NCBI GenBank assembly: GCA_027317865.1
Contig: DAHVQG010000018.1
Span: forward strand, 1-41,856
DNA from: Bdellovibrionales bacterium
Lineage (GTDB): Bacteria; Bdellovibrionota; Bdellovibrionia; Bdellovibrionales; UBA1609
Length of the DNA: 41,856 bases
Reading direction: 5' to 3'
The notes beneath the pieces are model-generated. The model did no database searches. It had not been told where the DNA came from and saw only the letters and a list, made by a program, of their open reading frames with translations. Positions 1 to 41,856 of the stretch are shown in pieces (the stretch's first letter is position 1; each line of letters opens with the position of its first letter). A program made the translations under genes and the position numbers.

Positions 1-907
1 CAGCGTTTAAGATTGGCATTTCGAGCCCTAATAACTCGCCCTGAGTACGTATGGCTTGAACGTCCTTTGGGAAACAGCTGCCACCGAACCCCGGACCCGG
101 TTTAAGGTAAGTTATGATCTCCGGACTTACCCTCTCTTCGCCGCTCAGGATTGGTCGCCACCGCTTGTCTAAGGTAACCCCTTCGATGACGTCCAAATAG
201 TCGATGCCCCCGATGGCGGCGGCAAGGTTTGCAATTTCATTCGCGGCGGAAATCTGGAGAGCAAGAAGCGAATTGTTCGCGTACTTGATCATTTCGGCGG
301 TGCGCGTATTTACTTTCAGTTTGTCGACGTTCCAGGGCGCGTAGATTTGCTCGAGGACATCCAATGTCTTCTTGTCTTCATATCCCATAACAATACGGTC
401 AGGGTTGGCAAAGTCGTATATGGCATTGCCCTCGCGTAGAAATTCAGGATTCATCCCAAGCCCAAATTCCCCGAAGCGCTTGCCGGAGGCCGCTTCGACC
501 TCATTTTTCACCAAGGTGTCCGTTGTGGACGGGAGCACCGTGCTTTTAACGATTATGCTCAGGAATTTGTCTGTAGTCCTAAGGTAATCGCCGATCTCAC
601 GGGAGACTTGGCGCAAATAAGTAAGATCTATTTCCCCTTGTACCGTAGGCGTGCCGACGGCCACGATGACAGCTTCACATTCATCGAGCGCCGCCTCCAA
701 ATTGGTCGTGGCGGCAAACAATTTTTCTTCTATAACCGATCCCAGCAGATTTGGTAGGCCAACTTCGTGTATCGGGGGGATCTTGCCATTGATTCTTTTA
801 ACCTTTTCAGGATCAACATCAACACAGGTCACTGCGTGCCCTTTAGCAGCCAAGCAAACACCACTTACCAATCCGACATAGCCAGTGCCGACAATTGCTA
901 ACCTCAT
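1..907 (-). CDS. ugd: UDP-glucose/GDP-mannose dehydrogenase family protein (3' part runs off the window)
   Basis: Not in the ORF track (no stop in window). Manual translation from ATG at 907 gives MRLAIVGTGYVGLVSGVCLAAKGH (GxGxxG), later VGTPT, KSTVP, NPEFLREG, AEMIKYANN and GFGGSCFPKD. ATGA overlap with the upstream stop. Confidence 0.92.
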   Translation of the reverse strand, partial: MRLAIVGTGYVGLVSGVCLAAKGHAVTCVDVDPEKVKRINGKIPPIHEVGLPNLLGSVIEEKLFAATTNLEAALDECEAVIVAVGTPTVQGEIDLTYLRQVSREIGDYLRTTDKFLSIIVKSTVLPSTTDTLVKNEVEAASGKRFGEFGLGMNPEFLREGNAIYDFANPDRIVMGYEDKKTLDVLEQIYAPWNVDKLKVNTRTAEMIKYANNSLLALQISAANEIANLAAAIGGIDYLDVIEGVTLDKRWRPILSGEERVSPEIITYLKPGPGFGGSCFPKDVQAIRTQGELLGLEMPILNA

Positions 908-2001
908 TGCATGTAACCTTTCTCTTTTTCTTCAATAAGAAACGCGAGGAATCGTTCAATCCCCGCATCAACAGGAATTTCCGGTTCGTACTTAAGGAGC
1001 TTTCTCGCCTTCTTAATCGTGGGGCACCGCCGATTCGGGTTATGGGTCAAGTAATCCCTGTCGTCGGACTTACTGAAATTAACGCCGTGCGCGTATCCCG
1101 CTAGCTTCTCACCGGCTCGCTTGTATATGCTCGCTAATTCAACCACCGAAACCTCCGGAGTTTCAATGCCAATATTGAATGAATCATATTGCCCATGCAA
1201 AAGACACTTTAGATATCCCGCGATGGCATCGGCGACATAGCAAAACGTTCTGGTTGGCCTGCCTGACGACAGAATCTCTATCGGTTTATTATGCAGTATA
1301 CACTGTGCGAAGTCAGCCGGGACCCGTCGGTCATCAAGACGCATGCCGGGCCCGAAGTTGTTGAATGGCCTTGCGACCGTGATTGGCATGCCGTATTCCT
1401 TCGCAAAGAGGTAACACATTGTCTCGCCAAAGCGCTTGGACTCGTCGTAGCAAGCGCGTGGGCCCACGCACGCAACGTTGCCCCTGTACTCTTCCGGGGT
1501 AGGAATGTTTTGGTCATCTGGGTCGCCGTAAATCTCGCTACTTGAGAAAAATAAAAATCCTTTTAGGGCCTGGCCCTTATAAAAATCAAGCAAATGCCTC
1601 AGTCCCCAAATGTTCGCGTCCAAGGTTACAATAGGATATCGCCGATAAAATGTCGGCGAGGCAATGGAGGCCCCGTGGATTATATAAGACGCCTTGTTCG
1701 CATTAGGAACGGCGCCGATCTCGTCTTTCGAGACATCAAAACTTCGCACCGTTAAAAGCTCGGGGCGCTCCTTCTCTAATTGCTCGACCCATGGGGGCCT
1801 ACCAAGAATGAAGGTGTCAAGGCCAATTAGGCGCTCAATTCCCAGTCGCCTCGCATGCTGCACAAAGAAGTGCATAAAACTGAAGCCCAGAAAACCAGCA
1901 CATCCAGTAATCAAAACAGTAGCGCCCGCAAATTTTGTGGTTTCGTCTTTTGATAGCTTGGATAATATGTAGTCCAGGTCCTGCCGCAACACCGAGTTCA
2001 T
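904..2001 (-). CDS. NAD-dependent epimerase/dehydratase, UDP-glucuronate decarboxylase (Uxs)-like SDR
   Basis: TGCAGFLG Rossmann motif, ASIASP, SSSEIYGDP, GPRACYDESKR (YxxxK), RTFCYVAD and RRCP motifs typical of Uxs-like enzymes. Confidence 0.88.
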   Translation of the reverse strand: MNSVLRQDLDYILSKLSKDETTKFAGATVLITGCAGFLGFSFMHFFVQHARRLGIERLIGLDTFILGRPPWVEQLEKERPELLTVRSFDVSKDEIGAVPNANKASYIIHGASIASPTFYRRYPIVTLDANIWGLRHLLDFYKGQALKGFLFFSSSEIYGDPDDQNIPTPEEYRGNVACVGPRACYDESKRFGETMCYLFAKEYGMPITVARPFNNFGPGMRLDDRRVPADFAQCILHNKPIEILSSGRPTRTFCYVADAIAGYLKCLLHGQYDSFNIGIETPEVSVVELASIYKRAGEKLAGYAHGVNFSKSDDRDYLTHNPNRRCPTIKKARKLLKYEPEIPVDAGIERFLAFLIEEKEKGYMQ

Positions 2002-2828
2002 AATATGTTAAACCTCGTGCCTTCTCCCGTCTGGTTTTCGCTCAACCATGGCGCACAACCCTCGCAATAGAGCTTTTCTAGCCTCTCGCGATCACGTTGT
2101 GTGTCCATGCACGCCCAAAAGTCATTGTGGCGAAATATTTTTAGCTCCCCGTCATGAGCCAAATTTGCTAACGGGGCTCTCTCCAGGACCAGCCCGTGTT
2201 CTTCGTTCAAGTACGTGAGAAATTTCCGTCGGAAGAAGAAAAACCCCCCGTTAATCCACATTGAGCTCTTTTGAGGTTTTTCCGAAAATTCCACCACAAG
2301 ATCGTTGGTCAGTTTGAATTCCCCAAATCTAGAGGGCGGGACAATACCCAGTACGGTCCCAATTTTCCCATGATCTCTGTGGTACGCAAACTCATCGGCC
2401 AGATTGGCGCTCGTCACCCCGTCGCCATATGTCACGGCGAAGTGCTCAGAGTCGCCCAGGTACTTTCTCGCGGCGATGGCGACTCGGGCGCCAGTCATTG
2501 TGTTTACGCCCGTGTCAGCGATGGTAACCTCCCAATCGTCGTTGTGGTCCGTTGAGTGTACCTCTAGGCGGTGAGTTTTAAGGTTTACAGTAAAGTCACT
2601 GTTCAAATTGTCGTAGTTCAAAAAATATGCCTTGATGACCTGGGACTTAAACCCTGCGCATATGATAAATCTCTTAAATCCGTGGAGGCTGTACTTCTTC
2701 ATGATATGCCAAAGAATAGGGTGCTCCCCTACCGGGACCATAGGCTTCGGCCTGAGCTGGGTCTCTTCTTTGATGCGCGTCCCCAGCCCACCGGCCAAAA
2801 TGAACACCGGCACATTGGTAATTTCCAT
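1998..2828 (-). CDS. rfbF: Glucose-1-phosphate cytidylyltransferase-like nucleotidyltransferase
   Basis: ILAGGLGTRIKEET, PKPMV, DTGVNTMTGAR, TYGDG, WINGGFF, WACMDT and APW motifs. Start placed at ATG 2828 (MEITNVPV) rather than 2918. Confidence 0.88.
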   Translation of the reverse strand: MEITNVPVFILAGGLGTRIKEETQLRPKPMVPVGEHPILWHIMKKYSLHGFKRFIICAGFKSQVIKAYFLNYDNLNSDFTVNLKTHRLEVHSTDHNDDWEVTIADTGVNTMTGARVAIAARKYLGDSEHFAVTYGDGVTSANLADEFAYHRDHGKIGTVLGIVPPSRFGEFKLTNDLVVEFSEKPQKSSMWINGGFFFFRRKFLTYLNEEHGLVLERAPLANLAHDGELKIFRHNDFWACMDTQRDRERLEKLYCEGCAPWLSENQTGEGTRFNIL

Positions 2829-3112
2829 GCTCGCCTGCCCTCCGCAATCAGGTTTCAATAGCGTATTTAGTCGTTCATGTACAGGTCTATCAACGTGATT
2901 TTTTTGGCACCGCGCCAACTGTTTAACGGTGCGATTTCGGGTTTTGGCGCGTACCGCCGCCAGGGCCCGTTGGTATCAATGCTTAGTCGGCGACCTCGGC
3001 TTCGGCCAATCTCTCGAGGCTTGCCAATGGATGTCTCCGCTCCCGACAAATGCTGGCACTTACGGCTTTTCGGCAAGCGTTTGCTGATTAATTAGGAATA
3101 GTCGGCAAATAC

Positions 3113-3994
3113 TTACCGGCCCGGCCGAGGCATCGCATTGCCCCCGCTAGCGGAGAAGATCGATCGAAACGCGGTCACAGATTTTCGCAGAGGTGCAGTG
3201 AACCGCCAGCAGCGCGAACCATAGATTTGGCTTAGCTCCCGCTCCAGATTCCTCTGTTGACCGGTAAGGTCGTCGACGCGCCTAAGGAGGTAGGATCTGT
3301 GCCCAAGGATCGCGAAATAGTCCATTGTAGTCTGCCGCTCAAATGCGCCGAGATTTAAAAAATTTAAAAACGGCTCTGGCAAGTTTTTCCCGACTCCGAG
3401 CACTCCCAGGCCGTGGCTGTGCTTAAATTCAAAGTTTGGGTATTTTTTGCTAATCTCGCTCCAAAACCGCCACACGCCAAAGTTGCGATCTCGAACATTG
3501 GTATCGTGAAAGAGCACAACGCCCTGCGGGCTAATTTTTGGCGACCACGTCTCAAAGTCGTGTTTGACGGCATCATATGTGTGTAATCCATCAATGTGTA
3601 GCAGATCAACAGTCTCGGCCTCGAATTGATTAACCGCCTCATCAAATTTAGCCTGTATCAGTTGCGAAAATTTCGAATATTCCTGATCGTGGACCAAACG
3701 CAATGATTTTAAAACCGATGCGTCGTACAGACCCGAGTGCTCGTCGCCCGCCCACGTGTCAATCGCGAAGCAGGCCGTTGACAGGCCCAAATGTTTAACC
3801 GCCTGGCAGAAAGCGAGATAAGAGTCGCCCTTATGTGTACCAAGCTCAACAAAAGTGCTCGGCCTCAATTGTAGCGTCGCCCAGAACGCAAATGGTATGT
3901 GCCCATGCCAAGGATCTACATCGGAAAGATATCGCGGCGATTGCAGTACGAGCGGCGACAGAAAACTTGCCGCAAGCGCATGATCTGAAAACAT
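3113..3994 (-). CDS. Class I SAM-dependent methyltransferase (Methyltransf_24-like), polysaccharide-associated
   Basis: FVELGTHKGDS, AIDTWAGD, LLHIDGLHTYDAV and LFHDT motifs; C-terminal coiled segment plus S-x-x-W-R-x-T-A-P-L-R tail seen in glycan-cluster proteins. Confidence 0.85.
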   Translation of the reverse strand: MFSDHALAASFLSPLVLQSPRYLSDVDPWHGHIPFAFWATLQLRPSTFVELGTHKGDSYLAFCQAVKHLGLSTACFAIDTWAGDEHSGLYDASVLKSLRLVHDQEYSKFSQLIQAKFDEAVNQFEAETVDLLHIDGLHTYDAVKHDFETWSPKISPQGVVLFHDTNVRDRNFGVWRFWSEISKKYPNFEFKHSHGLGVLGVGKNLPEPFLNFLNLGAFERQTTMDYFAILGHRSYLLRRVDDLTGQQRNLERELSQIYGSRCWRFTAPLRKSVTAFRSIFSASGGNAMPRPGR

Positions 3995-4476
3995 AACTTC
4001 ACTCCCAGCAGTTTGATTTTGGCTTTCTTAATGCCACCGGCCCGGATTGTAGTTCACGCACAGCACTGGACGCAAGAGCGCATTAGATATGCTGCCTCGA
4101 CGAAGGCCGAGCCGCGAGAGCCCTCGAGCCCACTTGGCTTACGTGCGCGGTCACTATATTTCACCTGTTCGAGTATTGGCCGGCAATCTGCGGGGCGCCA
4201 AGTCTCCCTGCGTCCGCCTTTTGGGGACGGCCGCTCAGTAAATGGCGGCTGTTTTGCCCGCCCGCTAAATGCTATGCTTCACCCTGTGGACGCCGTCGGA
4301 CCTGCCAAGTTGTATTTTAGGTGATTGGTTTTTTGGGTATGGAGGTAAACCGACGACATACGAGGCAAAAAGGTCATCGATTGGGACGCGGCGACACTAT
4401 GGGGCATGCGCCGGCGCCTGGCTAACCCATACGATAACTGTTTACAGCCATTCGCAACTTCAACTAAACGTAACCC

Positions 4477-5331
4477 ATGAACGAATTCATCTCCATCCTA
4501 ACCGAAGCCGCTAGCGACGGTTCAGTGTCATCAGGAATGCCTGGTCGGCCGCCGTCGACACAGGCCGGTTCGCAATCAAATTTTAAAGAGATCTTTCAAA
4601 ACGCTAAACCGTACAACCATGTTGTTATCGACCATTTTTTTGAGGACGGTACCGCTCGGGCACTCGTCGAAGACTTCCCAGATTTTAATTCGCCGCTTTG
4701 GTATAGTTATGACAATGCCATTGAAAAAAAGCGGGCCATGAATAATTGGGATCGCTTCCCGAAAACAACATACAAAGTTTTTACGTATTTGAACTCACCC
4801 GAATTTGTTCGAACTCTTGAAGAATGGACAGGCATCGAGCGGCTTTACCCTGATATCGGCCTTCACGGCGGCGGTTGGCACGCGCACGGTCGCGGAGGCA
4901 AACTGAACGTTCACCTCGACTATTCGATTCATCCGAAACTTCAGCTAGAGCGTCGCTTTAATTTAATTGTTTATCTAACCCCCGGTTGGCAACCCGCTTG
5001 GGGCGGTGGTCTTCAACTATGGAGCCACAATGAGGCTAACAATAGCCCGAAAGAATGCGTAAAAGTTGTAAATAACGTTTTTAATCGCGCCGTTCTTTTT
5101 GATACCACTCAAAATAGTTGGCATGGATTGCCGGATGCCATCGCCTGCCCAGAAGGCGAAATTCGCCGCTCAATAGCTGTTTACTATTTATCGGAACCAA
5201 AAGAAAATGCGGCAAAACGCGGCAAAGCACTCTTTGCCCCTCACGAAGATCAAAAAAATGACCCTTCAGTTTTGGATTTAATTCGCAAACGCTCTTCAGT
5301 TACTACGGCCGACGAAGTTTACCGAAAGTGA
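4477..5331 (+). CDS. 2OG-Fe(II) oxygenase family protein
   Basis: PYNHVVIDHFF, LHGGG, HLD (HxD), WGGGLQLW, FNRAVLF, SWHG and RRSIAVYY (distal His and Arg). Confidence 0.85.
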   Translation: MNEFISILTEAASDGSVSSGMPGRPPSTQAGSQSNFKEIFQNAKPYNHVVIDHFFEDGTARALVEDFPDFNSPLWYSYDNAIEKKRAMNNWDRFPKTTYKVFTYLNSPEFVRTLEEWTGIERLYPDIGLHGGGWHAHGRGGKLNVHLDYSIHPKLQLERRFNLIVYLTPGWQPAWGGGLQLWSHNEANNSPKECVKVVNNVFNRAVLFDTTQNSWHGLPDAIACPEGEIRRSIAVYYLSEPKENAAKRGKALFAPHEDQKNDPSVLDLIRKRSSVTTADEVYRK

Positions 5332-5376
5332 CTGTGGGCCGCCCCACAAATCCGCCATCGACGCCTGTTCGCCAGC

Positions 5377-6330
5377 TCACTTTTGCCAGTATTGCACGCG
5401 GGCGCGCACGATTTTCATCTGCGCGTTGTATTCGGCCTCATGCTTTTTCATGCGCGCGAGATCAGCGGCCGGGTTACCCAAAATGTCGCCGGGTTTGTTA
5501 AATGAAAGATCGTTGGCCGCCTCCATTTGAATTTCGTTCCAGATCGTGGGGGCCATCGACGGGTTCATTGTAAACTGAATTTGGTTGCCCATGCCGTCGT
5601 AGTTTTTCTCAAGAAAATTCACGCTAAATTGCAGCCGCTTCACATAAGGCAGTCTTGCAACGCGATCAACCGCGCTCGCGTAGGTAACGGCATGCTTGAA
5701 CGCACCAACCGTTTGAAACTGTTGATAGACGGGGTCATTTGATAACATGTCGTTTATGAAAAATGCCCGCAAGGCGAGGATGGTAAATGCGTCACCCTCG
5801 TATTGGCCGCCATTTATAATTTGGTCTTGAATGAGTTGCGTAACTGTCGACTCGGGTAAATTGGCAGCAACGGTCATGAGCGCCGACAACCGGCCAAATT
5901 TAATGGTGTCGATCTTGTGCATTTGGCTCTGGGTCGGCGGGATTGGGTTGCCGCTTGCATCCACCTGTTGTTCGGGCTGCAAGGTATTGATCTCAATTAA
6001 CCAAAGATGGGCAATCGGCGCCAGTTGTTGAGCTGTTACAACACTGGCAAACATCGCGCCCCAGGGCATGAGTTTATACGGAAATGGGCTTAGCTCGCTG
6101 TAATTACTGTAACTCATCAACTGCGGGAGCGATTTAATCTCCTCCGTACCCGACACCAATTGATTCATATCACTGCTCATGCCCATGAGTTTGCTATTGG
6201 TCTCGGATAATTTGCTGTTCATTTTTGGAATCGCGTAGATCATGTCTTTTACCGCGCAACTCGATAGCGCGCCGGCAAAAACGACGCCGCACGATAGCAC
6301 TACAAATAATTTACCCCATCGCAAACTCAT
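5377..6330 (-). CDS. Hypothetical lipoprotein
   Basis: 317 aa ORF; signal peptide with lipobox LSSC; GAGG RBS upstream; no recognised domain. Confidence 0.7.
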   Translation of the reverse strand: MSLRWGKLFVVLSCGVVFAGALSSCAVKDMIYAIPKMNSKLSETNSKLMGMSSDMNQLVSGTEEIKSLPQLMSYSNYSELSPFPYKLMPWGAMFASVVTAQQLAPIAHLWLIEINTLQPEQQVDASGNPIPPTQSQMHKIDTIKFGRLSALMTVAANLPESTVTQLIQDQIINGGQYEGDAFTILALRAFFINDMLSNDPVYQQFQTVGAFKHAVTYASAVDRVARLPYVKRLQFSVNFLEKNYDGMGNQIQFTMNPSMAPTIWNEIQMEAANDLSFNKPGDILGNPAADLARMKKHEAEYNAQMKIVRARVQYWQK

Positions 6331-6349
6331 ATGAACCTCGCCGTGAGAA

Positions 6350-7009
6350 TTAAGGTGCGGGCTTCCAGTTCAGCCATTGGTTTTTAAGCTTGGCAATTTC
6401 ATAGTCAGCCGGTTGCCCAAGCCAAACGGAATAAATGGCGTGTAAAAATCCAGGCCCGCCAGTGACGTGCCCAACGTAGCCCGCTCCATTGTCATAGGTT
6501 AAAACTCGCTGGCCGTTGGGTTCGCGAACCATAAGTAAGGTCACGGTTTGATTTTTGCCCGCACTGCCCGCGGCGCTGACGACATTTAAAAATGCAGAAA
6601 TCGATTTATTTTTCATGTCGACGTGGTTGGCCACAAACGCGTCTTGAAAGGCTTTGTATATGTCGCTTTCGGGTACCCAAAAATAGACAAACGACATCGT
6701 GATCGCACCGACTTTAACGTTGTCTGACGAGGTAAGAAAGCCCGAATTGGTTTTCACGATAACGCTCGGGTTATCGACCATTAACTGCCCGACATAAATG
6801 TTATCTTCGCTAAAAAACGGTTTGTCTTGGCGAATGCCGGCGGCAACCGTTGTCAGTTTCACGGGTTGTTTGTTCACCATTGTCATCGCGCTTTTTGCAA
6901 TGGTCACCCCAGCCAATTTTTGCGAACTTGGCGTCGTGGTTAATAATTGCGCTTTGGCCTGAGCCTGAAACGCAAACGCAGTGGCAATTGCAAGTAATAG
7001 AGCTTTCAT
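6350..7009 (-). CDS. Secreted chalcone-isomerase-like fold protein
   Basis: Signal peptide (AQA); C-terminal GFLHAIYSVWLGQPAD..LKNQWL resembles bacterial Chalcone_3 proteins; GAGGAGG RBS. Confidence 0.65.
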   Translation of the reverse strand: MKALLLAIATAFAFQAQAKAQLLTTTPSSQKLAGVTIAKSAMTMVNKQPVKLTTVAAGIRQDKPFFSEDNIYVGQLMVDNPSVIVKTNSGFLTSSDNVKVGAITMSFVYFWVPESDIYKAFQDAFVANHVDMKNKSISAFLNVVSAAGSAGKNQTVTLLMVREPNGQRVLTYDNGAGYVGHVTGGPGFLHAIYSVWLGQPADYEIAKLKNQWLNWKPAP

Positions 7010-7075
7010 AATTCACCCTCCTCAAGTGGCTTATTTCTAGTTGAATAGTCACTAGTTTGTCACTGATATAAACGC

Positions 7076-7114
7076 AAAAAAAAGCCGCGGGAGCAAACCA
7101 ACGCTCACCGCGGC
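7076..7114 (-). terminator. Rho-independent terminator
   Basis: Minus strand GCCGCGG-T-GAGC-loop-GCTC-CCGCGGC followed by T8, just after the stop of 7148..7642. Confidence 0.85.
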
Positions 7115-7147
7115 CCAAGAAGAGAATCCCCCTGGCGTCTAGTCGAT

Positions 7148-7642
7148 CTAAAACGCAGCTCGTTTTAGATATCGCTTACACGAAGTCTCACTGTAGATAT
7201 GGCGACCGTTTCGAGAAACGAGCTCCACCACTCCCATAACTTCGCCCCCGTTTGCGATTCGACTTTTGTTGTAATTAAAATAGATGTGCAGCTGTACAGC
7301 AGCTAAGTTTGTCATGGGGTCACTCAAAACAAACACATGCTTATGAATGCTGTTCGAGTTGAAATCAACCCGGCCCACATACGTGCGATATTCGCCTCGG
7401 TGTGAAATAGCTTGAAGTGTACCATCCGCTGAAGAAAAAACGGCTAGCGTGCGATATCCTCTCGGCAAACTGGGATTTGATACGATCATGACCGCAGGAT
7501 TGCGGGTGCCGTATGCGCTCTGAACATGATCGAACACTTTTACCGAGAGATTCCCGTCAGTTGAACGACAGATGAACCCATCAGCTCGACTCACCGATGC
7601 AAATGCCAACGTCACCAGCATTGTTACAATCGAAATTTTCAT
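7148..7642 (-). CDS. Hypothetical secreted protein
   Basis: Signal peptide (SRA|DGF), AAGGAGG RBS, Cys near each end of the mature chain, own terminator. Confidence 0.75.
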   Translation of the reverse strand: MKISIVTMLVTLAFASVSRADGFICRSTDGNLSVKVFDHVQSAYGTRNPAVMIVSNPSLPRGYRTLAVFSSADGTLQAISHRGEYRTYVGRVDFNSNSIHKHVFVLSDPMTNLAAVQLHIYFNYNKSRIANGGEVMGVVELVSRNGRHIYSETSCKRYLKRAAF

Positions 7643-7990
7643 TATAAAGCCTCCTTACTTACATTTAGTTGCAAGCTCTTTGCTGCAATTCGTTTGCGCC
7701 AACCAAACTCGGTTTACTTGACCAAAGCCCAGCTCAGCCTCGGGTCTGTTTTTAACTAAGAGTTCATTATCTGTAAAATGAAAGATAAGATACTTATTAT
7801 GCTTGTACTGAATGATGGTTTGGCGGCCGCTTTTGTGCCGCATGCGGGCTAACCGACCCGTTGAAGAAGCTTTAAGTCTTCAGTGTTGAAGTATGAGTAA
7901 CAACTGATTATCAAATTTCACCCTAACTTGCGCGGCCGTGGCCGCTTTGCTAGAAAATTCCGAGGGTCATCAAAAGTCAGGGGACATCTT

Positions 7991-9514
7991 ATGGTTTTTC
8001 TTTTCGTTTGCCTTATCTTAGCGGTCGTCGTCTGGCTTTATTTCAAATTTAATCCCCTTAAGCACGGTTCGTGGTTCATGATGCGGAGATTTATCAATTG
8101 GTTTCCGCTGGGTATGTCGTACGCCTTTTTATATTTAGCCCGCTTCAACGTCATCGCCTCTCAACAGCCTCTATCGATGAGCAATAAAGACTTCGGGTTT
8201 ATTTTCGGCGGCGGCTCACTGGTCTATGCTTTATCGCTTTTATTTTTTGTCGGTTTTGTCGTCGATCGAATCGGCGGACGAAAAGGCATTATGATTTCAA
8301 CGTTCGGCACGGGCATTACTGAAGCGATACTCGGTTACATCTGTTATCTGTGGCTCGTGGATAAGCCCGCGGCCGACATGACTTTATATTTTGGAATTGC
8401 CTACGCCGTGAACATGTTCTTTCAAAGTTTCGGAGCCGTCTCGATCATCAAAGTGAAAGCCTATTGGTTTCACGTGCGCGAGCGCGGCGTATTCGGCGCG
8501 ATTTTTGGTACCCTCATTTCTCTAGGAGTTTATCTCGGCTTTGACTGGAACTCATCCATAGTCAGAGCGGCTGAAGTTCAGCCCAAAAACCCGACCTTTT
8601 TGCACTCGGTGTTTGTCTCGCTCTTTCACGTTCAGGCCGGGCACGTGACCGCCGTCTGGCTCGTTTATTTTCTGCCGGCGGCATTTCTAATCGGTTGGGG
8701 GATTATCGATTACTTTCTTATTAAAGACTTGCCATCCGAAACAGGCCTTGAAGATTTTGACACCGCCGATGCCTCATCAGGCGAAATGCATAAAGAGTTT
8801 ACTGTTGGCGATTTAGTAAAACGCGTGTTTTTAAACCCAATTATGTTGATGATTGGACTTGCCGAACTTTTTGAAGGCTTCGTGCGAAACTCGATTGTTC
8901 AATGGTACAAACCGTTTATCGAGCAAATGCATTTGATCGCGGATGCGCAATTTTATTACCACCATTTGGGATTTTTACTCATGCTCTCGGGGATCATCGG
9001 TGGTTTTGCGGGCGGCTATATTTCTGATAAATACTATCAGTCGCGGCGCTTTCCGCCGACGGCAATGGCCTTTGCGCTGGCCATTTTTTCGCTCATCGTT
9101 ATGGCCGTTTATCTTTTCAAAGATCAGCCCCTTGTCGGCGCCTGTGTCGTTGCCATCAATTTATTTACCATTGCCGTGACCGCATTGATGTCGGGGACAG
9201 CCGCGTCTGATTTTGGCGGTCGAAAAGCCACGGCAACGGCTGCTGGCGTGACCGACGCTTTTGTTTATTTCGGTGGTGCGATTGAGTCTTTTTGTATACC
9301 TGTCGTTATCAAGCACAGTTGGGTTTATTGGCCGCTATTTTTAATTCCGTTTGCGATATTTGGATTGATCATTTCTATAAAAATGTTGAACTACCTGCCC
9401 GAAGCCACCCGCCGTTATATTTTAACGGTCGAAAAAATAAGTATCGGCGGGCCCGGAGGTAGCGCCGAAATGACTACGGCATCGCTCAAGGTCGATGACG
9501 TGACCACGCCCTAA
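7991..9514 (+). CDS. MFS transporter, GlpT/UhpT (organophosphate:Pi antiporter)-like
   Basis: About 12-13 hydrophobic segments; YLARFN, DRIGGRK, WFHVRERG, GYISDK and DFGGRKATATAAG motifs. Start taken at ATG 7991. Confidence 0.82.
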   Translation: MVFLFVCLILAVVVWLYFKFNPLKHGSWFMMRRFINWFPLGMSYAFLYLARFNVIASQQPLSMSNKDFGFIFGGGSLVYALSLLFFVGFVVDRIGGRKGIMISTFGTGITEAILGYICYLWLVDKPAADMTLYFGIAYAVNMFFQSFGAVSIIKVKAYWFHVRERGVFGAIFGTLISLGVYLGFDWNSSIVRAAEVQPKNPTFLHSVFVSLFHVQAGHVTAVWLVYFLPAAFLIGWGIIDYFLIKDLPSETGLEDFDTADASSGEMHKEFTVGDLVKRVFLNPIMLMIGLAELFEGFVRNSIVQWYKPFIEQMHLIADAQFYYHHLGFLLMLSGIIGGFAGGYISDKYYQSRRFPPTAMAFALAIFSLIVMAVYLFKDQPLVGACVVAINLFTIAVTALMSGTAASDFGGRKATATAAGVTDAFVYFGGAIESFCIPVVIKHSWVYWPLFLIPFAIFGLIISIKMLNYLPEATRRYILTVEKISIGGPGGSAEMTTASLKVDDVTTP

Positions 9515-9633
9515 CTGACTCATTCTTAATTTTAACAGCGCAATTTTTGTTCACCTGCTGCCGATAATCGTCACCAAAAATCGAAATGGTTGCCGTTTAA
9601 CCTCCACGATTTGCACATAATTCATTTAGCCCG

Positions 9634-9649
9634 TGGCATGACGACTGCA
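9634..9649 (+). promoter_or_regulatory. Sigma54-like -24/-12 promoter
   Basis: TGGCAT-GACGA-CTGCA (GG-N10-GC), about 45 bp before the ATG at 9694. Confidence 0.45.
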
Positions 9650-9693
9650 CATGCTGTTTGCGGATCGAACCACATATTGTGAAAGGAACGTGT

Positions 9694-11100
9694 ATGTTGT
9701 CTCGAAGTAATTACATTAAACTGTCTATGACTTTGACACTTCTTGCCTTTGCTCTGACGGCTTGTTCGAAAAATGGCGGGGGTGATCCGACGACGCCTAA
9801 ACAACCACCGTTTAACCCTGCGCTCAATATAAACGGGCAACCCGGCACGCCCGGATGGAACGGCGGCAAGCCAATCGCCTCGCAATTTCATCCCGGCACA
9901 ACTATCGGAAATCCGCAGGCACACCCCGTTGTTCCTAGACAAAATTTAAGCGGCAATCGTTCCGGACAATCAGGGGCATCCGCCTCGTCGTCTGCCTCAA
10001 ATCAATCAAGTTCTAACTCGGGCATTATATTTTTAGGGCCCGGCCATGCTTCAGCCCCCGCAAAGGACGCATCGGGCGCAACCGCCGCGCCGGTTGCGGC
10101 TGCCGCTCCGGTCGTTGCGCCGGCCGCCGCGCCACAAGTGCAACCAGAAATGCAGCCCGTTGCCGCGGCAGCGCCTGTCGTGCATGTGCCGATTTCATTT
10201 GACCAGATGCCGCCATCTCGTTTTCAAGCGGAACATACTCAACCGCGTGCCTCACACTTGCGTGAAAATGTGAAGCGTGCGCCGGTTATAGCGCAACATC
10301 ATATTGCCCACCCACCCGTCACTTTTGACCAAATGCCCGCGCATCGGCCAGGATTTGCAGCACCTTCGCTATCGTCGAATCTGAAATATCAGCAGATTAA
10401 AGTCACTTTTGGCGGCAATAAAGTTTTGCGCGATATTAAAATCCCCGTTCCGAAAGAGCCGAGCAAAAAAACACAATGCAGAGCGCCGGTTAAACACCAC
10501 GTGACGATTGCCCGTAAAGTGGCGATGACACATCGACAAAAAGCTTCACCTGCTCGACGGAATAACGGCACAGCCAATCCGCAACTTGTGAAACGCCTTT
10601 CTCCGCTTAAAGTATTTGTTTTGTCTGAGGGGGATCTAAACCCCAGAAACAAGGCTCTCCTCGGGAGCACATTTTTGGTTATCGACAGTCTCAACACCAA
10701 TACGAGGTCCGGTGCCGTGAACGTTGAAAATTCAAAATATGGAATTCGTTTCTCAGAATACGGCGGATCTGTTCCGCAAAGTTTATACTTTGCTCTTTCA
10801 ACAAGCCCTGAAAACGGCATGAAGGGCAATGCCGCTTGTGATGTACAGGAATATATCGGTGGTAACGAATATCACGCCCCCCCGTGTATTGTTCTTCAAA
10901 AAGATTCGATTAACGGAAAAGATCGTGAAATTGCCTACTACATTTATGTTCAACGAAATTCGAATGGCTCAGTCCGCCGCATTGTTCGGGCTAATGAAAG
11001 TGCCGTCTTAGATTCTCGCGCCGTTCAATACGACAAAAAATATATAAAAGAATTTTTAGCCGGGCGCCCCGACGGTTTGTACGTCATCTCGTTACAGTAG
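9694..11100 (+). CDS. Hypothetical lipoprotein with long Pro/Ala/Ser-rich linker
   Basis: AAAGGA RBS before ATG 9694; lipobox LTAC; low-complexity middle; globular C-terminal ~170 aa. Confidence 0.7.
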   Translation: MLSRSNYIKLSMTLTLLAFALTACSKNGGGDPTTPKQPPFNPALNINGQPGTPGWNGGKPIASQFHPGTTIGNPQAHPVVPRQNLSGNRSGQSGASASSSASNQSSSNSGIIFLGPGHASAPAKDASGATAAPVAAAAPVVAPAAAPQVQPEMQPVAAAAPVVHVPISFDQMPPSRFQAEHTQPRASHLRENVKRAPVIAQHHIAHPPVTFDQMPAHRPGFAAPSLSSNLKYQQIKVTFGGNKVLRDIKIPVPKEPSKKTQCRAPVKHHVTIARKVAMTHRQKASPARRNNGTANPQLVKRLSPLKVFVLSEGDLNPRNKALLGSTFLVIDSLNTNTRSGAVNVENSKYGIRFSEYGGSVPQSLYFALSTSPENGMKGNAACDVQEYIGGNEYHAPPCIVLQKDSINGKDREIAYYIYVQRNSNGSVRRIVRANESAVLDSRAVQYDKKYIKEFLAGRPDGLYVISLQ

Positions 11101-11763
11101 CGGCTCGTTGCCGCTCGTTTCACGAATTTGCGCCGCCGGTTTATGCCGCACTCGATACCAAACAGAGATCAGGTAGAGTGCGGCAATAATCGCGATCAGT
11201 AAAACAAAACCAAACATTTCTTTGTGCAAAACGTGAATCATCCCCTCCGGCGAACGGAGAAGTTCAGGATGTGTACCTAATATTTTCTTGCCCCAAACCA
11301 CAAGGACCGAACACCAAAGTGCTGAACCAAGAGCCGTCGCCAATATAAAATCGCGCGCCCGCATGCGAAACACTCCTGCCGGGACAGACACGAGCTGTCG
11401 AACACCAGGCAAAAGTCGAGCGAAAAAAACTCCCGGCGCGCCAAATTCTTTCACCCACATTTCCGCCGACGCGAGATGTTTTTTATTTGTGATGCGCCAC
11501 TTTAACATTTGATGAAGAAATCGCTCACCCGACCATACAAAAAACAGATACATAAGTGTCGCACCAACGACATTACCTAAAATGCCGCAGGTCAAAACTC
11601 CAGCAAAGCTTAATTGCCCTTGCGCCGCCCAATATGCGGCTGGCGGTAGAACAATTTCAGCGGGAATTGGTAAAAGCGTGGACTCTAATGTCATGAGCAA
11701 AAATATGCCGAGGTAACCGCCATTTTTTACCCATGAAAACCACAAGACTATTAATGTATGCAT
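11092..11763 (-). CDS. dedA: DedA family membrane protein
   Basis: LESTLLPIPAEIVLPPA, FFARLLPGVRQLVSVPAG and TALGSALW motifs. Confidence 0.9.
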   Translation of the reverse strand: MHTLIVLWFSWVKNGGYLGIFLLMTLESTLLPIPAEIVLPPAAYWAAQGQLSFAGVLTCGILGNVVGATLMYLFFVWSGERFLHQMLKWRITNKKHLASAEMWVKEFGAPGVFFARLLPGVRQLVSVPAGVFRMRARDFILATALGSALWCSVLVVWGKKILGTHPELLRSPEGMIHVLHKEMFGFVLLIAIIAALYLISVWYRVRHKPAAQIRETSGNEPLL

Positions 11764-11865
11764 TTTGTTACCATCATTATTTTACAAAACTATTTTTCTC
11801 CGAAGCTAATGTCACGTGCGGAATTTACCGAATCATGGTCGAATGTAATAAAGGAGGGTTTTCAA

Positions 11866-12642
11866 ATGAAGCCAAGTTCAATCATACGCGCGGTGTTGTT
11901 GGGGGTCTGCGTCGCGACTCTCGGCGGGTGCGGCAAAAGTGCCTCAAGCATTTTTAAAAATGCGACGTTTACTGTGGTCCCACAAAACGGTGATGAGTAT
12001 CTTCAACTTGAAGTCGACATCAATTCTAGCAACATCATTTTTTCTGGATTGACCATTCCGATTATCTCGCACTCACAGGTGATCGGTGATGTGGGCGTGA
12101 GCACTAACCTTTCGACGGGTACAAGCGCTATGGTTGTACAGCTCGATTTGACGAAGGTATTAAAAGTCCCGAACCCAACTTTGGGCGGAATACTGCCAAA
12201 CGGTTTGCCGTGGCCAGTAACCGGCGTCAATCTAGGTCAAATGATGTCTTTTGCAGTAGGGAGCAGCGGCTCAAGGGTCTATTTGTACTATGATCCGACC
12301 GCGAAAAAGGCCATGCTCGGTGCCGCGCTTGATGTGTCGGCTCTTAATATTGGAACTCCCGCCACATTATTTTCAACGTTCTCGCAGTCAGGGATCAATG
12401 GTCTTGTCGGTCTCTACACGGGCAAAACGGCAAACACCAGTGGTGTGGGTTTCTTAGCTGACGTCAGCTCAAAAATGAGCTTCCCGGCGGCGCTAAGTCT
12501 TCATCGCGAAATGGTTCGCAAAACAAAACCCGTTCAACGCGTACAGTTCTATTCAACTTCACCGAAAGCGGCCGTTCGACAAAAAATCGATCGCGTTCTC
12601 TATCGTTTGAATGAATCGCACGCACGAATCACAATTCACTAA
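11866..12642 (+). CDS. Hypothetical lipoprotein, beta-rich
   Basis: AAGGAGG RBS before ATG 11866 (MKPSS); lipobox LGGC; followed by a hairpin. Confidence 0.72.
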   Translation: MKPSSIIRAVLLGVCVATLGGCGKSASSIFKNATFTVVPQNGDEYLQLEVDINSSNIIFSGLTIPIISHSQVIGDVGVSTNLSTGTSAMVVQLDLTKVLKVPNPTLGGILPNGLPWPVTGVNLGQMMSFAVGSSGSRVYLYYDPTAKKAMLGAALDVSALNIGTPATLFSTFSQSGINGLVGLYTGKTANTSGVGFLADVSSKMSFPAALSLHREMVRKTKPVQRVQFYSTSPKAAVRQKIDRVLYRLNESHARITIH

Positions 12643-12670
12643 GATTTGCCGGCGATAAGCTTGCATTTTC

Positions 12671-12704
12671 ACATGCCCCTTGAGCTAAGTTTCGAGGGGC
12701 ATGT
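12671..12704. terminator. Hairpin between convergent genes, probable terminator
   Basis: ACATGCCCCTTGAG-loop-TTCGAGGGGCATGT inverted repeat; T-rich tract follows on the + strand. Confidence 0.75.
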
Positions 12705-12744
12705 TCATTTTTGTGTCTTCATCATGCGGCCATTAGTAAAAAAC

Positions 12745-14319
12745 TTATTCAAGAATAACCGGCTCGCCGCTTTCAGGGCGAACACTTTCTTGCGGCAAGA
12801 AAAGTGCAAAAACAATTGCGAGCAAAACTATTGCCGCACCAAAAATAAACGAGTCTTGGTAGCCAGCGACCGCCGCGTTCATAACAGCATTTTTAATCAA
12901 TAAGACGCGCGACAAAAGACGCCCAACTGCCGGCGAGTAACCAAGCCGCAACGTTCGGTAGAAAATTCCCTGCATCGCTTCGCGTATTGCCGGTGTGTTG
13001 GGGTTAAGTGCTGAACCAATCGCCAGCAAATGAAATTTTGTGCGAATGTCTAGTACTGTGCCTAGAACGGCGATGCCTATAGACCCAGCAACTTGCTGAA
13101 TGAGATTCAGTAATACTGTGGCTTGGCCGGTTTTTGATTTTGGAACGGCATTAAGCGCCGTGGCCATCAACGGTGCCACCAATAGTCCAATGCCGATCCC
13201 GCGAATAAGTGTTGGTCCAATTATCCCCCAAACCGAGGTGCTCACATCGATAGAACGGTAATCGAACATAAACCACGCAACTAGTAATAGCCCGATAATT
13301 GCAACAGTCCGCACTCCGAATTTGTCGGCAATCTTTGGAGCAAGCGGCATCATAAAACCAATCACAATCGCGCCGGGCAGCAAAATCAAACCGCTTTTAA
13401 TTTCGTCAAACCCCATGAAAATTTCCATAAAAAGCGGAAGCAAGAATACTCCGCCGAAAAGTCCAACCGACCGGCCGGCCGTGACTAAAAATGACGAAGT
13501 AAAAATTTTATTTTTAAAAATACTTAAATCAAGAATTGGATGTTCAATTTGAGTTTCAACCGTTAAAAACCCAATCAAACTAAAAACGCCTACGGCAACG
13601 CATGTCATGATGTAAGGGGATGTCCAACCTTTACTGTTGCCTTTGTTAAGACCCAATAAAAGCGCGATCAAAAACGCGGCCAAAAATATGAAGCCAAAAA
13701 AATCAAACGGCCGCCGACGAATGTCTTCTTCTTTGTCTTTGCGGATTAAAAATATTGAGAGAATCGTCGCGATAATGCCAATCGGCAGGTTCACCATAAA
13801 GATCGCGCGCCAGCTGATGTCATAGGTGAGATACCCCCCGAGCGTGGGGCCAATTGCCGGGCCAACAATTACGCCCACTCCCCAATAGCCAAGAGCTTTC
13901 GCCCGCTCCCGCGGTTCGAACACGTCTGAGATCATAGCCATTGCTGTTGGGTTAACGGCCCCGCCACCAGCGGCCTGCAAAACGCGCGCAAAAATGAGAC
14001 TTGGCAAATTCCATGATACCGCACACAAAACGGAACCAAACGTAAAAATCGCAAGACTTACTGTAAATAATTTTTTACTCCCCACACGATCGCGCAGCCA
14101 ACTTGTGAGAGAAATCAGACTGGCGAACGTGAGCATATATCCGGTCACAACCCATTCTATTTGATCAACAGATGCCCCAAAACTTGCCATAATCGCCGGC
14201 AGCGAAACATTGACAATGCTCGCGTCAAGGGTCGCCATGAACGAACCAAGCAATACAATAGAGAGCAGAAGCCACTTGTACGTGTCGTTATTTTCTTGTG
14301 CGGCCGAAATGGATACCAC
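12745..14319 (-). CDS. emrB: DHA2 family (EmrB/QacA) MFS efflux permease
   Basis: About 14 TM segments; LDASIVNVSLP, WVVTGY, ARVLQAAGGG, GPAIGPTLGG and WRAIFMVNLPIG motifs. Confidence 0.9.
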   Translation of the reverse strand: MVSISAAQENNDTYKWLLLSIVLLGSFMATLDASIVNVSLPAIMASFGASVDQIEWVVTGYMLTFASLISLTSWLRDRVGSKKLFTVSLAIFTFGSVLCAVSWNLPSLIFARVLQAAGGGAVNPTAMAMISDVFEPRERAKALGYWGVGVIVGPAIGPTLGGYLTYDISWRAIFMVNLPIGIIATILSIFLIRKDKEEDIRRRPFDFFGFIFLAAFLIALLLGLNKGNSKGWTSPYIMTCVAVGVFSLIGFLTVETQIEHPILDLSIFKNKIFTSSFLVTAGRSVGLFGGVFLLPLFMEIFMGFDEIKSGLILLPGAIVIGFMMPLAPKIADKFGVRTVAIIGLLLVAWFMFDYRSIDVSTSVWGIIGPTLIRGIGIGLLVAPLMATALNAVPKSKTGQATVLLNLIQQVAGSIGIAVLGTVLDIRTKFHLLAIGSALNPNTPAIREAMQGIFYRTLRLGYSPAVGRLLSRVLLIKNAVMNAAVAGYQDSFIFGAAIVLLAIVFALFLPQESVRPESGEPVILE

Positions 14320-14324
14320 GCCGC

Positions 14325-15140
14325 TTACCTCACGAGAATTTTAATTTCGACCGACTCGCCCGCGCGCAAATGAATGCCCGGATGTGGATTAAGTGCAACT
14401 TTTATCGGAATTCGTTGCACCAGTTTTGTGAAATTACCAGACGGATTTTCTGCAGGGATAAGCGCAAACTGCGCGGCCGTTGATCGCAGAATTTCAAGTA
14501 CGTGCCCTGTAAGAGATCCGCCTGCGTCGACGTTGATGTAAACGGGTTGGCCAACTTTAAGAAGCCCAACATCCGTTTCTTCAATATTCGCCGAAACCCA
14601 AGCGTGCTCGACATCAGCGACGGTCACCAGAGTTTGACCCGTTTGCACCACGTCTCCGACGTCGACACTCTTTTGCACAACAACACCATCTATTGGGCTC
14701 TTAATTGTTGTGTCTTCAAGCGCCACGGTTGCGAGTTCAAGCTCGGCTTTGGCTTTCTGGGCATTATCTTGGGCGACATCTAAATCGCGCTGGGGTAGTC
14801 CGCCTTGCCTGACGAGTCGTGAAATTCGCGCCAGTTCTCTTTGAGTAAAATCAGCTTGCGCCTGTGCGATTTTCAATCTGGCTTTTGCCACGCGGTGATC
14901 AAGCTCCACCAAAACATCGCCCTTTTTTACGTGCGAACCGACGTCTACATTTAGCTTGATGACTCGGCCCCCGACGCCTTCAGGAGCCACGCGCACCAAT
15001 GTCGCCGCAACTCGCGCATCATCCGTTGAGACGTAGGGATGAATAAAAAACCACCAACCAATAATCACCAGCAGTGCAAGTATGCCGACTGCGGTGATTA
15101 CATTTTTTGTTGTTTTACTTTTGATCCAGTCGTTACTCAT
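14325..15140 (-). CDS. emrA: HlyD/EmrA family membrane fusion protein
   Basis: N-terminal TM, STDDA, VKKGDVLVELD, IKSPIDG and NPSGNFTKLVQRIPIK motifs; adjacent to emrB. Confidence 0.9.
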   Translation of the reverse strand: MSNDWIKSKTTKNVITAVGILALLVIIGWWFFIHPYVSTDDARVAATLVRVAPEGVGGRVIKLNVDVGSHVKKGDVLVELDHRVAKARLKIAQAQADFTQRELARISRLVRQGGLPQRDLDVAQDNAQKAKAELELATVALEDTTIKSPIDGVVVQKSVDVGDVVQTGQTLVTVADVEHAWVSANIEETDVGLLKVGQPVYINVDAGGSLTGHVLEILRSTAAQFALIPAENPSGNFTKLVQRIPIKVALNPHPGIHLRAGESVEIKILVR

Positions 15141-15155
15141 GCTGCTCTTCTAACG

Positions 15156-15249
15156 TGGCGGAGAGACCGGGATTCGAACCCGGGGTACGGGTTTTAGCCC
15201 GTACGGTTGTTTAGCAAACAACTGGTTTCAGCCACTCACCCATCTCTCC
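15156..15249 (-). tRNA. tRNA-Ser(GCT)
   Basis: GGAGAGA acceptor stem, anticodon arm GTTGT-TTGCTAA-ACAAC, long variable arm, GGTTCGAATCC, encoded CCA. Confidence 0.97.
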
Positions 15250-15268
15250 GAAATTGTTTGAACGCCAA

Positions 15269-15297
15269 ACTCTACATTTTGTACGCGCTTGCGGCAA
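15269..15297 (-). promoter_or_regulatory. Sigma70-like promoter for tRNA-Ser(GCT)
   Basis: TTGCCG-N17-TAGAGT immediately upstream of the tRNA. Confidence 0.5.
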
Positions 15298-15300
15298 GGC

Positions 15301-15900
15301 TTACGGATCGCGATAATTCTCGGGGAATAGCTCCCGCTCAACAGTCTCAATTACGGTATGTAGTAACTTAATGTGCATCTCTTGAATGCGATCACTGGTC
15401 TCACCCGGTACAATAATGGCCAGATCCGCTATGCCTTTTAGCTTGCCCCCTCCCTTACCAAGAAGGGCCACGGTTTGAATGCCTCTTTCGCGGGCCACTT
15501 GAAAGGCATTAATCACGTTTTGTGAATTGCCGCTAGTTGAAAGGCCGACAAGCAAATCTCCGCGCCGGCCGAGTCCACTGAGTTGGCGGCTAAAGATATG
15601 TTCAAAACCATAATCATTTGACACACATGTTACATGGCTCGAATCCCCAAGTGCGAGCGCACCAATGGCCCGGCGATCTTTTCTGTAGCGCCCCGTGAAC
15701 TCTTCGGCAAAATGCATGGCATCGCAGTGAGATCCGCCATTGCCGCAACTAAATAAATTTTTCCCGTCACGAAGGGTGCCCAAAATCATCTCGGTAAATC
15801 GGCCGCACTTCTCAATCTGCGCGGGATCATTCATAAACTCTTCAAGAACCGTATGTGCATCACAAAATGCCGATTGCCAAATTTCTATAGATGTCTTCAT
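15301..15900 (-). CDS. gmhA: D-sedoheptulose 7-phosphate isomerase
   Basis: CGNGGSHCDAMHFAEE, SNDYGF, STSGNS and DRIQEMH motifs. Confidence 0.96.
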   Translation of the reverse strand: MKTSIEIWQSAFCDAHTVLEEFMNDPAQIEKCGRFTEMILGTLRDGKNLFSCGNGGSHCDAMHFAEEFTGRYRKDRRAIGALALGDSSHVTCVSNDYGFEHIFSRQLSGLGRRGDLLVGLSTSGNSQNVINAFQVARERGIQTVALLGKGGGKLKGIADLAIIVPGETSDRIQEMHIKLLHTVIETVERELFPENYRDP

Positions 15901-16051
15901 GTCTTTCTGCGTGAGTCGCTTATTGACAACCCACTCCTTCTACAGTTGGAGAAATCGTAGCGAATTCAGGGGGAGAAGTCACTTTTAGGCTTGCGGAGCG
16001 GGGGGCGTTTCGCTAAAAACAGAGCGGTTTAGGTTTTAATTCTTCTCCGGT

Positions 16052-16128
16052 GCGGCCGTAGCTCAGTTGGATAGAGTACTTGACTACGAATCAAGTGGTC
16101 GGTGGTTCGAATCCTCCCGGCCGCGCCA
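16052..16128 (+). tRNA. tRNA-Arg(ACG)
   Basis: GCGGCCG stem, anticodon arm CTTGA-CTACGAA-TCAAG, GGTTCGAATCC, CCA end. Confidence 0.97.
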
Positions 16129-16179
16129 TTTTTATTTGGGCACGGGTCGTTTTACCGTCGCTCTATAATTTTAAACCGC

Positions 16180-18024
16180 TCAATGCTTCAAGACCGATAT
16201 GGGCTGTAAATTTTTAAGTTCGCCGTGGTATGCGGGCATCCGAAAATTCGCGTGAGAAAGACCGCTTAGAATGAATAGGGCCCTTTCATCGCCAACTCGG
16301 GCATAGTTGATCATTTCTTCAATTTCATTTTCGATTACGTTGCCGGTCATACCCGAAAGATAATCCCCGCCTTTTGGTACAACCAAAATGTCGGGGTGTT
16401 CGGTATTCAGTTCATTACCAGATATATAAAGCTCTTCGGCCATTTTCTCGCCGGGCCGAAGACCGATTATCTTATACGATACTGTTGATTCGTCTTTACC
16501 CATAAGCTGCACCAGTGCTTTTGCGATGTCGATGACCTTTACCGGGTCACCCATCCGCAACATGTTTATATCGCCGGGGCTTGAAATTGAAGCGGCTTTG
16601 AGAACGAGTGCCACCGCTTCTTCAACAAGCATAAAATATCGCTGCGCCTCAGGATGGGTAATCGTCAGCGGTTTACCGGCCTCGATTTGTTTTTGAAGCG
16701 CCGGGATTAAACTCCCGCTGCTCCCGAGGACGTTGCCGAAGCGGACAGAGCAATAAGCGCTGCGTATGCGCGAGCCTATCAACGAGGTCATCACTTCGCA
16801 AACGCGTTTTGTCGAACCCATTACACCGCCGGGATTGACCGCCTTATCCGTAGAGATAAGAACAAAGTTTGTAATGTGATTGAGTTCACAATGCCGCAGC
16901 AAATTCCGCGTCCCTAAGACGTTGTTTAGTATCGCCGCATAGGGGTTTGTTTCAACCAAGTGCACGTGTTTATAAGCGGCTGCGTGAAGTACGACTTCAG
17001 GCCGATACTGCTTAAAGATTTGAGAAAGTGCGGCATCATCTTTGAGGTCCGCCAGGCACGGCACGATCACGTCGCCATAATCTGGCAACGAACGAAATTC
17101 CGAATCAATTGAATAAAGATTAAATTCGGAATGGTCGAGAAGAATCAACTGCGCCGGTTTGAAAGAAAGAACTTGCCGCGAAAGTTCACTGCCAACAGAA
17201 CCCCCTGCGCCCGTGATTAGAACGCGCCGGCCGGCCAGCATTTCGCGTGTCGACGTCACCTCAATTTTGCGCGCGGGCCGCACCAGAAGGTCTTTGAGTT
17301 CAATTTCGCGCAAACCCCGGCTGAATTCGGTTGCTTCGTCGGAATTCAGAACAAGGGGTTTGACGCCTTGAGCGGAACAAATCGAAACAATTGTTTTGAG
17401 CAGTTCGCGAGGAGCTTGCGGAACCGCCACCACAAGTTTTTTGATTTTTTGCTCAGTGAGCGTTTTCTGTAATTTATCAATTCCGCCAAAAACTGGAAAT
17501 CCGGAAATATTCGTGCCGATTTTTTCGCGGTCTTCGCCGATAAAACCAACCATAAAAAGTTTCAACGTCTTGTCGCTGAGCAATCGCTTGAGAACGCCTT
17601 GCCCCGTAAGACCCGCACCGAATATCAATGCCCGGTCACCAAATTTTTTGAACTCGCTTTGACTTTGCTTTTCAAAAATAAGCCGCCGCACAATGCGAAC
17701 GCCGCAGGTCAAAATGATAAGCAGAATCGCATCAATGAAAAAAACGGATCGCGGGATTGTCGCAATCGAAAAAAGATAATCAACCGCTATAATTGCCAAT
17801 GTCGAAATCAAAATCGACTTGGTTATGTTGTACGCATCCGATGTCGAAACGTAACGCCAGATGCCACTAGATGTGCCAAAATACAAAAATGATAATAACC
17901 GGAAAAAAATCAGGTAGGGAAAGAGCCGCCACATCCCCGGTAAAAATCCGCGCGCTTGAGCGGGGCTAACCCGCAAATAAAGCGCAACAAAAAACGACAG
18001 AGTTACAAGAAGCAAATCTGCCAT
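16180..18024 (-). CDS. Membrane-bound nucleoside-diphosphate sugar 4,6-dehydratase (CapD/WbpM/PglF family)
   Basis: 4 N-terminal TMs, CoA-binding-like domain, TGAGGSVGSEL, HAAAYKHV, ISTDKAVNP, VRFGNVLGSSGS and GLRPGEK motifs. Confidence 0.93.
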   Translation of the reverse strand: MADLLLVTLSFFVALYLRVSPAQARGFLPGMWRLFPYLIFFRLLSFLYFGTSSGIWRYVSTSDAYNITKSILISTLAIIAVDYLFSIATIPRSVFFIDAILLIILTCGVRIVRRLIFEKQSQSEFKKFGDRALIFGAGLTGQGVLKRLLSDKTLKLFMVGFIGEDREKIGTNISGFPVFGGIDKLQKTLTEQKIKKLVVAVPQAPRELLKTIVSICSAQGVKPLVLNSDEATEFSRGLREIELKDLLVRPARKIEVTSTREMLAGRRVLITGAGGSVGSELSRQVLSFKPAQLILLDHSEFNLYSIDSEFRSLPDYGDVIVPCLADLKDDAALSQIFKQYRPEVVLHAAAYKHVHLVETNPYAAILNNVLGTRNLLRHCELNHITNFVLISTDKAVNPGGVMGSTKRVCEVMTSLIGSRIRSAYCSVRFGNVLGSSGSLIPALQKQIEAGKPLTITHPEAQRYFMLVEEAVALVLKAASISSPGDINMLRMGDPVKVIDIAKALVQLMGKDESTVSYKIIGLRPGEKMAEELYISGNELNTEHPDILVVPKGGDYLSGMTGNVIENEIEEMINYARVGDERALFILSGLSHANFRMPAYHGELKNLQPISVLKH

Positions 18025-18059
18025 AAGATGTTGATAGTTTACGCGTAGAAGCTTACGGT

Positions 18060-18635
18060 TCAGTGGGTCACTCCTTTTGACGAAATCGCGTTCATTATTG
18101 TTAGCAAAATGATCTTCGTGTCAAACGCAAATGATCTCTTTGCAGCATATTCAACATCATAGCGGACCTTTTCGGGTATCGAGAGCTCGTCACGGCCATT
18201 GATTTGGGCCCATCCTGTAATGCCCGGCAGGACCTTATGCACGCCAAGTTCTGTCCGCAAGGATATAAGATCGTCTTGGTTAAAAAGTGCTGGGCGAGGG
18301 CCGACAAGCGACATGTCGCCAACTATAACTGACCAAAATTGCGGTAGCTCATCGAGGCTTAGCTTTCGTAAAAAACCGCCTATCGGAGTCAAGTACTGTT
18401 GGGGATTATCCAATTTATGGGTCGCAAGTTGTGGGGTGTCGACCCTCATTGTGCGAAATTTTGGCATGAGAAAAATTTTGTTATCAACGCCAATACGCTC
18501 CGACCAATGGAGCGCCGGGCCACTTGAGGTCAATTTAACCAAAAGTCCAATTAGTAACATTGGAACAAATAAGACAATAAAGACCGGTATGCCGACCACA
18601 AGATCGAACAGTCTCTTGCTAGAAACTGAAGCCAT
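18060..18635 (-). CDS. Undecaprenyl-phosphate sugar phosphotransferase (Bac_transf family)
   Basis: KRLFD, KFRTM, SLDELPQ, GDMSLVGPRP and PGITGWAQING motifs. Confidence 0.93.
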   Translation of the reverse strand: MASVSSKRLFDLVVGIPVFIVLFVPMLLIGLLVKLTSSGPALHWSERIGVDNKIFLMPKFRTMRVDTPQLATHKLDNPQQYLTPIGGFLRKLSLDELPQFWSVIVGDMSLVGPRPALFNQDDLISLRTELGVHKVLPGITGWAQINGRDELSIPEKVRYDVEYAAKRSFAFDTKIILLTIMNAISSKGVTH

Positions 18636-18716
18636 CGGCGAACTATGTCACAGCGCAACCAGGTAATCAAGTAAGCGCCCTTGAAGTGCGATGAATTGTC
18701 GGGCTACACTAGTACT

Positions 18717-19154
18717 ATGAAACTACTTAAAATTTTCAAATTAGCGGCGATCGGGCTCCTTCTTGCTTCACTATTTGGCTGTGCGACTTACAGGCCCATT
18801 GTGGACCAAAACGCACACTACAATGAGGTCGGCCAAACTCAGGCGAATCGCGACATTAACGAGTGTATGCGGGCAGCAAACGCTTATCTTTCACAATACA
18901 AAACACAGCGGGAAGAAAATGCCGCAAAACGCGAAGCGGGGATGGGAGCTATTGTTGGTGGTGCACTCGGGCTTCTCGGCGGTGGTAATTTGCGCTCAAC
19001 AATCGGCGGAGCGGCCGTTGGCGGTGTTGCCGGCGGTCTCATGGGAGCAGGCGGTGTCGCAGCCCAGGGTAACCTGACGCCCGATCAAATCAAAGAGCGT
19101 TATGTTGATAATTGCCTCGCTCGCAAAGGCTATAGCGTTCTGGGCTGGGAGTAA
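18717..19154 (+). CDS. Glycine-zipper lipoprotein
   Basis: Lipobox LFGC; GAIVGGALG/GAAVGGVAGG glycine zipper; C-terminal CLARKGY. Start placed at ATG 18717. Confidence 0.8.
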   Translation: MKLLKIFKLAAIGLLLASLFGCATYRPIVDQNAHYNEVGQTQANRDINECMRAANAYLSQYKTQREENAAKREAGMGAIVGGALGLLGGGNLRSTIGGAAVGGVAGGLMGAGGVAAQGNLTPDQIKERYVDNCLARKGYSVLGWE

Positions 19155-19161
19155 CCAATCG

Positions 19162-19329
19162 ATGCCGACTGCGCAATGGATCATTAAACTCAATTTTCTA
19201 ATCCTCGCGCTTGGAATTGTTCTTTACGCAATGTTTGTGCTCCGGCATCGGGGGCTTAACCCAAATGTATTAAGCGCGGTTGGTATTTCGGTTCATGAAA
19301 GTCACTCGTTATCAAAACCTCGTCATTGA
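19162..19329 (+). CDS. Possible 55-aa single-TM small protein
   Basis: GGGAG 10 nt before ATG 19162; hydrophobic FLILALGIVLYAMFVL followed by RHR; fills the gap before the tRNA promoter. Confidence 0.4.
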   Translation: MPTAQWIIKLNFLILALGIVLYAMFVLRHRGLNPNVLSAVGISVHESHSLSKPRH

Positions 19330-19354
19330 CTTTGATTCACGTATTTTTTAGCTT
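19326..19354 (+). promoter_or_regulatory. Sigma70-like promoter for tRNA-Asn
   Basis: TTGACT-N17-TAGCTT about 22 bp before the tRNA. Confidence 0.55.
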
Positions 19355-19376
19355 CAAGTTTCTTCGTTTCAGCTAC

Positions 19377-19452
19377 TCAGGCGTAGCTCAGTAGGTAGAG
19401 CAAGCGGCTGTTAACCGCTTGGTCGGGGGTTCGAGTCCCTCCGCCTGAGCCA
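19377..19452 (+). tRNA. tRNA-Asn(GTT)
   Basis: TCAGGCG stem, anticodon arm AGCGG-CTGTTAA-CCGCT, GGTTCGAGTCC, CCA end. Confidence 0.97.
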
Positions 19453-19482
19453 ATTTTAAAAAATTCCATTCGAAAATAAAGT

Positions 19483-19572
19483 TGGCGGAGAGACCGGGAT
19501 TCGAACCCGGGAAGGCCGTAAGACCTTGCCAGTTTTCAAGACTGGTGCTTTCAACCACTCAGCCATCTCTCC
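19483..19572 (-). tRNA. tRNA-Ser(TGA)
   Basis: GGAGAGA stem, anticodon arm CCAGT-CTTGAAA-ACTGG, long variable arm, CCA end; TTGACC-N17-TAAATT upstream (19580..19608). Confidence 0.97.
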
Positions 19573-19633
19573 GCTCATCAATTTATTGGTCTGTAATGAC
19601 GGGGTCAAGGCATTGGTTTTGAAGTATAGAAGG

Positions 19634-20932
19634 TTACTTGATCAGATCGATACCAACATAAGGGCGTAGCACACCCGGAACCCTGACCGTTCCGTCTTCA
19701 TTTTGATAATTTTCAAGTACTGCAATAAGCGTTCGGCCGACGGCGAGACCCGAACCGTTTAAAGTATGTACAAAAAGCGGTTTATCCTTTGGACCTTCGC
19801 GAAACCGGATATTCGCGCGCCGCGCTTGAAAGTCTCCGCAGTTTGAACACGAACTGATTTCGCGATACGCCTTTTGCCCTGGCAGCCACACCTCAATGTC
19901 GTAACATTTCATCGCGCTAAAGCCGATATCGCCCGAACAAAGCGCCATTACCCGATAGGGCAATTCAAGCTGCCGCAAAATCTCTTCTGCGTCGGCGGTG
20001 AGTTTTTCGTGCGCCGCCTCGGACTCGCCTGGGCGGGTAAATTTCACCAGTTCAACTTTGTTGAACTGATGCTGCCGAATCAAACCCTTTGTGTCTTTAC
20101 CATAGCTGCCGGCTTCGGAACGAAAACAGGGTGAGTAGGCCACAAAAGACTTCGGCAAATCTTCACCATTTAAAATTTCGCCGGCGAAATAATTCGTGAC
20201 CGGAACTTCTGCTGTCGGCACAAGATAATATTCGGGGTTCGTAATCCAAAACACGTCGTCTTTAAATTTTGGGAACTGCCCCGTGCCTCGTAAACTATTC
20301 GCATTTACCAAAAATGGTGGAATAATCTCTTCGTAGCCGCGACCTGAATGTACATCCATCATAAACTGAATGAGCGCGCGCTCGAGCCGGGCTGCGGCTT
20401 TTCGTAAAAAGGCAAACCGAGCTCCTGCCACTTTGCCGGCGCGATCAAAGTCAAGAATCCCCAGCTTTTCTCCGATTTCAACGTGATCTTTCGGGGCAAA
20501 CGAAAAGGCGCGCGGCTCACCCACGCGGCGAACCTCTTGGTTTTGTTCCGACGAAGTGCCGACCGGAGTTGAGTGATGCAAAATATTCGGGAGCGTAAGA
20601 AGCGCATCGGTCACTTTGGCGTCGGCCTCAGAAGCTTTTGATTCCATAAGGTGAACGTCTTCGCTGAGCTTTTGCATTTCTTTTAAAAGCGTCTCCGCAT
20701 TTTGGCCCGACCGTTTGAGCTTTGCAATTTCACCGCTCACTTTGTTTTGTTTTGCCTTAGCGGTTTCAACTTCAGTCAAAAGTGCTTTTCGCTTTTTATT
20801 GAGTTCGAGCAGTTCATCAATGGCGCTCGGATGATATCCCCGGCCCTTAAGCGACAGCCGATAGCCCGTCTCAAATGGCTGGTTCATGAAACTGTTAAAT
20901 TCATTTTTTTCAAGCGCTCGGATATCAATCAT
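19634..20932 (-). CDS. serS: Serine--tRNA ligase
   Basis: N-terminal coiled coil, [39 protein letters not shown] and [13 protein letters not shown] motifs. Confidence 0.98.
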
Positions 20933-20938
20933 TTCGAA

Positions 20939-21235
20939 TTATGCTCCTGGAGCGACTAAGATATACATCCGAATTAAAAACCCCAGCAAGACGCAAATAA
21001 GCGCAAATGCGATGACCGCCCATAACCGCCACTTTTTGGCGATTCTTCCAAACAGTGCCATTGTTACAACGATCACCAGTACGAAAGAGAAATCACCATA
21101 GCCCGTAATTTCTTGCCCAATGAGCGCAAATGTTAATCCCAAAACAAAACCGACAAACAGCTTAAACAAGAAAAGAAGAAAGCTCCCCGATGAAGTTTTA
21201 ACTTTATATTGAAGATCTTCAATGAATTGGCCCAT
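20939..21235 (-). CDS. Small integral membrane protein (about 3 TM)
   Basis: 98 aa hydrophobic ORF, AAAGGA RBS, 6 bp from the serS start. Confidence 0.8.
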   Translation of the reverse strand: MGQFIEDLQYKVKTSSGSFLLFLFKLFVGFVLGLTFALIGQEITGYGDFSFVLVIVVTMALFGRIAKKWRLWAVIAFALICVLLGFLIRMYILVAPGA

Positions 21236-21293
21236 TGGTGGTTCCTTTCAATTGCCCGTGCGGCCCCTTGACGTCAGACTATCGAAGTCCTAC

Positions 21294-24107
21294 TTAACGT
21301 GACAAGAAGTTGATCCGCGACTGGACCTGCGCACGATCTGAAGCGTTAGGTGCTAAAGCCAGATATTCACTGTAAGCCGCAATCGCTTTTTGGCGATCAC
21401 CACGCGTGTCATAAATGGCCCCTTGCTCCTTCCAAACTTCAGGATTGCCCGAGTCCTGATCGTGGGCAATGTTGATCATCGCAAGCGCCGCGCCAAGATC
21501 GCCAGCCAAACGATAACAACGCGCCATTTTAACATACATTTCTGCGCCCTCTGGCCGAAGTTTCACAGCCTTCTGATATTCAGCGGCACAAAGACTATAC
21601 TGTTTAAGAGCCGTGTAGGCATCGGCGGCTAAAATATACGGATCGGCTAATTTTGGATTTTTCGCTTCTTCAAGTTTTGCTTGATCAAGTGCTTCTTCGG
21701 GGGCGTCGAGCATCAAAGCGGCGCGGCCGATTTCATAATTCACGAGAGGATAATTTTTGTTCACTTTCAATACGCGCTCAAATTGCGCTTGAGCATCAGT
21801 TGGCTTATGAGCTGCGAGATATAACATTCCCGTGTAAAACAGTGGTGTCGCGTCGGCGGGATCTAATGCGGCCGCCTTAAAAAAAGCCGTTAGTGCGTCT
21901 TCGTATTTGCCCTGACCCTCAAGTGCGCGGCCCAAGCCCATGTAGGCTGGTTTAAGTTGCTCACCGATACCAATAACTTGATTATAAACATTTTTTGCTG
22001 AGCGATAGTTTTGATTTTTCATATAGAGATCGCCGAGCGCCAGCCGATATTCGGTGATCATCGGATAAGTTGAAACTAAACGTTTAAGATATTCAATTCC
22101 AGCCCGGCTCCCTCTTGCACCACCGAGCGCATCGGCATAGGCGATCTGCGCACCCCGGCTATTCACATCGATTTCAACCGCGTGGCTTGCCGAATCAAAC
22201 GCCTTTGCATACTGGCCCAAATCAAGTTGTGCCTTAGTCAATGTAATGTACGCGTTCACATCGCCCTGATTGAGCTCAAGCGCTTTTTTTGCAAACTCAA
22301 CTGCGCCCTTCGAGTCATGGCGGCGCAGCTCGACAAGCGCGAATCCGTCCATAGCTTTGTAGCTTCGAGGCGACTCCTGAAAAGCCTGATTGAGCACTTG
22401 CCCCGCGGCCTCGTAGTTAAACTGTCGCGAATAGTAGTCGGCAAGCAGTGTATAGGCATCAATTAGCTTCGGGTCAGCGCTAATGGCCTTATTTAACCAG
22501 TCGATCGCCTCAGAGGACAAACTCAACTTCCATAGGCATTTTGCGGCCTTCATGGCAGCAACGCCGTTTTTCGGATTGGTTTCAAACGCTTCTTTATAGT
22601 GCGCTTGCGCCGAGTTGAGATCCCCTTCGCGGTAAAGCTGGTCCCCTTCGTAAACTAGCTGAAGATCTTCGACGTGAGTGTTTAAGAGCGTTTTTTCCCC
22701 GCCTAACTGCAAAATAATTTGTTTTGCTCGCGCATTGAGAGAGTTGAACGTGTATGCTTTTTGCGCGTACTTAAGCGCTTGAGCTTGGCGCCCAACCGAA
22801 AGCTCCCAATCGGCAAGCGCTACATATCCTTTTGCTAAAATTTCTTGCGGCGCCCGCTCCGAGGAAGACAGCGCTTGCTCGAGAAGAGAGCGCCCGTCGT
22901 TTGGATCATGAAGATATCGCAAATCCAAAATTCCGAGCTCGATTTGTGCGACTTTATGATTCGGATTTACTTTTAAAACGGCCTGAAACCGGCTGGCCGC
23001 TTCTTCGTACTTCTTAAGTTCAACAAGAATTTGCGCCTCATATGAAAATAGTCCGAGCCATTGGGGCCAAAGCTGTTCGGCGGTTTGCACATACCCAAGG
23101 GCCGCGGTTGGATTGTTGTTTAAATCCAATAGTCGCGCCTTTAAATAGTAAAAGGCAATCGGGGGTTGCCCCTTGTTCCCGTTAAAACTGTCGAGCACAG
23201 ACTCGGTCAAATTCTGCGCTTCGACATACCTCCCCCTGGCTATGAAATCGACAACTCGGCAAACTGCGGTGTCGTTGCTGGCCGGGTCGACAGAGCTGGC
23301 AAGTTGAATCGCTCGCGTGAGAGCAAAAAAATCGTGGGAGTCTTGCTGCGCGTACGGCCAAAGCTCGAGATAGTTCAAGCACAAAAGCGCGACGTCGCCC
23401 GAGTCATTAGGACTGCCGCTTAATATCTCAACAAGTTGCTCTTCAGACTGTACATAGCTTGAAAATGTGTCTTGCGAAAACGCACGCATAGCCCGCGCTT
23501 CTTTGACCTTAATTTGGGCCGAAGTTAAAAGCGGCCCCCCCGTTTTCGGGATCAGCAAATGGATCCGGCCCGCCGACCAACGGTTTGAGGTGCTCGTGAA
23601 ATAAAATGCGGCGGCAACGGCAAGTAAAACAACCATCGCTGACATTCCAATATTTTTGAAACGGTACTTCTTCACGAGCTTGTCGCGCTTTTTTAACTCA
23701 ATTACTTTTGTCTTATCTGGGATTGGTTCTTTTTCTGGCTCGAGCTTTACGACCTTTACGCGATGAACTCGATTTTTCGAATCTTGGTTTTTATCGCCAT
23801 GCGGTTTTGACTTTTCGCCATTTTTTTCATCCCATGCGTGTTTTGATGGGCCTGGAGTCGCCTGGCTGGGGCGAACGTCGGCGCGATCATTTTCTAACAG
23901 TTCAAGTAAGCGGTCATAAAACTGCGGGTCTTTGCTAATGGGTATCCATTCGGCACCCGGGTAAAGCGCCACAAGTTCGTCGCCGTAGAGTTCGCCGCTT
24001 GAGATTTTTGCCAGTACTTCATCCGTTGTGAATGGCCCACTCACTTGACCGTAGGAGTTTTTTAATAACCAGCGCTGTTGACCGGGCGTCGCCACTTTGA
24101 TCCTCAA
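21294..24107 (-). CDS. GYF_2-like domain + TM + long TPR-repeat protein
   Basis: N-terminal W...GQVSGPFTTDEV...G.L..D.LV....W.P (GYF_2-like); one TM at about aa 153-170; many TPR repeats (A..L.P..A.A). Confidence 0.85.
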   Translation of the reverse strand: MRIKVATPGQQRWLLKNSYGQVSGPFTTDEVLAKISSGELYGDELVALYPGAEWIPISKDPQFYDRLLELLENDRADVRPSQATPGPSKHAWDEKNGEKSKPHGDKNQDSKNRVHRVKVVKLEPEKEPIPDKTKVIELKKRDKLVKKYRFKNIGMSAMVVLLAVAAAFYFTSTSNRWSAGRIHLLIPKTGGPLLTSAQIKVKEARAMRAFSQDTFSSYVQSEEQLVEILSGSPNDSGDVALLCLNYLELWPYAQQDSHDFFALTRAIQLASSVDPASNDTAVCRVVDFIARGRYVEAQNLTESVLDSFNGNKGQPPIAFYYLKARLLDLNNNPTAALGYVQTAEQLWPQWLGLFSYEAQILVELKKYEEAASRFQAVLKVNPNHKVAQIELGILDLRYLHDPNDGRSLLEQALSSSERAPQEILAKGYVALADWELSVGRQAQALKYAQKAYTFNSLNARAKQIILQLGGEKTLLNTHVEDLQLVYEGDQLYREGDLNSAQAHYKEAFETNPKNGVAAMKAAKCLWKLSLSSEAIDWLNKAISADPKLIDAYTLLADYYSRQFNYEAAGQVLNQAFQESPRSYKAMDGFALVELRRHDSKGAVEFAKKALELNQGDVNAYITLTKAQLDLGQYAKAFDSASHAVEIDVNSRGAQIAYADALGGARGSRAGIEYLKRLVSTYPMITEYRLALGDLYMKNQNYRSAKNVYNQVIGIGEQLKPAYMGLGRALEGQGKYEDALTAFFKAAALDPADATPLFYTGMLYLAAHKPTDAQAQFERVLKVNKNYPLVNYEIGRAALMLDAPEEALDQAKLEEAKNPKLADPYILAADAYTALKQYSLCAAEYQKAVKLRPEGAEMYVKMARCYRLAGDLGAALAMINIAHDQDSGNPEVWKEQGAIYDTRGDRQKAIAAYSEYLALAPNASDRAQVQSRINFLSR

Positions 24108-24240
24108 TATTTACTACTAGAGTCTCATTTTGAAACCAAACGACCAACCTGGAGCCCCAAAATTGAACCATGTAGTTATTTTATGCTAAGCATTAATTGC
24201 CCATAAATTCAACCAGTTAGATCTGAGCAATTTTTATAAT

Positions 24241-24256
24241 TGGCATCGCATTTGCT
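24241..24256 (+). promoter_or_regulatory. Sigma54 -24/-12 promoter
   Basis: TGGCAT-CGCAT-TTGCT, close match to TGGCAY-N5-TTGCW, about 70 bp before ATG 24327. Confidence 0.7.
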
Positions 24257-24326
24257 TATGCCTGTTGTTGAACTGTTCCAATGTCGAGATTGCGAGTGAT
24301 CGCAGTTTTTAAAATAGGGGGCAACC

Positions 24327-25025
24327 ATGAAATTTTTGAAACCCACTCGGCCAACAATAATTACGATTGCGGTTTTAATGCTCTTATCAGCAATTATAAC
24401 TTGGGCGTCATTTTCATTTGCGGCAAATTTGCACCCCGCCACAATATCGAATGCTCAGTTTCAATTTCACCCCGATTCGATGATCATGCAAATATCTGGT
24501 CGACTCCCCAATCCTTGCGCTTACGAACCGCATCCTGTTTTGGTGCGTACTCAAAACCCCCACATTTTGGCGCTTACAGTAGCTGTTAAACAATCCGCCG
24601 GTGAATGTATCGATATGGTTGGCGGCAGCTACCAACTTGCCTTTGATGTTCGCTCTTTAAAATTTGACCTTATCCGTCTTCACCTTAACACCAATGCGGA
24701 CTACAACATTGTTGCCGAAAATGGCGCTATTAATTTTAATATCAACTTTTCAAATATTCCCTTCACCCGCCCATTTGCTACCGATGTCATTCAAAATGCG
24801 GTGTTAACAGCCGGTCAAAATGGTACTTTTATTGCTTCAACTCCAGGCGGGAAACAACTCGTAATGGACAGCCCGCTTATCAATTTGAATCAATTTAAAG
24901 GCCAAAATGTCGAAGTTGAAGGTTATCTTCTCAACATCACCCGCCCAGGATTTTCTCTTACGCAATCCGTGACCGATCAACCAACTCTTATGTTAGTGAC
25001 AGGTTTAACCAGTACTTCGAACTGA
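24327..25025 (+). CDS. Hypothetical secreted beta-rich protein
   Basis: Signal peptide (SFA|A); G.LPNPC and CIDMV Cys pair; flanked by a sigma54 promoter and a terminator. Confidence 0.72.
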   Translation: MKFLKPTRPTIITIAVLMLLSAIITWASFSFAANLHPATISNAQFQFHPDSMIMQISGRLPNPCAYEPHPVLVRTQNPHILALTVAVKQSAGECIDMVGGSYQLAFDVRSLKFDLIRLHLNTNADYNIVAENGAINFNINFSNIPFTRPFATDVIQNAVLTAGQNGTFIASTPGGKQLVMDSPLINLNQFKGQNVEVEGYLLNITRPGFSLTQSVTDQPTLMLVTGLTSTSN

Positions 25026-25064
25026 TGCCCTCCCCAATAATCAGCCCGTCGTACATGATTGACG

Positions 25065-25102
25065 CCCGAGCTCTTCGGCCCCTCCGATAGCTCGGGTTTT
25101 TT
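25065..25102 (+). terminator. Rho-independent terminator
   Basis: CCCGAGCT...AGCTCGGG stem followed by T6. Confidence 0.8.
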
Positions 25103-25105
25103 ATT

Positions 25106-26359
25106 TTAATGCGTCCGCTGTATGCTTGCGCCAAGGCTTTCTAATTTCAACTCAAGCTGTTCGTAGCCCCGGTCGAGGTGATAAATTCGATTTACCCGAG
25201 TTTCGCCGTTTGCAACTAATCCCGCTAATACAAGACAGGCGCTGGCGCGAAGATCTGTCGCCATGACGGGTGCGCCTTGCAGTGACCCGCGGTGACCCCG
25301 CACAACGGCAACGCGCGTTTTAGGAGTTATATCAGCCCCTAGACGAACCAGCTCTTGAACATGCATGAATCGATTTTCAAAAATGGTTTCAGTAATAACG
25401 CTTGTCCCATCCGCTTGTGTCATGAGTGCCATAAACTGCGCTTGCAAATCCGTCGGAAACGCGGGATGCGGAGCCGTAGTAAGGTCAACCGCTTGCCAAG
25501 CCGACGACTTTTCAATCGTTACACTGTCGCGCTCCGCGTGAATTGTAAAACCGCTTTCGCGTAATTTTTCGATAAGTGATTGAATGTGACTCGGGCGAGA
25601 CTTTGTAACTGTAATTCCCCCGCCGGTGATCGCGCCGGCAATCAGTAGCGTACCCGTTTCGATTCGATCGGGAATAATTTCGTGCTCTGCCGGCTTAAGC
25701 GAACTTACGCCTTCAATTGTAATAATACTTGTTCCCGCCCCTGATATTTTCGCGCCCATTTTATTTAGGTATTGGGCAAGATCGACGATTTCTGGTTCTT
25801 TAGCCGCGTTTTCGAGTCGCGTAATTCCGTCAGCCAAAACGGCGGCCATCATGACGTTTTCGGTGCCGCCAACCGTTGTGGTTTCAAATAAAATTGTAGT
25901 GCCCCGTAGTTTTTCTGCCTTTGCCACGACATAGCCGTTTTCCATTTGAATTTCGGCGCCAAGGGATTTCATCCCTTCAAGGTGAAGGTCTATGGGGCGC
26001 GTCCCAATTGCACATCCGCCAGGCAAACTCACTTGAGCTTGACCAAATTTACCAATAAGCGGGCCCAAACACAGGATGCTCGCTCGCATTTTTCGGACTA
26101 CTTCATAGTGCGCCTCAAGAGATTTTAATTTTTTAACTTTAACGCGAAGGACCTGGCCATCGCGCTGTGTTTCGCAGCCAAATAAATTCAGCAGTTCACA
26201 AGTTGATTCGATGTCCTTAAGCCTGGGAGTATTATAAAAAACGTGTTCGCCTTCGGCGAGAAGGGTCGCAAATAGGAGCGGCAAGGCAGCATTTTTAGCC
26301 CCGCTTGCGCTGACTTGTCCGTTTAATTGCCGACCACCGCGTACGACCATTGCGTCCAT
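25106..26359 (-). CDS. murA: UDP-N-acetylglucosamine 1-carboxyvinyltransferase
   Basis: [24 protein letters not shown] (catalytic Cys), FPTDLQ, DLRA and HLDRGYE motifs. Confidence 0.98.
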
Positions 26360-26363
26360 ATCA

Positions 26364-27248
26364 CTATCCTTCTCGCTCGGCCCAAATTAATCGATCGTGG
26401 CCCGCGTAATCTTGAATGATATCATGATGTGTAAATACTTTTGAGTCATAAAAAAGCTGCTCAACCATGCGCGCCTGATTGGAGCCGAATTCAAAACCCG
26501 CAGCCGCGCGTCCCGATTTTACTAAATTGCGTAGTTCCGCAATCCACCGCGCCGCAATTTCAACTCCACCACGGCCAGGCGAAAACAGTGCAATGTGCGG
26601 CTCATAAGCTTTTACACCGGGCTCGACTCTCGGATCGACTTCATCAATATAGGGCGGATTTGCTAAAACGACATCAAACCTTTTGCCCTCTAACAATTGA
26701 CTGCATTTTGCCGCATCCCCTCTAAGAAATTTTATGCGGTTTTCAACGCCATAAGCTTTTGCATTTTCAAATGCGACCTCTATTGCGCCATCTGAAATGT
26801 CAATGGCCGTGGCTCGAACCTCTGGGAGCAAATGAAGTAGCGTCACAGTAATACAGCCACTCCCAACTCCTAACTCTAACATGTCGACAGTTTCATTTCG
26901 TAGATAGTGATCGCGGACCCATTCAATAGCACGCTCGACTAAATGTTCCGTTTCGGGGCGTGGAATTAAAACGTTTGAATTCACTTTGAATTTAAGGCCA
27001 AAAAATTCTTTCTCGCCCAAAATGTATGCAAGCGGCTCACCAGTTAGGCGCCGGGCGAGAAGCCCGTCTATAGCCGCCATTTCTTCACCTTTCACAATTC
27101 TTTCGGGCCGTCTAATTCTGTCAATGGGGTCCAGCTGTAAAACGTGACTCAAAATCCATTCCGCTTCGAGGTTACTTGAGTCAACGCCCCCAGCGTGAAG
27201 TCGGTCGCGCACCGATAAAAATAACTCTTTAACTCTTATCGTTTTCAT
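26364..27248 (-). CDS. prmC: Release factor glutamine N5-methyltransferase
   Basis: [27 protein letters not shown] and NPPY motifs; ATGA overlap with prfA. Confidence 0.96.
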
Positions 27249-28321
27249 ACTGCGGACTGCTGTGATTTCAATGCTTCGGCGCGAAAGTGTGTCATCACGG
27301 GGTCAACTACGATTTCAAAATGACCGTCCATCACTTCGCTTAATTGATGCGTGGTAAATCCAATTCGGTGATCCGTTATACGCGACTGTGGAAAGTTGTA
27401 GGTCCGTATCCTTTCAGAACGGTCCCCGGTGCCAATTTGAGAAAGACGCGCATCCGATGCCTCTTTGCGTGATTTCTCTTCTTCGATTGCCAATAATTTC
27501 GCGTACAAAATCTGCATGGCCCGTTGCTTATTATCAAGTTGCGATTTCGCCTCTTGGCAAGCCACAAAAATTCCAGTCGGTATATGAGTAACTCGCACCG
27601 CAGATTCTGTTCTATTGACCGATTGACCCCCTGCCCCGCTTGCGCGCATTACATCAAATCGCAAATCGGCCGGATTAATGTGAACATCGACCTCATCGGC
27701 TTCGGGCAATACAGCAACCGTCACTGTTGATGTATGGATTCGCCCTTGCGTTTCGGTTTTTGGCACCCGCTGAACGCGGTGCACGCCACTTTCGTACTTT
27801 AGAAAGCTAAATACCTTTTCTCCTTGGATCATCGCAATGACCTCTTTAAACCCGCCAACGTTACCAAGCGAAGCGGACACTAAGGTCACCTTCCACCCTT
27901 TGTGCGCGGCAAATAACGAATAAGCACGAAAGAGTTCCTCGGCAAATAAACTTGCTTCATCGCCACCGGCGCCCGCGCGAATTTCAAGCACAATATTTTT
28001 TTCGTCGTTAGGATCTTTTGGAATTAACTGTTCTTTTAGTTCGCTTTCAAGCGCGATCAATTCTTTGTCTAAATCGCTAAGATCAGAGCGAATGAGTTTT
28101 CGCATCTCCTCGTCTTTTTCGCTACCTAGCAACACCTTATTTTCTTCGATGTTTTTTTGCACTAGTTTATAGCGCCGAAAAACAACAACGATCTTTTCCA
28201 GTTCTGCGTATTCTTTCATTAGCTTGCGATAAGACGCCGGATCATCGGTAACCCCCGGAGCCTGCAAATCAGAACTCAGTTTTTCGAACTTCTTTTCAAC
28301 ATCAGCTAATTTTTTGAACAT
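27245..28321 (-). CDS. prfA: Peptide chain release factor 1
   Basis: GGQ motif, PxT (VPKTE) specificity motif, [14 protein letters not shown]. Confidence 0.97.
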
Positions 28322-28368
28322 CTCGCCACTTTTTTCTTTGCAAACCGGTACGCTTTCAACTATATAAT

Positions 28369-28479
28369 TTTTTCACAATTTTGGTTCATCGCTGTATTGA
28401 ACAACTACTCTTTTCATGGGCCGGTTTCTTGGCTTTTGAACATTGTTAATTACGGTAGTTATTCACATACTTATCCACG
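28369..28479 (+). promoter_or_regulatory. Cluster of DnaA-box-like 9-mers
   Basis: TTTTTCACA (28369), TTATTCACA (28459) and TTATCCACG (28471), all in the same orientation in an AT-rich intergenic region. Confidence 0.5.
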
Positions 28480-28560
28480 ATTATATATGAAGGCCAGCGG
28501 CTAATTTTAGTTTTGCCTCTGGGTCACTATAATTTGTTTTATTATAGTAATTTCAAATGG

Positions 28561-30177
28561 TTACTGCCCGCCCATACCTTTAAGAAAATCGGCATTGGTC
28601 TTAGAGCCTTTCATTTTATCAAGCAGAAACTCCATGCTATCCACAACGTTCATCGGCGCTAACACTTTGCGCAGTATCCACAGGCGATTTAAGTCTTCCT
28701 TTTTTATCAGCAGATCTTCTTTTCGCGTCCCCGATTTATTTATGTCCATGCAGGGGAAGATCCGCTTTTCCATCAGCTTACGATCAAGGTGAATTTCAGA
28801 ATTGCCTGTTCCTTTGAATTCTTCAAAAATGACCTCGTCCATACGCGAACCCGTATCGATCAGTGCCGTTGCAATAATCGTAAGGCTTCCGCCTTCTTCG
28901 ATATTTCGTGCCGCACCAAAAAACCTTTTAGGCTTATGGAGCGCATTCGAATCAACACCGCCGGATAAAATTTTGCCCGACGGCGGCACAACCGTATTGT
29001 AAGCACGAGCAAGCCGGGTAATAGAGTCGAGCAAAATTACAACGTCATGCTTGTGTTCGACCAATCGTTTGGCCTTTTCGATGACCATTTCGGCAACTTG
29101 CACGTGGCGAGTTGGTGGTTCATCAAATGTTGAACTAATCACTTCGCCCTTTACGGAGCGAGCCATGTCTGTGACTTCTTCTGGTCGCTCGTCAATGAGA
29201 AGAACGATGAGTTTGACCTCAGGATGATTAGCCGAAATTGCATTGGCCACATTTTGCATCAGTACTGTTTTTCCGGTTCGCGGAGGAGCCACAATCAATG
29301 CGCGTTGGCCTTTACCTAGGGGCGCCATCATATCCACAACACGCGTCGTCCACTCGGTGGGCTGCCATTCCAGAGTGAGCCGTTTATTCGGATATAGGGG
29401 TGTCAGGTTATCAAATAAAATTTTGTTTTTTGAATTTTCTGGCGGTTCAAAATTAAGCGCGTCGACTTTTAGAAGCGCAAAATACCGCTCACCCTCTTTC
29501 GGCGGTCGCACAGTTCCGGTAACCGTGTCGCCAGTACGAAGGCCAAAACGACGAATTTGAGAGGGGCTTACGTAAATATCGTCAGGTCCCCAAAGATAGT
29601 TGTAATCGGGAGAACGCAAAAACCCATATCCGTCAGGCAGAATTTCGAGTACGCCATTGCCGTAAATATCACCGAGCAATGCCGCCCGTTTCAATATTTC
29701 AAATATAATATCTTGCCGACGTAAACCGGCCGCATTTTCAATTTTTAGCTTTTCAGCCAAATTTATAATGTATTGAATGTCTTTTGATTTAAGGTCTTTG
29801 CTCGAAAGTGCCTTTTTTTCTTCATCAGTTAAATTAATTTCAGCTAGATCGGCCGCAGTAACGGGCGTAATTGTCGGCGTTGGACCCGCCCCTTCGTCAT
29901 CATAACTGCGCCCTTGATTCCGATGTTGGTTGTTTTGATTACGATACCCATTTTGTTGGCGCCCACCGTTTCTCTGTTGTCGCGGATAATTTTGTTTTGA
30001 ACCGCGCCCCTTGTATCGGTCTCGCCGGGCCTCACCCCCGCCATCGTCAGCGGAATGTGCCGCTTCGCTCGGCCGCTCAGGCTGCGGTGATGAGCCTGCG
30101 CTAGCGCCCTCTGGGGCCGTGGCGTTGTTTTCAGGGGAACTGGCCTTCACTTGGGTAGATTCTGAGCTATCTGACAT
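28561..30177 (-). CDS. rho: Transcription termination factor Rho with N-terminal extension
   Basis: [43 protein letters not shown] and FEEFKGTGN motifs. Confidence 0.98.
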
Positions 30178-30308
30178 AGTACTCTCTTAATGTATTCGTT
30201 TTTTGGCAATTTTTTGGGTCATGGTCTTTTTCTTATGGTAGCCTTATTTCAAAGGGCCCCAGCTTTATGCCGTGAATTGTGGTTGGATATCTCTTGTCTA
30301 ACGAGTTC

Positions 30309-30324
30309 ATTATAGCATTGTCAA
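30309..30324 (-). promoter_or_regulatory. Extended -10 sigma70 promoter candidate for rho
   Basis: Minus strand TTGACA-A-TGCTATAAT: TGnTATAAT about 130 bp upstream of the rho start. Confidence 0.5.
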
Positions 30325-30389
30325 CACGATAATCCCTTAGAAATTATTTATAATTACGACAACTGTCTCATTTTGAAGCAAATGGGCTC

Positions 30390-30417
30390 TAAACTTTTAT
30401 CCCATATCCTCCGATAT
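30390..30417 (+). promoter_or_regulatory. Sigma28 (FliA/SigD)-like promoter for the PilZ gene
   Basis: TAAA-N16-TCCGATAT about 27 bp before ATG 30445. Confidence 0.5.
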
Positions 30418-30444
30418 AGTGAATGAGTTTAGGGGGTTAAAAAG

Positions 30445-30819
30445 ATGAACGAACCCAGCGTCACCGCTCCATCACGCCGCATACCTCTACAGATGGACGT
30501 GGAATATAGGCGTTCGTACGCTCGCCGTGGAGAAAAAGGGTGTCTCAAGAATATTAGTTTGACTGGCGCTTTTCTTGAAACGCCAATTAAACACCTTCTG
30601 GCCCCTAACGACAAATTGACTATTACAATACTTGTCAGTGGTCGAAGTCGCCAAATCGCGGCGCATGTCGTTTGGAACAGCGACCGGGGTTGCGGTCTTA
30701 AGTTTTTGCCTATCAATGGTCGCGACGTTCAAATCGTCGACGACCTCATGTACTTTGTAGAAACATCGCGAGAGAGTCAACGAAACGTTCTTGACGATAT
30801 TTTCAGAAAAGTTACTTAA
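30445..30819 (+). CDS. Stand-alone PilZ domain protein
   Basis: R.P, NISLTGAFL, VVW and GCGLKF motifs; AGGGGG RBS. Confidence 0.85.
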   Translation: MNEPSVTAPSRRIPLQMDVEYRRSYARRGEKGCLKNISLTGAFLETPIKHLLAPNDKLTITILVSGRSRQIAAHVVWNSDRGCGLKFLPINGRDVQIVDDLMYFVETSRESQRNVLDDIFRKVT

Positions 30820-30833
30820 GAAACCCCTCGCCT

Positions 30834-32681
30834 TTATTCTATTTGTGTGTGCGTTGCGGTTTGAAAATCAATATTGCGTTTCGAACGACGCTTTCTAATT
30901 ATGATGAACATTGCAATGGCCGCAAGGAGCAAAATAGCGCCCACTCCTAATATCATCGTTTGATCTGGGTCATTCAATAATCCGCTAGAATCCTTCATTA
31001 AGTTAGCTGAATTATGTGCGATGACCGGCGCCGGTGGTGGCGGTGGTGCCGCCGGCGGCGGCGGTGGCGGCGTAGCCGAAGCTTGAGTGGGCGGAGTGGT
31101 CGGTGGGGTTGGCGTTGTTGTTGTACCCATCGCCGCAGCTGAACCCGTTGTTGCCGACGTCTGTTGTTGATTATTCGCTTGATCTGGCGTGTTTGCAGAA
31201 GGCGGTGTAGCTGAGTTATCCGTGGTTGTGGTTGAGCCTGCCGCCGCATTTTGTGAATTATCGCCAGTACTTGCGGTTTGGTCGGATAATGATGTCGAGC
31301 TAACTGTGCTCGACGAGCCCGTTGTGTTATCCGCTAGCGTTGATGTCACACTCGAGGCTTCATTGGGCGGCCAATATTGTAGTTGTGTGCCAGCCGGCAA
31401 AGCCCCTTTTGATTGAACGCTGGGGTTGGTTGCCCAAATTTCCTTCCAACTGTTTTTGTTGCCCAAAAGTTTTTTTGAAACCGTGCGAATATTGTCGCCT
31501 GGCTGCGATGTATAAGTTTGCGGCGCTTCGCCGATATCCGCATAATAGGTTAGCAATTGCGTGTTGTCGGTTGGCCGGTTGGGCGAATTGTAATAAATTT
31601 TGTCCCCTACATGAAGCGCATGATCTTGGTAAAAGGGGTTGGCTCGTTTAAGTTTTGATACTTCGTTTTTCCCGTAGATCATTTTCGAAATCGATTTGAA
31701 CGTATCGCCCGGTCGAACGATATAAACTGTATTTAATAACATCCCGCCGCGATGAAAGGGCGCCGAGGCTATTTTTTTAACAGGTACCCAATGGGGCGCC
31801 GATGGAGCAGATGATTGCAAACCTTCCATATCATCTGACGAGCCGCTGCTACTTGCGCCCTGAGAACCCGAACCGCCGCTATCAGCGCTCATTCCACTGC
31901 CCGAAGACCCTCCTCCATTCAGAGCTGAAGAATTATCGCCACTACCGGAACCACTTGACGAACTCGAGTTATCCGCAAGTGCTGAATTGTCGGACGAAGA
32001 AGATGATCCCGAAGAAGAGGCACCCAGTTGGCCGCTAGAAGATTGGTCGTTAGCGTTTAGTTGCTGAAGATCAGAACTGCCTTGATCAGAATTGCCGCTA
32101 TCGGCACTCAAGCCGCTGCCTGATGAACTTGAATTATCAGCCAAGCTGCCACTTCCCGATAACGCCGAAGAGCTGCCTGACCCTGATCCTGACGCTGAAT
32201 TGGAGCTTAAGCTGGAATTCGAACCCGAGCCCGAGCCCGAACCCGAACCTGATCCTGAACCAGAGCCACTAAAATCATTCGCTAAACTATTTGAATTTGA
32301 ACTTGCGCTTCCGCTTGAGTTATCGCCTGAACTTGTGCTGGCACTTGCGCTGCCGCTGCCGCTGCCCGAACTTAAGTCGTCTAATTCGGCAAGCTCACTT
32401 GATGTGCCTTGACCTGATCCCGCCGATTGAGCCGATTGACTATTATCGGAGGCACTGTTTGCACTTTGACTGCTGCCGCTACTGCCGGAGCCAAAATCGT
32501 CTAGCGAGGACTGGTCGCTGCCGTTTGCTGATTGGCCATTACTGCCAAGCATTGAGTCTGTACTTGCGCCGGTGAGCTCGGCCGCATCGATTTTATCTTG
32601 GTTAACCGATTTTTTTGAAGTGCAGCCGCCTGCCGCTAAGAAAAGACTGAAACAGAATAGAAGCGCTATATTTTTTTTCAT
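30834..32681 (-). CDS. LysM-domain lipoprotein with Ser/Gly linker and C-terminal TM helix
   Basis: Lipobox AGGC; two LysM-like units (YIVRPGDTFKSISKMIYG; YTSQPGDNIRTVSKKLLG..W.EIWATNP); Thr/Pro stalk; TM followed by RKRRSKR. Confidence 0.85.
   Translation of the reverse strand: MKKNIALLFCFSLFLAAGGCTSKKSVNQDKIDAAELTGASTDSMLGSNGQSANGSDQSSLDDFGSGSSGSSQSANSASDNSQSAQSAGSGQGTSSELAELDDLSSGSGSGSASASTSSGDNSSGSASSNSNSLANDFSGSGSGSGSGSGSGSGSNSSLSSNSASGSGSGSSSALSGSGSLADNSSSSGSGLSADSGNSDQGSSDLQQLNANDQSSSGQLGASSSGSSSSSDNSALADNSSSSSGSGSGDNSSALNGGGSSGSGMSADSGGSGSQGASSSGSSDDMEGLQSSAPSAPHWVPVKKIASAPFHRGGMLLNTVYIVRPGDTFKSISKMIYGKNEVSKLKRANPFYQDHALHVGDKIYYNSPNRPTDNTQLLTYYADIGEAPQTYTSQPGDNIRTVSKKLLGNKNSWKEIWATNPSVQSKGALPAGTQLQYWPPNEASSVTSTLADNTTGSSSTVSSTSLSDQTASTGDNSQNAAAGSTTTTDNSATPPSANTPDQANNQQQTSATTGSAAAMGTTTTPTPPTTPPTQASATPPPPPPAAPPPPPAPVIAHNSANLMKDSSGLLNDPDQTMILGVGAILLLAAIAMFIIIRKRRSKRNIDFQTATHTQIE
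32221..32268. repeat. Degenerate 6-bp tandem repeat encoding (Ser-Gly)n
   Basis: gaaccc gagccc gagccc gaaccc gaacct gatcct gaacca gagcca. Confidence 0.8.
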
Positions 32682-32810
32682 ATTGCATGCCCTTGCGTTG
32701 AGTGAAGAGAATCCGTTCTCTAGACGATTAGATCACAGGTTGAAAATTCGCGATAATAATTCCGTATGGCTTCTGCACTAAGGTCGTAATTCGGATAACA
32801 AAAAACTCGA

Positions 32811-33335
32811 CTAACGGCGAGTCGGTCGCCGCATTACGGGTCGCGTCCGCATCTTGCTTTTATGCAATTCAAATATTGCGCCAACGGCGACATGGTGACG
32901 GGTAAACCAGCCCTTGTTCACTTCTAAAGCATACATTGCGGGATATCGACTCCCATATATCGGAATGTTCTTTTGATTTTTATTTTTCAGCACTGTCATC
33001 TCTTGTACATCGACCAGTTTTCTATTCTTGTTAAAAAAGCCGATTGCCAGTGGAATCAAGGTGTTTTTCATCCAAAAATAGAGCTCTTTTTGGTGCGAAA
33101 AAACAAATAGCATCCCTTCGTTGTCTTTTAGATGACGGCAATACATTAATCCACGCTCTTGCTCTTGAGGTGTCATTGCCATTTTAACGATGAGTTTTTG
33201 CTTTCCTATTATCATAACTCTTTTGGCAAGCTCACTCGCTTTTGCTTTTTGAACAAGCGCGCTGCACGTGACGCTTGGGTAAATTATCGAAGCGGCCAGT
33301 AGCAAACAAAGATATCCTCTTTTAATTTTCTTCAT
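32811..33335 (-). CDS. DUF192 family protein
   Basis: ERGLM, GMLFVF, FWMKNTLIPLAIGF and YALEVNKGWF motifs; N-terminal signal. Confidence 0.92.
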   Translation of the reverse strand: MKKIKRGYLCLLLAASIIYPSVTCSALVQKAKASELAKRVMIIGKQKLIVKMAMTPQEQERGLMYCRHLKDNEGMLFVFSHQKELYFWMKNTLIPLAIGFFNKNRKLVDVQEMTVLKNKNQKNIPIYGSRYPAMYALEVNKGWFTRHHVAVGAIFELHKSKMRTRPVMRRPTRR

Positions 33336-34249
33336 TTCAGTCCTCCGATTGCTGCCTGAAGCGCAATGCCGTACCGAACTCCGCGCACTGAAACCGTCAT
33401 GGCATCGACGCGCAGAGCGCGAAGCGCCGCTAACAATACGGCCGTCCCAGCGACAATTACGTCAGCACGTTTTTTATCCATACCGGTTACATTCATGCGT
33501 GTCTTAAGATCCATTTTTGCAAACCGGTAAACCCAATCCTCAAGCGTCGCGCAGGTAATCTTAAACCCATGTACCGCATCTTCGCTATATTTTTTGTGCT
33601 GTAAAACTGCGGCAAGTGTCGTGGGGGTTCCGGCAACGGCGATCACTTCGCGAATTGGTCCTTTCGGGAGATCATCTGAGGCGGCATCAAATTTTTGAGT
33701 TGCGTATTCAAAAAGCCTTTGAACTTCGTCTTGCGGAGTCGGATAGCGAGTGACAAACATCTCAGTCAATCGCACGCTCCCGACGTTCACGCTCTTACCA
33801 GCGAGCCGGCCGGAGTGGCTTCCGATAATTTCAGTCGAGCCGCCGCCCACATCGATTACACAAAGCCCATCCTTGTCGACGCGATCAAATGTCGCCCCGT
33901 CAAAGGTCATCCGCGCTTCGATTTCGCCTTCGATCACGTGAATCGGAATCCCATACTCTTCGCCAATTGCAAATAGCTCGGATGCGTTTGAGACATCTCG
34001 CGCGGCGCTTGTCGCCACGCAAAGTATGCGCTCTGGCTTTTCGCACGAGATGATCTCAGAATAGCGCTTTAAACACTCATCCATCCGCGCCAAGGCCTCG
34101 GGATGAAGCCTTCTTGTTTTAGAAACGTCTTGCCCCATCCTTGTCGTTACAATTTCATCGCGAAAGACTTTCTCTATCCGGCCATTTTCAATTTCTGCAA
34201 TTAGCAGTAGCGTCGTATTCGTGCCGCAATCAATGGCCGCGACTTTCAC
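33332..34249 (-). CDS. ppx: Ppx/GppA family phosphatase (single-module)
   Basis: AAIDCGTNT, ATSAARD, DVGGGSTE, GSVRLTE, RADVIVAG and GVRYG motifs; GTG start. Confidence 0.92.
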   Translation of the reverse strand: MKVAAIDCGTNTTLLLIAEIENGRIEKVFRDEIVTTRMGQDVSKTRRLHPEALARMDECLKRYSEIISCEKPERILCVATSAARDVSNASELFAIGEEYGIPIHVIEGEIEARMTFDGATFDRVDKDGLCVIDVGGGSTEIIGSHSGRLAGKSVNVGSVRLTEMFVTRYPTPQDEVQRLFEYATQKFDAASDDLPKGPIREVIAVAGTPTTLAAVLQHKKYSEDAVHGFKITCATLEDWVYRFAKMDLKTRMNVTGMDKKRADVIVAGTAVLLAALRALRVDAMTVSVRGVRYGIALQAAIGGLK

Positions 34250-34252
34250 AAC

Positions 34253-35743
34253 TTAGCCCTTCAATTTTTCTCTTAATATTTGATTGACGAGGTCTGGGTT
34301 GGCTTGACCCTTTGAAACCTTCATGATTTGGCCAACAAAAAATCCAAACAATTTCGTTTTACCGGCTTGATATTCTTTTACCTGATTGGGGTTATTGCTA
34401 ATGACGTCGAGAACCCATTTTTCAATGGCGCTTGAGTCCGTTACCTGAATAAGCCCTTTTTGTTTTACAATTTCTGAAGGAGCTTGCCGCGCGCCCTTTG
34501 CGCTTAGCCCCTGTGACCACATTTCAGAAAAAACCGTTTTTGCAATTTTACCCGATATTGTTCCTTTATCGATTAGAGAAATCAGTTCCGCCAAATTTTC
34601 AGCCGATATCGGTTCATTCTCGATTGCTTTATCCGATTCTTTTAGCTCACGCATCAGCTCAACCATAATCCAGTTAGAAGACGCTTTGGCGTTTCCACTC
34701 AATTTAGCGACTTTTTCAAAATATTCGGCAAGCCCGCGTTCTTGCGTTAGAACGAGCGCATCGTACTCAGGCAATCCGTATTCTTTTTGAAAGCGCCGTG
34801 CCTTTTCAAGCGGTAACTCTGGTAAAGTTGCGCGAATTTCGTCTACCCATTTTTTTTCAAACACAAGCGGTAAAAGATCCGGATCGGGAAAATATCTGTA
34901 ATCGTGCGCCTCTTCTTTACTTCTCATCGCGTATGTGCGGTTTTTTGTAGAGTCATAAAGACGAGTTTCTTGAAGAATTCGTTCGCCGGATTCAAGCCCC
35001 GCAATTTGCCGATTAATTTCATAATCAATGGCTTTTTCAACAAATCGAAACGAGTTTACGTTTTTTATTTCGACCTTAGTTCCAAACTTCTGTTCTCCCG
35101 TTCGCCGAACCGAGACATTACAATCGCAACGCATCGAGCCCTCTTCAAGATTCCCATCACACACCTCTAAATAACGTAAAATATTGCGTACCGTGCGCGC
35201 ATATTCAGCAGCCTCTTGTGGAGACCGGATGTCCGGCTCCGACACAATTTCAAGGAGGGGGACGCCGGCACGATTCAAATTAATTAACGAATAATCACCG
35301 TGGTGCGTGGACTTGCCCGCGTCCTCTTCAAGATGGGCGCGGGTAACGCCGATGCGTTTGGGTTTGCCATCAATATAAATATCGACAAAACCCGTTTCGC
35401 AAATGGGCTCGTCAAATTGTGAAATTTGATACCCCTTTGGCAAATCGGGATAGAAATAGTTTTTTCGCGCAAATACTGATCGTGTTCGAATATTACAGTT
35501 AAGCGCAAGCCCCATGCGAATTGCAAACTCAACGCCGCGACGATTTATGGTTGGAAGTGCGCCGGGCATTCCGAGGCTAACTGGACTTGTATATTCGTTA
35601 TCGGCCCCGCCAAATGCGGCGGAGTCGGCGCTAAACATTTTACTTTCAGTCAAAAGCTGCGCATGAATCTCCAGGCCGATAACGGCCTCCCATGCTTTAT
35701 TGCGCGTGAAATCATTTGCGTTTATGTCGCTATTGGAGGCCAC
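34253..35743 (-). CDS. gatB: Asp/Glu-tRNA amidotransferase subunit B
   Basis: VIGLEIHAQL, RKNYFYPDLPKGYQISQ, HLEEDAGKS and DYRYFPDPDL motifs. Confidence 0.98.
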   Translation of the reverse strand: MASNSDINANDFTRNKAWEAVIGLEIHAQLLTESKMFSADSAAFGGADNEYTSPVSLGMPGALPTINRRGVEFAIRMGLALNCNIRTRSVFARKNYFYPDLPKGYQISQFDEPICETGFVDIYIDGKPKRIGVTRAHLEEDAGKSTHHGDYSLINLNRAGVPLLEIVSEPDIRSPQEAAEYARTVRNILRYLEVCDGNLEEGSMRCDCNVSVRRTGEQKFGTKVEIKNVNSFRFVEKAIDYEINRQIAGLESGERILQETRLYDSTKNRTYAMRSKEEAHDYRYFPDPDLLPLVFEKKWVDEIRATLPELPLEKARRFQKEYGLPEYDALVLTQERGLAEYFEKVAKLSGNAKASSNWIMVELMRELKESDKAIENEPISAENLAELISLIDKGTISGKIAKTVFSEMWSQGLSAKGARQAPSEIVKQKGLIQVTDSSAIEKWVLDVISNNPNQVKEYQAGKTKLFGFFVGQIMKVSKGQANPDLVNQILREKLKG

Positions 35744-37211
35744 GGGGCACCTCCTTTGTCAAATTTAAGTTCTCCTCGATTGCAAGTGCGACATTAAACA
35801 TTTTTTGTTCCTCAAATTGAGCCGCCAAAAGTTGAACGCCGATTGGAAGGTTATCTTTGCTAAATCCGCCCGGCACACTCATGCCGGGAAGGCCCGCCAG
35901 GTTGGCCGAGGTCGTATAAATATCGTTGAGATACATGGCCAGTGGATTATCAATACGCTCGCCGATTTTAAATGCCGGTGTTGGGCTTGCCGGGCTTAAA
36001 ATCACATCGCATTTTTTGAAGGCATCAGTGAAATCCTGCCTTAAAAGTCGTCTGACCTGACACGCTTTCTTATAGTAGGCATCGTAATATCCGCTAGATA
36101 GCGCATACGCTCCAAGCACAATCCGCCGCTTCACCTCACGACCAAAACCTTCGCCGCGGTTTCGACAATAAAATTCGTCTAAATCCGCAGCCGCTTGTTT
36201 TGAAAAATCAGCGCGGTAACCGTAGCGAACACCATCATAGCGAGAAAGATTGCTGGACGCCTCGCACGCAGAAACAAGGTAATAAATCGGCACGGCGAAT
36301 TTCGTAAGCGGTAACGAAATTTCAATTAACTCGGCGCCTTTTTCGCGAAGAAGATCGGCAGCACGCTTAACCGTTTTACTCACATTTTCGTCTAGACCGT
36401 TTTGAAAATATTCTTTCGGCATCCCAATTTTCATGCCTCGAACATCTGATGATAGGCGTTCACTCCATTTGGGCACATCATTTGGCGCCGACGTTGAATC
36501 GAGTTCGTCCCGCCCACTGATCACTTCAAGAATAATTGCGGCATCGCGAACCGTGCGCGTCATGGGGCCCGCCTGATCAAGGCTCGAAGCAAATGACACA
36601 ATCCCATAGCGACTCACGCGCCCGTAGGTGGGCTTGACTCCAACTAAAGAACAAAAATTTGCCGGTTGTCTGATCGAACCACCCGTATCAGTCCCTATTG
36701 CTCCGGCGGCCATTCGTGCCGAAACTGCCGCGGCCGAACCCCCGCTTGATCCACCTGGAACATATTCAAAATTCCATGGGTTTTTGCAGTTACCAAAATA
36801 AGACGTTTCATTGCTTGAGCCCATGGCAAACTCATCTTGGTTGGTCTTGCCCATGACGATTGCGCCTTGCTCTTCGAGGCGCTTCACCACCGTTGCGGAA
36901 TACGTGGGGACAAAATTGTGCAACATTTTTGAGGCCGCTGTCGTACGAAGCCCTTTTGTGCAAAACATGTCTTTGATCGCAATTGGCACGCCAGCAAGAC
37001 ACCCAACGTTTTCGCCTTTTTTTAACCGCACATCAATTTCGCGCGCTTGCTCAACACAATGATCGTTTACGGTAATATAGGCATTAATTTGGGGGTTAAG
37101 CGTTTCAATTCGCTTTTTAAATTCCGACACTGCGGCTTCGGCCGAAATTTCACGCCCGGCGATTGCGCCGGCGATTGCGGTAAGATCGCGTTCAACAATA
37201 TTTTCAGCCAT
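35730..37211 (-). CDS. gatA: Asp/Glu-tRNA amidotransferase subunit A
   Basis: GKTNQDEFAMGSS, PGGSSGGSAAAV, GTDTGGSIRQPA and SSNLSRYDG amidase signature. Confidence 0.98.
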   Translation of the reverse strand: MAENIVERDLTAIAGAIAGREISAEAAVSEFKKRIETLNPQINAYITVNDHCVEQAREIDVRLKKGENVGCLAGVPIAIKDMFCTKGLRTTAASKMLHNFVPTYSATVVKRLEEQGAIVMGKTNQDEFAMGSSNETSYFGNCKNPWNFEYVPGGSSGGSAAAVSARMAAGAIGTDTGGSIRQPANFCSLVGVKPTYGRVSRYGIVSFASSLDQAGPMTRTVRDAAIILEVISGRDELDSTSAPNDVPKWSERLSSDVRGMKIGMPKEYFQNGLDENVSKTVKRAADLLREKGAELIEISLPLTKFAVPIYYLVSACEASSNLSRYDGVRYGYRADFSKQAAADLDEFYCRNRGEGFGREVKRRIVLGAYALSSGYYDAYYKKACQVRRLLRQDFTDAFKKCDVILSPASPTPAFKIGERIDNPLAMYLNDIYTTSANLAGLPGMSVPGGFSKDNLPIGVQLLAAQFEEQKMFNVALAIEENLNLTKEVPRGLQ

Positions 37212-37212
37212 T

Positions 37213-37485
37213 TTATACCACCGGTGGAACTTTAAAGAGATTACCTAATCTTTCAGGAGCGTTTTTCATCGCTTCTTCTGCCGTTTGCACGACTTGCACT
37301 TTATCTTCGCGAAAATGAAAGGCCATATCGGTTGGGGTGATCAACGGCTCGACCTCTTTTGTGTCGATGACCTCAATTTCAGAAAAATACTTCACAATAG
37401 AACTGAGCTGCGTCTCAAACGCCTTTTCTTCATCCTCGGTCAATAAAAGCCGCGACAGTTTCGCAACGGATTGAACATCAATCAC
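37213..37485 (-). CDS. gatC: Asp/Glu-tRNA amidotransferase subunit C
   Basis: VAKLSRL, FRED, NAPE and FKVPPV motifs; AGGAG RBS; first gene of gatCAB. Confidence 0.95.
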   Translation of the reverse strand: MIDVQSVAKLSRLLLTEDEEKAFETQLSSIVKYFSEIEVIDTKEVEPLITPTDMAFHFREDKVQVVQTAEEAMKNAPERLGNLFKVPPVV

Positions 37486-37581
37486 GATTTTTTCTCCTAC
37501 TTTTGTCGGTCGTTTTATATCACCTTGTAGCGCGGCGCAAGGAGTGTCGCTTGACCCGCTCGGGTATACTATCTTTTTTAA

Positions 37582-39594
<2,013 letters not shown>

Positions 39595-39603
39595 TCGCGA
39601 AAA

Positions 39604-39798
39604 CTAGATGTGATCTGTCGTAATATCGCGAGCCATAACGGTTTTACGGCCATCCGCTTTGGCGTTTTCAATTCCTTTACGGCACAACTTTTCAACAGCT
39701 TCGCTTAAAACAGCAATCGTTTCTGCTGAAGTGTTGCAGCCGCCGCTTTCTTTTATAAACTTTTTCACTTTGCTAGTTACAACGAGTACCTCTGCCAT
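39604..39798 (-). CDS. Bacterial histone-fold protein (Bd0055/HBb-like)
   Basis: 64 aa MAEVLVVTSKVKKFIKESGGCNTSAETIAVLSEAVEKLCRKGIENAKADGRKTVMARDITTDHI; AAGGGG RBS; histone L2 signature A...GRKTV...D. Confidence 0.92.
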   Translation of the reverse strand: MAEVLVVTSKVKKFIKESGGCNTSAETIAVLSEAVEKLCRKGIENAKADGRKTVMARDITTDHI

Positions 39799-39912
39799 TT
39801 TGTTCCCCTTCTTCACATGTGTTGTTGCTACTCGGTTGTGTAAATCGTGTTGTACATAAACAACATTTATCGGTGATGGACTTAAATAAGCAATCCAAAA
39901 CCGCTGTCGCCG

Positions 39913-41409
39913 CTAAGCGTCGTTGTCGCCAATTGCCGCATCTAGCTGTTCTCGATCCGCCTTCCCGCCGGATGTCTCGCCGAAAACATCAGTAACAACT
40001 CCATTTTCAATTTGGCAAACCTTCGCGTCGCGCGCGCCACTCGCGCCGGGTTGAATCCATACGAAAGTCTTTTGCCCAATTGGCTTTTTACATTCAACGT
40101 CCGAAAACGCCGGCGACCAGGTCCCGCTGTTGAGGTGCTCAATGGGTCCGATCATTTCATGCCGAACGACGTGCGTGTGGCCGTAGACTACGCGCGAAAC
40201 ATCGGCAATAAGCCCCGTTAAAGTCAGTGTCCGCTCACGCGGCTCCTTAAATTCTTGAACTTCTGATTTTACTGACCGCGCATAAAAAAGAAAAAATGGA
40301 ATAAACAGACAAAAGGGGACAAATAACCAAAAAATAGATAATCGAAACAGATTATCCACTTGCAGAAAAACGAAATAAAGAACGAGAAGGGTGACTAATA
40401 TTAAAAACGCCCGATCTAACCATAGCTCGCGCAAAATCAGCGTCGGTCGGCTTGCCGCCGGAGCAACAAATAGCTCCCTCATCTGCCGCACAATTTTCGG
40501 TGTTGCATTGGATTTTTCAGCTATCTCTCCAATGTGATCTTCGATTCCGAGCGGATTGGCAATACTTGGACTCAGCCGATTAGCAAATGACTGAACAAGC
40601 ACGACGAGCGACCCCCAAAACCAAGTTACGATCAAGAGCGGCTCCGATCGCGCCATATATTTTAGAAAAAATTGAATGTATTGTTTCGGCGTCATAATAA
40701 AATTTGAATCAAGATGAGGGTTAAAAAACCCCATGCCGTTAATTAAATATCGCGTCGTCAATTGTCCAAATGGCAGAAGCACTTCGACGCGGTTAAATCG
40801 CACTATAAATGGCCGGATGGGATCTTGGGTAACGCAGTACGGATCGTATTGGTTGCCGTGCTCAATTAAAGTATCTTTGTTTGAAATGTAAAACCATTCG
40901 CAAAATCTTACATTCGGCCTCAGGCCCTCCGGCAAATTTAAACTTTCAAGAATTGCCGCTTGCACGGCGGGAAAGTGAAGCTCCAAATCGTGGTTACCGA
41001 TGGTGAATACCGCGCGATGGCCGTTGAGCAAAAACGCGCGAAGCCCGTTGACCCATTCCTGATGAATTTTCAAAATGGTACGGATTTTAAATTCGCTTTT
41101 TTCTTCTTGCGGATGAAGTCCGCGCCGTCGCTCAAGCCAACTGATATAGTAAGGCGGCTCATCGGGGAGCATAACGACGCTATCGAAATCGAAAATGTCT
41201 CCATTTAAGACAAGCTCGACTTTTTCTTTGCCCGCCATCTCCTGAATTTTTTCAAGAAAGCGACAAAACTCGGCGTCAAAGAAAAATCGTCTCGTTTTGT
41301 ACTTTTTCCTCAACGGGTATTTCTTGTTTTCGATCTGTTCGTCGGTCAAATGCAGATCGCTTATAATCGCGGTAAACCTAGCTTGTTCAAAATTGGGGAG
41401 CGCGTCCAT
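39913..41409 (-). CDS. Calcineurin-like metallophosphoesterase with inserted TM hairpin
   Basis: ISDLH, NGDIFD, GNHD, EHG, YGHTH and NSGTW motifs. Start taken at ATG 41409 (MDALP) because the longer ORF runs into the IS. Confidence 0.85.
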   Translation of the reverse strand: MDALPNFEQARFTAIISDLHLTDEQIENKKYPLRKKYKTRRFFFDAEFCRFLEKIQEMAGKEKVELVLNGDIFDFDSVVMLPDEPPYYISWLERRRGLHPQEEKSEFKIRTILKIHQEWVNGLRAFLLNGHRAVFTIGNHDLELHFPAVQAAILESLNLPEGLRPNVRFCEWFYISNKDTLIEHGNQYDPYCVTQDPIRPFIVRFNRVEVLLPFGQLTTRYLINGMGFFNPHLDSNFIMTPKQYIQFFLKYMARSEPLLIVTWFWGSLVVLVQSFANRLSPSIANPLGIEDHIGEIAEKSNATPKIVRQMRELFVAPAASRPTLILRELWLDRAFLILVTLLVLYFVFLQVDNLFRLSIFWLFVPFCLFIPFFLFYARSVKSEVQEFKEPRERTLTLTGLIADVSRVVYGHTHVVRHEMIGPIEHLNSGTWSPAFSDVECKKPIGQKTFVWIQPGASGARDAKVCQIENGVVTDVFGETSGGKADREQLDAAIGDNDA

Positions 41410-41414
41410 CGTCG

Positions 41415-41856
41415 TGTTAATCTCCAGGTAAAGTGACCGGTTTGTTTTCCAGCGACTTTGACCGCTTATCGGTGCTATGCCGCTATTTTTTGAGCCTTCT
41501 TTATTTTTACCAGTTTTAGTTTTCGATTGGCAAAGAAGGCATGCCAGTTGCCCCATTTATCGTAGCGAAGTTCAAGTTTTTGTTTTGCGATCGACTCGCG
41601 TATCGGATCGGCAATCATCCACTTCTCACCACCTATGCTCACGGTGTGGTCTCTACCGACAACACGATATTCTTTTACACAAAATATTTTTTCAAGATCC
41701 ATTTCCGATGGTAGCGCGCGATAGCCAGTAACAGGGTTTTGCGCAAGCACCATAGTTTTTGGGTTATGTATTTGTGGCAAATAAACCTCAGCTAGATACC
41801 GATTGGCGTCCTCAATCGTGCCGATCCCATTGAGTCTAAGTTCGGCGACAAGCCGA
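41415..41856 (-). mobile_element. Downstream end of an IS1202/ISNCY-like insertion sequence (truncated by the window)
   Basis: Terminal TGT at 41415 followed by two TCCAG-N6-TGACCG repeats (41423, 41448), then the transposase stop. Confidence 0.72.
41475..41856 (-). CDS. DDE transposase C-terminal part, IS1202/ISNCY-like
   Basis: Frame open to the window edge: RLVAELRLNGIGTIEDANRYL...YRALP...DLEKIFCVKEYRVVGRDHTVS, matching the RL..ELRL.GI.TIE.AN..L pattern of these transposases. Confidence 0.8.
   Translation of the reverse strand, partial: RLVAELRLNGIGTIEDANRYLAEVYLPQIHNPKTMVLAQNPVTGYRALPSEMDLEKIFCVKEYRVVGRDHTVSIGGEKWMIADPIRESIAKQKLELRYDKWGNWHAFFANRKLKLVKIKKAQKIAA

Follow-up and report, generated by a model that had tools for sequence, protein, structure and literature searches.

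A single-copy orthologue of the Bdellovibrio histone HBb, convergent with ligA, in an uncultured member of the Bdellovibrionales

Known histones of this type and the gene at the ligA locus

The first descriptions of bacterial histones date only from 2023-2024. Just two of them, HBb and HLp, are given as experimentally studied in PMC12701072. HBb (Bd0055) of Bdellovibrio bacteriovorus HD100 (PDB 8FVX, 8FW7, 8CMP, 9EZZ, 9F0E) is highly abundant and enriched in the nucleoid, and its gene resisted deletion (PMC10627809); it has been described as a DNA-bending dimer (PMC11317129, PMC12701072), and its bending has been likened to that of the HU/IHF family (PMC11390915). Sequence clustering defined a "bacterial dimer" category among the α3-truncated histones, in which HBb-like proteins are placed, and this category is marked by an RKTxxxD motif and conserved α1 lysines (PMC11390915). 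Relative to archaeal HMfB, HBb's α2 helix is shortened by one turn and its α3 helix is a single turn; its RD clamp is R51-D58, reinforced by D49, its dimer core is formed by L31, I35, L38, V11 and I59, and the top DNA contacts in molecular dynamics (MD) are N22, R57, S9, T53, T8, S24, K10, K12, K52 and K16 (PMC11317129). HLp of Leptospira perolatii (9QT0) and HTkC of Thermococcus kodakarensis (9F2C) are face-to-face (FtF) histones, which assemble into stable tetramers with about 60 bp of DNA wrapped, whereas HBb-type proteins are reported as strict dimers (PMC12701072). The FtF tetramer interface is placed at the C-terminal end of α2, L2 and α3; bacterial dimer histones are set apart by lacking the FtF dimer-dimer residues R48 and N52 (FtF numbering), and their α3 comprises 3-4 residues.

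The window (the whole 41,856-nucleotide stretch of DNA that was analysed) comes from an uncultured member of the same order as B. bacteriovorus, and the nearest named relatives of this host are uncultured "Bdellovibrionales" and "Pseudobdellovibrionaceae" assemblies. Its histone gene lies on the minus strand between an ATG at 39798-39796 and a TAG at 39606-39604, which bears out the 64-amino acid ORF of an earlier note made from the DNA letters, and the GRKTVMARD string singled out there is found as residues 50-58 of the translation. That note had also called the protein lysine-rich: it is indeed basic (computed pI 8.68), but with 8 K, 3 R and 9 D/E its lysine content is only moderately high. 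Likewise, the "strong" ribosome binding site is present as a Shine-Dalgarno-like motif, AAGGGG, yet its strength was overstated, as most other relatives have GGAGG at this position; the same-genus loci L004 and L008 have AAAGGGG there. An alternative GTG start at 39816 would give a protein of 70 amino acids, but among the query and the best 120 of 1033 homologues, 111 of 121 sequences are exactly 64 amino acids long with the same Met start, so the longer reading is unlikely. The features of the region are given in Table 1.

Table 1. Annotated features around the histone gene, in window coordinates
Feature	Position	Strand	Basis
ligA, NAD-dependent DNA ligase, 670 aa	37582..39594	+	Pfam DNA_ligase_aden 5.6e-95, plus OB, ZBD, HHH and BRCT
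Spacer between convergent ligA and histone stop codons, 9 bp	39595..39603	.	
Histone gene	39604..39798	-	ORF and translation; 64 codons plus TAG stop
Intergenic region upstream of histone gene, 114 bp	39799..39912	-	
Shine-Dalgarno-like AAGGGG	39805..39810	-	Direct reading; 6 nt upstream of histone ATG
Candidate promoter, TTGCTT (39893-39888), 17-nt spacer, ATAAAT (39870-39865)	39893-39865	-	Inferred by eye
Metallophosphoesterase (calcineurin-like), 547 aa	39913..41556	-	Pfam PF00149 3.5e-06

Sequence and predicted structure compared with HBb

When all PDB chains were searched with phmmer, the top match was B. bacteriovorus HBb (8fvx_A, 8cmp_A), with an E-value of 5e-27 and residues 1-64 aligned on 1-64; the two proteins have the same length and are identical at 50 of 64 residues (78%, counted from this alignment). 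The next solved proteins are HTkC (9f2c, 9e-6), HmvA (1e-3), HLp (9qt0, 0.013) and HMfA/B (0.07-0.45). The gene product clusters with HBb by these values, and the sequence evidence confirms it as an HBb orthologue of the "bacterial dimer" type of α3-truncated histones. The earlier note had proposed just such a Bd0055-like histone, and the proposal holds on the full-length phmmer match, on a Pfam histone-fold model and on the structural matches described below. Of the outcomes that it named as refuting, a lack of similarity, the absence of an HMM match and a fold other than that of histones were each checked and did not occur. The fragments of the Bd0055 sequence that it gave also agree with the PDB sequence. 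Its description of the protein as a "divergent relative" does not hold, since 78% identity to HBb and 92% to the nearest relatives are typical of an orthologue. The histone-fold model in question, CBFD_NFYB_HMF (PF00808), passes narrowly, scoring 23.1 bits where the gathering score is 21.4 (1.7 bits above) over residues 29-60 only, and the NCBIfam archaeal histone model NF043032 scores 31.8 bits, below its cut-off of 50. The last result illustrates how such histone genes still escape naming, and in public records the homologues go by names from "hypothetical protein" to "NFYB/HAP3 transcription factor subunit".

The AlphaFold2 (AF2) monomer model, based on an alignment of 36 sequences, has helices at residues 2-19 (α1), 25-48 (α2) and 56-58 (a one-turn α3) by DSSP. 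Its confidence is moderate, with a mean pLDDT of 74 and 59-61 for the other four models, but a histone fold with a shortened α2 and an α3 of only three residues is predicted, like that of HBb. When this model was compared with the PDB by Foldseek, ranks 1-5 were all HBb chains (E 4e-6 to 6e-5, TM 0.62-0.69), and below them only histones or histone-fold proteins were found among the matches listed.

All ten of the published DNA-contact residues of HBb are identical in the translation, as are the RD clamp R51-D58 and D49, and of the dimer core L31, L38, V11 and I59 are identical and the only change is I35V. The RKTxxxD motif lies within residues 49-58 (DGRKTVMARD), and the α1 lysines of the family (HMM positions 11, 13 and 17) are present as K10, K12 and K16, together with the T8-S9-K10 string. 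In a set of 111 64-amino acid sequences, which includes the query and is biased towards it, the contact, clamp and core positions are invariant or nearly so; R51, K52, T53, R57 and D58, and likewise T8, S9, K10, K12 and K16, are invariant in 111 of 111. The differences from HBb are 14 substitutions (F14, S18, G20, C21, A29, E33, V35, K37, R40, I43, N45, T60, T61 and I64), of which C21 replaces M21 and T60 and T61 lie in the C-terminal tail.

Other small DNA-binding proteins are more distant. The FtF histones HLp and HTkC have the α3-truncated fold, the RD clamp and the RKT loop in common with this protein and reach a Foldseek probability of 0.99, but their sequence similarity is far weaker than that of HBb. 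The archaeal histones HMfA and HMfB (1B67, 1A7W, 5T5K) share with it the histone fold, the L2 RKT motif and DNA contacts through L1-L2 and α1, but their sequence similarity is marginal, and the low NF043032 score and the single-turn α3 of the model both set the protein apart from HMf-type archaeal nucleosomal histones. HU/IHF family proteins (Bac_DNA_binding) are also small, basic and dimeric and bend DNA independently of sequence, traits that this histone would share if it behaves as HBb does, but their fold is unrelated to that of histones.

Distribution, selection and gene neighbourhood

The host genome assembly (2.65 Mb in 42 contigs, 99.2% complete) contains one histone-fold gene; no second one was found in it with the protein, PF00808 or PF09123 as query at E ≤ 10. 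In this it differs from B. bacteriovorus, as no longer paralogue of the Bd3044 type was found. Three genes of the HU/IHF family (G000:C33:221925-222194, C6:20102-20368 and C11:139785-140054) coexist with the histone gene, which therefore does not replace HU/IHF.

At E ≤ 1e-3, a word-based search gave 1033 homologues; identity to the query is 77-92% in the best 120. Among representatives at 50% identity, an exhaustive search found 534 homologues at this cut-off and 65 at E ≤ 1e-10. Of 41 sampled relatives, the host's own genome included, 40 have a match, and the sole miss is an assembly that is 76% complete; across the phylum, 181 of 201 evenly drawn genomes have a match. A homologue was previously reported in 67% of Bdellovibrionota genomes (PMC10627809). 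The class had been called rare in the earlier note, which is correct across bacteria as a whole but not in this phylum, where it is nearly universal among the sampled genomes. Nearly every sampled relative carries the same histone gene, so the find is an ordinary one: the identification is correct but brings no new kind of protein.

The 50%-identity representatives include many two-domain proteins of about 120-150 amino acids with tandem HBb-like folds (pseudodimers; P0122, P0123, P0131, P0132 and others), another of which is encoded at G055:C34:15075-15449, as well as N-terminally extended histone-fold proteins of 160-290 amino acids. Many relatives have a second, distant histone-fold match (34-53% identity) inside an open frame of about 150-220 amino acids, for example at G009:C1:718394-718567, G004:C32:21540-21710 and G033:C29:7126-7296; these are probably the longer paralogue of the Bd3044 type, which was reported in 37% of Bdellovibrionota genomes (PMC10627809). 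One genome of the same family (G172) has two equal-scoring histone copies on the minus strand, at C5:141979-142167 and 144366-144554, about 2.2 kb apart, which suggests a recent tandem duplication. In a 93% complete genome of the same genus, the best histone match (G001:C85:2507-2677, minus strand) covers residues 8-64 only and contains two TAA stops; either this copy is broken or the assembly is in error.

The histone gene is under strong purifying selection. Compared with the closest relative, it differs at 31.3 of 43.3 synonymous sites but at only 8.7 of 145.7 non-synonymous sites, and dN ranges from 0.06 to 0.29 over 30 comparisons, or from 0.10 to 0.29 when the closest relative is excluded, synonymous sites then being saturated; locus L031 was left out of these comparisons, as a deletion of one codon shifts its register. 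Among uncultured relatives whose genomes are small, the HBb type is thus a stable core gene, present in one copy and strongly selected.

The gene order of window positions 37213-41556 is gatC, ligA, the convergent histone gene and the metallophosphoesterase gene, and it is conserved across the order. The histone gene was correctly described beforehand as convergent with ligA, which ends 9 bp from the histone stop codon on the opposite strand. Loci from relatives of the order (31 loci) and from the wider phylum were compared (L004-L014, L018-L037 and L118-L137). In the order, ligA is convergent with the histone gene in 28 of 31 loci, the alignment ends being no more than 105 bp apart in 24 of these, and the metallophosphoesterase gene lies upstream and co-directional in 19 of 31, in another orientation in three and not seen within the flank in nine. 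The one sister-family locus of the same class also has a convergent ligA, about 1.4 kb away. Outside the class, in phylum lineages whose histones are 52-71% identical, a convergent ligA was found in none of 19 loci, and the gene order as a whole is absent around the histone gene in all 19. The pairing with ligA is thus a synteny limited to this lineage; a functional coupling of ligA and histone was considered and rejected on the same counts, and ligA and the metallophosphoesterase gene are taken as context, ligA being no part of the histone's function. By term search, the main texts of PMC10627809 and PMC11789641 contain no mention of ligase synteny.

Scans of positions 39300-40200 gave no consensus sigma-70 promoter and no intrinsic terminator, and the predicted RNA fold of 39560-39660 (minus strand) is no better than that of shuffled sequences (z 0.38). 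The candidate promoter of Table 1 is putative, on the basis of a block, CACCGATAAATGTT, that the upstream region of the histone gene has in common with one same-genus relative (locus L004). The ligA and histone transcripts, whose genes are only 9 bp apart with no detectable intrinsic terminator, may overlap. Beyond the metallophosphoesterase gene, an ORF at 41475-41855 (minus strand, 126 amino acids read) runs off the end of the window and matches no Pfam family at E ≤ 1e-3. The stretch 39000-40400 is present nearly whole in four DNA runs of one mine drainage metagenome study, one of which may be the source, and at a share of 0.38 in one wastewater metagenome run, occurrences that are not evidence of habitat. 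No RNA run is listed among those that contain the locus.

Proposed function, alternative readings and cysteine 21

By analogy with HBb, two histone chains would pair head-to-tail through their α2 helices, and the dimer would bind DNA without sequence preference by backbone and minor-groove contacts. These contacts would be made by the paired L1-L2 loops (N22, S24, K52, T53 and R57) and by the start of α1 (T8, S9, K10, K12 and K16), and binding would bend the DNA locally. The protein would then serve alongside HU/IHF as an abundant nucleoid-associated protein and, as in B. bacteriovorus, might be important for growth. Dimer-only behaviour is expected from the 78% identity to HBb, so that no nucleosome-like tetramers would be built, and no hypernucleosome is expected because HBb-type proteins are without the tetramerisation residues (PMC10627809, PMC11317129). 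We consider it likely that the single histone of this host, as the orthologue of HBb, is such a dimer, bends DNA without sequence preference and is an abundant nucleoid protein alongside HU/IHF; by the same orthology, this organism would have histone-based chromatin, as the earlier note supposed.

The DNA-binding mode of HBb is itself disputed, as an end-on sheath on straight DNA (PMC10627809) and bending (PMC11317129) have both been described, and the main competitor to the bending dimer is accordingly the same orthologue acting as a nucleohistone filament, in which dimers would stand end-on via one L1-L2 face and form a side-by-side sheath around straight DNA. This is the arrangement in the Bd0055-DNA co-crystal (PMC10627809), and every L1-L2 residue that takes part in it is conserved in this protein, but later co-crystals, tethered-particle motion, supercoil-constraint and ligase circularisation experiments and MD support bending by HBb (PMC11317129), and a later paper from the same group takes bending as the accepted mode (PMC12701072). 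A filament as the working form is for these reasons a rather unlikely reading of this protein, though the sheath may apply at high occupancy and would be compatible with bending at lower occupancy.

Two further readings would remove the protein from chromatin altogether. A subunit of a sequence-specific transcription factor of the NF-Y/HAP3 type, rather than a general chromatin protein, is what the name "NFYB/HAP3 family transcription factor subunit" of two homologues at NCBI implies, and the matching Pfam family does also cover CBF/NF-Y; these names, however, follow from the shared Pfam family and not from any experiment. The HBb match exceeds that of any other solved protein by about 20 orders of magnitude, no NF-Y chain is present among the matches listed in the PDB sequence and Foldseek results, the host genome has no partner histone-fold gene with which a heterodimer could form, and HBb touches only the DNA backbone (PMC11317129), so this reading is highly improbable. 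The reading as a chance ORF, or one without function, in the 3' region by ligA can practically be dismissed: the frame is short (64 amino acids), ORFs of similar length overlap it on both strands and the promoter and terminator scans were empty, but the idea is refuted by the 1033 homologues, by intact full-length copies in relatives and by the strong depletion of non-synonymous change, and Foldseek assigns the histone fold confidently.

The reading preferred here, a DNA-bending dimer orthologous to HBb, leaves the cysteine at position 21 to be considered, which had been described in the earlier note as a second Cys, in loop 1. The residue is real, but it is not a peculiarity of this protein, as C21 is present in 27 of 31 orthologues from relatives' genomes of the order (M, L, L and Y in the other four) and in 109 of the 111 64-amino acid sequences (the query-biased set, query included). 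In the wider family, sampled as 191 domains from 150 representatives among the matches listed, position 21 is M in 100, L in 45, F in 16 and C in 16, which has the pattern of a buried hydrophobic packing site; position 39 is C in 119 of the 191, and C21 and C39 occur jointly in three. A functional C21/C39 pair was rejected as the main reading, given this count and no covariation. The more general idea that C21, directly before N22 (which makes more DNA contacts than any other residue in the HBb simulations), and the near-invariant C39 might make DNA binding thiol-sensitive (to oxidation, metal or adduct formation) is very unlikely for the same reasons, the M/L/F/C alternation at position 21 and the rarity of the joint cysteines; were it true, most natural HBb-type histones would be thiol-sensitive in a way that the crystallised HD100 protein cannot show. 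By term search, the main texts of PMC10627809, PMC11317129 and PMC11789641 make no mention of histone cysteines ("cysteine" is found only in proteomics methods), and nothing on the sequence features of this histone family was found in PMC11789641, but Supplementary Fig. 3 of PMC10627809, cited there for Bd0055 conservation, may already show Cys21. Within the order, strain HD100 is in the minority in having M21, and this atypical residue suggests a small measure of caution in generalising from the HD100 structures.
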